From Terriglobia bacterium (GTDB taxonomy: Bacteria; Acidobacteriota; Terriglobia; JAJPHL01; JAPKYU01): 64,000 bases of DNA. Under the pieces are notes generated by a model. It made no database searches, was not told the origin of the DNA, and was given only the letters and a program-made list of their open reading frames with translations. The stretch covers positions 1,088,001-1,152,000 of the forward strand of contig CBDCVK010000010.1 in NCBI GenBank assembly GCA_965223005.1, written 5' to 3'. Shown piece by piece: positions 1 to 64,000 of the stretch. Position 1 is the first letter of the stretch, and every line of letters starts with the position of its first letter. The position numbers and the translations under genes are program-made.

Positions 1-715
1 ATCGGTGCACCAATACCAAATGCCGACAATGGAGCCAGTGAGCAGGAGGCCGAGCCACGGAAAACTGGAGTCGAGTGGCGGCCACATGTTGAGGTGATCC
101 TTGCCCACCGTCGACAGCACGTTGTCCCATCCCCCGACCTCCACGATTCCCACGATCGTCACTGTAATCGATCCCAAAATCAGGACGACTACGTGCACCG
201 CATCTGTGTACACGATAGCCCGAAGCCCGCCGAGCATGGTGTACAGGCCCGTGAGGAGCACGACCACGAGCGCGCTGGTCCAAAACTCCACCCCCATGAG
301 CGATTGGAAGACAATCGCGCCGGCGTACACAGTGACCGATACCTTCGTGAGCACGTAAGCGATGAGCGAGATCACGGACAGAAACCAGCGCGCCTTCGGC
401 GTGTAGCGGAGCTCCAGGAACTCAGGCATCGTGAAGACCCGGCTGCGCAAGTAGAACGGCACAAAGACCCACCCCAACAGCAAGACGCACCAAGAGTGGA
501 GCTCGTATTGGCCGAGCGGCACGCCGCTGCTTGCTCCGGTGCCGGCCAAGCCCACGATGTGCTCGGAGCCGACGTTGGAGGCAAGGATGGAGGAGCCGAT
601 CACGTACCAGCCCACATGCCCGCTTGCGCATCACCCGGACGGCAATGCCCATGACAACCGCAAAGTAGAGCGCGACGACCGCCCAGTCCAAGGCTTGGAA
701 CATCTCCATCGTCAA
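1..715 (-). pseudogene. Sodium:solute symporter (SSS family), frameshifted near 620; runs off the window start
   Basis: The N-terminus LDWAVVALYFAVVMGIAVRVMRK is in one frame. HVGWYVIGSSILASNVGSEHIVGLAGTGASSG...FTMPEFLELRY...WYWCTD, which are typical SSS motifs, are in another frame. The usual DYFLAGR segment is missing at the junction. Confidence 0.8.
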
Positions 716-895
716 TGCTCTTTCTTGCGCGAGCGCCTCAGTTGATTGCCATTGGGTCGTTCATGCATGCCAAATTGTGGAAGGTTTACTGGACTTTTCC
801 TACCGGCTCGGGGTGGCAACGAGTTTCTGGACTTTCCCCATCGGCTCGGGCTCGGTCACTGGTCTGTTCGGAGGTTGCCTTTGGAAAGCCTAGTT

Positions 896-2344
896 CTACG
901 CCCTCAGGTCGTAACACAGCAGCCGCGGACCTGCCCCCGACAGTATGTCCCGAGTGTTCTGCGCCACATATAGCAGGCCCCGGCTGAGCACCGGGAACGT
1001 CCACGACTCGCGCGCCCCAAACAGCCATGTCCTCGATACCATCTTGTACCCCTTAGGTGTCAGGTCCATCCACAGCAGATGTCCCAACTCCCCCAGGCAC
1101 AGGAATTGCCCGTCCGCCGCCAGCAGCGATCCCCGGTACGTTCCGAGGAGTTCCTTCCGCCGCTTGCCTCCCACCTCAAACGTCTCCGTCCATTCCGGAG
1201 TTTCTTTCCACAGCACTTTCCCGCTCGCCGCATCCAGGCACCCCAGCGATGCGTCCGGCCGGTTCCGCCCGTCAAATCCGTACAGGTAACCTTCCTGGTG
1301 AATCGCTGTGTTGAAGTGCAGCCCGAAATCCTTCCTCGTCCACACCACCCTGGGCGTGAAGTCCGGCCGCAGCTCCAAAAGCGCGCTTCCTTTGCGATAA
1401 CTCGCCGAAACGAACACCTTGTTGTCGAATGCCACGGGGCACGACGCATTGACCGACTCATAGCTGCGGCTCCGCCATGGGAACACAAAATCCAACTTCC
1501 CGGTCGCCGGGTCAATCGACAGCAGCCCGCCCGTTGGCGGCTTCGACTCGCCTCCCGCAAACACAAACACCCGCCGCTTTCCGTGGATCACCGCCGGCAC
1601 TGGTGACGCGTAACTGGGACCCCACTGCTTCCCGGCGCGCCAGACTTCGCGACCCGTTGCCTTGTCCAGCCCCGCCACGCACGGTCCGCCCGGCGCGCCC
1701 ACGTTGACAATCAGCAGCTTGCCTTCCACCAACGGAGTCGATGCGGTCCCGAAGAAATCCTGCCGCACCTTGTAGTCGGCGGGCAGGTTCCGTTTCCAAA
1801 CCAGCTTCCCCGATTCAAGCTCCAGGCAATGCAGCTTCCCTTCGGCCCCCATCGTGTACACTCGCTCGCCATCGATGACCGGGCTCGACCGCGGACCGTT
1901 GTTATACCCGTACCGGTCCTTGTACGCGGTGGCATATCGAAACTGCCAGTGCCTCGACCCCGTATCCGGGTGCAGACACTCGACGATTTCCTCGTTCTTC
2001 AAGCGATGCAGGAGCAGGAGGCGTTCACCCGCGATGGCCGGCGACGCGTATCCGGTCCCCTTAGCAAACTCCCACACCAGCGGAGGCGGCAGCTTTCGAC
2101 TCAGCATGGTCTCCGTCGACACCGCATTGTGCGACGGCCCCAGAAACGCCGGCCAATCGTGGGTCACCGCGCCTTTCGGCAACGGTTTCGGCCGTCGGTG
2201 CACGCGGGCCTGACCGTAGGCGTCGCGCACCGCCAGCGCCCCTATTCCTATTAACAATTGCCGCCGGCTGAGTCCCGTTCTCACGCTGCCAACCCCTGCA
2301 ACACCGAACGCCATGACATCGAATGCATAATGCCCCTCTCTCAA
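896..2344 (-). CDS. PQQ-binding-like beta-propeller repeat protein (BamB-like), probable Tat signal
   Basis: DWPAFLGP, GYASPAI, GPRSSPVIDG, repeated ...GKLVW units, C-terminal LLCYDL; SRRQLL near the N-terminus. The true start is probably downstream of 2344. Confidence 0.85.
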   Translation of the reverse strand: MREGHYAFDVMAFGVAGVGSVRTGLSRRQLLIGIGALAVRDAYGQARVHRRPKPLPKGAVTHDWPAFLGPSHNAVSTETMLSRKLPPPLVWEFAKGTGYASPAIAGERLLLLHRLKNEEIVECLHPDTGSRHWQFRYATAYKDRYGYNNGPRSSPVIDGERVYTMGAEGKLHCLELESGKLVWKRNLPADYKVRQDFFGTASTPLVEGKLLIVNVGAPGGPCVAGLDKATGREVWRAGKQWGPSYASPVPAVIHGKRRVFVFAGGESKPPTGGLLSIDPATGKLDFVFPWRSRSYESVNASCPVAFDNKVFVSASYRKGSALLELRPDFTPRVVWTRKDFGLHFNTAIHQEGYLYGFDGRNRPDASLGCLDAASGKVLWKETPEWTETFEVGGKRRKELLGTYRGSLLAADGQFLCLGELGHLLWMDLTPKGYKMVSRTWLFGARESWTFPVLSRGLLYVAQNTRDILSGAGPRLLCYDLRA

Positions 2345-2366
2345 CTTATCTCTCCAATCCGTCGTT

Positions 2367-3110
2367 TTATTCTCTCATTACTTCGTAGATCCTTCGGGCC
2401 CGCAGGAAGGTCTTGATGACTTCTTGAAAGATGCGCGCCGCCGTGGGGCGTCCTTCAGCATCCCACAGACGAGCTACCAGGCGTCCCGACCGGCGTACTT
2501 CGTAATGAATGGGCACCGCCACGGTTTGGCCGGCGGATTCGAGGCGCAGCGAGGAGCGGAAACGGCCCAGGCGTTGGCTCGCCAGGCGCACAAAAAGACC
2601 CGTCGAGCCTCCGGCCACCAGCGATCGAGATTCTCCCAGCACGTCCACCGCCGCGTCGGCTCCTGACACCGAGAAGCGGTGCGGCTCTCGGGTCTGGTTG
2701 GCGAGAATCAGCAGCAGATGATGGGAGAGCTTACCCTGGGTAAGAATAACCGGTTCGGCAGGGCCCTGGGTCTGCCAACCGGAGCGGCTCAGAGTTACGC
2801 GGGCAATGCGGCTGCCTGGCAACTGCGAGTAGAGTTTCGTGAGCAGCCGTTGCATCTGGTCTGGCGCTACGTCTCGACCCCCCATCCGATGGGCTTGCCA
2901 ATAGAGTTCAATCGCTCGGGCCCGGTCGGAGGTGCTGTCCTTCATGGAATCGAGAGCGACTTCCTGAAAATGCAGGGCGAGCTGCCGGGATTCGCTTGTC
3001 CCTTCCAGAAAGGGGGATTTATGGGCGAGAAGGGTACTGAAGAGAAGCAAAAGGAGCAGAAAGATTCTTATACCCCAATCCATCATTCGGGAGGTTTTCA
3101 TCAATTTCAT
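2367..3110 (-). CDS. Secreted hypothetical protein, apparently truncated (ends just after a DAEGRPTAARI motif like those in CehA/McbA-type metallohydrolases)
   Basis: Signal-like IFLLLLLLFSTLLA and an Ig-like middle region. The motif resemblance is from recall only, and the last ~20 aa look unrelated. Confidence 0.5.
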   Translation of the reverse strand: MKLMKTSRMMDWGIRIFLLLLLLFSTLLAHKSPFLEGTSESRQLALHFQEVALDSMKDSTSDRARAIELYWQAHRMGGRDVAPDQMQRLLTKLYSQLPGSRIARVTLSRSGWQTQGPAEPVILTQGKLSHHLLLILANQTREPHRFSVSGADAAVDVLGESRSLVAGGSTGLFVRLASQRLGRFRSSLRLESAGQTVAVPIHYEVRRSGRLVARLWDAEGRPTAARIFQEVIKTFLRARRIYEVMRE

Positions 3111-3467
3111 AGCTCCTCCTCCTGTTGGATCAACGCTGATGTCTTAATCTTCCTGTAAAAGGAGCCTGGTGTATAACCTCTTTTCAATGAAGTTGTCCTG
3201 CAAAAACACTTATCGAGAAGGAGGGACACACCGGATGCAGAGGAAGGTAACACCCAGCGAGGAGTTCGAGAAGGATTTTTTTCAACGAAGAGCCGAGGGG
3301 CAAGCTTAAGGAGGGGCTTCCGCCTTTTCCGTGTGGACGTTCGTGTGGACAACGGTCGACCGCCGGGATGATCGCAGCATTCGAACTGCCAAAACGAGCC
3401 GGGATTCCCCTCCATCGTGGCCATGGCGATGTGAGCTTGGCACAAGAGGGCGACTGGCGTATCATTA

Positions 3468-3501
3468 AGTGCGCAAAGCTAAAGAGTGCGCAAAGCTAAA
3501 G
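3468..3501. repeat. Perfect 17-bp tandem duplication AGTGCGCAAAGCTAAAG x2
   Basis: Read directly; lies upstream of the radical SAM gene. Confidence 0.9.
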
Positions 3502-3556
3502 TTGAAATCGGAAATTCCGGTTCAGCAATCGGATTTCAGGGGAGAAGAATAGCTCC

Positions 3557-5176
3557 GTGCGTGTGCACTTGGTCAATCCAAATCACTTATCGTTTGGTAT
3601 AGGCGTTATTACGCCACGATGGCTCTACGTAATTGCCGCTGCTACCCCATACGCCTTCGGAGACCCCCTACTTGTCGACGAATCGCTCGAGCCAACCGAC
3701 TTCACAGAGATCAAACCGGGCGACGTGGTTGGAATCGGGATCCATAGCGGCAATGCTCTGCGCGGCTACGAAGTAGGGCAGATGGCTCGTGAGCGCGGAG
3801 CTTACGTGATCTTCGGTGGCATTCACACCAGCCTCTACCCGGAGGAAGCGTACGAGTTAGGAGGTGCACACGCAGTAGTGAAGGGCGATGGAGACGTGGT
3901 TTGGGCGAGGGTGCTGGCCGATTGCACGAACGGAGGGCCCCAGCACCTCTACGAGGGCGGGCGCATCGAGGCCGACCAGTTCCTGCCAGCGCGTTGGGAG
4001 TTGCTGCCGCCCGATAGATACATGTGGGCCTCGGTCCAAACCGTACGCGGATGCCCGAAGCACTGCTCGTTTTGTTCAGTCTGGCGCACGGACGGCCAGC
4101 GCCCACGCCAGCGTGTTTCGGACGTGATCATTCAGGAAATTGTCGAACTGCGCCGCAAGGGATTTCGGTTCATTGCGCTCGCCGACGACAACTTTTATCC
4201 GGTTACACTTGAGGACCTGAGACTGGCCGAGCGTCAGAACAACCAACAACGGCTGAGCGAGCTGCTGGCCCTGCGCGAAGAACGGTTCGAATTGATGTCG
4301 CGCCTGGCCGAGCTGCCCAAGGACATGGTGTTCTTCACGCAAATCACCATGGAGGCGGCAGACGATCCCGAATTCCTAGAGGCAATGCGCAGAGCCAAGA
4401 TCAAGGGAGCGCTGGTGGGAGTTGAATCGGTCACCCCGGAAGGACTGAAGGCTGTCCACAAGGAGTTCAACTCCGCGGGCGACAGCCTGGTTCGTCAGCT
4501 CGGCACTTTTCGGGAACACGGTGTACACGTCCTGGGCTCATTCATCTTTGGGCTCCCCACCGACCGGCCGGAAACCTTCGAGGCTACGGTCACGCTGGCC
4601 CAGGAGGCCGACTTGACCTTTGCGCAGTTCGTGCTGCTGACGCCCTTCCCCGGAACGGTGGATTTCCAGCGCTGGGAGAAAAGGATGGAGAGCGATACCA
4701 CCCGGATTGCCGGCATTCCGCTGACGCGCTACTGGCTGATTCCCCAGGCTCTTCGACCGAAGATGTACATGTCCCATCCGGTCATGTCCGCCAACGAGAT
4801 CCGTCGGCGCACCCAGGATGTTTGGGACTGTTTTTATCGCTTGCGATCGATTTGGAAGCGATCCCTCTTCATAAGGTCCTTACGTGCCCGGCTTACTTTT
4901 GTGTTGATTTCAAAACTCTACCGACAGATGTACGCCAACACCGGCATCGCCGCCGACAGCGCCCAGGTGAATCGCGCCGCTAGGTGGGCGCGGTGGCTGG
5001 CGAAACCCTGCCGACGATTGTTTCAGGCGGCCCCCATGCCGGAGTTGAAAGTGCCGCGGGGGCCGTGGCAGCAGCCGGAAGGTGCCTTAGGCGAGAAGGA
5101 CCGGGCGTCTGCTTGGCAGGATCACGCCTCTAAGGAGCGAGACCGCGGCTCAGTCAAACTTAAAGTGGACGCCTGA
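3557..5176 (+). CDS. B12-binding domain radical SAM protein
   Basis: N-terminal cobalamin-binding-like region (VIFGGIHTSLYPEE, VVKGDGD), RGCPKHCSFC (CxxxCxxC), FIALADDNF, GVES, GSFIFGLPTD, LTPFPGT. Confidence 0.9.
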   Translation: MRVHLVNPNHLSFGIGVITPRWLYVIAAATPYAFGDPLLVDESLEPTDFTEIKPGDVVGIGIHSGNALRGYEVGQMARERGAYVIFGGIHTSLYPEEAYELGGAHAVVKGDGDVVWARVLADCTNGGPQHLYEGGRIEADQFLPARWELLPPDRYMWASVQTVRGCPKHCSFCSVWRTDGQRPRQRVSDVIIQEIVELRRKGFRFIALADDNFYPVTLEDLRLAERQNNQQRLSELLALREERFELMSRLAELPKDMVFFTQITMEAADDPEFLEAMRRAKIKGALVGVESVTPEGLKAVHKEFNSAGDSLVRQLGTFREHGVHVLGSFIFGLPTDRPETFEATVTLAQEADLTFAQFVLLTPFPGTVDFQRWEKRMESDTTRIAGIPLTRYWLIPQALRPKMYMSHPVMSANEIRRRTQDVWDCFYRLRSIWKRSLFIRSLRARLTFVLISKLYRQMYANTGIAADSAQVNRAARWARWLAKPCRRLFQAAPMPELKVPRGPWQQPEGALGEKDRASAWQDHASKERDRGSVKLKVDA

Positions 5177-5265
5177 TTCGACCGCGCGTACCCCCACCCT
5201 CGCTTCCACTCCCTCCTGCACCGCCTAGACTTCTCGGAGTAGGCCGCTCGCGTTGACTTGCCTGC

Positions 5266-5475
5266 GGGGGCGAGTTCAATGGAGTTCGGCTGCTCAGCCC
5301 AAAAACCGTTGAGCTGATCACAACTGATCATATACGAGACACTCCGGGATTCGACGCGCCGGCGGGATTTGGCCTCGGGTTCAGTGTGGTTCGTGACGCA
5401 GGCGATCTCGTCGAAGTGGGCTCCGTTGGTAGCTTGGCCTGGGGCGGGTTTTGGTACACGACCTTCTTCATCGAC
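5266..5475 (+). pseudogene. C-terminal fragment of a serine hydrolase (beta-lactamase family)
   Basis: Manual translation GGEFNGVRLLSPKTVELITTDH...GFGLGFSVVRD...GSLAWGGFWYTTFFID; no start codon and no N-terminal SxxK part. Confidence 0.75.
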
Positions 5476-5590
5476 CGGCACTCCCATGAGAAGGCCCGCG
5501 AAGCCTTCCGGTTTACATCCGGGAGCTCGAAAAGCGACCACCTCCCGTCGCTCCTGGACTAGAGCGGCAAAATCCGTGGAAGGTCTTCGC

Positions 5591-6610
5591 TCAGTAGCCC
5601 TTCTGCTTATCCACAATGTTGATCAGGGGTAAGCCCTCCGTAAACCGCCGGGCGTTTTCCTTTAGCAGGGACATCCGCCGATCCCAAATCTTATCCGATT
5701 GGCCGGCAATATGGGGAGTAATGATCACGTTTCCGAATTGCCACAAGGGGTCTCCCTTGGGGAGAGGCTCAGGATCGGTGACGTCTAAGCCGGCACCAGC
5801 CAGGCGTTTTTCATCCAGTGCCTTCACCAAGGCGTTTCCGTCATAAGTCTTGCCACGAGAAACGGCAATGAAATAGGAACCTTTCTTCATCATGCCGAAC
5901 TCCTCCGGCCCCATCATACGTTCCGTCTCCGAAGTGTGCGGCGCCGCCATGAAGACGACATCGGCCTGAGGCAGTACCTCGTGCAATCGGTCGGGCAATA
6001 CCACTTTGTCCACGAAAAACATATACGGAATATCTTTGGGGTCAACTGCCAGCACTTTCATGCCAAATGCGGCGGCCCGTTGGGCAATCTGCGTACCGAT
6101 GCCCCCCAGCCCGATGATCAGCGCCGTCTTGCCATTCAATTCGATCGCACGCCCCTCACCCTGCTGCCACTCCTGCTTCATTCGCAGAGGGATAAACTCA
6201 TTCAGCCTGCGCGTGAGCGCTAGCAACATGGCCATGGCATGGTCGGCAATCTCCGGACCCTGGATGATCTTAGCGTTGGTAAGCGTGATGTTGCTGTTGA
6301 GAAGTTCGGGAAATAGATATCGCTCAACTCCTGCACTGTAAACCTGGATCCATCTGAGCTTCTTTCCAGCCCGGACTAGATCCCGATTGCAAATGCCCAT
6401 CAGCCCATCGGCATTGCCGATTTGCTGCAAGGCTTCACCAGGACTCAAAACGCTGACGAAGCTGGCGCGGGCAGCAGCCTTCAGTTCTGAAACCTGAGCA
6501 GCCGACAGACCCACGACGACAATTTTGGGCGTCCCCTGAGCGTCAGCTGCGAACGGCAGCAGCCCAAGGGCTACCCAAAAGGCGACAGAATAAAGTCTCC
6601 TCATGACCAC
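5591..6610 (-). CDS. D-2-hydroxyacid dehydrogenase (NAD-dependent) with N-terminal signal-like peptide
   Basis: IIGLGGIG Rossmann motif, VSRGK, GAGLDVTDPEPLP, IITPHIAG. Confidence 0.9.
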   Translation of the reverse strand: MVMRRLYSVAFWVALGLLPFAADAQGTPKIVVVGLSAAQVSELKAAARASFVSVLSPGEALQQIGNADGLMGICNRDLVRAGKKLRWIQVYSAGVERYLFPELLNSNITLTNAKIIQGPEIADHAMAMLLALTRRLNEFIPLRMKQEWQQGEGRAIELNGKTALIIGLGGIGTQIAQRAAAFGMKVLAVDPKDIPYMFFVDKVVLPDRLHEVLPQADVVFMAAPHTSETERMMGPEEFGMMKKGSYFIAVSRGKTYDGNALVKALDEKRLAGAGLDVTDPEPLPKGDPLWQFGNVIITPHIAGQSDKIWDRRMSLLKENARRFTEGLPLINIVDKQKGY

Positions 6611-6670
6611 CTCCCTTCATAGGAAGACGCTACCACCGTGCCACCTGAAGGGCAAGTTTGGCCGGTCCGC

Positions 6671-6927
6671 TTAGTCTGGGAGGTTCATGCGGCGCAGCAG
6701 GTCCTGGAAGCGGGGGTTGAGGATCAGTTTTGTTCAGTGGGGACGAGGCGCTTTATCTCTTCAAACCAGTTGAGCACGACGTTGATTTGCCTCAGTGCCT
6801 CCTGCTCGCTTTCCTTGATCATCAGGAACCGCTGACCGTCGGGCGTGATGTCGTAGTTTGCGAGGGACAAGGTGGCCATTTGGAATTGTTACTTCGAAGA
6901 GCAGCCTGGGAGTGCCCGCGCTGAAGG
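6671..6927 (-). pseudogene. Remnant C-terminus of a TolB-propeller Ser/Thr kinase paralog, followed by a remnant NPRFQDLLRRMNLPD* tail
   Basis: NYDITPDGQRFLMIKESEQEALRQINVVLNWFEEIKRLVPTEQN* closely resembles the C-terminus of 30326..33019; stop at 6724-6726. Confidence 0.75.
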
Positions 6928-7529
6928 ATCGTCAAATGAACGCGAGCGACGATGTGCATGTAGCCCCCTGCCGTCGCGTACCGATCTGCGGCAGCGGCCC
7001 TGATGTGAGCGAGCGCGTCGGCTTTTCGCCCGAGCGCATCGAAATGCAAACCGACATACAGGTGGGCGTAGAACTTCGATTGGCCGCCGGCGCCGGCCAT
7101 GGCCAACACCTTGTCGGGGCTGATCGCGCCTTGGAACATCTGGTAGACCTCGCGCATCGGAACGCGCGCGTCGGGTCCCACTGGCAGAAGGGCCGCCCTC
7201 GCCTTCTCGACCGATTCCGCACGCGTCACGCAGAGAAAGTGCCAGGCCGCGTTTTCCACGTCGTTCGGGTTCACGGCGCGGTGGGATTCAAACTGCGCGC
7301 GACAGTCACGGTAGCGACCTGCGTAGTACAGAGCGATGCCGCGCTGCCAGAGATAGGGCGCCTTATCAGGCACAAGCTTGGCCACATTGTCGAACTCGGC
7401 GACCGACTCCGCTACGCGGCCGCCCTGGAAATGGGCAATGGCACGATCGAGGGCACGTTCCGCCGCCGACTGTGCGTTGGCCGCGGCGGCGAACGCGAAC
7501 ATCGCCGACAGGGTGAGAATTTGGCGCAT
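6822..7529 (-). CDS. Secreted TPR protein (NlpI-like); its 3' end runs into the kinase remnant
   Basis: Likely start MRQILTLSAMFAFAAAANAQ; PYLWQRGIALYYAGRY, HRAVNPNDVENAAWHFLC, FYAHLYVGL. Confidence 0.75.
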   Translation of the reverse strand: MRQILTLSAMFAFAAAANAQSAAERALDRAIAHFQGGRVAESVAEFDNVAKLVPDKAPYLWQRGIALYYAGRYRDCRAQFESHRAVNPNDVENAAWHFLCVTRAESVEKARAALLPVGPDARVPMREVYQMFQGAISPDKVLAMAGAGGQSKFYAHLYVGLHFDALGRKADALAHIRAAAADRYATAGGYMHIVARVHLTILQRGHSQAALRSNNSKWPPCPSQTTTSRPTVSGS

Positions 7530-7578
7530 CCGGGCCGGGGTCGACGACCGGATGACGGCCGACATTTTGGCCTTCGCG

Positions 7579-7869
7579 TCAGCGGCGGAGATCGAGACAC
7601 ACGAGGGTGTTTTCGTTTCGCACATAGAAGCCTTCGAGCTGGTGCTTCTTGAGCTCTTGGATCTGAGCTTCGCTAACGGTGACACGGTCGCGGTCGAGGA
7701 CTTCTTTGATGGCGGAGTAGAACTGACGGTTGGTTCTGACCTGGTCGGGAACGGGCTGATCCCGTGGTATGGGAGCATCGTAAGGCGTCTGAGCAGCGGC
7801 GGCCACCGACAAGATGTAAAGAAGGGCAGGGATGCGTTTCATGACGCCGAACATCCTAGCACCGTCCAC
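7579..7869 (-). CDS. Small secreted hypothetical or chimeric ORF ending in a PQQ-repeat-type tail
   Basis: Signal peptide MKRIPALLYILSVAAAAQ; C-terminal FYVRNENTLVCLDLRR resembles the ends of PQQ-propeller proteins. Confidence 0.4.
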   Translation of the reverse strand: MDGARMFGVMKRIPALLYILSVAAAAQTPYDAPIPRDQPVPDQVRTNRQFYSAIKEVLDRDRVTVSEAQIQELKKHQLEGFYVRNENTLVCLDLRR

Positions 7870-8013
7870 CCTGACGGTGAAGCGTTAAACCAGCCCGTCC
7901 CTACGTCCGTAAGAGTGGTGTGGAGAAGAGCGGTCGCGATGGGTCAAAGCAATGGCCTGTTGGTGCCATGAGTCCGCACCGCGCCTGGCCTCAAGAAGGT
8001 AATATCGGCAGGT

Positions 8014-9045
8014 TTACACGATGTGAAAAGGTACGACCCGACTCTCGTTTGCAGATCGATAGATGGCCTGCATGATGGTGACGTCCCTCAAGCCATCGGC
8101 GCCGCTGGGTTCGGGGTCGCGGCGGCGGCGGATGGCATCCGCAAAGGCGTCGAGCTCGAGAGCGAACTCATCCAGTGGTCTAAACTTCTTTTCAAACCAC
8201 CGCCCACCGATCTCTCCGAACATCCGGCGCTCTATGCCGACATGGAATACCGGGTTGACAGTGGCCCAGCCTTTGTCGCCGATAACGTGGAAAAATGATG
8301 ACGCCGCGCCGCCGAAACTCGAGCTAGCCTGAAGGATGACTCCCCCGGGAAACTTGAGCTGGAATGCGATATGTTCCTCAACCTCGCGAAAGCCTGCTGG
8401 GTCGTGGGTCCATGTATAGGCGAGGGCCTCCACCGGATCCCGCCCCAAGAGCCAGCGTGATGTGTTGATGCAATAGATCCCCAGGTCGAAGAGAGAGCCG
8501 CCGCCCGCCTGTTTCTTTTCGAAGTGCCATGGCAGGGCGCCAGGTGTGCCTGGAGAGAAATTGATCGTAAACGCCGAGTGCAATAATTTCAGCCGGCCGA
8601 GTTTGCCGCTCGTAAACAGTTTCTTCAGCAGGAGCGTCGCGGGATCGAAATATTTGCGGTATGCGATCATAAGCCGGACGTTGCGGGCGCGGCAGGCTTC
8701 GATGATTTGCCGGCATTCCCCGGCCGAGTTCGCCATGGGCTTTTCGCAAAGGACGTGTTTGCCAGATTGGGCGGCTCGTATCGAGTATTCTGCATGCGTC
8801 CCGTTGGACGTGGCAATGAAAACAGCGCTCACCTTGGGGTGGTTGAGAGCAAGGGCATAGTCGTCGTACGTGTAGTAATCGCTGGCCCCGAACTTCCGCG
8901 CCAGTCGACGGGCTTTCCGCGCGTCCCCGCTTACCAGCGCCACGAGCTTGGCTTTTTTGCTGTGGCGAAAGGCCGGCAAAACGGCGACCTCCGAGATATG
9001 TCCAAGGCCAACTACCGCGTAGCCAATCCGCGTCTTAGGTGACAT
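8014..9045 (-). CDS. Gfo/Idh/MocA family oxidoreductase
   Basis: YAVVGLGHI, HVLCEKPMA, GGGSLFDLGIY. Confidence 0.92.
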   Translation of the reverse strand: MSPKTRIGYAVVGLGHISEVAVLPAFRHSKKAKLVALVSGDARKARRLARKFGASDYYTYDDYALALNHPKVSAVFIATSNGTHAEYSIRAAQSGKHVLCEKPMANSAGECRQIIEACRARNVRLMIAYRKYFDPATLLLKKLFTSGKLGRLKLLHSAFTINFSPGTPGALPWHFEKKQAGGGSLFDLGIYCINTSRWLLGRDPVEALAYTWTHDPAGFREVEEHIAFQLKFPGGVILQASSSFGGAASSFFHVIGDKGWATVNPVFHVGIERRMFGEIGGRWFEKKFRPLDEFALELDAFADAIRRRRDPEPSGADGLRDVTIMQAIYRSANESRVVPFHIV

Positions 9046-10289
9046 TTATCCCTACACCTCCCGGTCGACCGACCGCCGCCGGTCAATAGGTAGTTGCATT
9101 ATCATCCCGTTGTCAACTGGCCGCAGTAGGGGGCGTTTCGGCGGGCGGAATTTTGGGGAGGTATATATGAAAAAGCCGAGGGGCCGGCGGCTAGGCTACT
9201 CGGGGGTATTGGCCCAGCCTCAGCATAGCCGCGCAGGGGCCTTCGTGCCGCTTTTCGCCGCCGAAGAACGCTCACCTCAGGCAGACCGGATTTCATGATT
9301 GCCCTTAGCCGCGGAAATGTTGCACAGCCGTGTAAACGCGGACTGCTGCAACCTAAGCAACACACTGCGGCACGGTGTTATCCAGGTCCTGACAACCGTA
9401 TAGCTCACGGAGTTTCTTCCCGCAAGGCTAAGTAAACGCTAACCGACTCCTGAGGAACTAGCCCCGTTCCTCCTGGTGCTGGCTGGCCTCTGTCAGTCGG
9501 AAGCTAGTGAGGATTTATCTGCCAAGTCTGAGCCAACTCGGGCCATCCGGCGTCTGTTCATCCAGCCCAATCTGCAAAAACTGCCGCAAACTCTTCAGAC
9601 CGCCGCGCCGGCCGCCTGCAGGGTCTGCTGAACCGAAGTATCCCCCGTGCGCCGCAGCGCCACAATCGGTCTCCATGTCCACCGCATGCTCGGCCTTGAG
9701 AATTACTGCCGCCTGAGAAAGTATTAGCAGCGAGGCAGATTGGGGGCAGGAGGCAGACCAGACAAGTCAACGGAACGGCCAAATCGAGCGGAGATACTAC
9801 CCAGAAGAAACCATGGCGATGTGAGCTTGACTCGACAAAACGGCTGGCCTTAAGTTTTCGGGCGGAGGGAAATCTCAAATCGGAAATTCTGGTGTTACAC
9901 TTCCCTGCAGTTCTGGCCATGTGGGAGCGTCCGGGAGAGAAAGTATGGGTTGTGGCCCGACGAAGGAGGGGGTTCTACGTCCGCGCGGGAGCGGCATCCG
10001 TGCATACGGGCTTCACGGACCCACACCCGGCCCAACTGATCCGTGACATCCTCAACGACCAGAACCGGGATTCTCTCGATGAATTCCGAGTTCTGGAAAT
10101 GCCGCGCGGCTCCGCTTCTTCCAGCTACAGGAAGTGAGAATCTTATGAAGCATGGGTGGTAGCTGTTGCTGTTCAGTTCAGCAGGGCTCCGACGCCAATA
10201 TTAATGCCGTTTCCAGTGGCAATGCGGCGTTCAGGTGTTAAGGCTGAAGTCCAGGGTCGGCAGAGACGGCTTCCTTTGGAGCTACAGCG

Positions 10290-11935
10290 GTGAACATCGT
10301 CCTGCTCATTGAAACGCTGGTAGTGGCCGTTGTCGTGGTGGTCACGCTGGCTGTTCCGCCGGGCCGCGGGCCGCGCTTCCGCGCCGTGAAGCGCAAATTG
10401 GGCCGCCTCACCCGCAGGCCCTACCTTTCCGTCCTGCTGGTGGGGCTGCTGGCCCTGGCTGGTCGTGCCGCTCTGCTGCCGGTGCTGGGCATCCCCGTGC
10501 CCGGCATCCACGACGAGTTCAGCTACTTGCTGGCCGCCGACACCTTCGCCTCCGGGCGGCTGACCAATCCGACCCACCCCATGTGGATGCACTTCGAGAG
10601 CATGCACATCATCCACCAGCCCACCTACCAGTCCATGTACCCGGTGGCCCAGGGGCTGGTGCTGGCTGCCGGCAAGCTGATTGGGCATCCCTGGGTGGGC
10701 ATCTGGCTGAGTGCCGCTGCCATGTGCGCCGCCATCTGCTGGATGCTGCAAGGCTGGCTGCCTGCTGGTTGGGCTCTGCTGGGTGGCCTGCTGGCCGTGA
10801 TCCGGCTGGGCCTGTTCAGCTACTGGATGAATAGCTACTGGGGCGGGGCGGCGGCGGCCGTCGGCGGGGCGCTAGTTCTGGGGGCCTTGCCGCGGCTGAA
10901 GCGCCGCCCGCGCTTGCGGTACGCCCTGCTGCTGGGATTGGGGTTGGCGATTCTGGCCAACAGCCGCCCCTACGAGGGTTTTATCCTGGCCTTGCCGGTG
11001 GCCGCTGCCCTTCTGGCCTGGGTAGTGGGCAAGAAGCGACCACCAAGAAAGGTCTTCGTCTCCCGCGTCTTCCTGCCGCTGTTCGTGATGCTGGTGCTGA
11101 CGGCCGCCGCTATGGGCTACTACTTTTACCGCGTCACCGGCAATCCCCTCCGCATGCCCTATCAAGTAAGCCTGGAGGCGTACGGCATGGCGCCGCATTT
11201 CGTGTGGCAATCTCCGCGGCCTGAGCCGGAATATCGCCACGCCCAGATCCGAGACTACTATGGAAGCTGGAGACGCGAGTGGTATGTGCCGACCGGCTCG
11301 CTCGGTGGCTTCCTCAGCACCGCCTTGGAAAAAATCGGCACGTTCCGTGCCTTCTTCCTGGGGGCCGCGCTAACTCTACCTCTGTTGATGCTCCCCTGGG
11401 TACTGTGGGACCGCCGCGTGCGCTTCCTGCTGCTCACTGGTGGCGTGATGATTTTGGGGCTGGCGTTACAGTCCTGGACCTTCCCCCACTATGTGGCCCC
11501 TGCCACTGCCTTAATCTACGCGTTGCTGCTGCAGTCAATGCGGCACCTGCGCGTTTTGCGTTGGCACCGCCGGCCCGTGGGGTCCTTCCTGGTGGGGGGG
11601 GCCTTGTGGTGTGCGCGGCCATGTTCGTAGTTCGTATCATCGCGCCGCCCGTCTACACCTTGCCGGTGCTCCTGTGGCCGCCCTCCTGGTGCTGCCCCGT
11701 CCCCGGCAACTTGCCCCGCGCCCGCATGCTAGAGCGTCTGACTCGCTCCGGAGGACGTCACCTGGTGATAGTGCACTACTGGCCCGACCACAACCCGCAT
11801 GAGGAGTGGGTCTACAACGAGGCAGACATTGACCGGGCCAAAGTGGTTTGGGCGCGGGAGATGGACCCGGCCAGCAACGAGGCCCTGATCCGCTACTTCG
11901 AAGACCGACAGGTAATACGGCTGGAGGTTCCCTAA
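10290..11935 (+). pseudogene. Multi-pass membrane GT-C-like glycosyltransferase, frameshifted at a G8 tract (11594-11601)
   Basis: [14 protein letters not shown] loop motif and many TM segments. ORF 10290..11630 continues in another frame (...GRHLVIVHY..HNPHEEWVYNEADIDRAKVVWAREM) to 11935. Confidence 0.7.
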
Positions 11936-11965
11936 CCCACATTCTTGGGGTTCAGGTCTGAACCG
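11862..11965. repeat. ~103-bp direct repeat, copy 1 (3' end of the GT-C gene plus downstream sequence)
   Basis: Nearly identical to 17493..17595. Confidence 0.9.
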
Positions 11966-13627
11966 TTAGGCCGCTCTCTTGGCTGGGCTGCACTGCTGCC
12001 TTGCTGCCTGACGGTCGACCCCCTAGGCAAGCATGGAGAGAAAGCGGGAGTTCCGGGAGCGTCTCCCAGCGGCACCACCGCCTCTCTGTGCCAGATCAAG
12101 TGGGTTATTCCGTGTACCCCGTGTTCTTTACCCCGGAACGCCGCGATCCGCCATCACACTGCAACACAGCTTACAACTCGTTAAGCTCTTTCTGCAGACA
12201 CTGCGCCCAGCCAGCCTGATACTCGGGATGAATCGTCTGGGCCAGAGAAAGAGCGGTCTGATACTCCAGACGCGCTTCCATCTTCCGTTTCTTTTGTGCC
12301 AGCACATAGCCCAGCGCATAGTGACTCTGAACGTTTCGGGGAGCCATGGCGACTGCCGTTCGAGCCTCCGTAAGCGCCTGGTCGAGGCGTTTGCTTCGCA
12401 CCAGTTCCCATGTCTTATTGATACGGCTCCTGGCTGACGCGAGCGCCACGTCAAAGCGTCCCTCGAAGACCAGGATAGAGCCCCCGATGGTATCTAGCGG
12501 CTGCGCCCTCCGGAACGGCTCATAAGGATTCAGTTCCCCCGGACCCCAGTATTGACCTGACAATTCGGTTCCGCTAATGAGGACGGTTCCTTGTATGATT
12601 TCTGGTATCACGTCCTGCTCTCTCTCCCGCACTGTCCCGAAGGCAGGAAGAAGCTTGCAGGGGATATCGTAGTAAGCTGGGTCTACCGTCCCGAAATAAG
12701 CGAACCAACACTGGGTGATGTGGTGCCGGTCGAGATACCGTTTCGCGGCCTTCAGCCCCTGACCCCAATCCACGTTGGAGTCGGCAAGAACCTTGTACGT
12801 ATTCGCTGGCCCGCCCCAAACCTCGTTCGAATAAGCCAGGTAGTTGGGGAATGAGCGGACCGACGAGATGGCGTGAAATAGGATGAGCGCCGCCACAATG
12901 TACGCCCAACGTCGGTGCTGCTTGGTTAGGCTCCACGCCCCCACGGCGGCGAAAACCAGAAGGAAGGGGTAGACGGGTAGGACATGTCGCAAGCCAATAT
13001 TAAGGCCTGAGGTCAGGCTCACCGCGAAGAACAGCGTGGGAGGAATTGTGACGAACAGCACTTCCCTCCGGATATCTTTGCGGCGGAGCGCTTTTGCGGT
13101 CAGCGTCAAGAAAAGCAGCAACAGCAATCCCAAAGTTGACTTGATGAGGAACGCAGCCGGGAAATAGAACCATTGGCCTCGGGGATAGATCTCTCCGAAC
13201 AGGAACGTAGGGCGCTCTTCTTCTATCATTACCTTGGCCAGCCCGTGAAGATATGACTCGGGAAGGGCCCGCCAACGCCACAGTGCCAGAATCACCTGAG
13301 ACTTCGCTGGACTCTTCAAATATTGTACGGGAGGGGTCGTCAGCCCGTGTGGTCTTGCTTGGAAGCGAAAGGCGTACAATCCCCACAGCACGGTCACGGC
13401 GATTGCCGTGATGAGCATCAGGGCAAGGGCCAAGTGCACTGTCTGTCGCTTGATGCTTTCCACTCTAATCAGCGCCCCTGGTTCCGGAACTGAGTTGGAG
13501 GAACGACCCATCAGCAACTCCGCGAGGGCCAGTGAACCGAGGATAGGAAACACCAGAATCCCGGAATGCTTCGCCGCCAAGGCCAGACCGGCAACAAGCC
13601 CACACTCTGCCAGTCGCCGCGTCGTGG

Positions 13628-15499
13628 GAGGGTGTCCTGAACTCAGTTGAAAGTTCGTAGCGGCGGTTCGGAGCCATCATACTACGCCACCTCCCGTCGA
13701 GTGGCCGACTTTGATCCTTTGCCCTGGACTGGGTAATTTAGACACTGAGGTTGGGAATTAACTACCCTGGTGTCATATGAACAAAAAACATCATCGTATT
13801 GCAGCTGACGTAAAAGCCGATATCCTACGCCGCGTCAAGGAAGAAGGCATCTCGGTGGCCCAGGCCGCCAAGGATCACGGTATTTCTGAAGGGACCATCT
13901 ATGGTTGGATGGTAAAAGGAGCAACCGGTGCCCCGCCGGGGCGGAGTTCTCCCGACTTCAGAAGCGAACAGAGAACTCCTGGAACTCGTGGGCGAGATCA
14001 CGCTCAAGCTCTCCATGACTCAAAAAAACAATTGAGCGAAGGAAGAAACAAATCAGCGCTTGCCCGAGCCCTTGGCATATCCCGCGCGAGCCTGTATTAC
14101 GTCCCAAGAATGAAGGAGAAGGACTGGCGCCTCAAGGTCCGCCTGGAAGAAGAGCTGCAGATCCATCCCTCCTACGGCTCCCGGCGAATTGCTACGGCAC
14201 TGGGACTCTGCCGCCAGCGGGCGCAGAGGGTCATGCGTCTGTTTGGCATCAAGCCCTACCGCAGGAGAGGCAGAAAATGGAGAAAATCCAAGGTTTCCCG
14301 GACCTATCCCAACCTCCTGCTCGCGGTCATGCCCGCATATGCAAACCACATCTGGGCAACGGACTTCACCGAGTTCGTGCAGCACGGAAAGAAGGTCTAT
14401 GTGGCGACCGTGATCGATCTCTACACCCGCCGGATCCTGGGAATCCAGGTTGCGGTGAGAAAGGGAGCCGCGCTCACCATTCAGGCGCTTTCCAACGCCC
14501 TGCTCCATCATCCGCGCCCGTCTATTCCACTCCGACAACGGGAGGGAGTATGACTCGATGGCGTTCACTGAAATCCTTGATGGATGCGGCATCGTGATTT
14601 CACGGAGCCGCCCGGGGTGCCCTTGGGAGAACGGATACCAGGAATCGTTCTACGACAAATTCAAGGTTGACCTGGGAGATCCGAACCGCTTCAAAACACT
14701 GGGGGAGCTAGTGGCGGAGATCTACCGCACTCTGTGGGACTACAACAACACGCGGATTCACTCCGCGCTCAACATGCCGCCTGTGGTATTCGCCAAACGG
14801 TATGCGTTAGTCGCGTAAAAAACTCTCAGAATCAGTGTCTAAAGAAATCAGTCCTTGACAGTTCAACAGACGTTCTAACTCGGCTGCGGCAGCCTCCATC
14901 GTTTCCCGGCTGACCGTGGAGCGCGACACACCCACGGTGTCCGCCATCTCCGGCAACACCCGCTGGTACTGCCGGGTCGAGACGCCCCGCAGCAAGATAT
15001 CCAACATCCGGGCCCCCAGACCCTCGCCCTCCTGCATGGCTTCGTAGGCCGGGAGGGGAACTTCTTTCCCCGCTCCCCGGCCTGGCCGCCGGAGCCGTGG
15101 CCTGTGCACGGCCAGCTTTCTCTCCTTCAGGCGCACCCGTCCCCGCTGGCGCCCATACCAGCCTACCCCACGGCGCCGCCGGCCCTGACGGCGTGGACCG
15201 GCCACCTGCGCGGCCGACAACTCCAGCACCGCTTCAATCGCCGCCCTACCCACCACGTCGATCAGCTCGTCGACGGCTAACCGCGATTGTTCGATCAACT
15301 CCACCCAGGGCAGCAGAAACTGCCCGTGGCGAGCCAGGTAGGCAGCCAGTTTGCGGGAGCTTCGGCTATCGCTCCGGCCTAGGATGTGGTAGCTTCTCTG
15401 CACGGCGGTTCCCCTTTCCAGAAAGTTTCCCAACCCGATTCTACGGAACCAGGTCAGCGAACCGCCGCTCGACTTTCAACTAAAGGTGAGACACTCTCC
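13628..15499 (-). mobile_element. IS256-family element, internally deleted and carrying a nested IS3
   Basis: Imperfect terminal IRs GAGGGTGTCCTGAACTCAGTTGAAAG / GAGAGTGTCTCACCTTTAGTTGAAAG; flanking duplication CGTCGTGG (7-9 bp depending on end choice). The transposase N-terminus 15433->14861 (LLRGVSTR, GVSRSTVSR) survives, plus only the last ~12 codons near 13682-13719. Confidence 0.85.
13720..14860 (+). mobile_element. IS3-family element with frameshifted transposase
   Basis: TG...CA ends with IRs TGCCCTGGACTGGGTAATTTAGACACTGA / TGTCAAGGACTGATTTCTTTAGACACTGA. HTH orfA; orfB YGSRRI, WATDFT, (H)SDNGREY, PWENGYQESF, YNNTRIHSAL; extra frameshifts near 13940 and 14525. Confidence 0.88.
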
Positions 15500-16194
15500 C
15501 GTCGTGGGGCTCTTGATATAGCGATAAAACGCATAAACTGCGGCAAACAGACAGAAGGTTTGAGCCATGTCCGTGGTGACTAGAGCACCATGCGCAAGAA
15601 TATTGGGATCAAAGACGACGAGGGCCAAGGCCAGGAACGCTGGCCCGCGCCCGAACATCAGGTAGGTGGCCTCAAACACCAGAACGGCTACGAGGAGCGT
15701 AAACGCGCTCCCTGCCATACGCGCTCTGAAAAGCAGTGCATCGGCATCGGTGGTGTAGAGAAATTTGCGCCCGCCGAGGTATTCGTCCCCAGCAGCTATC
15801 GTCGGCGCTTGCAGAGAAAGGTAAAGCAGTGGCAAGCTTGCCACCCATTTGGCCAGAGGCGGGTGCTCGGGATTGATTCCGAAATCTTGTGCTCGCCAGA
15901 AGCGGTAACCTGCCAGGAGATGGTAGGCCTCGTCGTAGGTCTGGGACTGCCCCTTTACGGACAGCGCCAGCTCAGCCATCAGGACTCCCGCCAAGCAGAC
16001 CACGCCTAGGATCAGAACCCGTCGGGATCGTGCACAAGATGCCATGCTGGTCCCCGGAGGGTTGTCCTGCCAGAATGCTGGCACGGCCAGCAGTTGGACT
16101 GCTCCAAGATTTTTATCGAAGCAGGTTGACCCAAGGAAACTGCCGGTTTGTCCCTTGCGCCAATCGCCCCCTGCCGCAGGTTCAATATTGGGAA

Positions 16195-17292
16195 CTAGTG
16201 GAAAAACAGCACCTTGGTGTGTACTGCACTAACATGCATATTGAACCTTTCGACGTCCTTGGCGTGAATCTGGTAACTCGGCTCGATCCCTTTGACGATC
16301 GCGGGAATCACCTTCGCGTCATCGGCCAAGTGGTAAGAGCAGATTGCCATCCTCGGCTTGAATCGCGCGATTGTACTGCCGGCCCCTCGAAGCGCACGGC
16401 GTTCCGAGCCTTCGATATCCATCTTGATGAAGTCCACACGATCCAATTCGAGCTCCTTGACGATTTCGTCCAAAGGCAGCACCGGCAAGCCCTCAATCCT
16501 CCTAGCCTTTGTCGATTCCCTCAAGAAACTCTTCATGCCAGAATTCCACTCGTCGGACTCCCGAAGCGTGAGATGCGTTTTCCTGTCCCAGACCCCGGCC
16601 TTGACCACCGTCACTCTAGCATCGGCAATCTCCTGAGCCAAGTTGGATCCCAGGCAGGCTCGGTTGGTGGGATCGGGCTCAATGGCAATGACTCGGCCCG
16701 CCCCACGCTGCAAAGCATACCTGGCAAACACCCCCACGTGTGCTCCACAGTCAATCACGGTATCGCCGGGGCGGATCACCACCTCTCTGCTCTCGTAGAC
16801 CCTCTGGACCTTCATCTCCCATACAAGCCCCATCAGGAGATTCTTTCCCGGGGCAGTCAACCAGAACCTGCCCAGTTCGGTCTCATAAAGCTCCCAGTCT
16901 CGGCCCTCCACTCCTTTTTCTCTAAGCAGTTTGGTCCTCCCCGCGACCCTTGGGTCCGGCTTCTCCAGGGTGACACAGGGAGCATAAACACTCCGATTGA
17001 TATCCTTCCATCCCACGTAAGAAAGATGCCCGGCGAGCTTTCCGTAGACAATCCTCCCCCTCCACCATACCGAGCAGGCATCGAGGCTGGACCACATCAG
17101 CCCTGTGGCCAGCATCACCGCCGCCAGCGCCCAGGCTTTCCACCCGCGGCTGGACCAGATCAGGCCGGCGGCGCCAACCAAGCTCATCAGCAAGAGCGTG
17201 TCGTGGATGCCCCCGATCCCCCCGGCGGTCGCAACCAGCGCCGCCAGCACCAAGGCTGCCTGTCGGCGTCGACGGACGGTTAGGTTTGGCAA
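16195..17292 (-). CDS. FkbM family methyltransferase with N-terminal membrane anchor
   Basis: VIDCGAHVG, IAIEPDP, DFIKMDIEGSE, ICSYH. Confidence 0.9.
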   Translation of the reverse strand: MPNLTVRRRRQAALVLAALVATAGGIGGIHDTLLLMSLVGAAGLIWSSRGWKAWALAAVMLATGLMWSSLDACSVWWRGRIVYGKLAGHLSYVGWKDINRSVYAPCVTLEKPDPRVAGRTKLLREKGVEGRDWELYETELGRFWLTAPGKNLLMGLVWEMKVQRVYESREVVIRPGDTVIDCGAHVGVFARYALQRGAGRVIAIEPDPTNRACLGSNLAQEIADARVTVVKAGVWDRKTHLTLRESDEWNSGMKSFLRESTKARRIEGLPVLPLDEIVKELELDRVDFIKMDIEGSERRALRGAGSTIARFKPRMAICSYHLADDAKVIPAIVKGIEPSYQIHAKDVERFNMHVSAVHTKVLFFH

Positions 17293-17492
17293 AGTAGTTA
17301 CCCTGAGTACGCCCTATTGTGATCTATTCTTAGCGAAAAGCCAAAGCACCTTGCCGAACTGTTCGCACCATGGGTGCCGGCGAGTTACCGCCTTTTCACC
17401 AGCAATGCCGGATGGTCCTTCCTACCGCCCCTTTGTTTACCGAACTCGTCCAGTGGACGTATAGTCGGCTTACCGGACAAGTGCCTGCCTGG

Positions 17493-17595
17493 TGGACCCG
17501 GCCAGCAACGAGGCCCTGATCCGCTACTTCGAGGACCGACAGGTAATACTGCTGGAGGTTCCCTAACCCACATTCTTGGGGTCAGGTCTGAACCG
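17493..17595. repeat. ~103-bp direct repeat, copy 2
   Basis: Matches 11862..11965 with two substitutions and one indel. Confidence 0.9.
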
Positions 17596-17778
17596 CTGCT
17601 GCTGGTCCAGGGCGTCAGCCCGAGAACGGTTATGGAGATACTTGGCCACAGCCAAATCCAAGTGACCTTCGACACGTACGCTCACGTGCTGCCTATTACG
17701 CACCGAGAAGCGATGGATAAGATGGACGAGATTCTGTCTGTGTCCGATGATGGTGTGGCCAGACTCAACGGATCCTGA
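17596..17778 (+). pseudogene. C-terminal fragment of a tyrosine integrase
   Basis: LLLVQGVSPRTVMEILGHSQIQVTFDTYAHV (LGH...Y box II), pointing toward the tRNA 3' end; a GGCTGTCAA direct repeat at 17864-17884 resembles arm sites. Confidence 0.8.
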
Positions 17779-17930
17779 ACCTGACAGTCGGAGTTATCGC
17801 TTCCCGCGCCTTTGAGGGATGATCTAGCTTCCAGAGCGTTCGTTCAGCCCGATTTCCATTTGGGGCTGTCAATTTGGCTGTCAAACAGAGGATGCTGTGC
17901 GACCAACCAACACTAAATAGTTGAGAATAA

Positions 17931-18005
17931 TGGAGCCGACGGGGGGACTTGAACCCCCAACCCCCTGATTACGAATCAGGTGCTCTACCATTGAGCTACA
18001 TCGGC
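17931..18005 (-). tRNA. tRNA-Thr (anticodon CGT)
   Basis: GCCGATG/CGTCGGC acceptor stem, CCTGA-TTCGTAA-TCAGG anticodon arm, GGGGG-TTCAAGT-CCCCC T arm, encoded CCA. Confidence 0.97.
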
Positions 18006-18062
18006 CTTTGTTTCCTTGCGGTTACGAAGAGCTAGCCTGGTTCTGACCCCTTTACCTAACAT

Positions 18063-18745
18063 ATGGAGAACCTATGGCGGCAGTTCGTACAGGAAAGAGT
18101 ATATCTCAACAACGTCAGCCCTAGAACCGCCGAGTGGTACGGATGGGTGGAGAAGGCTTTCTCGCCTTACGTGGGCAAGTTCTGTGCGTCTGATGGGACT
18201 TCCAAAGAGGTCTTGAAGGAAGCCATCATTCGGATGCGGGAGAAGGGCCTGGACCCGGTTACCATCGCCGGCTACATCCGGGGCCTGAACGCCTTCCTCA
18301 GGTGGGGCCACACCGACGGACACTTTAAGGAACTGCTTGTGATTCCAGTTCCCAGGTGTGAACAGAAGCTCGTCTTACCCTTGACTCCCGAGCACGTCCA
18401 GCGGTTTCTCAAATGGAAACCTGTCCACGGTTCACAGCGCCGGACATTTGTCTTGGTTTGCCTTCTCCTCGACACAGGGATGAGGATTTCAGAAGCCATT
18501 GATCTGCGGAGGGCGGACCTGAACCTCGATGACCTGCTTATCAAGGTGAAGGGCAAGGGCGGGAAGCATCGGCAGGTGCCAATGTCATTTGAGTTGCGGA
18601 AGATACTCTTCCGGTATCTTCAGAAGCATCCGTTTGACTTGGTGTTCGCCACGAGGCATGGAACCAGGTTGACCAGGCGCAACGCTACAAGGGACCTCTA
18701 CAAGCTCTGTGACCGGCTAAGAATACCCAGAAGGGGCTTCCATAC
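18063..18745 (+). pseudogene. Tyrosine recombinase/integrase (XerC/D-like), truncated at the HxxR motif
   Basis: LLDTGMRISEA and KGKGGKHRQVP are present. Homology stops at GFHT with no LRH, LGH or catalytic Tyr, and the ORF reads on to 19067 across the antisense of the next gene. Confidence 0.85.
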
Positions 18746-19830
18746 TGGCCTTTTCTTCGACGGTGACGGATTTCACCTGGCAGGCAGAACTGGGAGTGCG
18801 GCTCGAATCAGGCGGTCAGGAATTGGACGCCGCAGGAAAACGCATTCCATCCCGGCAGAGGAACAGCACGCACAATCAAGGAGCGCGTTTCGATCCCACC
18901 GCTATCGGGAAGGCTTGGATCGTAGGGCATCTTCACCCAGACGACTTCGCGAGGGTCGTATTGCCGAGTGCTTTCAAAGCCGATACCACCCTGAGAGACA
19001 TTCACTGGTTCCAGCACTTCCATCTCTGAGCCGGACTCTCGGCGGATGCGAACTCGCGTTTTCATAGCCATCCGGCGGTACCTGCGATGCTCCTTTGTGC
19101 CTACTAGCTCGGTGTCCAACCCTTCTTCAGCCGTAGACACCTCGAAAGAGGGCGCTGCCACGCGTACAGCCACACCTTTGCTCTTGGTTGAGTAATACAA
19201 ACTTGTGAGCATTAGGATCGGCGGAATTCCTGAAACTATCACCATGAACCAAGCCCAAGGAGGGGTGCCGGGTGTCAAGAGATTCTTTCCCCCTCCATCA
19301 GATACTTTTCGGTGATTAAAGCTTTCGACTACAACATGCTGCATGAAACCGCCCATTTGTTCCGTGTGATAGCGGATATGCACTTCACTCCACCAGAGCT
19401 GAGAAAAGTACTCTTCCGCGCTCACTTCAACGTCCTTAGTGAATCCATCAAATCGAAATGTTAAATAATAGCGTGCAGCACCTATTACGGGAGGCCGTGT
19501 GTCTCCGAACTTGGAGAAGACTATACCAGTAGTGCTCTGAGAGGGGGAAACATGCCAGCCGAAAAGAACGAAGAGGCAAACAAGGGTAGCTGTAGTGCTC
19601 GCAAGAACCCCCCAGAATTGCAGCAAATCTAGCTCAGATAAGAAATCATGACCAATGGCGGCAGTTGTAAAAGAGAGGCATAGAAGACCAAGCAGTACAG
19701 CCGCGAGAGCAGACCAGTGGAAGGAAAAAACCAAAGAAAATAAGCCAAATAGGTAAGCAAGGCTCGACCCAGCTACGAATTCCGCAGTCACCAGCACCCA
19801 AAACTGGAAGTCAGAAGCTTTTCCTTCTAG

Positions 19831-21170
19831 CAGGATGCTGAAAAAGTCCCTGGGCGACCTCTTACGAACAAAATATAAATGAGTATAATTGTTCTCATTA
19901 TGCGAGGACACGATCTGCACCAAGACGCGATGTTCAGCTACCTGAGCCCCGAGCAACGGGTGCCCCAGGATCATCCGTTGCGGCCGATACGCCGCATGAC
20001 CGACCAAGCACTGCAACGGCTTTCGCCGCGGTTCGAGCGGATGTATGCTGACATCGGTCGCCCCTCGATCGCCCCGGAGAAGCTGCTGCGGGCCTTGCTG
20101 CTGCAGGTGCTCTACACCATCCGCAGCGAACGGATGCTGCTGGAGCAACTCGATTACAACCTCCTGTTCCGGTGGTTTGTGGGACTGAACATGGATGACG
20201 CGGTGTGGGTGCCGACGGTGTTCAGCAAGAACCGGGACCGGCTGCTGGAGGGGGCCGTCGCCGAGGCATTCTTTGACGAGGTGTTGCGCGAGGCGGGCGA
20301 GCAGGAGTTGCTGTCGGAGGAGCACTTCACGGTGGACGGGACGCTGCTGGAGGCGTGGGCGAGCCAGAAGAGCTTTCAGAGGAAGGACGCGCCGGAGGGG
20401 CCGCCGCCGGAGGATCCGGGCAATCCCACGGTGGACTTCCACAAAGAGAAGCGGACCAACGAAACGCACCAGTCGACGACAGACCCGGACGCTCGGCTGG
20501 CCCGGAAGGGCAAAGGCAAGGAGGCCAAGCTGAGCTACGTCGGGCACGTGCTGATGGAGAACCGCAACGGGCTGGTGGTGAATGTGCGGCTGACCCAGGC
20601 CACCGGCACCGCCGAGCGGGAAGCGGCCGTGGAGATGGTGGACGACATTCCGGGCCCGAAGCAGGTGACGGTGGGTGCCGACAAGAACTACGACGCCGAA
20701 GCGATGGTGCAGCAGTTGCGGGAACGGAAGGCCACGCCGCACGTGGCGCAGAACCAGGAACGGCGGCGCAGTGCCATCGACAGCCGGACCACACGGCACC
20801 CGGGTTACCAGATCAGCCAGAGAGCGCGGAAGAAGGTGGAAGAGAGTTTCGGATGGATGAAGACGGTCGGGTTGCTGCGGAAGCTGCGGCATCGGGGCCT
20901 GGAGCGCGTCGGCTGGATCTTCACCTTTACGGCTGCCGCCTTCAACCTGGTCCGGATTCGCAACTTGGTGATCGGGGCCGTCCCGCCGCGGGTAGTGGGC
21001 CCAGGGGCCGCCTGAGGAGGAGTGTGTCCAAAGGACGAAAAAGGGCTGGGAAAGGCAAAAGACAAGGCCCCAAAGGGCCAATAGCGAGGTTCACTACGAA
21101 CCGAACGGCTCAAAGAAAATTCCCACAGGATAAACGCTACTGAATTTTTTGGCCCTTTTTCAGCACCCTG
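19831..21170 (+). mobile_element. IS5-family insertion sequence, apparently intact
   Basis: IRs CAGGATGCTGAAAAAG / CAGGGTGCTGAAAAAG; CTAG target duplication at 19827-19830 and 21171-21174. Confidence 0.93.
19879..21015 (+). CDS. IS5-family DDE transposase
   Basis: GRPSIAPEKLLRALLLQ, FTVDGTL, VGADKNYD, RKKVEESFGWMK; likely start at 19899 (MRGHD). Confidence 0.93.
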   Translation: MSIIVLIMRGHDLHQDAMFSYLSPEQRVPQDHPLRPIRRMTDQALQRLSPRFERMYADIGRPSIAPEKLLRALLLQVLYTIRSERMLLEQLDYNLLFRWFVGLNMDDAVWVPTVFSKNRDRLLEGAVAEAFFDEVLREAGEQELLSEEHFTVDGTLLEAWASQKSFQRKDAPEGPPPEDPGNPTVDFHKEKRTNETHQSTTDPDARLARKGKGKEAKLSYVGHVLMENRNGLVVNVRLTQATGTAEREAAVEMVDDIPGPKQVTVGADKNYDAEAMVQQLRERKATPHVAQNQERRRSAIDSRTTRHPGYQISQRARKKVEESFGWMKTVGLLRKLRHRGLERVGWIFTFTAAAFNLVRIRNLVIGAVPPRVVGPGAA

Positions 21171-21467
21171 CTAGAGTCTTCATGTTGGTTTCGCTGGCAA
21201 GCTCCTTCAGCTTTCTGCTCGGGGCAGGAACCAGCCGTGGAAACAGTGTCGTTGTACGTCGCGAAACCTTCAAGCAGAGTCATGGACTTGGTTACATCCA
21301 AGACACTTCCTAAGCTCAGTGCTCGAAGCAAGCGAATGCTGAATCTGCTGCTTCAAGACTGACCACCAGGAACGCCCCCGTCACCTTGCTTCCTGACTGG
21401 TGGCCTGGTCTTCTTCGCACCAATTTCTCTTGAAACTCTATCCCAAACAGATTAGGATAAATGTGAA

Positions 21468-21632
21468 ATGACCCAGACTGAACTGAGGCGGTTCACAAGC
21501 TGGCTGGGCAAGCGCAGCTACAAGGTGCGCGTGAAGCGGCTGGGCCTTGAACGCATACAGGAAATTGCTCGCAAGAATGGCAAGCTTGGTGGCAGACCAC
21601 GGGGGAGTGGCAAGAAAGGAAGGAAGCAATGA
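21468..21632 (+). CDS. Small basic protein (54 aa) with a KNGKLGGRP motif
   Basis: Manual translation MTQTELRRFTSWLGKRSYKVRVKRLGLERIQEIARKNGKLGGRPRGSGKKGRKQ; too short for the ORF track. Confidence 0.55.
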   Translation: MTQTELRRFTSWLGKRSYKVRVKRLGLERIQEIARKNGKLGGRPRGSGKKGRKQ

Positions 21633-21792
21633 GGCGCAGACTGCCACGAGGAGTCTTCTTGAGCGGTCAGAGTTCTTCAAGTACTCTTGGGAGCTATTGG
21701 CTATTGAGCCCCTGACAGGACATCCAGGAACACAAAGATGTTCATGGGAAGGGCGCAAAATCAACAGAAATGAGAGAGGAGGGGTTTAGCTC

Positions 21793-21831
21793 GATTACGA
21801 ATCAGGTGCTCTACCATTGAGCTACATCGGC
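21793..21831 (-). repeat. att-type repeat: tRNA-Thr nt 1-39 (orphan 5' half)
   Basis: Exact copy of 17967-18005, ending 2 nt past the anticodon loop. Confidence 0.92.
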
Positions 21832-21840
21832 ACTGAAGTC

Positions 21841-21870
21841 ATCATAGCAGCGCGCCGCAACGGCTGTCCA
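21841..21870 (-). promoter_or_regulatory. Sigma70-like promoter upstream of the orphan tRNA 5' half
   Basis: TGGACA-N18-TATGAT with an extended TG, 9 nt before tRNA position 1. Confidence 0.6.
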
Positions 21871-21904
21871 CGGGCGCACGCTGAGGATCGTCAGCTGGAT
21901 CGGA

Positions 21905-22819
21905 TCAGTGAGGCGAGTCCCAGCGGAGGCCGACCGCATAAGCCATCGCATAGTGGAGCGTGTCATGGAATGCGGGCGACAGGTCGGTAAGTACGCGGCC
22001 GTACCACCGACGAGGTCGGCCAGGAGAGCGAAAGCAAGAGCCAGGCTGCAGCATCACTAGCCGGCCCTTGAAGGGCATCGAGTCGGCGGCGCGAGCGGAT
22101 CCCAGCCTCGGATACTTGACCAGTGTGTTCCACCAGCCGTCGGTCGGATCGCTCTCGTCCGGGACGAAGTGGCTGAGGCTGACGAAGGCGTTTTCGAACG
22201 GGAGCGGTTCCAGCCAGTCACAGGTTTCGGCCGGCCCCAGCAGTTCGAAAGCGCCGCGACCGATCGCGCGGCGCTTTCCGAACCCGGAGCGCCCCAGAGA
22301 GCGCAACAGCACAGCCAGCCGCTCCAGCCACTCCTCCTCGGCGCGGATGTAAAGTGACAGGAAGCGCTCCTCCTGCGGGACCTCAGGGAGCCAGGTGTAC
22401 TCTTCGACTGCAAACGGGACGGGATCAGCGCCGTCACGCGGAATCGACGCGTGCGTGGGGCGCAGGGTAATCCACCAATGCTGCCGCGGCAACGGCAGCG
22501 CGTAGCTCTGCCCCTCCCGGATGGTAACGAACTGCTGGCGCGTGACCCAGCGCGCCGCCTCCCATGTTTTGCCTTCCTCGGGCGCGCCGGCGTTACCGTC
22601 GGGAACCGCACACAGCGGGCGCGGCAGCAGGTCGGCGGGAGCGGCGTCGGAGAGCAAGAAGGGCGGGGGCCCCTGGCGGAACCGTCTGAGCAAGCGGCTG
22701 AGGGCGTTTTCTCCGGCGCTGTGGGCGATTTCCCAACACAGCGCGCCGAACACCGTGTCGGCCTGCCAGGGCGTCGCCCAAGGGGCCAGGGGCCGAAGGC
22801 AGAAGCGCGCCGATTTCAT
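21905..22819 (-). CDS. csm4: Type III-A RAMP Csm4 (Cas5 group)
   Basis: PLAPWATPWQADTVFGALCW, PFLLSDAAP..LPRP, G-loop GFGKRRAIGRGAF, FVSLSHFVP, MLQPGSCF, HYAMAY. Confidence 0.85.
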   Translation of the reverse strand: MKSARFCLRPLAPWATPWQADTVFGALCWEIAHSAGENALSRLLRRFRQGPPPFLLSDAAPADLLPRPLCAVPDGNAGAPEEGKTWEAARWVTRQQFVTIREGQSYALPLPRQHWWITLRPTHASIPRDGADPVPFAVEEYTWLPEVPQEERFLSLYIRAEEEWLERLAVLLRSLGRSGFGKRRAIGRGAFELLGPAETCDWLEPLPFENAFVSLSHFVPDESDPTDGWWNTLVKYPRLGSARAADSMPFKGRLVMLQPGSCFRSPGRPRRWYGRVLTDLSPAFHDTLHYAMAYAVGLRWDSPH

Positions 22820-22898
22820 GCGAGTGAGGCAGGCGGCTGGGCCCGGGCAAACTGACCGCTGTGCCGTAGAGCTTGGCTGGCGGGCAGAGGACGCCGCT

Positions 22899-23567
22899 TC
22901 ATACTGTCACGCTCTCCAGCGTCATCGGGTCCACGCTGATGTTTTCAAAGCGCACTTGGCCGGAGCCCCGGCTGGCGCCGGCGCCCAGCGCTCCAATCTC
23001 TTGAATCAGCCCCAACCCTTTTCGGACAAACTCCAGCATCTTGACCGGCTCATCGCCGTCATAGACGTGAATCAGGATTTCCATCTGGAACTCAGCGTCC
23101 CAAACGCGCTCCTGCCAGCGGGGATGATCGGCGGTCCCTCGGTCGCGATCCACCAGGTTCTCCGCTTTCTCCTCGACGAGCGAGCGGCCGGCAGCCTCCA
23201 ACTCGTGCAGCTTGCGGCCGGACTCGGCCGTCAACGGCGCGTCGCGCACCACGGTGCGGGTGGGAGAGGTTTCGGCCTGAGGCCGCCTGTGGGCGCCGAA
23301 GAGAAGGCACACCAGGCAATCCTTCTGTCCGCAATTGCAGGGGTCGCCGTTGCGGCCCTTTCCCTCCACCTTCTCCAGCATGGCGCGCAGTCGGCCTTTG
23401 AGCGTGGAGCCGGGAATGTAGGGCTCGCCGTTAATGGGATTGCGGATGATAGTGAAGTCAACCAAACCTCCCTCTTCCAGCCAGCTGGGGGGCCCCCCGA
23501 TGCGCAACCCTCCATTGGGGACGCGGATCAACCCGCGCAGGCGCAAGCAGCCAACCAGTTTCTTCAT
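22899..23567 (-). CDS. csm3: Type III-A RAMP Csm3 (Cas7 group)
   Basis: GLRIGG...GGLVDFTIIRNP..GEPYIPGSTLKGRLRAMLE, CNCG..DCLVCLLFG, KAENLVDR, PRWQERV, LGAGASRGSGQV. Confidence 0.93.
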   Translation of the reverse strand: MKKLVGCLRLRGLIRVPNGGLRIGGPPSWLEEGGLVDFTIIRNPINGEPYIPGSTLKGRLRAMLEKVEGKGRNGDPCNCGQKDCLVCLLFGAHRRPQAETSPTRTVVRDAPLTAESGRKLHELEAAGRSLVEEKAENLVDRDRGTADHPRWQERVWDAEFQMEILIHVYDGDEPVKMLEFVRKGLGLIQEIGALGAGASRGSGQVRFENISVDPMTLESVTV

Positions 23568-24340
23568 CGGCGCTCCTTTCTCTGATGCAGCAGGCCCCCG
23601 GCGTAGGCAACTACGGCCTGGAAGTGCTGGGCGAAGGCGAGCAGGGTCTTTTCGTCGGTGACTCGGTCCACGTTGGCCTCCAGGAACTGGCGGAACAACT
23701 CAGGGATCTTGCGGCGCGCCGCGCGCTCGGCGGCAAACGGCTTCAACTTCTGAATCTCGTTCAACACCAGCTCGATCGGCTGACCGCCGAACCTGCAAGA
23801 GGCAACCGCGCGTTTGACGTGGTTGTGAAAGGCGCGCAGCTGGTGTGCCGTAGAGTCCGTTGGAGGCCAGGCAACCCCCTGGGCAATCTGCTCGGCCCAA
23901 CGGGTGATCAGTTCAGAACGCAGCGAGCCCGCCGGCGTGAAGTAGCCGCCTTCCAGGTAGCCGGCCGGCAAGCCGTGAACCGTCTCCGGAGCAATTCCGC
24001 GACCGGGGCCGCGAGCGCGGGTCCGGGTCGCGGGCAGCCGATCGCGGCGGGGCGCGCGCGCTCGCGCGGGCTCTGCGCGGCGCTCGACCGTCTCCGGAGC
24101 CGCGGCTGCAGTCTCGGCCGGTTTTGTGGAGCTGGGCTTCTCAGCGACTTCCCCTGCTTCGGTCGCCGCTTCGGCGGTGCGCTCGGTGCGCACCGCGGCA
24201 ATGCATTCGACGCAGAGCTTGTGTTGTGGCCGCGCCGGGCGGAACATCTTGGCGCAGCGAGCGCAGGCTTTTTCCGCCGGGGGCTCCGGCGGTTCGGACT
24301 TCACGCCCGCCTTACGAAGGGCATCTTCCATACTCCCCAT
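23564..24340 (-). CDS. csm2: Csm2 (Cas11 small subunit) with N-terminal Cys4 zinc ribbon and low-complexity linker
   Basis: C-terminal helical domain with QLRAFHNHVK, LKPFAAERAARRKIP..F..F and FAQHFQAVVAY; sits between cas10 and csm3 with an ATGA overlap; N-terminal CARC...CVEC. Confidence 0.8.
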   Translation of the reverse strand: MGSMEDALRKAGVKSEPPEPPAEKACARCAKMFRPARPQHKLCVECIAAVRTERTAEAATEAGEVAEKPSSTKPAETAAAAPETVERRAEPARARAPRRDRLPATRTRARGPGRGIAPETVHGLPAGYLEGGYFTPAGSLRSELITRWAEQIAQGVAWPPTDSTAHQLRAFHNHVKRAVASCRFGGQPIELVLNEIQKLKPFAAERAARRKIPELFRQFLEANVDRVTDEKTLLAFAQHFQAVVAYAGGLLHQRKERR

Positions 24341-24355
24341 AATCGCAATCCAAGA

Positions 24356-25951
24356 TCAAGTGCCGGCGTCCAAGGATGCGTACGCCACAAGAAATTCTAT
24401 CCACGTCCGGTCGGAATTTTCATCATCCTTTAGCAGGCGGCTAGCCCAGGCCCGCGCCGGGCGATGCTTCACGCGAGGGTCCCGGACCGCCGCGGCCAGC
24501 AGCGGGCGCCCGCGAGCTTCCCCGCTTCGGCTGGAGACGCAGCCTTCGGCCAGGCGGCGCAGCCAGGCCCGGGTGACGGCCCGCCGCTGAAGCCAATCGG
24601 CCAGCGCTCTTGCGGTCTTGAGCAACGAGGCCACCCGCCCCCACTCAATCGCGGTTCCGAAGGCGTACAGACGGTTCCCGCCCGCGTCCTTGGCTTGCCG
24701 CATTGCTTCGGTGGCCAGCTCGACGCCGGCGCGCAGGGTCGCGTGTGGCGGCAACAAGCTCAGGCCGGCCGAAAACGTTAACCCGTCGCCCACGAGTGCC
24801 TGGAAATCCTGCTCGAGACGCAGCGCAAGCTCGAGCGTGTCTTTCCAGGGCCCGATCAGCAGCAGGTCATCGCCGCCGCCAAAGACCGGGAAGACCAGTG
24901 GGAAGTCGCTTTGCAGCAGGTGGTGGAGATGTTCGCCGAAGAAACCATCCAGCAGGCGGCTGAGCGCCACACTCCGCTCCGGATCCCCTGCCAGGGCGGC
25001 GAACGCCAGGGCAGCACGGTCCACGTCAGCGCAAAGATAACCCAGCACGTTCTTGCTGCCTCCGGTCCGATGCGCCAATTCCTCGAGACTGGCCGGATGC
25101 CCATTTGGCGCGGGCAGGCGGCGCAGCAGCGGCCAGGATTCACTATCGAGGCGCAATTGAACTGCAAACGCATCTGCCGGGGGCGAAAACTTCAGACCCA
25201 AGCCTGGGCCGGGCAGGTCGGCTTCCGGCTCCGGGCAAAACCAGGAGCTTTCGATGTCAGGCAGGCGAGCGGCAAGCTCGTGGTCGGCGGCGCAGGCCTT
25301 ACATAAAGTTTCTTCATCCCTAACCTGCACAGAAGTCACGGTGGCGCAGCCGGAACATAGCCCGGTGTCTGCACCGGCAGGCTCAACAAATGCCCGTCCG
25401 TTCCAACGCAAACCGATGCGCAGGGCCCCTTCCAGCGGTTGCCGGCGGCGTTGCCTAAGGCGCTCTGCCAGCTGGTCCCAAGGCAACCGGTCGCCTTCGC
25501 AGATCGCGCCAGCCAAGTGAAGTTCGAGCTCCCCTGCCGGGACCCACTGTTGGAACAACCAAATGTCAAATTCGCGCTGGAGCGATTGAAGAGTCTCTTC
25601 CCATCCTGCCTTGGCGGGCCCCACCAATAAGAATCTGCTCGCGGCACGGAGTAGGCAAACCAGACCCAACCGCTCGGTCAAGCGCCGTGCCAAGAGCTCG
25701 CCGAGCGCTGCCGTGCGGAACGAGCGCGCGCGAAGCCGTTGGGCGGCGGCTCCCGCTGCCGGAGTCGGCCGGATGACATACCGCAGAACGCCGCTCAACG
25801 TCCCTTCGACCACCAGGTTGCCGGCGCGGACCTCCGCAACCGGGGCCACCTCCGCGGGCAGCGAGCCCTCTCCACGCCAAATGGCAGCGAACTGAGGCAA
25901 GCCTCGCTGGACTTCCCCTTCTGCCGTCGCCTGCTCGAGTTCCGGTTCCAT
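24356..25951 (-). CDS. cas10: Cas10/Csm1-like protein lacking the HD nuclease domain
   Basis: Palm1-like GTLSGVLRYV...QRLRARSF; Zn finger CSGC...CKAC; Palm2 GYLCADVD, SRLLDGFF, VFGGGDDLLLIGPW, LTFSAG, AKDAGGN..FG...W; 531 aa. Confidence 0.88.
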   Translation of the reverse strand: MEPELEQATAEGEVQRGLPQFAAIWRGEGSLPAEVAPVAEVRAGNLVVEGTLSGVLRYVIRPTPAAGAAAQRLRARSFRTAALGELLARRLTERLGLVCLLRAASRFLLVGPAKAGWEETLQSLQREFDIWLFQQWVPAGELELHLAGAICEGDRLPWDQLAERLRQRRRQPLEGALRIGLRWNGRAFVEPAGADTGLCSGCATVTSVQVRDEETLCKACAADHELAARLPDIESSWFCPEPEADLPGPGLGLKFSPPADAFAVQLRLDSESWPLLRRLPAPNGHPASLEELAHRTGGSKNVLGYLCADVDRAALAFAALAGDPERSVALSRLLDGFFGEHLHHLLQSDFPLVFPVFGGGDDLLLIGPWKDTLELALRLEQDFQALVGDGLTFSAGLSLLPPHATLRAGVELATEAMRQAKDAGGNRLYAFGTAIEWGRVASLLKTARALADWLQRRAVTRAWLRRLAEGCVSSRSGEARGRPLLAAAVRDPRVKHRPARAWASRLLKDDENSDRTWIEFLVAYASLDAGT

Positions 25952-26149
25952 CTTCCCGGGGGACGATGCGTGTCACGACAGGTGAAAAAGCACTAAGAGC
26001 GGCAGTCTATCCGAGAGACCGGGCTTTGCAAGCCAATTATAATCGTGTCCGAGGACGCATGATGCTGTCCTTCTCGAACTGGCTTTCGAGGCCCAGCGCG
26101 TCTTAACTCAGAGCCAGGTCAGTGCCAGCGACTGTGCCAGCCAGCAGCC

Positions 26150-26803
26150 ATGCCTGAGCTCCGAACCGCCTGGGTGACCTTCGACTGCTACGGCACCCTG
26201 ATTGACTGGGAGTCAGGCATTCAGCAGTTCCTGCGCACCCACCCAGGTCGGGATGACCTGCTGGCGGAATGGGAAGAGATCCAGGTCCGCATGATCCAGG
26301 GTCCTTACCGGCCCTACAAGCAGGTCCTGGCTGACAGCCTTCGTGAGACGCTTCAGGCGCACGGGCTAGAATTTCGGCCGGAACTAAGCGAGGCTTTCAT
26401 TCGCTCGCTCCCCAGGTGGAAGCCATTTTTGGAGACGAATTCTGCGCTTGAGGCTTTGCGGGCCAGGGGGCTTAAGCTCGGCATCATCTCCAACATTGAC
26501 GATGACCTGCTGGCCCAGACAGTAGAACAGTTCACCGTTCGCTTTGACCTGCTAGTGACCGCCCAGCAGGCGGGCGCCTACAAACCGGCCCACGCCGGAT
26601 TTCGGCTGGCGCTGTCGCGGATTGGTCTTCCCGCCCGTCAGGTGACCCACGTGGCCTTTGGCGACCGCTACGACCTGGCCACCGCCCGGGCCTGCGGGAT
26701 GCAAGTAGTTTGCGTGAACCGCCAAGGCAAGGCGTTGGCCACACCCGTCGACGCAGGAGTTCCAGACCTGTCGGGGCTGGAGGAAGTCATCATACGGAGT
26801 TAA
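26150..26803 (+). CDS. HAD-superfamily hydrolase (haloacid dehalogenase type II-like)
   Basis: TFDCYGTLIDWE, ISNID, AYKP, HVAFG..YD. Confidence 0.9.
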   Translation: MPELRTAWVTFDCYGTLIDWESGIQQFLRTHPGRDDLLAEWEEIQVRMIQGPYRPYKQVLADSLRETLQAHGLEFRPELSEAFIRSLPRWKPFLETNSALEALRARGLKLGIISNIDDDLLAQTVEQFTVRFDLLVTAQQAGAYKPAHAGFRLALSRIGLPARQVTHVAFGDRYDLATARACGMQVVCVNRQGKALATPVDAGVPDLSGLEEVIIRS

Positions 26804-26822
26804 CAGGCGGAGTTAACAGGAG

Positions 26823-28046
26823 CTATCCGCTGAGAGCAATGGCCTGAAGGGCACGGACTTCGCCGCTGCGAAATTCGTATTTCTCCAGGCGGGTGGTGTT
26901 GACCCCCTGCTCCACCAGCGCGGGTACGTCCAGCGCCGCTTCGGCGCGGTCCAGTTCTTCCGGGCGGGCGTGCAGGGCCGGAGCGCGCGGCTGAAACAGT
27001 GGGCAGCAGTCCTGGAACGGCTCGGAGGAGATGGCGAAGCTGCCCAGGCGCTCGGCCACTTGCAAGATTTCCAGCTTGTCCTCGCCTATCAGCGGGCGGT
27101 AGACGGGCAGCGTGGCTGCCCGGTCAACAGCCTGCAAGTTGTGCAGGGTTTGTGACGCCACCTGGGCGACGCTGTCGCCGGTGATCAGGCCCAGGGCGTG
27201 CTCGCGGCGGGCCAGACGCTCGGCGATCCGCAGCATCATGCGGCGGTAGAGCAGAATGCGATAGGGCTCCGGCGCGGCGGTCACGATCTGCCGCTGGATG
27301 GGCTCGAAGGGCACCAGGTAGAGGCGCGCCGTGAACTGGTAGGGGGCCAGAAGCCGTACCAGCTCCTGCACGACGGGGGCGGAGGATTCACCCGGCCGCG
27401 AGGGGAGCGCGTGAAAGTGAGTAAACACCACGTGCACGCCCCGCTTCATCATTTTGTAGGCGGCCACCGCGGAGTCGTAGCCACCCGAAAGCAGGCACAC
27501 CAGCCGGCCCGCGGTGTTGGCCGGCATGCCTCCTGGGCCGGGCAGCTTCTCGCTATAGATGAGCGCCGAACCGGCGGTGATCTCCACAAAGCAGGTGAGC
27601 CCTGGGCGGCTCAGGTTGACGCGAGCGCCGGGATGGCCGGCGGCCCGCAGGCGATCCAGCAGGTACTGCCCCGCCAGACGCTCCATCTCCGAGGTGCCAA
27701 GGGGGAAGGACTTGTCGGCGCGCTTGACGCGTACGGCAAAGCTTTCAAACCCACGCCCGCCAACCTCTTCCCAGGCCGCGGCGCAGATTGGTTCCGGGTC
27801 GGCCTCCACGCGCCGGGCGACCGCGAAATAGACCAGGCCAAACACGCGCCCGAGCCGCGCGACGGCAATTTCCACCGATGCATCTTCCAGAAGGTCAACC
27901 AGGATGCGGCTGTGGGCGATCCGCGCGTGATGCGGAAGCGGATCCAGGCTCTGCCGGACGGCGATCAATAACTTGCCCAGGAAGAAGTTGCGGTTCCCTC
28001 CCTTCAGCCACAACTCGTGAAAGTGCAGGACCAGAGTGCGCGTCAT
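26823..28046 (-). CDS. thiI: tRNA 4-thiouridine(8) synthase ThiI (short form, no rhodanese domain)
   Basis: ELWLKGGNR, THUMP domain, LLSGGYDS PP-loop, GDSVAQVASQTL, DCC. Confidence 0.93.
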   Translation of the reverse strand: MTRTLVLHFHELWLKGGNRNFFLGKLLIAVRQSLDPLPHHARIAHSRILVDLLEDASVEIAVARLGRVFGLVYFAVARRVEADPEPICAAAWEEVGGRGFESFAVRVKRADKSFPLGTSEMERLAGQYLLDRLRAAGHPGARVNLSRPGLTCFVEITAGSALIYSEKLPGPGGMPANTAGRLVCLLSGGYDSAVAAYKMMKRGVHVVFTHFHALPSRPGESSAPVVQELVRLLAPYQFTARLYLVPFEPIQRQIVTAAPEPYRILLYRRMMLRIAERLARREHALGLITGDSVAQVASQTLHNLQAVDRAATLPVYRPLIGEDKLEILQVAERLGSFAISSEPFQDCCPLFQPRAPALHARPEELDRAEAALDVPALVEQGVNTTRLEKYEFRSGEVRALQAIALSG

Positions 28047-28131
28047 CCGATTGCTCTAATTGTAGCGCACGGAGCGAAAGGAGAGTGTTGGACGATGCTA
28101 TGGAGGCCGGAATGCTACAGAGGCCGAAATT

Positions 28132-29682
28132 TTACAGGGGAATGTTGCCGTGCTTCTTCCGCGGCATGGTGTCGCGCTTGTTCTCGAGCATCCTCAGGCC
28201 CGTGATCAGCTTGGGGCGGGTGAAGCGTGGCTCGATGACGGCATCAATGTAGCCGCGCTCAGCGGCGATGTAAGGATTGGCAAAGCGCTCACGGAAATCC
28301 CGGGTTTTCTCGCCCCGCATGGCGTCTGCGTCCTGGGCTGCCTGGAGGTCGCGGCGGTAGACGATGTTCACCGCGCCTTCCGGGCCCATGACGGCGATTT
28401 CCGCCGTCGGGTAGGCGTAGTTGATGTCGGTGCGAATGTGCTTAGAGCCCATCACGCAGTAAGCCCCGCCGTAGGCTTTGCGTGTAATAACAGTCAGCTT
28501 GGGCACCGTAGCCTCGGCGAACGCGTAGAGCAGCTTGGCCCCGTGTCGGATGATTCCGCCGAACTCCTGCTGCGTGCCCGGCAGGAATCCGGGGACGTCC
28601 ACAAAGGTGAGGAGGGGAATGTTGAAGGCGTCGCAGAAGCGCACGAACCGCGCGGCTTTGACCGAGGAGCTGATGTCCAGCGTGCCGGCCATCATCGCCG
28701 GCTGGTTCGCCACGACGCCCACCGGGCGTCCGTCCAGCCGCGCGAAGCCCACGACGATATTTTGCGCGAAGTGCTCCTGCACCTCGAAGAAGTAGCCCTC
28801 GTCCACCACCCGGTGGATGATTTCCTTGATGTCGTAAGGCACGTTGGACTCGTCCGGCACAATGCCATCCAGCGCAGGATCGGCTCGGTCCGCCGGGTCG
28901 GTGGTGGCGCGCCGCGGCGGGTCCTCCAGGTTGTTGGAAGGCAGGAAGCTGAGCAGCTCGCGGATCATCGACAGGCACTCGGGATCGTCGCGCGCAATGA
29001 AGTGAGCGACGCCGCTGACGGCATTGTGGGTCATGGAGCCGCCGAGCTCCTCCTTGGTGACCTGCTCGTGAGTGACGGTGCGGATCACGTCGGGCCCGGT
29101 GACGAACATGTAGCTGGTGTTCTTCACCATGACCGTGAAGTCGGTGATGGCGGGCGAATAGACGGCGCCGCCTGCGCACGGGCCCAGAATGGCGGAAATC
29201 TGAGGGACTACGCCGCTGGACAGGGTGTTGCGCAAGAAGATGTCGGCGTAGCCGGCCAGCGACGCCACACCTTCCTGGATGCGGGCGCCGCCGGAATCGT
29301 TCAGGCCCACCACCGGCGCCCCGTTCTTCACAGCCAGGTCCATCAGCTTGCAAATCTTGGCCGCATTGGTTTCCGACAACGAGCCGCCGAAGACGGTGAA
29401 GTCCTGGGCAAAGACGTACACCAGTCGCCCCTCAACGCGGCCGTAACCGGAGACGACCCCGTCGCCCAGCAGCTTTTGCGATTCCATGCCGAAGTCGGTG
29501 CAGCGGTGGGTAACCTGCTTGTCCAGTTCTTCAAAGCTCCCCTCGTCCAGCAGCAGTTCGACCCGCTCGCGGGCCGACAGCTTGCCCTCGCGGTGCTGCC
29601 GCTCGATGCGTTCGGGGCCGCCGCTGGCTTCCGCCGCCGCGTGGCGCCGGTGCAATTGTTCCAGACGCTGTTCTCGGGACAT
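28132..29682 (-). CDS. Acyl-CoA (propionyl/methylmalonyl-CoA) carboxylase/carboxyltransferase beta subunit
   Basis: [47 protein letters not shown]. Confidence 0.95.
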
Positions 29683-29880
29683 GCCGTCATTCTAGTCCAA
29701 AGTTGAATGCCGAGGGTCCAAAGTCCTTGTCCGAAGGCATTTCACTGCCCGAAGGCATTTCAATGTTGGTTATGAGGCTTCAGGCGGGGACGTGACCCCA
29801 AAGATTGTTAGGAGCCGCCGGCGTGGGTGCTATACTCAATCACGCGGGCAACAAGTTACAAGCAAACGCGAAGGCAACAA

Positions 29881-30207
29881 ATGGTCAAGCACTTGCAAAC
29901 GGCATCGCTGATTTGTTGGGCAATTTTCGGCTGGGCCATTGCGGCTGAGCTGGATTTGTTGCCCCGTCTGGGCGAGTTAGCCTGGTCTCGCTGGCAGGTC
30001 AGCTTGCTGGCTGGGCTTGCGCTCTGGAGCACCGGGGACCGCCTGGCGGATTGCCGCTGCCGCTGCTGCGGAGCTTCCGAGGTGCTTCTTCGCGGGCTGT
30101 TGACGCGGTCCCACGAGCTGCTGTGTCACCGTTGCCTGCGCTGGAATCCTTCGCTGGGCTCGCAGGCTCCGGCCCCTTCCCAAGCCTCGCTATCCTCCGA
30201 ATCTTAG
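29881..30207 (+). CDS. Small membrane protein with C-terminal Cys motifs
   Basis: Two hydrophobic segments, then CRCC...CHRC. Confidence 0.5.
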   Translation: MVKHLQTASLICWAIFGWAIAAELDLLPRLGELAWSRWQVSLLAGLALWSTGDRLADCRCRCCGASEVLLRGLLTRSHELLCHRCLRWNPSLGSQAPAPSQASLSSES

Positions 30208-30325
30208 CACCCCATCTTAGAAGAGGATAAGCAGCCACACAGACTGGCAGACCTGTGCCGCCATGTCATGAGCACTCGGGAATCGAGGCCAGTTTGAAAG
30301 CGCGGGTTGGAGTCCGGAGGCGAGA

Positions 30326-33019
30326 TCAGTTTTGGTCGGTGGGGACGAGGCGCTTCAGCTCTTCAAACCAGTTGAGCACCACGTTGATTCGCGTCGCTTC
30401 CTCCTGCTCGCCTGGCTGGATCATCAAGAATCGCTGGCCGTCGGGCGTGACGTCGTAGTTTGGGGGAGACCAGTTGAAGTCGTTGTGGTACCGTCCCTCA
30501 AACAGTAGCGTGGGGGTGCCCGCACGAAAGGTTGGCTGCGTTGTAACCGGAACGGCCATCATCTTGTTGCCGTCGCGGTAGAACAGTTCCCTCCCGTTCT
30601 TCGCCCAGAGCGGCTCATTGCCGCCTTCGGTGGAAATCTGCCACTTGCCGCCGGGGCCGGGATACGGCTGCACATAGACTTCGTTCCGGCCGGACTCATT
30701 GGACGTATAGGCGAGCCAATGCCCGTCCGGGGAGAACACCGGCGCGCGTTCAACAAATTGGGTTTGGAGGAACGGGCGCGGCTTGCGCTCCCCCTGCAAC
30801 GGGAGAACCCAGATGTCCATTTCCGTGGTGGGATGAGATTCTTCAAAGGCCAGCACTTGCCCGTCCGGCGACCAGGACGAAGGCAACTGGACGCGTTCGC
30901 TTTCCGTTAGCTGCTCTACCGGGCCGCTGCCGTCGGCAGGTTTCCAAAACAGATTCGCGGGTCCGCCAGCCCGGCGCGAACCAAACGCCAACCGCTTTCC
31001 ATCCGGCATCCAGCGGGGAATATTTCCCCCTTCAAACGTCAGCCGGGTCAATGTTTTCCGGGGGATGTGGTAAATCCAGATGTCAGAGTTTCCAATCTGG
31101 ACGGCCAGCCGATTTCCGTCGGGTGAGAGGCTGGGGTCATCATAGACGCGTGGGGGCGTCGCTAGGGGCTCGACCACTCCTTGGCGATCGACCCAGACCA
31201 GCGTTCGCTGGCCGAGACCGCCCGGGATATAGACGAGCGATCCGCTCTCAGACACGCCGAACTGTGCCTGTCCAACTTCTTTAGTGTATATCGCGAGACC
31301 CTCGAGGACGACGGCCGGCGGTCCTGTTAACTGGAGCTGGTCGAGATCAAAGGGCGCCGCCAACAGCTTGTCTTCCCATCCATAGACCAAGTGGCCGGTT
31401 GGTACATACCGAGCACGCCCGCCCCGCGCGATCAGGGTCCGCCGCTCGCCAGTTTCCAGTGAAAGCAAACCGACTGAGAGACCACTTTCTTTCCCAACAG
31501 TAAATAGCACCGCCTTGCCTCCCGGGAGGACCTGAGGCCAAGCATAATAGTGTTCCACATCTTTGACCGCACTGGTGATCACCTCAGGGGTACCCCCGTC
31601 GGCCGAAACTCGAATAAGACCGTAGGAACCTCCGAAAATGAGAGCATTCCCGTTCGGAGTCCAGCTTAGACCGAGAGGCCCATAGCCTGCTATTTCTCTG
31701 TAGTTGCACAGGGTCCGGAGGGCTCCCCCGGAAAGCAATACCTTCTTTAGCAGTCCGTCCTCTCCGCCGAAGGCGAGCCACTTCCCATCGGGAGAAAAAG
31801 CACCATGGAACACTCCCGCAGTGCCCGGAATCAGCCTGCTCTCCAGTTCGTTTAAGCGCCGCACGTAGAGCTGCCGGCTGTCTCCTGTGAGGGCGACGTA
31901 AGCGATCTGTGTGCCGTCGAGTGAAATCTCCACCGCCGGATTGATCTCCCAAAAGGTTTGACCTTGCGAGAGGTTAATGACCAGTCGGCTGACGGGCCGC
32001 TGCACGGGTGGACTAGCTCGCCACAGACTCCAAACAGTGACCGCGGCCATGATCGCCAACAAGCCGCCCAGCATCCACGGAATTGCTCGCCGCCACGGCG
32101 CAGGCTGTGCTGCACCGATCGTCACTTCGGCCGCCAGTTCGGCAGCCGCCAATGCCTCCGGCGGTTCGCTGAGCGCCTCCTCGATCTCGATCCGGGCGTC
32201 TCCCATGTCGCGCAGGCGGCGTCGCGCATCCTTCTGGAAACAACGCCGCAGCAGGTTCCGAATTTGGGCAGGCGTAGTCTGAGGCAGCGCCTGCCAATCT
32301 GGCTCGCGCTCCAGGATGGCGGCAATGGTGTCCGACACCGTGGCTCCGGCGAAGGCCCTCTGGCCGGTGAGCAGTTCATACAGCACGCAGCCGAACGCCC
32401 AGATGTCAGTGCGCTTGTCTACGTCCTTGCCCCTGGCCTGATCCGGGCTCATGTAGCCGACAGTGCCCAGGATCGCTCCCGTCTCCATGCCGGCGGCGCT
32501 CACCGTTCCGGCCTTGGAAAGATCGGTGCCCACTGGCTGCGCCTTGGCCAGGCCAAAGTCCAACACCTTCACCTGGCCCTCCGGCGTCACCTTGACGTTG
32601 GCCGGCTTCAAGTCCCGGTGGATCACTCCCCGCTCATGGGCGGCCTCCAGAGCCTCGGCAATCTGGGCACAGACCCGCAGCGCCTCCGGCACCTCCAGCG
32701 GCCCGGCCTTCAGCCGCTCGGCCAGGGTCTCCCCCGGCACCAGCTCCAGCACCAGGAAGCGCACCCCGTCGGACTCCTCCAGCGTGTGGATGGCCCCAAT
32801 GTGAGGGTGGTTCAGCGAGGCCAGCAGCCGCGCTTCCCGCTCCAGGCGCGCCAGCCGCTCCGAGTCATGCGAAAACACCTCTGGCAGGACCTTGAGGGCC
32901 ACGTCGCGACCCAACTTGCGGTCATGTGCCCGGTACACTTCTCCCATCCCGCCGGCGCCCAGCAAGGAAAGGATCTGGTAGGAACTGATTTGCTGGCCCA
33001 GCAGCCTCTGCTCACTCAT
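30326..33019 (-). CDS. Hanks-type Ser/Thr protein kinase with TM helix and TolB/PD40 beta-propeller repeats
   Basis: LGAGGMGEVY, VALK, HRDLKPAN, DFGLAK, YMSPDQ, DIWAFG; repeated SPDG units. Confidence 0.95.
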   Translation of the reverse strand: MSEQRLLGQQISSYQILSLLGAGGMGEVYRAHDRKLGRDVALKVLPEVFSHDSERLARLEREARLLASLNHPHIGAIHTLEESDGVRFLVLELVPGETLAERLKAGPLEVPEALRVCAQIAEALEAAHERGVIHRDLKPANVKVTPEGQVKVLDFGLAKAQPVGTDLSKAGTVSAAGMETGAILGTVGYMSPDQARGKDVDKRTDIWAFGCVLYELLTGQRAFAGATVSDTIAAILEREPDWQALPQTTPAQIRNLLRRCFQKDARRRLRDMGDARIEIEEALSEPPEALAAAELAAEVTIGAAQPAPWRRAIPWMLGGLLAIMAAVTVWSLWRASPPVQRPVSRLVINLSQGQTFWEINPAVEISLDGTQIAYVALTGDSRQLYVRRLNELESRLIPGTAGVFHGAFSPDGKWLAFGGEDGLLKKVLLSGGALRTLCNYREIAGYGPLGLSWTPNGNALIFGGSYGLIRVSADGGTPEVITSAVKDVEHYYAWPQVLPGGKAVLFTVGKESGLSVGLLSLETGERRTLIARGGRARYVPTGHLVYGWEDKLLAAPFDLDQLQLTGPPAVVLEGLAIYTKEVGQAQFGVSESGSLVYIPGGLGQRTLVWVDRQGVVEPLATPPRVYDDPSLSPDGNRLAVQIGNSDIWIYHIPRKTLTRLTFEGGNIPRWMPDGKRLAFGSRRAGGPANLFWKPADGSGPVEQLTESERVQLPSSWSPDGQVLAFEESHPTTEMDIWVLPLQGERKPRPFLQTQFVERAPVFSPDGHWLAYTSNESGRNEVYVQPYPGPGGKWQISTEGGNEPLWAKNGRELFYRDGNKMMAVPVTTQPTFRAGTPTLLFEGRYHNDFNWSPPNYDVTPDGQRFLMIQPGEQEEATRINVVLNWFEELKRLVPTDQN

Positions 33020-33213
33020 GGAGAAAGAGCCCCGTCTGTGCAGCCATGCTACGCCCCACCCACAGGCAAGTCAACGTGGCGACCCGGCCGGTTGCGCAAC
33101 GTCGCTAAACAGGGCAACGAGGGATCAGAAGAGAAGGTCGGTTACAAAGTAAGGAGCGACGACCCCTTGAACACAAGTCTGCAACGGCTCATTTAGGTGT
33201 CATAGTAAGAGGG

Positions 33214-34641
33214 CTAGATGTCGTAGTAGAGGGCGAATTCATAGGGGTGCGGGCGCAGCCGGACAGCCTGGGCTTCGTTCCTCATCTTGTAGTCCACCCA
33301 GGTCTGGATCAATTCCTCGGTGAAGACGTCGCCCTTCAGCAGGAACTGGTGGTCGTTCTCCAGTGCCTTCAACGCCTCCTCCAAGGAGCCGGGTAGCGCG
33401 GGGACATCGCGCAGCTCCTCGGGGGAAAGATCGTAAATATCTTTGTCCAGGGGTTCGCCCGGATGGATCTTGTTCTCGATCCCGTCCAGGCCGGCCATGA
33501 GCATGGCCACAAAGGCCAGGTAGGGATTCGCGGAGGGGTCCGGCGGACGGAACTCAATTCGCTTGCTCTCCGGGTTGACCGAGTACATCGGGATCCGGAC
33601 GGCCGCGCTGCGGTTCCGTCGGGAGTAGGCCAGATTCACCGGCGCTTCGAATCCGGGCACCCCCAACCGCTTGTAGGAATTGGTGGTGGGGGCGGCAAAG
33701 GCCGCCACGGCCGGCGCGTGCTTCAGCACCCCGCCGATGTACCATAGCGCCATCTGACTGAGCCCGGCGTAGCAATCTCCGGCAAACAACGGCTTGCCGT
33801 CTTTCCATAGGCTCTGGTGGGTGTGCATGCCGCTTCCGTTGTCCTGAAACAGCGGCTTGGGCATAAACGTGGCGGTCTTCCCATACTGGTTTGCCACCTG
33901 CCGCACGATGTACTTGTAGAGCATCATGAAGTCAGCCGCCCGCACCAGGGTATTGAATTTCTGGTCAATCTCCGCCTGGCCTCCGGTAGCCACCTCGTGG
34001 TGGTGGCATTCCACTTCCAGACCGCATTTCTCCATGGTGAGGGCCATCTCGCTGCGCAGGTCCTGGTAGTGGTCGGTGGGCGCCACCGGGAAATATCCTT
34101 CCTTGTAGCGCGGGCGGTAGCCGAGGTTGTCAGCTTCGCGGCCGGAATTCCAGCGGCCTTCTTCGGCGTCAATGAAATAGAAGCCGCAGTTCTCACGCTG
34201 GTCGAAGCGAATACTGTCAAAGACAAAGAACTGGGCCTCGGCGCCGAAGTAAACTGCGTCGGCGATCCCGGTGTAGCGCAGGTAGGCTTCGGCTTTATTG
34301 GCGATGTAGCGTGGGTCGCGCTCGTAATGCTGCTTGGTGATCGGGTCAATAATGTCTCCGATCATCACCAGCGTCGGCACGTCGGTAAACGAGTCCAGCA
34401 TGTACCAGCTTGGATCCGGGATCAGCAGCATGTCGCTTTCATGGATGGCGGCCCAGCCGCGGATGCTCGAGCCGTCAATCCCGAAGCCGTCTTCAAAACT
34501 GCGCTCACTCAGTTGCCGGATGGGGAACGAGACGTGGTGCCACAGGCCCGGCAGGTCGGTAAAGCGGATGTCCACAAACTTGACCTCGTTTTTGCGGGCG
34601 AATTGCAAGATCTCGCTGGGGTCTTTTCGCTCGACAGTCAT
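33214..34641 (-). CDS. glnA: Glutamine synthetase type I
   Basis: [59 protein letters not shown] adenylylation motif. Confidence 0.95.
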
Positions 34642-35138
34642 GGGAACCTCCAAGGTGTCTTACGTCCGCGGCCTGCCAGCCAGCCTGGCCGGTCGCCTGG
34701 CCTGGGACCGAGTCGTCGCCCCCTGCACCGCACGGGCGAGTGAAGCCACAGTAGTCCACCCGTCACGGTAGTTCACCTAATAGTTCAGGTCAAGTCGTGG
34801 GGAAATTGAACGATTCGATGACGGATATCAAGAAAACCGATTGGACAATTGGACAAGGGGCAAAAGCAAACCGGGCATTTCCTTCAATGAAATAGCTCTG
34901 TGAGGCGGCGGGGAGAAATGTGAAGATTCCTCGTTCGGAACCAACGTTACTGGTCGCCCTGGCTCCTTCCTGTGTCGCTGGGCTGTGCCGCCGGGGCCAG
35001 CGCTGGCCGTCCAGCAAATTCCGTTGACGCTCCTAAGCGTTTCTGTTACGGTCAGTCGCGAAAAAATTCCCGCGGCCAGTGGTGTGTGTGAACCGGCAGG
35101 AAGCCGAGCTTTGCACAAGGAGGAAACCTAGGGGATAG

Positions 35139-35690
35139 ATGTTCGTCGCCAAAAAGATCTTCCTCACCAAGGGGGTCGGCAAACACCGGGAACGGCTGAC
35201 CAGCTTTGAATTGGCCCTCCGCAATGCCGGCATTGCCGCCTGTAATCTTGTCCGCGTATCCAGCATTTTTCCGCCACGATGCAAGCTGATCTCCCGCCCC
35301 AGCGGGCTGAAGTTACTGCGTCCCGGACAGGTGGTGTTTGCCGTGGTTGCGGAGAATGCTACCCGCGAAGCCCACCGGTTAGTCGCCGCCACTATCGGCC
35401 TGGCGCTGCCCACGGACCGCAATGCCTACGGCTACCTGGCCGAACACCACTCCTTTGGGGAAACCGAGGAGGTGGCGGGCGAGTACGCCGAGGAGTTGGC
35501 GGCAGAAATGCTGGCCACCACGCTGAACGTCGAGTTTGACCCGGACCGCAGTTGGGACGAGAAGAAAGAGATTTACCGCATTTCCAATAAGATCGTGCGG
35601 ACCATGAACAACACCCAGTCGGCTGTGGGCGATAAGCATGGCCGCTGGTCCACGGTGATCTCCTGCGCGATTCTGCTAGGGGATGACTGA
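35139..35690 (+). CDS. pdaD: Pyruvoyl-dependent arginine decarboxylase
   Basis: [25 protein letters not shown] (Ser-Ser autocleavage site), YGYLAEHH. Confidence 0.9.
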
Positions 35691-36798
35691 TTCTGTTCCC
35701 AAGGACCATAGAAAGGGCTCGAGCATGCACCACTCAACCGCTCTGAGGGGCGCCCAGGCCCGTCCCAGCAAGAAGGAGATTTTGTCCCATCCCACCCGGC
35801 CGGTGACGGTTGATGAAGACAAGACGGTGGCCGGGCTCCTGGAGAAGATGCGGGGCTCTTCCTTCCAGGGGAGAAACCTGGCCGACGCGTTTCAGATCTG
35901 GAAGAGCATGCTCCAGGACGAATGCACCATCATGATGGGCATGAGTGGCGCCATGATCCCGGCCGGGATGCGTCGCCTGCTGGTCTGGTTGATTCAGAAC
36001 CGGGCCATTGACTGCTTAGTCTCGACCGGCGCGCAGTTTTTCCACGACATTCACGAGTCTCTGGGACGGTTGCACTACCAGTCCTCTCCGGTGGTAGACG
36101 ACGTGCTGCTGGCCGAAAACCTGGTGGACCGCATGTACGACACACTGGCCGATGAGGCCGAGTTCCGTGAGGAAGATGAGTGGGTGGGCCAGTTCGCTTC
36201 ACGGCTGGATCAGTCTCGCGCCTATACGACGCGGGAGTTTCTCTATCTGCTGGGAGAAGAGGTTGCCAAGCACGCCAAAACGGAAGGAATGGTGACTGCC
36301 GCCTACAGAGCGGGCATCCCATTGTACTGCCCGGCGATCGCCGACTCCTCGATCGGCATTGGGATCGCCCAGAATCGCTACTTCGGCCGAAACTCCTTTA
36401 TGTTTGACGTGATCCAGGACGTGGTGGAAACCTCACTGATTACCGCGCGCTCGCCCAACACCGGGGTGGTCTATTTCGGAGGCGGCACCCCCAAGAACTT
36501 CATCCAGCAGGCGGAGGTCACCGCCATCATGATCCAGAGCGATGTGAGCGGGCACAAGTACGCCCTGCAGGTGGTGACGGACGCGCCGCACTGGGGGGGG
36601 TTGTCCGGCTGCACCTTCGAGGAGGCTCAGAGTTGGGGCAAGATTGCCAAGGATGCGCGGATGGTCAGTTGTCATTGCGATGCCACCATCGGCATGCCTC
36701 TGTTGGTCACGGCCCTGTCCCAGCACCCGGAGCTGTTCGAGAATCGCCGGCGGCCCTCGTTTCAGATGGGGCGAGACTTCGACGTGCGCTTCGAGTAG
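35683..36798 (+). CDS. Deoxyhypusine synthase-like protein (probable homospermidine pathway, SpeY-like)
   Basis: [45 protein letters not shown]. Confidence 0.9.
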
Positions 36799-36910
36799 GC
36801 ACAGCCGCGCACGCCCGTGGGCAGTAAGGTCGCGCACCGGGTGGAAAGCCGGGTGGAAAGTTAGATGAGATCGTGCCGGCAACTATGGTTGTGCACGCGG
36901 TTTTTCGGAC

Positions 36911-37096
36911 CTAGGTAGACACCGCCACCGGCTTGGATTCGGGCGCATCCGGCGCCAGAAAACGCTCCTGCTCCAGACACACCGAACAAAACTCGCCCTC
37001 GCCATGCTCGGGGCACATGTCGGCGCTGCACTCCACGCAGGTTTCCGGAGCTTCGCTGATCTTTCCTTGCTGGAAGCACAGGTCGCAGATGGTCAC
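36911..37096 (-). CDS. Small Cys/His-rich zinc-finger protein (61 aa)
   Basis: CDLC..CVEC..CPEH..CSVC; GTGA overlap with the upstream MoaD-like gene. Confidence 0.7.
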   Translation of the reverse strand: MTICDLCFQQGKISEAPETCVECSADMCPEHGEGEFCSVCLEQERFLAPDAPESKPVAVST

Positions 37097-37398
37097 GGGC
37101 GAATTCCTTTCCGCGGCGGCTGGCAGCCGCCGGCAATGGAGGGGATCAACAGGACTTCATCCCCCTCGGCGAAGGTGTAGTTGGTGCCGCCGAGGAAGCG
37201 GATGTCCTCGTCATTCACGTAGACGTTGAGGAACGGGCGTGGCTGGCCCTGCTCGTCGCACAGGTTCTTCGTAAGCCCGGGGAACCGGCCCTCCAGCTCC
37301 TGGAACAATTGCGGCAGGTTCGCCGCCGTACAATTTACCTCCTCGACGCCCTGGGTGTGGCGGCGAAAGGGAGAACCCAGTCGAACTGTCACTGCCAT
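37093..37398 (-). CDS. MoaD/ThiS/CysO-family sulfur carrier with a C-terminal extension after GG
   Basis: FLNVYVNDEDIRFL..IPSIAGG followed by CQPPRKGIRP. Confidence 0.88.
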   Translation of the reverse strand: MAVTVRLGSPFRRHTQGVEEVNCTAANLPQLFQELEGRFPGLTKNLCDEQGQPRPFLNVYVNDEDIRFLGGTNYTFAEGDEVLLIPSIAGGCQPPRKGIRP

Positions 37399-37472
37399 CT
37401 TTACTCCTCGGCCCACGAAGGGGCCTGAACTCGAAGTCTCCCGCTCTCCAGCGCGCCCGACCAGGTTGTCGC

Positions 37473-38747
37473 TCAGTTCGCCACGACGGCCTGGCCAACC
37501 GGTAGAGCAGCTTCCGAAGCGCTACCGAGTACCACGCGGTCAAACTCGGCCAGTTTGGGGGCAATGGTAAATTCCCGCCCGCCCACACCCGAGACCGCTT
37601 CGGTAGTCTTCAATCCGTTCCCAGTGATGCAGAGCACCGTGGTCTCGTCGGGCGCAATGCGACCTTCCCGGAGCAGCTTCTGAAAACAGGCCACAGTCAC
37701 TCCACCGGCCGTTTCGGCGAAGATGCCTTCGGTGGAAGCGAGCAGGTGGATTCCTTCGACGATTTCCTCATCGGAAACGTGCGCGCCCCAACCTCCCGAT
37801 TCGCGCATCGTCCGGGCGGCGAAGAAGCCGTCGGCCGGGTTGCCGATGGCCAGCGAGCGGGCGATGGTGTTCGGTTTCTCCGGCAAGATCTGCTCCCGGT
37901 GCTCCTCCACAGCTCGCGAGATCGGGGCACAGCCGCTGGCCTGCGCTCCAAAAATTTTCACCCGGCCCGGCTCAACCAGGCCCAACTGCCCCAGTTCACC
38001 AAAGGCCTTGTAAACTCGCCCAATCAGAGAGCCTCCGGCCATGGGAATGACGACAGCCTGGGGCAGTCGCCAGCCCAGCTGCTCGGCGATCTCGTAGCCC
38101 ACGGACTTGGAACCCTCGGCGTAAAACGGGCGCAGGTTCACGTTGACGAACGCCCAGCGCCTATGCTGCGACACCTGCGTGCACAGCCGGTTGACAGCAT
38201 CGTAGTTGCCGTTGACGCGCACGAGCGTGGCCCCGTAGATCCGGGTGTTCACCAGCTTGGCCTCTTCCAGCTCGGCCGGCACAAACACCACCGCTTTCAA
38301 ACCGGCAAAAGCCGCCTGCGCGGCCACGGCATTGGCCAGATTTCCCGTAGAGGAGCACGCAACGGTATCAAAGCCGAATTCGATGGCCTTGTTCAGCGCC
38401 ACCGCGACCACCCGGTCTTTGAAGGAGAGGGTGGGAAAGTTCACCGCGTCATTCTTGAGGTAGAGCGCGCGGTGCCCCAACGCCTGGCCCAGATGCTTGG
38501 CCGGCAGCAGGGGGGTGAAACCCACCGGTAGGGGGGCGGCGGGTGGGCTGCTCAGGGGTAGCAACTCTTGGTAGCGCCAGAGACTGTGGGGTCGTGACTC
38601 GAAGGCACGCGGCGAAAGCTGCTTCCGCAGTATCGCGTAGTCGTAGGTCGGCTCCAGAGGAGCGAAGCACTCTTCACAAATCGAGGCGGGCTCTGCGGCG
38701 ACTAAACGCCCGCATCCGCGGCAGGTGAGCCCCAGCAAGTAGCTCAT
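37473..38747 (-). CDS. thrC: Threonine synthase-like PLP enzyme
   Basis: N-terminal CxxC..CxxC, PTLSFKDR, SSTGNLANA, YAEGSKS, SLAIGNPADG, ITGNGLKT. Confidence 0.88.
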   Translation of the reverse strand: MSYLLGLTCRGCGRLVAAEPASICEECFAPLEPTYDYAILRKQLSPRAFESRPHSLWRYQELLPLSSPPAAPLPVGFTPLLPAKHLGQALGHRALYLKNDAVNFPTLSFKDRVVAVALNKAIEFGFDTVACSSTGNLANAVAAQAAFAGLKAVVFVPAELEEAKLVNTRIYGATLVRVNGNYDAVNRLCTQVSQHRRWAFVNVNLRPFYAEGSKSVGYEIAEQLGWRLPQAVVIPMAGGSLIGRVYKAFGELGQLGLVEPGRVKIFGAQASGCAPISRAVEEHREQILPEKPNTIARSLAIGNPADGFFAARTMRESGGWGAHVSDEEIVEGIHLLASTEGIFAETAGGVTVACFQKLLREGRIAPDETTVLCITGNGLKTTEAVSGVGGREFTIAPKLAEFDRVVLGSASEAALPVGQAVVAN

Positions 38748-38807
38748 CGTTCCTTCCTTACTGTCCCTGATCCGTACTTGCTAGGAGGTCGCCTTACTCG
38801 GCGGGCA

Positions 38808-38838
38808 ACAAAAAACCCCTTCCGGGGCTGGAAGAGGT
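38808..38838 (-). terminator. Intrinsic terminator of the riboswitch expression platform
   Basis: CCTCTTCC-AGCCCC-GGAAGGGG followed by TTTTTTGTT on the minus strand. Confidence 0.8.
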
Positions 38839-38855
38839 CATTTCACGACCTCGCC

Positions 38856-38987
38856 CCCTAACATCTTCCCCCGTGCCTTCACGGAGCAGGAGTTGGCACC
38901 TCGACCCCCCGCTCTTGAAAACCCAGCGGGGGCGGTTGCCGTGGCGTCTACGGGCCTGTTCCCTCAGCCACTCTGGATGATTCAGGG
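38856..38987 (-). ncRNA. SAM-I (S-box) riboswitch
   Basis: ATCCAGAG-TGGCTGAGGGA-ACAGGCCC-GTAGACGCCA-CGGCAACC...GGTGCCAACTCCTGC...GGAAGATG matches the SAM-I consensus. Confidence 0.92.
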
Positions 38988-39147
38988 ACTGAATCAACTA
39001 TTCAATTGTCGAGCAAAATTGTAACCAGAGGGTGGGGAAGATGTCAACATGATTTTTCCTCCTCTTTCCAATGACCGGCCAAGCATCCGGATTGCAGCCT
39101 CCTACAGGGTGTTATCCGGTTATAATTATCGAGCAAGACGGCTGGTA

Positions 39148-39921
39148 ATGGAACGGGCTGCATCGCCTCTGGCATCGCCCCTGGCATCTCCTCTGCCATC
39201 TCCTCTGATTGTTGCGCTGGATTTTCCCTCGGCCGAGCCGGCCGTCCAGCTCGTCGAGTGCTTGCGGGCTGTTCCGGTGGGGTTGTTCAAGGTAGGCAAT
39301 GAGCTGTTTACGGCCGCCGGTCCTCAATTTGTGTCCGAGACCTTGCGACAGAAAAACCGGGCCGTATTTCTCGACCTGAAATTCCACGACATTCCCAACA
39401 CGGTAGCGGGCGCTGCGCGTGCCGCTGCCCGCCTGGGCGTATCGCTGCTTACGGTGCACGCAGCGGGCGGCCTAGCCATGATGCGTGCCGCCGCCGGCGC
39501 GGTCCGCGAGGTTTCTCCAGAAACCCGCCTGCTGGCCGTGACTCTGCTGACCAGCCTGGCCCAGGAGGACCTGGTGCGCGGAGGCGTGGTTGGTGAGCCC
39601 CAGGACCATGTGTTGCGCCTGGCGGAGATGGCCGTCCAGGCGGGGCTGGACGGCGTGGTGGCTTCTCCTGAGGAAGTTGCCGTGTTACGTCGGCACTTTC
39701 CCCGACCGTTTCTCTTGGTCACGCCCGGGATTCGTCCAACCTGGGCAACTCCACCTGCGACGGTCGCAGAGGACCAGCGGCGCGTGGCGACCCCCGCCGC
39801 CGCACTGGCTGCCGGCGCCGACTTGATCGTGGTCGGCCGCCCGATCACCTCCGCCCCCGATCCAGAGGAAGCAGCGAACAGAGTCTTGGAGGAACTGCAA
39901 GCGGGTACCAGACCCTTCTGA
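39148..39921 (+). CDS. pyrF: Orotidine-5'-phosphate decarboxylase
   Basis: IVALD, FKVG, FLDLKFHDIPNTV, VTPGIRP, DQRRV, VVGRPI. Confidence 0.96.
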   Translation: MERAASPLASPLASPLPSPLIVALDFPSAEPAVQLVECLRAVPVGLFKVGNELFTAAGPQFVSETLRQKNRAVFLDLKFHDIPNTVAGAARAAARLGVSLLTVHAAGGLAMMRAAAGAVREVSPETRLLAVTLLTSLAQEDLVRGGVVGEPQDHVLRLAEMAVQAGLDGVVASPEEVAVLRRHFPRPFLLVTPGIRPTWATPPATVAEDQRRVATPAAALAAGADLIVVGRPITSAPDPEEAANRVLEELQAGTRPF

Positions 39922-40027
39922 TCTTTAGCCTTTCCTGGCGGTCTCTTGTCTCTTCCTTTGAGGTATACTGGCGATCAGCAGTAGGAGTTGTAGCGGGTAA
40001 CCACTCGGCCTAAAGGGGAGGGCGGAG

Positions 40028-41278
40028 ATGATTTGTCCTCACTGCGGATTTACCAACAAACCCGTAGCCACTCGCTGCGAATGCTGCCTGGGAGACTTGG
40101 CTGACGCGTCGGTAGCTCCCCTAATGGACACGCAGCCCGCTGCCGAAGCCGCCACGGAACCGGAGCCAGGTTCGCCGCTCCCACCTTCTGAGGTCCCACC
40201 ACCCGCCAGTCCCAGCGACATGGAGGAGCAGCCGGCCCCTGCCACCCTTGCTGAACCGAGCCGAGTGCCAGCCCTTTCGCCACACGTCCCAAGGGCTGCA
40301 ACCGCCGTCATTATTGGGCTGGTTGTGCTGGGCGCGCTGGGTGGTTTGTGGTTGATGAGGTCACGGCTGGGGTCGTCGCAACTGTTGAGCGAACGTTTGG
40401 GAATCTCGAGCAAGCCAGAGGCAGCGCAGCCCAGCGAACCCGCTGCGCCGGCATCGCCGACGGAAGTCGCGCCCACCGACCCCGCCACCGACGCGCTGGG
40501 CGAGCCGGAGGCCGAGCAGCCACCGTCCCCCCCGCTGTCCACCGAGACCGTCCCGGCGGTCTCCCCGGAGGATAAGGCTGCAGAGGCACGCTATCAGAGA
40601 GCCGTGAATTCCCTGAGTAAGGGACAGACTACCCAAGCGCGCCGGATGCTCCAGGAGATCATTCGGAAGTATCCTAACAACCGTTTTGCCGAGGATGCCC
40701 GCGATCTGCTGCAGCGGATACCCAAGCCGCGGCCTGCGCCGGCGAACAGACCAACCGTGGTGGCCCGAGCGACTCGTCCCTCTGCACGCACTCGACGCCA
40801 AGCACCCGGGCCTGTCGTTGACCCAAGCGAGAGCGCCAGCGAGGGTAAGCGTTCCGTCATTACTACAGATGACCTGCTCGAAGGCCGAAGTGGGGCGCGG
40901 ACTACCCGGCGCCGGAAGCAGACTTCAATTCCTCCTTCTCTACGAGCCGCCCAGGCACGCCCAGTCCAAGGCGCTAGCGCCGCTGCCCGGAACGACGTGC
41001 GACTGATCTCCGCAACGCGCCAGCCAGGGAAGGTGGTGCTGTTAGTCCAGTATCATCTAGTCAGCCGCCACCAGCGCCCGGTCCTTGTTGGGGCGTGGGC
41101 ACTTGGCGGAGGTTCGGCCCGGAACTTCGGCTACAGTGCTTCGCCCATCGCCCCGGGGCGGGGCACCACCACGGTGACCCTGTCCGGCGTCTCTCCCAAT
41201 TTATCCCGCCTGCGCATCGCTTTCATTGAACAAGGTGGGCAGCGCTTCTTCACCAAGGACCTGACTGTTCCCAAATGA
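40028..41278 (+). CDS. Hypothetical single-pass protein: zinc ribbon, TM helix, TPR/BamD-like helix pair and C-terminal beta domain
   Basis: CPHC..CECC; hydrophobic VIIGLVVLGALGGLWL; ARYQRAV..LQEIIRKYPNNRFAEDAR. Confidence 0.7.
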   Translation: MICPHCGFTNKPVATRCECCLGDLADASVAPLMDTQPAAEAATEPEPGSPLPPSEVPPPASPSDMEEQPAPATLAEPSRVPALSPHVPRAATAVIIGLVVLGALGGLWLMRSRLGSSQLLSERLGISSKPEAAQPSEPAAPASPTEVAPTDPATDALGEPEAEQPPSPPLSTETVPAVSPEDKAAEARYQRAVNSLSKGQTTQARRMLQEIIRKYPNNRFAEDARDLLQRIPKPRPAPANRPTVVARATRPSARTRRQAPGPVVDPSESASEGKRSVITTDDLLEGRSGARTTRRRKQTSIPPSLRAAQARPVQGASAAARNDVRLISATRQPGKVVLLVQYHLVSRHQRPVLVGAWALGGGSARNFGYSASPIAPGRGTTTVTLSGVSPNLSRLRIAFIEQGGQRFFTKDLTVPK

Positions 41279-41491
41279 GTTGGTTGACATTGGTCCGCAG
41301 TCTGGCGTTCTGGACAACAGTTCTGCCTAAGTTGCCTAAGTTCCCTAAGATGATCGTTGTGACCTTGTCCTCCGGAAGATGGGCATTTCTCCGTGAGTGG
41401 CCGTCTGGGGAACGACCCTTGCTGAAGAGCCTTGAGGAATTCGGCGGACCGAGGTGAAAGAATCCGAAATCGTTAAGCCAGAAGGAGAATC

Positions 41492-42313
41492 ATGCTACGG
41501 GCTTTAAGTGGCGCAACCACCATGCAGGCCGACCTGCCGACCGATATTCAGGTGGCTCGACAGGCCGGATTTTCTCTGCTGGAGTTGAGCGCCCCCAAGC
41601 TGCGGAAATTTCTGCAATCGGGCACCGCGGTCCAGGTTGTGGAAATGCTGGAAGCCGCCCAGGTGCGCCCGCTGAGCATTGTCTCGGTGGAGGGCATCAC
41701 CTACGCGGGAGACCAGTGGGAACGTGTGGAGCACGAATACCGCCAGCTGGCTCGGCTGGCTGGTGAGATCGGCTGCGAAGTGCTGGTCGCCAGTCCGGGG
41801 GCACGCCCTGCCGGCGTCACCGATGGGGAAGTGAAGGAGGAATCGGTCAGCGTCCTGGAAGCGCTGGCTGACATTGCATCGGCCGACGGCGTCAAGCTCG
41901 GCGTCGAGTTTCTCTCTCACCGCTCCTGTTCGGTCCGTACCCTGGAGCAGGCCTCGGAAATCATCTCTGAACTCGACCGTCCCGATGTAGGCCTGGTGCT
42001 GGACACATTCCATTTCCATGCCGGCGGTTCCAACTGGGCTTCCCTGCGCCGAATGCAAGCAGCCAAGCTGTTCATCTTCCAGGTGAGCGACTGTGAAAGC
42101 CTGCCGCGAGCCCAACTGCAGGACCAGCACCGGCTGCTTCCCGGCGCCGGCGGTCTTCCCCTCGGCAAGATCTGGCAGGAACTGAATGCGATCGGCTATG
42201 ACCGCTTGGCCTCGGTCGAGGTGCCCCGCCCAGAATACTGGAAGCGTGACCCGCAAGAATTGGCCACCGAGGCTCGCCAAGCGCTGGAAACAACGCTGGG
42301 TCTGAAAAAGTGA
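41492..42313 (+). CDS. Sugar phosphate isomerase/epimerase (IolI/AP endonuclease 2 TIM barrel)
   Basis: LGVEFL, LVLDTFHFH, QHRLLPGAG, SVEV. Confidence 0.88.
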   Translation: MLRALSGATTMQADLPTDIQVARQAGFSLLELSAPKLRKFLQSGTAVQVVEMLEAAQVRPLSIVSVEGITYAGDQWERVEHEYRQLARLAGEIGCEVLVASPGARPAGVTDGEVKEESVSVLEALADIASADGVKLGVEFLSHRSCSVRTLEQASEIISELDRPDVGLVLDTFHFHAGGSNWASLRRMQAAKLFIFQVSDCESLPRAQLQDQHRLLPGAGGLPLGKIWQELNAIGYDRLASVEVPRPEYWKRDPQELATEARQALETTLGLKK

Positions 42314-43089
42314 ACGGCCGATATCCTCGTATGCAGCCATTGGCCGGTTCACCACTAACCAGATCTGGAGAAATCAATGAAGACGAGCTCTTGGGCGACG
42401 GTGGGTAGCCCGGCTCCCGACCTTGTCTACTCCAACCTGCAAGGCAAGACCATGCACCTGGCTGAGCTGTGGGCCAAGGGACCGGCGATGCTTGTCTGGC
42501 TTCGCCACTTCGGCTGACAGTTCTTTGTCGAGATACTGGCGCAGTTGCGCGAGAAGTTGGCTGAATTCGAAAGCCGTGGCGTGCGGGTGAGCTGTGTGGT
42601 CCAGGGCACCGCGGAAGAAGCCGCCCGATTCTGTGGAAGACACGAGCTGGCTGAGATCTGCATCGCCGACCCCTCCAAAGAGAGCTATCGGGCCATGAAC
42701 CTGGGACGGGCCTCCTGGCGGAACATCCTCTTCGCCTCTCCGGACTATCGCCGGCGCAGGGCCGAGGCCGGCCAAGCCGGCTGCCGCAACAGCCTAACCG
42801 GGGCGTTGCAGAAGTACAGTGCCGTGCTGCAATTGCCCGGCGCTGCGCTCGTCGCCCGGGGCGGCAACATCCTGTGGCTGCATCGTGGCTCTCATCCCGG
42901 CGATCTGCCCTCTGAGCCTGATCCGATTCAGTGGACGGTTTAGTTACGTTGGTTGAGTCTCTCTCTTTTTTCTTCCTTTCATGAACGCGATAATGGGTGT
43001 GGACGCTGTGGGAAACCGCGTTCTGTGCGGTTTTCCAAGTCACTCGTGGACGCGTTTTCCGCGTCCACAGGGACGGCAGCGTCCATGCC

Positions 43090-43947
43090 CTACGCCGCCA
43101 CGCGTCGCTCGAAGGCGGCCGGACTGATCTGGCCGAGCGTCGAGTGGCGCCGCCGCTGGTTATAGAACACTTCGATGTAGTCGAATAACTCCATCTTGGC
43201 CTCGCCGTTGCTGTCGAAGTGCTCGCGGAGTTCGCTCTTGACCGTCGAGAAGAAGCTTTCCATCACGGCATTGTCGTAGCAATTGCCCCGGCGGCTCATG
43301 CTACAGATGATACCGTGTGTGTCGAGCACGTCTTGGTAGTCCTCGCTCGCATAGGTGCCGCCCTGGTCGGAATGGTGCAGCAGACCGGCGTCGGGGCAGC
43401 GGCGCTTCAGCGCCATCTGGAGCGCCTTGATGGTCAGATGGCGGTCGTTGACGGCGCTCACGGCCCATCCCACGATGAACCGGGAGAACAGATCCAAGAT
43501 CGCCGCAAGGTAGAGCTTCCCGCTGCCGCCGATGACGAACTCCGTCGTGTCGCCGACCCACCGTTGATTCGGCGCGGCCGCCTCAAAGTGTCGGTCCAGG
43601 AGATTGGCCGCCACCGGTTGATCGTGATCACTCATCGTGGTGAGCTTGTACCGCTTGCGCCGCCGCGCCTTCAGCCCGTCTTTCTGCATCAGGCGCACGA
43701 CCCGTTTGCGGCTGACGTGCTCCTCCTGCTCAAGGAGATCCTCGTGAACGCGCGGGCTGCCGTAGCGCTGCTTGCTCGCCTCAAACGACGCCCGCACCAG
43801 CACGGTCAGCCGGCGATCCTCGCGTGCATGCGTTGATTCTGGACGCGCGCGCCAGGCGTAAAAGCCACTCCGCGTGACGTCGAGCCAGCGGCAGAGCTTC
43901 GTGAGCGGGTAGGTGGCCTTCTCCGCCTGGATCCACGCGAACTTCAC
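43090..43947 (-). CDS. IS3 transposase OrfB (DDE integrase core)
   Basis: YGSPRV, WVGDTT, HHSDQG, NCYDNAVMESFF, FYNQRRRHSTLG. Confidence 0.92.
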   Translation of the reverse strand: MKFAWIQAEKATYPLTKLCRWLDVTRSGFYAWRARPESTHAREDRRLTVLVRASFEASKQRYGSPRVHEDLLEQEEHVSRKRVVRLMQKDGLKARRRKRYKLTTMSDHDQPVAANLLDRHFEAAAPNQRWVGDTTEFVIGGSGKLYLAAILDLFSRFIVGWAVSAVNDRHLTIKALQMALKRRCPDAGLLHHSDQGGTYASEDYQDVLDTHGIICSMSRRGNCYDNAVMESFFSTVKSELREHFDSNGEAKMELFDYIEVFYNQRRRHSTLGQISPAAFERRVAA

Positions 43948-44261
43948 AGGTGGTCCTTCGCGAAGAAGGCCGTGGCTTTTTTTAGGACGTCGCGCTCCAT
44001 CCGCAGCTCGCGATTGTCTTTGCGTAGGCGCGCCAGCTCGGCGCGCTCCTCGGTCGTCAGCCCCGTCTTGCCCTTCGTCCGATCGGCACGTGCCTGCTTC
44101 ACCCACTGCGCCAGGGCCGATGGCGTCAGATCCAACTCGCGCGCGACGGCGCCGACCGTCTTGCCCGCATCCAAGACCAGCCGAACGGCTCCGATCCGGA
44201 ACTCCTCACTGAACTGTCGTCGCGCCCGTCTCCCTGCCTTCGTTGATCCCATTCTGGACAT
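43944..44261 (-). CDS. IS3 transposase OrfA (HTH)
   Basis: RRQFSEEFR..AVRLV..VARELDL..LKKATAFFAK; A7G slippery run near 43976-43983. Confidence 0.9.
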   Translation of the reverse strand: MSRMGSTKAGRRARRQFSEEFRIGAVRLVLDAGKTVGAVARELDLTPSALAQWVKQARADRTKGKTGLTTEERAELARLRKDNRELRMERDVLKKATAFFAKDHL

Positions 44262-44462
44262 CGTATCCGCCTTTCGGAACGTGTCCACGAAACCGGATCA
44301 AGCCCACTCCGCCGAAGCGCTTCTCAAGGTAGTGGATCAACACTTGGAACGGCCTACAGCTTCGTCCTGAAGCTGGGTCGTCTTTGCTGCCTGCACCCTG
44401 CCGTGCCTTTGCTCCAAACCCCAAGGAGCAACACCAAATCTGCCACGTGTCATAATGGGGGG

Positions 44463-45971
44463 ATGTTGGTGCGCGTGCGCTTTGCACCCAGCCCGACCGG
44501 GCAACTGCACGTGGGCAACGCGCGTACGGCGCTGTTCAATTGGTTGTTTGCTCGGCAACAGGGCGGTGCGGTTATTGTACGCATTGAAGACACTGATGTC
44601 GAGCGCTCCGAGCCGGGCTCCGAGGCACAGTTAATCGGCGAGCTTCGCTGGCTGGGCCTGGATTGGGACGAAGGCCCCGACGTCGGTGGCCCGCACGGCC
44701 CCTACCGGCAGTCCGAGCGCCTTCCCCTTTACCGGAAATACGGCGGTCAGCTGATTGATACCGGCTCGGCCTACTACTGCTTCTGCAGCCCGGAGCAACT
44801 GGAGGCGGACCGGCGGGCGGCGCTGGCTGCGGGCCGCCAGCCGATGTATGCCGGACGCTGCCGCGACATCGCCCCGACCGAGGCCCGGGCGCGGCGAAGC
44901 CGGGGCGAGCCCGCCTCCATCCGGCTGAAGATTCCCCCGCGTCCCATCCGCTTCCACGACCTGGTTCACGGGGAGGTGGAATTTTCCCACGAAGTGATTG
45001 GCGACCCCATCCTGCTGCGCTCCGACGCCACGCCGGCCTACAACTACGCCGTCGTGGTGGATGACGCGCTGATGGCGATTACCCATGTGATCCGGGGCGA
45101 CGACCACCTGTCCAACACGCCGCGCCAGGTGGCCGTTTACCAGGCGCTGGGCTGGGGAGCACCGCAGTTTGCGCACCTCTCCACCATTCTGGGCAGCGAC
45201 CACACCCGGCTGAGCAAGCGCCACGGCGCCACCTCGGTCAGCCACTTTCACCAGCTCGGCATCCTGCCGGAGGCGCTGATGAACTACCTGTCGTTACTGG
45301 GCTGGTCGTCTGGCGAAAGCAATCGGGAAATCTTCTCGCCGTCGGAGCTGGTGGAAGCCTTCCGCCTGGACCAGGTGACGAAGGGCCCGGCAATGTTCAA
45401 TCCGGAGAAACTCTACTGGCTGAATCGTCATTACTTGAAACAGGCTGACGCGGAGCGAGTGCTGCAGCTGGCCATCGGCGTCTTCCAGCAGGCTGGGCTG
45501 GTCGGCGAAACGCCAGACCAGTCGACGCACGGCTGGCTGGGCAATGTGCTGGAAACGGTTCTGTCCTCGGTAGACCACCTGAGCCAGTTACCCGAGCGCA
45601 CCGAGTTGATCTTTGCCTATGAGGCGCGCACCGCACTGCACTTGCCGCCCAACCAGGAAGTGCTGGCCGCGCCGGGAGCCGCCGAAGTGCTGACCAGTTT
45701 CCTGAGCCACGTGCTGCCCGACGGAGAGTTGACCGGCGAGCTGACCGTGGAACGCTTTCGCCAGATCATGGACGCCGTGAAGCGAGAGACGCAGCAGAAA
45801 GGCAAACGCCTGTTCCACCCGGTGCGGGTGGCGATCACCGGCCATCCTTCGGGGCCCGAGCTGGACAAGCTGATTCCGCTGCTGGAAGCGGGCAGCCGCC
45901 TTCCTCTGCCTCGCCATGTGAAGAGTGCGAGGGAGCGCCTGGAGGAGTTCGCTCGCGAGTATCGCCGGTAG
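44463..45971 (+). CDS. gltX: Glutamate--tRNA ligase
   Basis: RVRFAPSPTGQLHVGNART, RIEDTD, YYCFC, HVIRGDDH, RLSKRHG. Confidence 0.96.
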   Translation: MLVRVRFAPSPTGQLHVGNARTALFNWLFARQQGGAVIVRIEDTDVERSEPGSEAQLIGELRWLGLDWDEGPDVGGPHGPYRQSERLPLYRKYGGQLIDTGSAYYCFCSPEQLEADRRAALAAGRQPMYAGRCRDIAPTEARARRSRGEPASIRLKIPPRPIRFHDLVHGEVEFSHEVIGDPILLRSDATPAYNYAVVVDDALMAITHVIRGDDHLSNTPRQVAVYQALGWGAPQFAHLSTILGSDHTRLSKRHGATSVSHFHQLGILPEALMNYLSLLGWSSGESNREIFSPSELVEAFRLDQVTKGPAMFNPEKLYWLNRHYLKQADAERVLQLAIGVFQQAGLVGETPDQSTHGWLGNVLETVLSSVDHLSQLPERTELIFAYEARTALHLPPNQEVLAAPGAAEVLTSFLSHVLPDGELTGELTVERFRQIMDAVKRETQQKGKRLFHPVRVAITGHPSGPELDKLIPLLEAGSRLPLPRHVKSARERLEEFAREYRR

Positions 45972-46021
45972 CGGCACCCTTTAGGGTGCCACTTGGCCGG
46001 GCACGCCTATGACCACCGCTT

Positions 46022-46768
46022 ATGACCACCATCGCCGGTATCCACGCCGTTCGTGAAGCGTTGCGCGCCGGGCGCCCGCTCGAGCGCGTGCACGTGCAGG
46101 AGCAGCACAAGCCGTCTGCGCGGCTGCGCGAGATTCTGGAGCTGTGTCGCCGTGACGGGGTTCCCGTGCGTCGGGGAACGCGCGCGCAATTGGACCGCTT
46201 GGCGCCGGGAGCCGTGCACCAGGGCGTGCTGGCAATGGCCGGGGCGCACCCCTACGCGGAACTCGAGGCAGTCCTGGAACGGCTGGAGCATGCCGGGGCC
46301 AGCCATCGCGGCCTCCTGGTGGTGCTGGATGGCATAGAAGACCCGCACAACCTGGGCGCGATCATCCGCAGCGCCCACGCCGTCGGCGCCGATGCCGTGG
46401 TGATTCCCGAGCGACGCGCTGCGGGCCTGACTCCGGCGGCGGCCAAGGCTGCTGCCGGCGCCCTGGAGTATCTTCCGGTGGCGCGGGTCACCAACGTGGG
46501 ACGTGCGCTTGAGGATTTGAAACGTCGCGGCTTCTGGATCGTCGGCCTGGACGAGCACAGTCAGAAGAGCCTGCTCCAGATAGACCTGACTGTCCCGACC
46601 GTGCTTGTGCTGGGCGCCGAGGGACATGGCCTACACCAGCAGACGCGCCAGAAGTGCGATTTCCTGGCCTCGATTCCCGTCGTCGGCCGCCTGGCTACGC
46701 TGAACGTCTCGGTGGCTGCGGGGGTCGCTTTGTTCGAAGCCCTGCGCCAGCGCCGCCCTCCGGCCTAG
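46022..46768 (+). CDS. rlmB: 23S rRNA Gm2251 2'-O-methyltransferase (SpoU family)
   Basis: HQGV, LDGIEDPHNLGAIIRSA, LGAEGHG, LNVSVAAG. Confidence 0.92.
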   Translation: MTTIAGIHAVREALRAGRPLERVHVQEQHKPSARLREILELCRRDGVPVRRGTRAQLDRLAPGAVHQGVLAMAGAHPYAELEAVLERLEHAGASHRGLLVVLDGIEDPHNLGAIIRSAHAVGADAVVIPERRAAGLTPAAAKAAAGALEYLPVARVTNVGRALEDLKRRGFWIVGLDEHSQKSLLQIDLTVPTVLVLGAEGHGLHQQTRQKCDFLASIPVVGRLATLNVSVAAGVALFEALRQRRPPA

Positions 46769-46906
46769 CGGCATGCCTCCACTCCTCCGGCATTAGATGA
46801 TCCTAGCCCTGCCATGTCATCCCGAGCGCAGCAAGGGAGATGCTTTTCAACGACAGCAAACGCTATCGCTGACAGGGGCAGTGAAGTCCACACTGGTTAA
46901 TTGAAG

Positions 46907-47953
<1,047 letters not shown>

Positions 47954-47981
47954 GCGAAAACCGCCGAATTCACCATTTCCT

Positions 47982-48776
47982 TCAGCCGAACTGTCGAAAA
48001 CCCTGCGTGGCGAAATATAGCAGTATGAACAAGGTGGTGTTGTACGCCAAGTGCATGAAATAGGGCGGGGCCAACGAGCCGGTCCGTCCGCGAGTCCAGG
48101 CGAGCACCAGGCCGATTCCGAAGATGGCCGCCACCTGCAGTGCCCCGCCACGGAGTTGGGGGACGTGGATGACAGCAAACAGCAGCGAGGTGCTCCAGAT
48201 TGCCACGCGCAGCCCCCCGGCCCGTTCGAACGCGGCGAACAGGAAGCCGCGGAAAAGCACCTCCTCCACCAGCGGCGCCACCAGAATGCCGAAGGCAGCC
48301 AGCAGGTAGGCCGCCTCCTGGTTGTGGAACAGTCGCTCGATCGGGAGTCTGGTTTCGTTGGGAAGCGAGAGGATCTGCACCAGCACAGCCAGAGCTGCCC
48401 CGGCAAGAACGAAGTTGGCCACGCCGGTGCCGGGAGCACGCGGCCAGCGCAGTCCGGCCCAGAACGGAAATCGGTGCTTGAACCGGATCACCGAATAGAT
48501 GTAGAGCATCAGCAGCAGATAAAGGAAGCTCTGCAGCAGTAACACGACCAGCACATTGGCCTTTGGTGCAGGCTCCTCCGGAGCGGGCAGCATGCCCAAG
48601 GCGGCCAGGAACAGCAGGAACAGCACGACGGGCAGGGCCTCTAGCAAACTCCAGGCGGGCTGTGCTCCTGCAGGCGCCGGCTCGGCCACACCGGCTGCCG
48701 TAGCGGGGGGACCACCGGGCGGCGGCCGGGCCGGGGCAGATTGCGGTTCCAGTTTCGAATTGCTGCTATCAGCCAT
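47982..48776 (-). CDS. CPBP (CAAX/Abi) intramembrane metalloprotease
   Basis: [21 protein letters not shown]. Confidence 0.9.
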
Positions 48777-48844
48777 TGCCTCTCGTCTGGTTTAACCAGG
48801 CTGGCGAAGCGGCCAAGGTCTTGTTGCCGCCCCGCCCTGCCACT

Positions 48845-51649
<2,805 letters not shown>

Positions 51650-51867
51650 GCCCCTCAGCCAGACCTTGCAGCAGGCATGTCGCCACAGGTAGGAATTTCG
51701 GCGACTGCCTAACCCAGCAATGTTACTTCATGGCGGAAAGAAGGGTCAATTCTGAGACCAGCACATATTCTTAAAAGAAATATGAATCGTTCTATCTATA
51801 CGCCACATCTCATGCAGTGAATCCGATGATGATTCGAATGAGGCATCAACAAAGAGAAGGAGCAAGC

Positions 51868-52827
51868 ATGACTAAAACTGTCCTGATCACCGGCGCATCG
51901 ACTGGCTTTGGCCGCGACACTGCCGAAACTCTAGCCCGCGCTGGCCACAAAGTGTTTGCCTCGATGCGCGATCCGGAAGCCAAGAACCGTGCCCACGCGG
52001 ACGCACTCCGAGGCCAGAACATCGAAGTCGTCGAGCTCGATGTCACTGATTCCCAATCGGTCGATCGAGCTGTCGCCGCGGTTGTCGCGAAGGCAGGTCG
52101 CATCGATGTCCTGATTAACAATGCCGGCGTCGCAGCGGCCGGCGTGTCGGAAGCGTTCACGCCCGAGCAGGCGACCGCGCTGTTCGACGTCAACGTCATC
52201 GGCCTACATCGGGTAACCCGTGCGGTGCTGCCACACCTCCGTCGCCGCAATGACGGCCTGATCATCAACATCAGCTCGGTCCTCGGTCGCGTCACCTTCC
52301 CCTTTTTCGGGCTCTATAGCGCGAGCAAGTTCGCGGTCGAGGCTCTGACCGACAGTTTCCGCTACGAGGTCTCACAGCTCGGAGTCGACGTCGCTCTTGT
52401 GCAACCCAGCGCCTACCCCACACAGATGTATGCCAGCGCGATTCAACCGGCTGACAGCACCCGAGTGGCGGAGTACGGTGCCGTGGGGGAGATCCCCGGC
52501 GCCATGTTCCAGCATTTCACCACCATGTTGTCAGCGCCAGACGCGCCGAACCCTCACGATATCGCCGAAGCAATCGCCAAACTGATCGTCACCCCAAGGG
52601 GTGACCGACCAGCGCGCACCGTAGTGGGCGCCAGCTATGGCGCGGATACCCTGAACGACGCGACAGAACCAGTTCAGTCGAGCGCAGTCAAGGCACTCGG
52701 CCTCGGCCATCTTGCGACGGCACCGAGCGTGCTCACGAAAAGCGCATGGTTGCACGCGCCGGGCCGGCGACACAGCCGGCCCGGCGCATCTCGGGCTTTC
52801 AGCCTACAAGGAGAGAGCGCGCCATGA
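51868..52827 (+). CDS. SDR family oxidoreductase
   Basis: TGASTGFG, NNAG, YSASK. Confidence 0.92.
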   Translation: MTKTVLITGASTGFGRDTAETLARAGHKVFASMRDPEAKNRAHADALRGQNIEVVELDVTDSQSVDRAVAAVVAKAGRIDVLINNAGVAAAGVSEAFTPEQATALFDVNVIGLHRVTRAVLPHLRRRNDGLIINISSVLGRVTFPFFGLYSASKFAVEALTDSFRYEVSQLGVDVALVQPSAYPTQMYASAIQPADSTRVAEYGAVGEIPGAMFQHFTTMLSAPDAPNPHDIAEAIAKLIVTPRGDRPARTVVGASYGADTLNDATEPVQSSAVKALGLGHLATAPSVLTKSAWLHAPGRRHSRPGASRAFSLQGESAP

Positions 52828-53219
52828 CCACTCCAGTTAAGCTTGTCCAGAAGTTCTATGCAGCACTCAGCAGCGGCGACATACCGACCATTTTGGCAGT
52901 CCTTGATCCCGACCTGAAGTGGACCGAGGCTGAGAGATTCCCCTACTACGGCGGAACCTGGCACAGTCCCCAGGCCGTCATCGATAATTTACTGGTCCCG
53001 CTTGGTCGCGACTGGGAGGGCTTTTCAGCCAAAGTCGACGATTTTATAGCCCAAGATAACCGCGTCGTGGCATTCGGAACTTACTCTGGAACGTACAAGC
53101 AGACAGGGCATTCTATGTCTTCGCCCTTTGCGCATTTGTGGGCAGCTTGTGATGGACGGCTGTCGCACTTTGCCCAGTACACCGACACGGCCAAGGTCCT
53201 GGAAGCGCTCCGACCCTGA
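52824..53219 (+). CDS. SnoaL/NTF2-like protein
   Basis: FYAALSSGDI..WTEAERFPYYG..FAHLW..QYTDT; ATGA overlap with the SDR gene. Confidence 0.88.
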   Translation: MTTPVKLVQKFYAALSSGDIPTILAVLDPDLKWTEAERFPYYGGTWHSPQAVIDNLLVPLGRDWEGFSAKVDDFIAQDNRVVAFGTYSGTYKQTGHSMSSPFAHLWAACDGRLSHFAQYTDTAKVLEALRP

Positions 53220-53228
53220 GCAGCCCGC

Positions 53229-54458
53229 CTAGGCGGGCTTGCGGGCAAACTTGTCGGCCCAGCGGATGCGCCCCGTCAGTTGCATCACTACGAACAGAGT
53301 CAGGATCGAGCCGATGGTGATCGCCAACCCCGTAAAGCCTTTGAAGAAGAAGGCGTAGGAGAACAGGATCAGGTAGATCAACTGTGCCGTTCCTGCTTCC
53401 ACGGCCGCGAAACGCATCCCCACTACCAGGCGCAGGTAGCTCACGACCAGAAGAATGGAGACCGCCGAGCAGATGACGAATGCCGCGTGGATCGAGATGT
53501 GGTCCACCAGGTAAGCCAGCAACAGGTGAAACGAGAAGAAGGCGCACGCCAGAAAGAAGTAGTTCATCGGATGCAGGTCAATGGCCCGCAGGGTGGTGAT
53601 GATGAACAGCAGGAAAAAAAAGAAGAAGAGCGACACCGGCGCGAAAAAGCTGATACGCCCCGCCAGCGGCCCCGGCTGCAGCTTCTCCGGCATCGCCATG
53701 CCTATCTGAAGGCCCGAGACGAGGTTCTTGTACGCCCAGGTGAGCTCCCAGCCGTCGGCCGTTTCGCGCTTCTCCGAGGGTGAGAGCGTGTCCGGCGGGA
53801 AATCAATCTCCTTGAAGTTGGTGGCCATCTTCAGCTGGAAGTCACGCACCTGAGCCACCTCGCCGCCGAAGCTGTACTGCCAGGTGTCGAGCCCCTGGGA
53901 ACGGTAGCCAACCTGAAGCACCACCGTCTTCCCAGCGGGGACGCGAGTGGTAGCTCTGGCCGCGCCTTTCCGGTTCCTCACCACCAGCGGAACGCCATCC
54001 ACCAGGAACGACAGGTCATCGTAGATGGCCTGGGCGGCGGGAAAATCTAGCGAGAAGGCGACTTGCTCGTCCCGGCTACTGGTGTTCTGGAAGGTATAGG
54101 CGCCGGCGAAGACAACCTTGTACGTGCTGTGCCAGAGCAATCCCTTTCGCCGATGTTCCAGGTCCAATTGCACGTCCACCCGGCTGCTCAAAAGTGCCAG
54201 CGGGGTCACCACTCGCTCCTGTTCGGTGCGAAGGACCGTCTTACCCTGCTCCACGCGCTCGACCTTCCTGGAGAAGACCCGTTCATAGGAGGCCGCCGGC
54301 GGGGCCTGCTGCTGCGGCGCGCCCCAATTGGAAACCACCCGGCCGCGCAGCTCGGAGCGAGAAGCGTGGGTCCGGGAGAAGATGGTGGCGCCTAGAATCG
54401 CCCAGGCGACCGCGGTGCAGGCGAAGATGAAAACGATGGCGGCGATGCGCCGGGTCAT
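53229..54458 (-). CDS. Inner membrane CreD-family protein
   Basis: N-terminal TM helix, periplasmic domain, C-terminal TMs with HPMNY..FHLLLAYL and VVMQLT..IRW. Confidence 0.8.
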   Translation of the reverse strand: MTRRIAAIVFIFACTAVAWAILGATIFSRTHASRSELRGRVVSNWGAPQQQAPPAASYERVFSRKVERVEQGKTVLRTEQERVVTPLALLSSRVDVQLDLEHRRKGLLWHSTYKVVFAGAYTFQNTSSRDEQVAFSLDFPAAQAIYDDLSFLVDGVPLVVRNRKGAARATTRVPAGKTVVLQVGYRSQGLDTWQYSFGGEVAQVRDFQLKMATNFKEIDFPPDTLSPSEKRETADGWELTWAYKNLVSGLQIGMAMPEKLQPGPLAGRISFFAPVSLFFFFFLLFIITTLRAIDLHPMNYFFLACAFFSFHLLLAYLVDHISIHAAFVICSAVSILLVVSYLRLVVGMRFAAVEAGTAQLIYLILFSYAFFFKGFTGLAITIGSILTLFVVMQLTGRIRWADKFARKPA

Positions 54459-54482
54459 AGGTACCTCCATTGCGCTGTAATA

Positions 54483-54501
54483 TACTTTGCAGTACAAAGT
54501 A
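54483..54501. promoter_or_regulatory. Palindromic operator TACTTTG-N5-CAAAGTA upstream of the creD-like gene
   Basis: Perfect 7-bp inverted repeat 25-43 nt upstream of the ATG. Confidence 0.65.
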
Positions 54502-54564
54502 ATCTATCATCGTACTCTTGTCAAGCCCTTTTTGACTGGTGTCCCTGCACCGCGGGAAGCGGAG

Positions 54565-55293
54565 TCAGTTTTCGGTCGAGGCGGGGAAACGAACAACGGG
54601 CCAGCCGCGCTCGGCGGCCAACTCGGCCAGCGCCGGCTCGGGTTCGACGGCCACGGGCAGCTGGGCCAGCTCCAGCATGGCCGAGTCGGAAAGCATGTTG
54701 CCCGCGGCCAGGTCGGGGTAGCGGCCGAGCCGCTGGCGAATGGCTTCGGCTTTGCCCGCGCCGAAGGGTACCGGGAGCAGAACCTCAGGGCTCAGCAGCC
54801 CATCGCGGATTACGGTTTCCACCGCCATCAGGCGTTGTTCGGGGATGCCGACCGCGCGGGCTCCGGCGGATACAATCCAGCGGTGGCTGCCCGACACCAG
54901 CCACACCTCGACGCCGGCTTCCTGCAGGCGGCGGGCCCAGGCCTGGGTTTCCGGCACAATCAGGTGGCGAATGTGGCGCTCGAAGAAGTTGCGAGCGTCG
55001 GCCTCCACCAGCTCTTCGGGCAATCCCCGCAGGCAAGTGGCGCAGAGGATAGCCAGCGCCAGGTCATTCAACTCGCCGCGGCAGTGCGCATCCCAGCCAT
55101 CGCGGGCTTCGCGCTCCGCCCTGGCCGGCAGGCGGCTGTTCTCGATCTGCCACAGGAGGAACCGGTTGCCCGCGTCCTCGCGCCACAGCACGCCGTCGGC
55201 GTCCAGCGTAACCAGCCCGGCGCCGCGCGCGCACAATTCGGCGACGACGGCTTCCACCCGGGCCCGGTCGGAGGCAGTTCCGTTACCTGACAC
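54565..55293 (-). CDS. HAD-IB family phosphatase
   Basis: LDADGVLW (DxD), VSGS, GKAEAI, AGN..SD. Confidence 0.85.
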   Translation of the reverse strand: MSGNGTASDRARVEAVVAELCARGAGLVTLDADGVLWREDAGNRFLLWQIENSRLPARAEREARDGWDAHCRGELNDLALAILCATCLRGLPEELVEADARNFFERHIRHLIVPETQAWARRLQEAGVEVWLVSGSHRWIVSAGARAVGIPEQRLMAVETVIRDGLLSPEVLLPVPFGAGKAEAIRQRLGRYPDLAAGNMLSDSAMLELAQLPVAVEPEPALAELAAERGWPVVRFPASTEN

Positions 55294-55310
55294 TGCGCTT
55301 CATCTCTTGG

Positions 55311-55367
55311 ATTGGCTCGGACTGGCCTCGACTGGCTCGGACTGGCCACGGCTGGCTCGGACTGGCT
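55311..55367. repeat. 10-bp degenerate tandem repeat (about 6 copies, ACTGGCTCGG)
   Basis: attggctcgg actggcctcg actggctcgg actggccacg gctggctcgg actggct. Confidence 0.85.
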
Positions 55368-55377
55368 TCATGCTCCC

Positions 55378-55656
55378 TCATCCTCCCTCATCTAGGGTAA
55401 CGACATCCACGACGCCAACCACGGCCATGTCCACCGGCGACTGCGGGCGCTCGACACTGGCCCCTGCTGACCAGCCCTCCTGCACGACAAGCACCCGGTC
55501 GCCCACGCCGGCATCCACCGCGTCCAACGCCAGCGCAGGATCACCGTGGGCGCTGCCGTCTAACTGGAGCGGCTGTACCACAAGAATCTTCTGTCCTTTG
55601 TGGGATGCATGCTTCTGCGTGGCAACCACATTACCGAGGACCCGGGCGAGAATCAC
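55378..55656 (-). CDS. BMC vertex pentamer (EutN/CcmL family)
   Basis: (V)ILARVLGNVVATQKH..LVVQPL..DAVDAGVGDRV..VGVVD. Confidence 0.9.
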   Translation of the reverse strand: MILARVLGNVVATQKHASHKGQKILVVQPLQLDGSAHGDPALALDAVDAGVGDRVLVVQEGWSAGASVERPQSPVDMAVVGVVDVVTLDEGG

Positions 55657-55916
55657 GTGTGAACCTCGTCCACAATGCCTACCACGGCGGCCTCCACCGG
55701 CACCTCGGCAGGCAGCCAGGGGAAGGAAGCTTCGCGGCCGCGGCAGAAGTAGACCAGTTCGGCGGCGCCAGCGCCGACGGCGTCCAGGGCCACCAGCGGC
55801 TTGCCGCTCGCGCGGCCGTGCGGGTCCACCGGCTGGAGGACCAGCATCTTCTTGCCTTCCAGGGTATCGTTCTTCATGGTGGCCCAGACGCGGCCCACCA
55901 CACGCGCCAGCGTCAT
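55653..55916 (-). CDS. BMC vertex pentamer (EutN/CcmL family)
   Basis: MTLARVVGRVWATMK..DAVGAG..VVGIVD. Confidence 0.92.
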   Translation of the reverse strand: MTLARVVGRVWATMKNDTLEGKKMLVLQPVDPHGRASGKPLVALDAVGAGAAELVYFCRGREASFPWLPAEVPVEAAVVGIVDEVHT

Positions 55917-56206
55917 TGCTTTCTCCCGGTCGCTTCCTCTTCGTCCATCTCGACCGTATCCACGATGCCGACAATGGCCGAGTCCACAGGAGTGTCCTTG
56001 AGGCCGCTGGCCATGCGGGCCGAACTGCCGGAGACGATCAGCACCGTCTCGCGAAATCCGGCGCCGACCGTGTCCACGGCCACCACATAGCCGGCTTCGT
56101 CCTTGCCCTGTGGGGAAATGAGTTTGGCCACCAGCAGCTTCTTCCCCTCCAGGCGGGGGTCCTTGCGGGTGGCCACGACGGTGCCGACAATCCGGGCCAG
56201 GATCAT
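55913..56206 (-). CDS. BMC vertex pentamer (EutN/CcmL family)
   Basis: MILARIVGTVVATRKDPRL..DTVGAG..GSSARM..IVGIVD. Confidence 0.93.
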   Translation of the reverse strand: MILARIVGTVVATRKDPRLEGKKLLVAKLISPQGKDEAGYVVAVDTVGAGFRETVLIVSGSSARMASGLKDTPVDSAIVGIVDTVEMDEEEATGRKQ

Positions 56207-56212
56207 GCGCGC

Positions 56213-56512
56213 CTACCTGGCAGTGGCGGCCGGCTGCGACTTGCCGATGGGCAGCACGTCTTCCAGGCTGGGATGCGGGCGAGGGATCACGTGCACGCTG
56301 AGCAATTCGCCGACACGCCGGGCGGAGGCTGCACCGGCGTCGGTGGCCGACTTGACGGCCGCTACATCGCCGCGCACCAGCACCGTGACGTAGCCGGAAC
56401 CGATCTTTTCGTAGCCAACTATCGTCACCTTGGCCGCCTTCACCATGGCGTCGGCGGCCTCGATCATCGCCACCAATCCGCGCGTCTCGATCATTCCAAG
56501 GGCATCACCCAT
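56213..56512 (-). CDS. BMC hexamer shell protein (EutM/PduA-like)
   Basis: [34 protein letters not shown]. Confidence 0.95.
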
Positions 56513-56560
56513 AGATCCTCCTTGTTTCCGCTCCTCTTGGGTCGTGCGGCCCCAACTGAC

Positions 56561-57370
56561 CTAGCGGCTGGCCAAGGCCCGCGACTTGAGCAAGTCGTCC
56601 ACCAGGGCAAGCAATTCCTCCCGCGTGACGTAGAACCGCTGGCCGGATTGGTTTGCCTGAGGTAGCTCCGCCGGCGGCGCGTCGGACACCACCGGGCAGC
56701 TGGGGCCGGCCGACGGGGCCGACTCCAGCCCGAAATAGCGCTGGCGGGCCTGCATCAATTTCTCGACCTCAGCGCTGGTGAGCAGCACCTGCCGTCCCAA
56801 CATCTCGGTCACCAGCGATATCCGTGCAAAGTGCTCCACGGTCTCCATCTTGAAGTAAGCGCCCAGCAGGTCCCCGCCGTAGGTGACCACGCCATGATTG
56901 GCCATCAGGATGGCGTCGTAGCTGGGCACCAAGTCTTTCAAGGCGTCAGTCAGCTCCGGCGTTCCCGGTGTGCCGTAACGCGCCAGGGGCACGCATCCCA
57001 GCGACAGCACGATCTCGGAGATCAACGCCTTGTTCAACGAAAGCCCGGCGGCCGCATAGCCTGTGGCGGTGGCGGGATGGGCGTGCACCACGGCCTGGAC
57101 GTCGGGCCGCCGGCGGTAGATCAACAGGTGCATGGCCAGCTCGGAGGAAACGTTGCGCCGTCCCAACAACTTGTTTCCCTCCTGGTCCACAACGACCAAG
57201 TCGTCGGGGCGCATCATGCCCTTGCTGATCATGGTGGGTGTAGCCAGGATGTCGCCGCTGGGCAGGCGCACGCTCACGTTGCCGTCGGTGGCCGCCACAA
57301 AGTTCTTCTGATGAAGCAGCCTCCCGATTTCGCAAATGTCGTGGCGGTACTCGTTCTCGGTCTTGATCAC
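56561..57370 (-). CDS. Class II aldolase/adducin family protein with putative C-terminal encapsulation peptide
   Basis: DGNVS, PSSE-like VSSELAMH, VVHAHP, MANHG; linker followed by amphipathic TREELLALVDDLL. Confidence 0.9.
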   Translation of the reverse strand: MIKTENEYRHDICEIGRLLHQKNFVAATDGNVSVRLPSGDILATPTMISKGMMRPDDLVVVDQEGNKLLGRRNVSSELAMHLLIYRRRPDVQAVVHAHPATATGYAAAGLSLNKALISEIVLSLGCVPLARYGTPGTPELTDALKDLVPSYDAILMANHGVVTYGGDLLGAYFKMETVEHFARISLVTEMLGRQVLLTSAEVEKLMQARQRYFGLESAPSAGPSCPVVSDAPPAELPQANQSGQRFYVTREELLALVDDLLKSRALASR

Positions 57371-57548
57371 GGCAGTCGGCGCTGGGTGGCTGTCTCGACC
57401 GGCCCTGCCCACTCGAGGCTGACCCAGCCGGCGCGGGTCGTTTGGCCGAGTGCGCTATCGTACCGAAACCTACTACCCTTGTAAAGCGAACCGGCCCTGC
57501 AAAGCTTCTTGCCCAGAGAGCCTGGCTTCATGGCTCGAGGGTATAGCT

Positions 57549-58967
57549 TTATTGCCTTCGAAGCTCGATCTGTCCTTTGCGGGTGAAGTTGATGGACTCG
57601 CCAAGAATCCGCGCCGATTCCTGGGGAGCGTGAAAGCCCGTCGAATTTTCCGCCTCGATGAAGTCCAGCAGAAACTGCGCCTTGCGCTGAAAGTCGCGTG
57701 CCGTAGCCAGTTCGGGCTCTGTTCTGCCAGCCTGGCGGGCTACCTTGATGTCCTGGATCAGCTCGACCAGAGCATCCATGGCCAGGTTGCGTAGCCTGTG
57801 GGTCCTCTGCTGGATGGTCTCGACGCGGGCTTTCAGTTCGTCTTCCGGCCACTTGTGGCAGGTCTGGCAGGCCCGATTGATGTTCAACAGCGGGCTGCGG
57901 ACGTGGTGGTCGCTGATCTTCATTGCCCCCTCTCGTTTGTAGGGCATGTGACAGTCCACGCAGGCCACACCCGAGCGCGCATGAATCCCCTGGTTCCAGA
58001 GCTCAAACTCAGGATGTTGGGCCTTCAGAACGGGAGCGCCGCTGTCGGCGTGGATCCAGTCCCGGAAGCCGGAAGCGTCATAGTAGGCAAGAATGTTCTC
58101 CACCTTGAGCCCGTTGGCCCATGGGTAAACCAGGCGTTTATCCCGGCCCTTGAAATAGTACTCAACGTGACACTGGCCGCAGACAAAGCCGCGCATTTCC
58201 TGGTGCGTCGCCATGGTATTGACGTCGTAATCTTTCTCGCCCTGGGACGCTTTCAGGGCACGGATACCTTCGACAAACGCTGGCCGTGTCACCCGTAGCT
58301 GCATCGTGTCGGGGACATGGCAATCGATGCAGGCTACCGGATGAGTGACCAGCTTGCGCGCTTCACTGTAGGGCAACTGATTGATCCGTTCAAAGCCCTT
58401 GAACAGATCCCCGTCACCCAGTTTCTTGTAGGAAACATAGACGGAGGCATGGCAGTGCAGGCAAGTCCCGGGCTGTTTGGCCACAATCTGGCGCTCGGTG
58501 TAGGTCTGGTCCTCCAGCATGAAGGCGTGGCCGCGCTCCTCACGGAAGTCGGTGGCAAAGGCGTAGCCAGCCCACATCGCTTTTAGGCGTGGGTCTTCTT
58601 CTAGCTTCGACTGCGCGACGAGAGAGCGGGGATCGGCCCTGGTTGGCGTTCGCGGCACAGCCTCGCTTCCCCCAAACCTAGTCCGGACCTGGTCCACCGT
58701 CCGGCGATAGCCGTCGTATTGCATGGGGAAGTTCTTGCCCCACACGGCAGGGTCCTCCGTATCATCGTTGAGTTCCACGACCCGGTAGAACGGGTTGCGG
58801 GCCTCCTGCTTGCGCTCGAAGATACTTACCAGCAGCGCGGCGCCTCCCGTTGCTGCCAGCGCGGCAATGACCGCCGTCATCACAATGAGCAAAGCCCGGT
58901 TGCTTCCTGCCCCACCATTCCGGCCATCATTCCTGTTAGTCGAGCGACCCTCAGGAGTCTCAGTCAT
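57549..58967 (-). CDS. nrfA: Ammonia-forming cytochrome c nitrite reductase (CxxCH heme-1 variant)
   Basis: MWAGYAF..REERGH, five CxxCH motifs, CGQCHVEYYF, KAQHPEFE, ENSTGFHAP. Confidence 0.93.
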   Translation of the reverse strand: MTETPEGRSTNRNDGRNGGAGSNRALLIVMTAVIAALAATGGAALLVSIFERKQEARNPFYRVVELNDDTEDPAVWGKNFPMQYDGYRRTVDQVRTRFGGSEAVPRTPTRADPRSLVAQSKLEEDPRLKAMWAGYAFATDFREERGHAFMLEDQTYTERQIVAKQPGTCLHCHASVYVSYKKLGDGDLFKGFERINQLPYSEARKLVTHPVACIDCHVPDTMQLRVTRPAFVEGIRALKASQGEKDYDVNTMATHQEMRGFVCGQCHVEYYFKGRDKRLVYPWANGLKVENILAYYDASGFRDWIHADSGAPVLKAQHPEFELWNQGIHARSGVACVDCHMPYKREGAMKISDHHVRSPLLNINRACQTCHKWPEDELKARVETIQQRTHRLRNLAMDALVELIQDIKVARQAGRTEPELATARDFQRKAQFLLDFIEAENSTGFHAPQESARILGESINFTRKGQIELRRQ

Positions 58968-59003
58968 TGCGTTGCCTCCCTGATCGTTTGCCCGGCACGG
59001 CAA

Positions 59004-59468
59004 TCACCGAGGATGTCCCACCGAACCGTGACAACCAGCACACGACAGCGCGGCTCTCCCAAGATTGTGAGCCGCCATGTCGTCCACGATGTCCTGGTGG
59101 CATTTCCGGCAGGCCTCCTCGCTAATCTTCAGGTTGTGCGGTTTGATGCGCAATGGCTCCGGGAATTGCCCGGAGGTGAAGGCGACCGAGTGCCACAGCC
59201 CGTTGGAGGCTTTGGTGGCGTACTTCGCCGCAAAGCCTGAAGGGGTATGACAGTCATTGCAGACAGCCACGGCGCGGTGAGTGGACCTGATCCAGGCGTC
59301 GTAGTACTCGCGCATGATGTGACAGTTGGCGCACGCCGAGGGATCGTCCGTAAAATAGGAGCCTCCCTTTGCGTATGAGAAGGTGTAAAAGCCCACTCCG
59401 ACGGCCAAGCCTACCGCAGCAGCGAGGAGGATGTGTGCGAGCTCAGCCGTCCTCAGTGGAAGCTTCAA
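59004..59468 (-). CDS. nrfH: Cytochrome c nitrite reductase small subunit
   Basis: TM anchor, DDPSACANCHIM, four CxxCH motifs, VGH terminus. Confidence 0.92.
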   Translation of the reverse strand: MKLPLRTAELAHILLAAAVGLAVGVGFYTFSYAKGGSYFTDDPSACANCHIMREYYDAWIRSTHRAVAVCNDCHTPSGFAAKYATKASNGLWHSVAFTSGQFPEPLRIKPHNLKISEEACRKCHQDIVDDMAAHNLGRAALSCAGCHGSVGHPR

Positions 59469-59671
59469 GCCTCGTCTCCTCAGGGCCTAAACACAGCAAA
59501 CACCAGCGGGTGCGAATCATTGCTTGACCGCAGCGTCATGCTGACGTCCTTCAACCACTACCAAGCCTAACATTAGGCCGGGATCGATTCTTGGGGTCAG
59601 GTCAAATACTTCGGATGCGGCAACCCGCGAGCGTCAAGAAATGAGCGCGCGGGATCTTTGTCCGCCGTGGG

Positions 59672-60976
59672 CTAGCGGAGCACTTCCGGATTGACGCAAT
59701 ACTGGGGAGGGCGGTTCTCGAGCACCGCCACCATGTCGGTGGCCATGGAGCGGTAGATGCGATCCATAGCCAGGTCGCTGACCCCGAGCACGTGAGGCGC
59801 GCAAAGCACCCGAGGGTCTTTGAAAATCCGGTGGGAGGAATCAGGTGGCTCAGTCGGGAACACGTCCAGGCCCACGGCGCTTAACTGCCCCGTGTCCAGG
59901 GCCTCGGCCAACACGTCGAGGCTTTCGACGACCCTGCCCCGGGACGTGTTGATTAGGATCGCTCCCGGCTTCATCAGCTCAAGCCGTTCCTTGTTGATTA
60001 ACCCCTGAGTTTGCTCCATCAAGGGCACGTGCAGGGAGACAAAGTCGGAGCGGCGGAGAAGCTCCGGAAGCTCCACCATTTGAACCCAGGGCACCCCTGC
60101 TTTGTCACTGCTGAGGAATGGATCGTAGCCGAGGATGGTCATGCCGAAAGGTTGTGCGAGCTTCGCCAGATGCGCTCCGATCTTCCCCAGGCCGATAATC
60201 CCTAGAGCATGCTCGGCCAAATCGCCGGTTTTGAAATCATATCGCTTCTGCCACTGGCCAGTTTTCACGATGCTGTCGCAGAGAGGGATTTGCTTCACAA
60301 GCGCCAGCAGAAGCGCCAGAGCCCCCTCTGCTACGGCGAAGCCGCTGACCGGCGCGTTGATTACGGCAATCTTGCGCGCCGATGCCGCGTCAACATCCAC
60401 GCTATCGAACCCGGCGCCGGTACGCCCGATCACGCGCAGTGTCGGGCAGGCGTCAATCATTCCGCCGGTCACCCGGCCCTCGCCCCGGCAGACCAGAGCG
60501 ATGGTGCCTTTCAGCAAACCCATCAGCGTTTCTTCGTCAGTCGAGGGAGCGATCTCGACCGGCGCCACTTGCTGGAGGATTTCAATGGCAGTCGTGTCGA
60601 TGGGTGCGGTGGCGACGATTCGCTGGGAGGCCGTAGCTTCTGCGGATGGAAACCTAATTCCCCACAGATCTTTCGCGTCCCTTAGTTCCACACCGAATTC
60701 GAAATTGCCGCTCTCGTTCTTCTTGTCGTCGCACCAGACGACTTTACCCATCGCACTTCGCTCGTTTGCGAGGTTCGTAACAACAACCTCCTCACCCGCA
60801 TCGCAGGGCTGCTTGCACTCGATCCTGGCCCCGTACTGACTCAGCACGACCGTCCAGCCCTCCATCCCCTGAAAACTGCCGCTGGCGTCTTTGACCAGCC
60901 GCACGGCAAGCCGCATGGGCACACGAGTACCTCGCCGTGCCCCTAACGTTAAATCCTCCGGTCTGATCCTCGCCAT
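59672..60976 (-). CDS. PilZ-like domain fused to a D-3-phosphoglycerate/2-hydroxyacid dehydrogenase
   Basis: N-terminal RRGTR..LSQYGA..GKVVW..FGVEL..LWGIRFP; C-terminal GAGFDSVD, GIIGLGKIG, INTSRG, LDVFPTEP, APHV. Confidence 0.8.
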   Translation of the reverse strand: MARIRPEDLTLGARRGTRVPMRLAVRLVKDASGSFQGMEGWTVVLSQYGARIECKQPCDAGEEVVVTNLANERSAMGKVVWCDDKKNESGNFEFGVELRDAKDLWGIRFPSAEATASQRIVATAPIDTTAIEILQQVAPVEIAPSTDEETLMGLLKGTIALVCRGEGRVTGGMIDACPTLRVIGRTGAGFDSVDVDAASARKIAVINAPVSGFAVAEGALALLLALVKQIPLCDSIVKTGQWQKRYDFKTGDLAEHALGIIGLGKIGAHLAKLAQPFGMTILGYDPFLSSDKAGVPWVQMVELPELLRRSDFVSLHVPLMEQTQGLINKERLELMKPGAILINTSRGRVVESLDVLAEALDTGQLSAVGLDVFPTEPPDSSHRIFKDPRVLCAPHVLGVSDLAMDRIYRSMATDMVAVLENRPPQYCVNPEVLR

Positions 60977-61280
60977 TTCAGCTATCCATCATGTTTGGTT
61001 GCGGCTCCGGGTCCTGAATTCGGTCTCCTGCTGATCGCGCGGCAGCCGCCGTTGCAAGAGGCTGCGCGGGCCTCGGATTTGTTTAGTTTGTTGACAATTG
61101 CATCGGCCCATGCTAGCTCTCCGGCTGCCCGATAGTAAAGAGCAAACGGCAATCCGGGATCGGATAGGGGGGAGTGGCCCAAGGAGCAGATATTTCCCCG
61201 TTAGCTTTGTACGATAGTTCCATGTAAAATCGCCTGCGATTCGTGCACGTCATCAGCGCTCATTGGAGTTTGAATAGTTT

Positions 61281-62633
61281 ATGAACGCAGCCTCTCAACC
61301 GCCGCCTGCAATTCCTGCTGCCGATTCTGTCGAAGCCCGTACCATGAAAAAGATCGGCAGACGCCTTCTCCCCCTTGTCTTTACCCTTTACGCGGTGGCC
61401 TACCTCGATCGCGCGAATGTGGCGTATGCCAAGTTGACCATGACGGTGGATCTTGGTTTTTCTGAAGCTGTTTATGGCTTCGGTGCCGGATTATTTTTTG
61501 TGGGCTATTTGCTGCTGGAAATCCCCGGTGCGTTGATTGTGCACAGGTGGGGTGCGCGGCTGTGGATGTCGCGCATTCTCATTTCCTGGGGCTTTGTCAC
61601 GGTCATGACCGGCTTCGTCCGTAATGCGAACGACTTTTATATTGCGCGGTTTTTACTGGGTGTTGCCGAGGCAGGATTTATCCCGGGAGTCATCGTTTAC
61701 TTGAACCAATGGTTTCCCAGCCAGTATCGGGCCCGAGCCATGGCCAGATTGCTCATAGGCGGCACTTTTGCATTGGTCATTGGAGGGCCGATTGCTGGTG
61801 CCATTCTGAGGGTGGGGTGGCTGGGGCTTGAAGGCTGGCGGTGGGTGTTTATTCTGGAAGGGGTTCCGGCAGTCACTATGGGCGTTCTTGTTCTGTTCAT
61901 TATGACAGACCGGCCCGCGAAGGCGAACTGGTTGCGGCCTGATGAGCGCGAATGGGTCATCAACGAACTGGAAGCAGAAAAACAGAGAAAGGCCACCTCC
62001 GGCAAGGTCACGGTTTGGCAGGCCTTTCGGCACCCCGCCGTGCTCATTTTGGCTGCGCTCGAGGTCCTGGCCAACATGGGGAATATAGCGTTTGGTCTAT
62101 GGCTGCCCACAATGATTCAGCGAGCCTCTGGCCTGCCGCCCCATCTTGCAGCAGCAGTGTCGGCGCTTCCCTTCGTGACGGCTGTGATAGGCCAACTGAC
62201 CAGTAGCTGGTCCTCGGACCGCAGGCGGGAGCGCGTCTTTCACACCGCCATCCCTCTTTTTCTGGCCGGCATCATCTTCCCGATCACGACTCTTCCCGGC
62301 ATGTCCTTCGGCTGGCTGCTGTTCTGGCTTTGCATGTCGAGTGCAGCCATCTGGGCGCAAGGTCCGCCCTTCTGGACCCTGCCCACTGTAGTCCTTGGAG
62401 AGGCGCCGGCGGCAGCCGCGATTGGCTTTATCAACACCGTTGGACAAGTGGGAGGCTTCTTCGGGCCCACTTTGGTTGGGGTCATGCTCACGGCAGGCTA
62501 CTCTTTTGACGACACTACCCGCCTCCTGTCGCTGGGCTTCATCGCGTCCGGCATGATGGCGTTAGGTTTGCGGCGTTATGTCCCGGCTCGCGGATCGGAA
62601 ACGGCGCAGCCGGAACCCCCAGATGCGAGATAG
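61281..62633 (+). CDS. MFS transporter (ACS/tartrate TtuB-like)
   Basis: AYLDRANV, LEIPG, RFLLGVAEAGFIPG, GWRWVFILEG. Confidence 0.92.
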   Translation: MNAASQPPPAIPAADSVEARTMKKIGRRLLPLVFTLYAVAYLDRANVAYAKLTMTVDLGFSEAVYGFGAGLFFVGYLLLEIPGALIVHRWGARLWMSRILISWGFVTVMTGFVRNANDFYIARFLLGVAEAGFIPGVIVYLNQWFPSQYRARAMARLLIGGTFALVIGGPIAGAILRVGWLGLEGWRWVFILEGVPAVTMGVLVLFIMTDRPAKANWLRPDEREWVINELEAEKQRKATSGKVTVWQAFRHPAVLILAALEVLANMGNIAFGLWLPTMIQRASGLPPHLAAAVSALPFVTAVIGQLTSSWSSDRRRERVFHTAIPLFLAGIIFPITTLPGMSFGWLLFWLCMSSAAIWAQGPPFWTLPTVVLGEAPAAAAIGFINTVGQVGGFFGPTLVGVMLTAGYSFDDTTRLLSLGFIASGMMALGLRRYVPARGSETAQPEPPDAR

Positions 62634-62667
62634 TCAGACGCGAGATAGTCAGATGCAAGGCAGTCAG
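62620..62667. repeat. 15-bp degenerate tandem repeat x3 overlapping the MFS stop codon
   Basis: CAGATGCGAGATAGT CAGACGCGAGATAGT CAGATGCAAGGCAGT. Confidence 0.85.
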
Positions 62668-62870
62668 CGGTCCCGGATGACAACGTCCGCCCGGATGGCA
62701 GCAATCCGCGAGGACGAAATCCTCGCGCTATGGCCCTTCGCTACCACCCCACGCAAGATTGGAAGATAATAGTAGGCGGACCTGAATAGGTACCTGGCAC
62801 TGAACCAGAAAATATCGCATCAGGAAAACAGTAGCCGCGGGAGTCGGCGGCACGGGAGGTTGGAGGCAAC

Positions 62871-63569
62871 GTGGACAAGACGGTTCGCAACGCAGACGAA
62901 GCGGTAGCCGATGTCTCCGATGGAGCGCTCATCATGATGGGAGGCTTCGGGCTGTGCGGCATCCCGGAGAATCTGATTGCCGCACTGCGCCGCAAGGGCA
63001 CCCGCAACCTGACCGTGGTCAGCAACAACGCAGGCGTGGACAATTTCGGCATCGGCCTGCTGCTCGAGACCCGGCAGGTGAAGAAGATGATCGCCACCTA
63101 TGTGGGCGAGAACAAATTGTTTGAGGCGCTGATGCTGAAGGGAGAGTTGGAAGCGGAGCTGAACCCGCAAGGCACACTGGCCGAGCGCATCCGGGCCGGT
63201 GGCGCCGGCATCCCTGCCTTCTATACGCCCACCGGCTACGGCACCGTGATCGGTGAAGGCAAGGAAGTGCGCGAGTTCAACGGTCGGACCTGCGTGATGG
63301 AGCGCGCCCTGCGCGCCGACTTTACCTTCATCAAGGCCTGGAAGGGCGACCCCTGGGGTAACCTCGTGTATCGGAAGACGGCGCGCAACTTCAACCCGGT
63401 GATGGCAACAGCGGCCCGGGTGACCATTGCGGAGGTGGAGGAGTTAACGGAGGTGGGGCGGCTGGACCCGGATCAGGTCCACACCCCTGGGGTTTTCGTG
63501 CATCGGATCTTTCAAGGGGAGAACTATGAAAAGCGAATCGAGAAGCGGACGGTCCGGCGGGCCGGCTGA
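62871..63569 (+). CDS. scoA: 3-oxoacid CoA-transferase subunit A
   Basis: [39 protein letters not shown]. Confidence 0.93.
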
Positions 63570-64000
63570 GGCGGCGGCAGACGCGAAGCGAGAAGCGGCC
63601 CGCAGGCGGGAGCGGATCGTGCGCCGCATTGCCCGGGAACTGCGCGACGGGTACTCCGTCAACCTGGGCATTGGCGTGCCCACGCTGGTGGCGAACTTCA
63701 TTCCCGCGGGCATGGACGTGATTCTGCAGTCGGAGAATGGGATGCTGGGGGTGGGGCCCTATCCGGAGGAGGGGCGCGAAGACCCGGACCTGATCAACGC
63801 GGGAAAGGAGACGGTCACCGAGCGGGCCGGAGCCAGCTATTTTTCCAGCGCCGACTCGTTTGGCATGATCCGCGGCGGGCATGTGGATCTGACGGTGCTG
63901 GGTTCCATGGAAGTGGACCAGCAGGGCAACCTGGCCAACTGGATGATTCCCGGCAAAGTGGTCAAGGGCATGGGCGGTGCGATGGACCTGGTGGCCGGGG
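63526..64000 (+). CDS. scoB: 3-oxoacid CoA-transferase subunit B (partial, runs off the window)
   Basis: Manual translation [45 protein letters not shown]; ATG 63526 is preceded by GGGGAG. Confidence 0.92.

Follow-up and report, generated by a model that had tools for sequence, protein, structure and literature searches.

A stripped-down type III-A CRISPR effector module kept across an order of Terriglobia, with an unlinked cas6 and a candidate solitary-repeat guide

What does a type III-A effector operon do when the genes and the CRISPR array that should serve it are nowhere beside it? The question is raised by a 64-kb stretch of DNA from a Terriglobia bacterium (the window; its genome is called G000 here), in which an earlier note had described an orphan cas10-csm2-csm3-csm4 operon. 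On balance, our analysis favors an answer in which the operon belongs to a reductively evolved, dispersed III-A lineage that uses an unlinked Cas6 and one fixed crRNA-like guide and may cut RNA without Cas10 signalling.

The operon itself bears out its first description as four co-oriented csm1-2-3-4 ORFs free of frameshifts, as the minus-strand positions were reproduced exactly, the families agree and internal stops number zero. All four genes exceed the curated NCBIfam III-A cut-offs, and together they are almost certainly a real, intact, stripped-down type III-A effector module. In the cas10/csm1 product (24356-25951; 531 aa), palm1 and palm2, the latter with DVD and GGGDD, flank a CxxC...CxxC zinc finger, and a helical domain forms the C-terminus. 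The product matches TIGR02578 (201.2 bits; cut-off, 170) as well as PF22335 (palm2) and PF18211. Since the TIGR02578 match covers only model positions 230 to 689 of 753 and just 45 residues precede palm1, versus 208 to 261 in four canonical Cas10 proteins, this is a Cas10 without an HD domain. The csm2 (cas11) product (23564-24340; 258 aa) begins with an extra CxxC...CxxC zinc ribbon and a low-complexity linker of ~100 aa; its Csm2 domain falls at residues 145 to 246 (PF03750, 42.2 bits), and the match to TIGR01870 (35 bits; cut-off, 30.6) is confined to residues 164 to 247. The products of csm3 (cas7; 22899-23567; 222 aa) and csm4 (cas5; 21905-22819; 304 aa) score 133 bits against TIGR02582 (cut-off, 90) and 90.9 bits against TIGR01903 (cut-off, 55), respectively, and Csm4 matches PADLOC PDLC01494 over its full length (193.8 bits).

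The module has housekeeping genes on one side and an integrated island on the other. Upstream of cas10, a minus-strand block at 25952-26047 is near-invariant across G000 and its sister genomes G001 and G003, shows no notable fold (z = +0.83), and carries a -35 hexamer (TTGCAA, 26031-26026), a -10 hexamer (TAGACT, 26009-26004), and, upstream of these, a CGATTATAATT motif that recurs in two other genera; judging from the hexamers, we infer that it comprises the promoter and 5' UTR of the operon. Beyond it stand a HAD hydrolase gene (26150-26803, plus strand) and thiI (26823-28046, minus strand), both with Pfam matches. On the other side lies what is left of the original tRNA-Thr(CGT), its promoter and 5' 39 nt (21793-21871, minus strand), so both flanks are as first reported. 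Those 39 nt (21793-21831) are repeated perfectly and in direct orientation at 17967-18005, within an intact tRNA-Thr(CGT) (17931-18005, minus strand; ARAGORN; Rfam RF00005, 74.5 bits) and form the outer att copy left after the insertion of a 3.8-kb island (18006-21792). The island, whose genes match PF00589, PF05598 and PF01609, encodes an integrase (18063-19067) and a DDE transposase (19879-21015), both on the plus strand; it is absent from G001 and G003, which have an intact tRNA-Thr after csm4 at the corresponding place. The island does not belong to the csm system, and the module lies outside the att-bounded element, as had been claimed.

The same locus recurs among relatives. A synteny comparison, which the earlier note had proposed, showed that thiI and a carboxyltransferase gene keep their place in G001 and G003, as do HAD and thiI in G006. 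The four-gene module is present in 10 of the 11 genomes of the order (E ≤ 1e-20) and in six of its seven genera, with gene order unchanged in the loci of six relatives and two more contigs ending inside the module. Its genes show dN/dS values of 0.10 to 0.32 (dS up to 1.5), compared with 0.05 to 0.12 for thiI and the carboxyltransferase. The module is thus under purifying selection and kept order-wide, and its lineage is passed on vertically within one order of soil Acidobacteria in the class Terriglobia; the earlier judgment that it is not plain decay holds at the level of the lineage. Between csm3 and csm4, G003 has a same-strand gene for an 832-aa Ser/Thr kinase with TPR, and G001 one for a 387-aa ankyrin/DUF2059 protein; such inserted genes vary among genomes, and G000 has none. 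In G007 and G008, a LuxR-type response regulator follows csm4.

Which activity is maintained can be read in part from the catalytic sites. Csm3 Asp37 aligns with D33 of Streptococcus thermophilus Csm3 (6ifn_F), whose D33A mutation is described in PMC6461802 as abolishing RNA cleavage, and it is invariant in all seven orthologues compared, so that the case once made from its retention stands. The parallel case from the Cas10 GGDD motif is weak. Both palm2 motifs (DVD and GGDD) are intact in G000 and G001, and GGDD is also kept in G006 and G009, but it is lost in five of the nine orthologues of the order (G003, G005, G007, G008 and G010), among them G003, of the same genus as G000, which has GGSNA instead. 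What selection maintains here is therefore something other than the cyclase. In the wider HD-less clade, 12 of 13 representatives keep GGDD.

Searches for the missing parts agree with much of the original description. In the 64-kb window, TRF found no array (20 rows, all of period ≤21 and <6 copies), and genome-wide family searches placed no Cas1, Csm5, PF01881-family Cas6 or RAMP other than csm3 there. Across G000, which is 96.3% complete, k-mer scans for at least three copies or for two copies yielded no array, no Cas1 rose above the cut-off, and no Csm5 was found. Pfam searches of the whole genome gave zero matches to SAVED (PF18145) or Csx1_HEPN (PF09455), and a CARF-TM protein from the distant relative G123, used as a tblastn query, matched none of the 11 genomes of the order, G000 included. 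The reported absence of Cas6 and of CARF or SAVED genes from the window accordingly holds for the PF01881 family, PF18145, PF09455 and the G123-type CARF-TM, the last three being the whole of a sensor and effector search that is non-exhaustive.

At the scale of the genome, the label "orphan" fails. A cas6 homologue of the matching lineage lies ~405 kb from the module, beside rpoD (G000:C10:700986-704788, together with the element described below), which fits the earlier suggestion that parts are served in trans. It is intact in G001 and G003, where the order is acyl-CoA dehydrogenase, cas6, rpoD, dnaG and where its dN/dS is 0.15, and it is present in 9 of the 11 genomes of the order. In G000, a 2718-bp mobile insert, with an 11-bp overlap, has split it into two fragments that share 48% and 44% identity with the Cas6 of G123; a second copy of the insert elsewhere in the genome is 99.96% identical, so the disruption is recent. 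G123 shows what a complete form looks like, with cas6 (PF10040, 53.6 bits; PADLOC Cas6, 268.7 bits), the four genes, a CARF-TM effector (PADLOC CARF_TM, 107.8 bits), which we liken to Cam1, and an array of ~28 repeats (period, 72 to 75 nt) in one locus. Its module is orthologous (Cas10, Csm3 and Csm4 are 33%, 50% and 40% identical, respectively), its Cas6 is of the same family, its Csm2 has the zinc ribbon, and the 3' half of its repeat is very similar to that of the solitary repeat described below. G123 still has cas6 linked and retains the array, the effector and an intact GGDD, features that have been lost or dispersed in the order to which the window belongs. Very probably, then, the module belongs to a dispersed system with an unlinked cas6. 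The earlier note would have taken a relative with csm5, cas6 and an array at the same locus as the sign of a recent deletion; G123 is in part such a relative, but the separation is old.

Directly after cas6 stands a single solitary repeat (CCCC-N8-GGGG-ACYGAAnT), then a conserved stretch that resembles a spacer, and then a hairpin of 19 bp. The repeat core occurs once per genome, as an exact 21/21 match, in G000, G001 and G003; in G000, a deletion has removed 2 nt of the repeat hairpin that the other two still have. The 25-nt guide-plus-hairpin core is found with 0 mismatches in 5 of the 11 genomes, from three genera, and the element shares 54 to 60 positions over 70 to 72 columns between genera in which Cas10 is only ~50% identical. 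Structure cells are paired in 97.3% of cases, versus 33 to 49% when the structure is slid, with two compensatory pairs; with five sequences in the set and the observed score reached by 42 of 500 shuffles, covariation support is thin. RNA libraries of two studies yielded low-depth contigs that overlap the element, a weak hint of expression. Wherever it occurs, the element is placed just past the end of rpoD and on the other strand, abutting the rpoD stop in G006, and given this place its hairpin could instead be a simple terminator. No copy was recovered from G005 (94% complete) or from the four genomes of the second family, all of which keep the module. For the 33-nt guide, G000 holds one complementary site at ≤10 mismatches, about the chance expectation, and exact-pattern searches against contigs from viruses and metagenomes gave no match. 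We lean toward the solitary-repeat RNA as the candidate guide of the module. Such a guide would be CRISPR-derived, because the element after cas6 derives from a single repeat, in place of the non-CRISPR guide proposed before.

These observations suggest a model. Transcription of the element would start at its own -10 box, and Cas6 would cut after the CCCC-N8-GGGG hairpin. The remaining RNA would consist of an 8-nt tag (ACYGAAnU), ~27 to 34 nt of fixed guide, and a hairpin at the 3' end. The tag would be held by Csm4 and Cas10, the guide would be lined by Csm3 and Csm2, and on binding of complementary RNA, Csm3 Asp37 would cut the bound RNA. Cas10 would act mainly as a scaffold, with no DNase and with cyclic-oligoadenylate signalling no longer maintained in the order. 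If this is correct, the system would target RNA in a hard-wired manner, serving either in regulation or as a fixed defence. With cas6 split by the recent 2.7-kb insertion and the repeat hairpin short by 2 nt, the G000 copy may have been crippled recently and may already be impaired.

The same damage could be read as decay, with the system dead at least in G000 and the csm genes looking intact because the loss is recent. Besides the insert, the shortened hairpin and the missing array and effector in G000, that reading draws on the overall N:S counts, which are 21:50 for the G000 branch and 11:47 for that of G001 (csm4, 10:14 against 2:15 on the sister branch; Fisher P = 0.08), on the loss of GGDD in five of nine orthologues, on apparent frameshifts in G008 csm3 and G005 csm4, and on the reduction of Cas1 to fragments in G001 and G003. 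Yet the overall branch difference is not significant (P = 0.22), the frameshifts may be assembly errors of MAGs, and retention in 10 of 11 genomes, the dN/dS values of the module and of sister-genome cas6, and an element conserved across genera all speak against decay, which we consider unlikely.

An active Cas10 cyclase with an unrecognised effector, or binding of cellular RNA without a dedicated guide, seems less probable still. The intact DVD and GGDD of G000 and G001, the same-strand genes between csm3 and csm4, and the response regulators of G007 and G008 would suit it, but the inserted genes vary by genome and are missing from G000, the cyclase motif is already gone in same-genus G003 and in over half of the orthologues, and none of the three sensor and effector queries matched in G000. 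Least probable, and very unlikely in our view, is that the complex takes ordinary crRNAs from the arrays of another system in the cell, as many type III loci without arrays do. G007 and G008, of the second family, do carry Cas1 elsewhere in the genome, in G008 an array of ~14 repeats lies near a second cas6 paralogue, and Makarova et al. (2025, PMC12669027) describe array-less type III loci as common; against this, G000 has neither array nor Cas1 in the searches above, and the matching repeat is single-copy in G000, G001 and G003.

Precedents for such a guide exist, as CreA/CreTA and scaRNA are crRNA-like regulators from standalone repeats. The mini-arrays treated by Shmakov et al. (2023, bioRxiv 10.1101/2023.03.03.530964) likewise pair a conserved spacer with a repeat that is solitary or degenerate, are encoded beside a cas gene and are kept among related genomes. 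The known cases belong to types I, II and V-A and act on DNA promoters that they match in part. For type III, the survey of Shmakov et al. reports no conserved mini-arrays, judging those seen to be degraded. Subtypes III-F, III-G and III-H, in the account given by Makarova et al. (2025, PMC12669027), share with the present system a reductive history, a Cas10 palm that is inactivated or unmaintained, the loss of cOA sensors, the lack of an adaptation module and, often, of an array. According to that account, they have an apparently active HD and no Cas7 catalytic Asp, with DNA cutting predicted, and the system described here is their opposite, lacking the HD and conserving the Cas7 Asp; unlike them, it falls within III-A profiles by sequence.

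With the canonical III-A Csm complexes of Staphylococcus epidermidis, S. thermophilus and Thermococcus onnurineus (PDB 6ifn, 6iqw and 7uzw), it has in common the Cas10-Csm2-Csm3-Csm4 order, the aligned catalytic Asp of Csm3, a repeat with a hairpin and 8-nt tag, and a Cas6 of the lineage. It differs in having no HD, no Csm5 and a cyclase motif that is not maintained, in the absence of Csm6, CARF and Cas1 genes from our searches, in its unlinked cas6, in one solitary repeat in place of an array, and in the zinc ribbon on Csm2. Defence systems are usually patchy in distribution, whereas this one is passed on vertically and occurs in nearly all genomes of its order.

The effector module cas10-csm2-csm3-csm4 (window positions 21905-25951, minus strand) is near-universal and vertically inherited in one bacterial order, unlike the usual type III systems, which are normally patchy, mobile defense islands acting via Cas10 signaling. 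The four co-oriented open reading frames (ORFs) described in an earlier note were all confirmed on the minus strand at these coordinates, with translations free of stops, and all four proteins scored above the curated III-A cutoffs: Cas10/Csm1 with TIGR02578 (201.2 bits; cutoff, 170), Csm2 (Cas11) with TIGR01870 (35 bits; cutoff, 30.6), Csm3 (Cas7) with TIGR02582 (133 bits; cutoff, 90), and Csm4 (Cas5) with TIGR01903 (90.9 bits; cutoff, 55). Pfam and PADLOC were concordant with these assignments, and Cas10 also matched the palm2 domain PF22335 (76.6 bits). The HD nuclease domain of Cas10 is absent: the TIGR02578 model (753 positions) is matched only from position 230 onward, only 45 residues lie ahead of palm1 versus 208 to 261 in four canonical Cas10 proteins, and upstream of the gene there is just a 198-bp intergenic region, followed by a divergent HAD gene. 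HD-less Cas10 proteins are already known as such. Csm2 has an extra zinc ribbon (CxxC...CxxC) at its N terminus, together with a long linker of low complexity, the ribbon also being present in the orthologue from G123, a distant relative belonging to another family.

Within the order (11 genomes), Cas10 was detected at E ≤ 1e-20 in 10 genomes, the exception being a genome that is 72% complete, and the gene order cas10-csm2-csm3-csm4 was identical in all loci of sufficient length. Across the class Terriglobia, 36 of 401 genomes matched Cas10 at E ≤ 1e-10, with the only strong matches outside the order being those in G123, G262, and G196. The synteny and dN/dS comparisons across relatives that the earlier note had proposed were both carried out, yielding, besides this constant gene order, dN/dS values of 0.10 to 0.32 for the four module genes against the related genomes G001, G003 (both of the same genus), and G005; neighboring housekeeping genes gave 0.05 to 0.12. 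Frame changes in csm3 of G008 and csm4 of G005 may be either real or errors of the metagenome-assembled genomes. On the branch leading to G000, the genome of the window, the N:S ratios of the csm genes show at most a nonsignificant rise, giving no support for relaxed selection on this branch. A second, more distant family of short Cas10-like proteins (approximately 470 to 520 aa), encoded beside a Csm3-like gene, was found at loci L057 to L059 (G023, G290, and G386) and in 22 of the 70 genomes of f7, another Terriglobia family, in which it is common; short-period repeat runs are also present at L058 and L059.

The catalytic residues that the earlier note had reported as retained fared differently once relatives were considered. 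Asp37 of Csm3 aligns with D33 of Streptococcus thermophilus Csm3 and is invariant in all seven orthologues, from both families of the order, upholding its retention; the D33A mutation serves to abolish RNA cleavage by the S. thermophilus protein (PMC6461802). As for Cas10, the window protein has both GGGDD and DVD, and the GGDD motif is indeed kept in G000, G001, G006, and G009, but it is replaced in G003, a member of the same genus, as well as in G005, G007, G008, and G010, i.e., lost in 5 of 9 orthologues. Most close database homologues of the window Cas10 have likewise lost the motif; in the wider HD-less clade, it is retained by 12 of 13 representatives. Such scattered replacement points to several independent losses and thus to relaxed constraint on cyclase activity in a protein that is overall still constrained; the alignments imply that the cyclase motif, present in G000, is not maintained across the order.

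The lack of an array, Cas1, and Csm5 in the window, also claimed in the earlier note, was borne out by tandem repeat analysis (TRF) of the window, which revealed no CRISPR array, and by genome-wide family searches. K-mer scans likewise found no array in the 3.24-Mb assembly of G000, which is 96.3% complete and in 10 contigs, with unassembled repeats being possible. The best Cas1 match in G000 reached 11.8 bits, under the cutoff, and Cas6 of PF01881 gave no match; nor did SAVED or Csx1_HEPN, the two families that, with the G123 CARF-TM protein, made up the search for sensors and effectors. The Csm5 model TIGR01899 scored only 18 to 19 bits versus a cutoff of 38.3, in 5 of 5 genomes and always on csm3 genes, and the RAMP family gave a single match per genome, which in G000 is csm3 alone. 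Cas1-like fragments in 77-aa open frames occur in G001 (C3:432293-432415) and G003 (C2:1262196-1262321 and 1601762-1601887); the identical scores of the two G003 fragments suggest remnants inside a repeated element.

A more complete version of the system is found in G123, where one locus holds cas6 (PF10040, 53.6 bits; PADLOC Cas6, 268.7 bits), the four module genes, a 257-aa CARF_TM protein (PADLOC, 107.8 bits), and an array of approximately 28 repeats GTTGAAGAGGCATCCCCGACGAAGAGGGGACTGAAAC with a period of 72 to 75 nt. The identities to the window proteins are 33% for Cas10, 50% for Csm3, and 40% for Csm4, and the G123 module has neither the HD domain nor Csm5, as in the window. The earlier note had envisaged a relative whose locus carries csm5, cas6, and an array; G123 supplies the latter two, but Csm5 is absent. 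A query with the G123 CARF-TM protein matched none of the 11 genomes of the order, which fits a drifting cyclase. The G123 array (L054:14526-16892) is discontinuous, consisting of sub-arrays that differ in their repeat variants, with gaps of 134 to 363 nt, and looks old or recombining.

Searching G000 with the G123 Cas6 (tblastn) identified two segments on contig C10, at 700986-701453 (48% identity) and 704190-704591 (44% identity), and the C-terminal piece matched PF10040 with 44 bits. The orphan interpretation thus holds only in part: a cas6 homologue does exist in the genome, approximately 405 kb away, albeit split. Compared with G001, the gene is interrupted by a clean 2,718-bp insertion whose junction shows an overlap of 11 bp, and the insert (C10:701446-704163) encodes a DDE_Tnp_1_4 transposase and a TIM-barrel protein resembling xylose isomerase. 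A second copy of the insert, at C10:1171425-1174142, approximately 19 kb past the end of the window, is 99.96% identical, which indicates that the disruption is recent. Partial copies of this mobile unit were seen on other contigs. In G001 and G003, cas6 is intact (PADLOC Cas6, 239.5 bits; dN/dS, 0.15) in the context acyl-CoA dehydrogenase, cas6, rpoD, dnaG. Searches recovered cas6 from 9 of the 11 genomes in the order, and in G003, G005, G006, G007, G008, and G010 the gene and the module are on separate contigs. Since these partners are 400 kb apart, orphan calls made from a 64-kb window can be wrong.

Straight after the cas6 stop codon in G000, G001, and G003 lie a -10-like box (TATAAT) and one repeat-like unit, CCCC-GAAGAAGA-GGGG-ACTGAAnT, which is followed on its 3' side by a conserved stretch of approximately 27 to 34 nt and then by a 19-bp hairpin with a variable loop. 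This unit is very similar to the 3' half of the repeat in G123; two C residues are missing from the G000 allele. The element occurs in 5 of the 11 genomes of the order, representing three genera of family f1, with the 25-nt core TGACTTTGGATTGnnTCCAACGCGC at 0 mismatches, and the repeat core is single copy in 4 of those 5 genomes, i.e., wherever the repeat-core search found it. Adjoining cas6 and/or rpoD, the element keeps its location as well as its sequence across related genomes: the G004 copy is 2.6 kb away from cas6, in the same orientation, and the G006 copy directly adjoins the stop codon of rpoD, with no cas6 beside it. Between genera, 54 to 60 of 70 to 72 positions are identical. In the repeat hairpin the loop varies and the stem and tag are kept. 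In the structural alignment, 97.3% of pair cells are paired versus 33 to 49% in slid controls, with two compensatory pairs; however, with only five sequences, 42 of 500 shuffles scored as well. Low-depth RNA-library contigs overlap the element in two studies (X1 and X3); being contigs only, they are uninformative on transcript ends or read-through and give only a hint of expression.

Neither Rfam nor a covariance model extended the family, the former giving no match on the element and the latter (R1), run over 151 class genomes, recovering only its 5 training sequences and weak matches to the G123 array, with no independent instance. Visual inspection after cas6 revealed no repeat-like unit in G005, G010, G262, or G196, and G007 was doubtful. 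In G008, two CCCC-N6-GGGG hairpins approximately 63 nt apart (L075, approximately 9400-9310, minus strand) directly follow an unlinked cas6 paralogue and may represent a mini-array in the second family. Searches for a target in G000 itself found no site above chance at up to 10 mismatches in 33 nt, and blastn-short matches did not exceed 15 nt. A 20-nt pattern in viral contigs and a 25-nt pattern in metagenome contigs both gave zero matches, weak negatives given that an exact match was needed. A 49-aa query against PDB sequences gave no match.

Two other sources of a guide RNA closer to the module were considered and rejected. The 96-nt block upstream of cas10 hardly varies within the genus, yet it reads as a promoter (-35 TTGCAA, -10 TAGACT) and untranslated region without any signal of folding (z = +0.83), and in other genera its promoter motifs alone are seen again. 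The adjacent tRNA-Thr follows csm4 only in genus g1 and is not found near the loci of other genera. Rfam over window positions 17 to 27 kb found nothing besides tRNA. On the opposite side from the HAD and thiI genes flanking cas10, csm4 is followed by a tRNA promoter, which is conserved, and by the initial 39 nt of tRNA-Thr(CGT), a stretch repeated perfectly within an intact tRNA 3.8 kb off, with an integrase and a DDE transposase between the copies. These flanking genes and 39-nt repeats agree with the earlier note in its account of the flanks and in placing the module outside the att-bounded element. As an intact tRNA-Thr directly follows csm4 in G001 and G003, the island is a later insertion, irrelevant to the module. 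Within it, a 757-aa open frame (window 18808-21081, minus strand) with a C-terminal PilZ match (32 bits) overlaps the integrase and transposase ORFs, which run on the opposite strand, and is probably largely spurious.

In some relatives, additional genes lie within or after the operon. Between csm3 and csm4, on the same strand, G003 carries an 832-aa Ser/Thr kinase with TPR repeats (L016:12647-15145) and G001 a 387-aa ankyrin/DUF2059 protein (L015:7317-8480); in the window, the gap is 79 bp (22820-22898) with no gene inserted. This junction appears to be a preferred site at which cargo genes enter the operon. In the second family, the gene after csm4 encodes a LuxR-type response regulator in each of the two genomes examined (L018:13736-14428 in G007; L017:5830-6546 in G008).

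Taken together, these results are consistent with a III-A derivative that is dispersed and has evolved by reduction. Relative to the G123 form, the order has lost the array and the CARF effector and separated cas6 from the effector genes, and family f1 keeps a single repeat-spacer unit, a candidate fixed guide. In the most economical mechanism, whose steps from the making of the RNA onward we infer, Cas6 would mature one fixed crRNA, on which a Cas10(ΔHD)-Csm2-Csm3-Csm4 complex would assemble; Csm3 would then cleave complementary RNA, with Cas10 acting as a scaffold. In G000, the system may have been impaired recently, as suggested by the broken cas6 and the shortened hairpin. A more specific reading, which we consider quite unlikely, is that the host has domesticated the complex as a ribonuclease for gene regulation, with a single hard-wired guide. 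The guide gene is convergent to rpoD, so that the sole RNA certain of full complementarity, anti-tag included, would be 3'-end read-through of the sigma-70 mRNA. Full pairing of tag and anti-tag would silence Cas10 anyway, which would account for the lost HD domain and drifting cyclase, with the Csm3 RNase site, Cas6, and the guide being under selection across genera. No RNA contig covers the interval between rpoD and the element (L061 10840-10933), which cannot show a transcript end or read-through. In the lineage of the window module, the DNase is lost and the cyclase is drifting, whereas the site for RNA cleavage is kept, as are an unlinked Cas6 and a single conserved unit of repeat plus spacer.

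Should the fixed guide be real, it would be the first report of a conserved crRNA-like guide in any type III derivative. The system would then also exemplify natural exaptation of CRISPR toward one fixed RNA, and its four proteins would make up a compact, programmable RNA-cleaving complex that lacks collateral signaling. Among the papers listed by our literature searches on type III systems of Acidobacteria, none described this lineage, and in the available portion of PMC12669027 the variant is not described and the string "Acidobacteri" occurs 0 times, although its supplements and data files may list such loci. In a 2023 survey of standalone repeats, none of the type III mini-arrays was reported as conserved, and those found were judged to be degraded (bioRxiv 10.1101/2023.03.03.530964). 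Like regulatory crRNA-like RNAs, the element is conserved in position and sequence; unlike them, it has no host target found in G000. With canonical III-A systems, the window module shares the palm/cyclase domains of Cas10, Csm2, Csm3 with its catalytic Asp, and Csm4, whereas the HD domain of Cas10, Csm5, an array, Cas1 above the cutoff, and SAVED, Csx1_HEPN, or CARF-TM proteins were not found in G000. The reduced subtypes III-F, III-G, and III-H, as characterized in the 2025 classification (PMC12669027), have an inactive palm and an apparently active HD domain and are missing the Cas7 catalytic Asp; compared with that description, the module shows the opposite combination, being without HD and conserving the Cas7 Asp.
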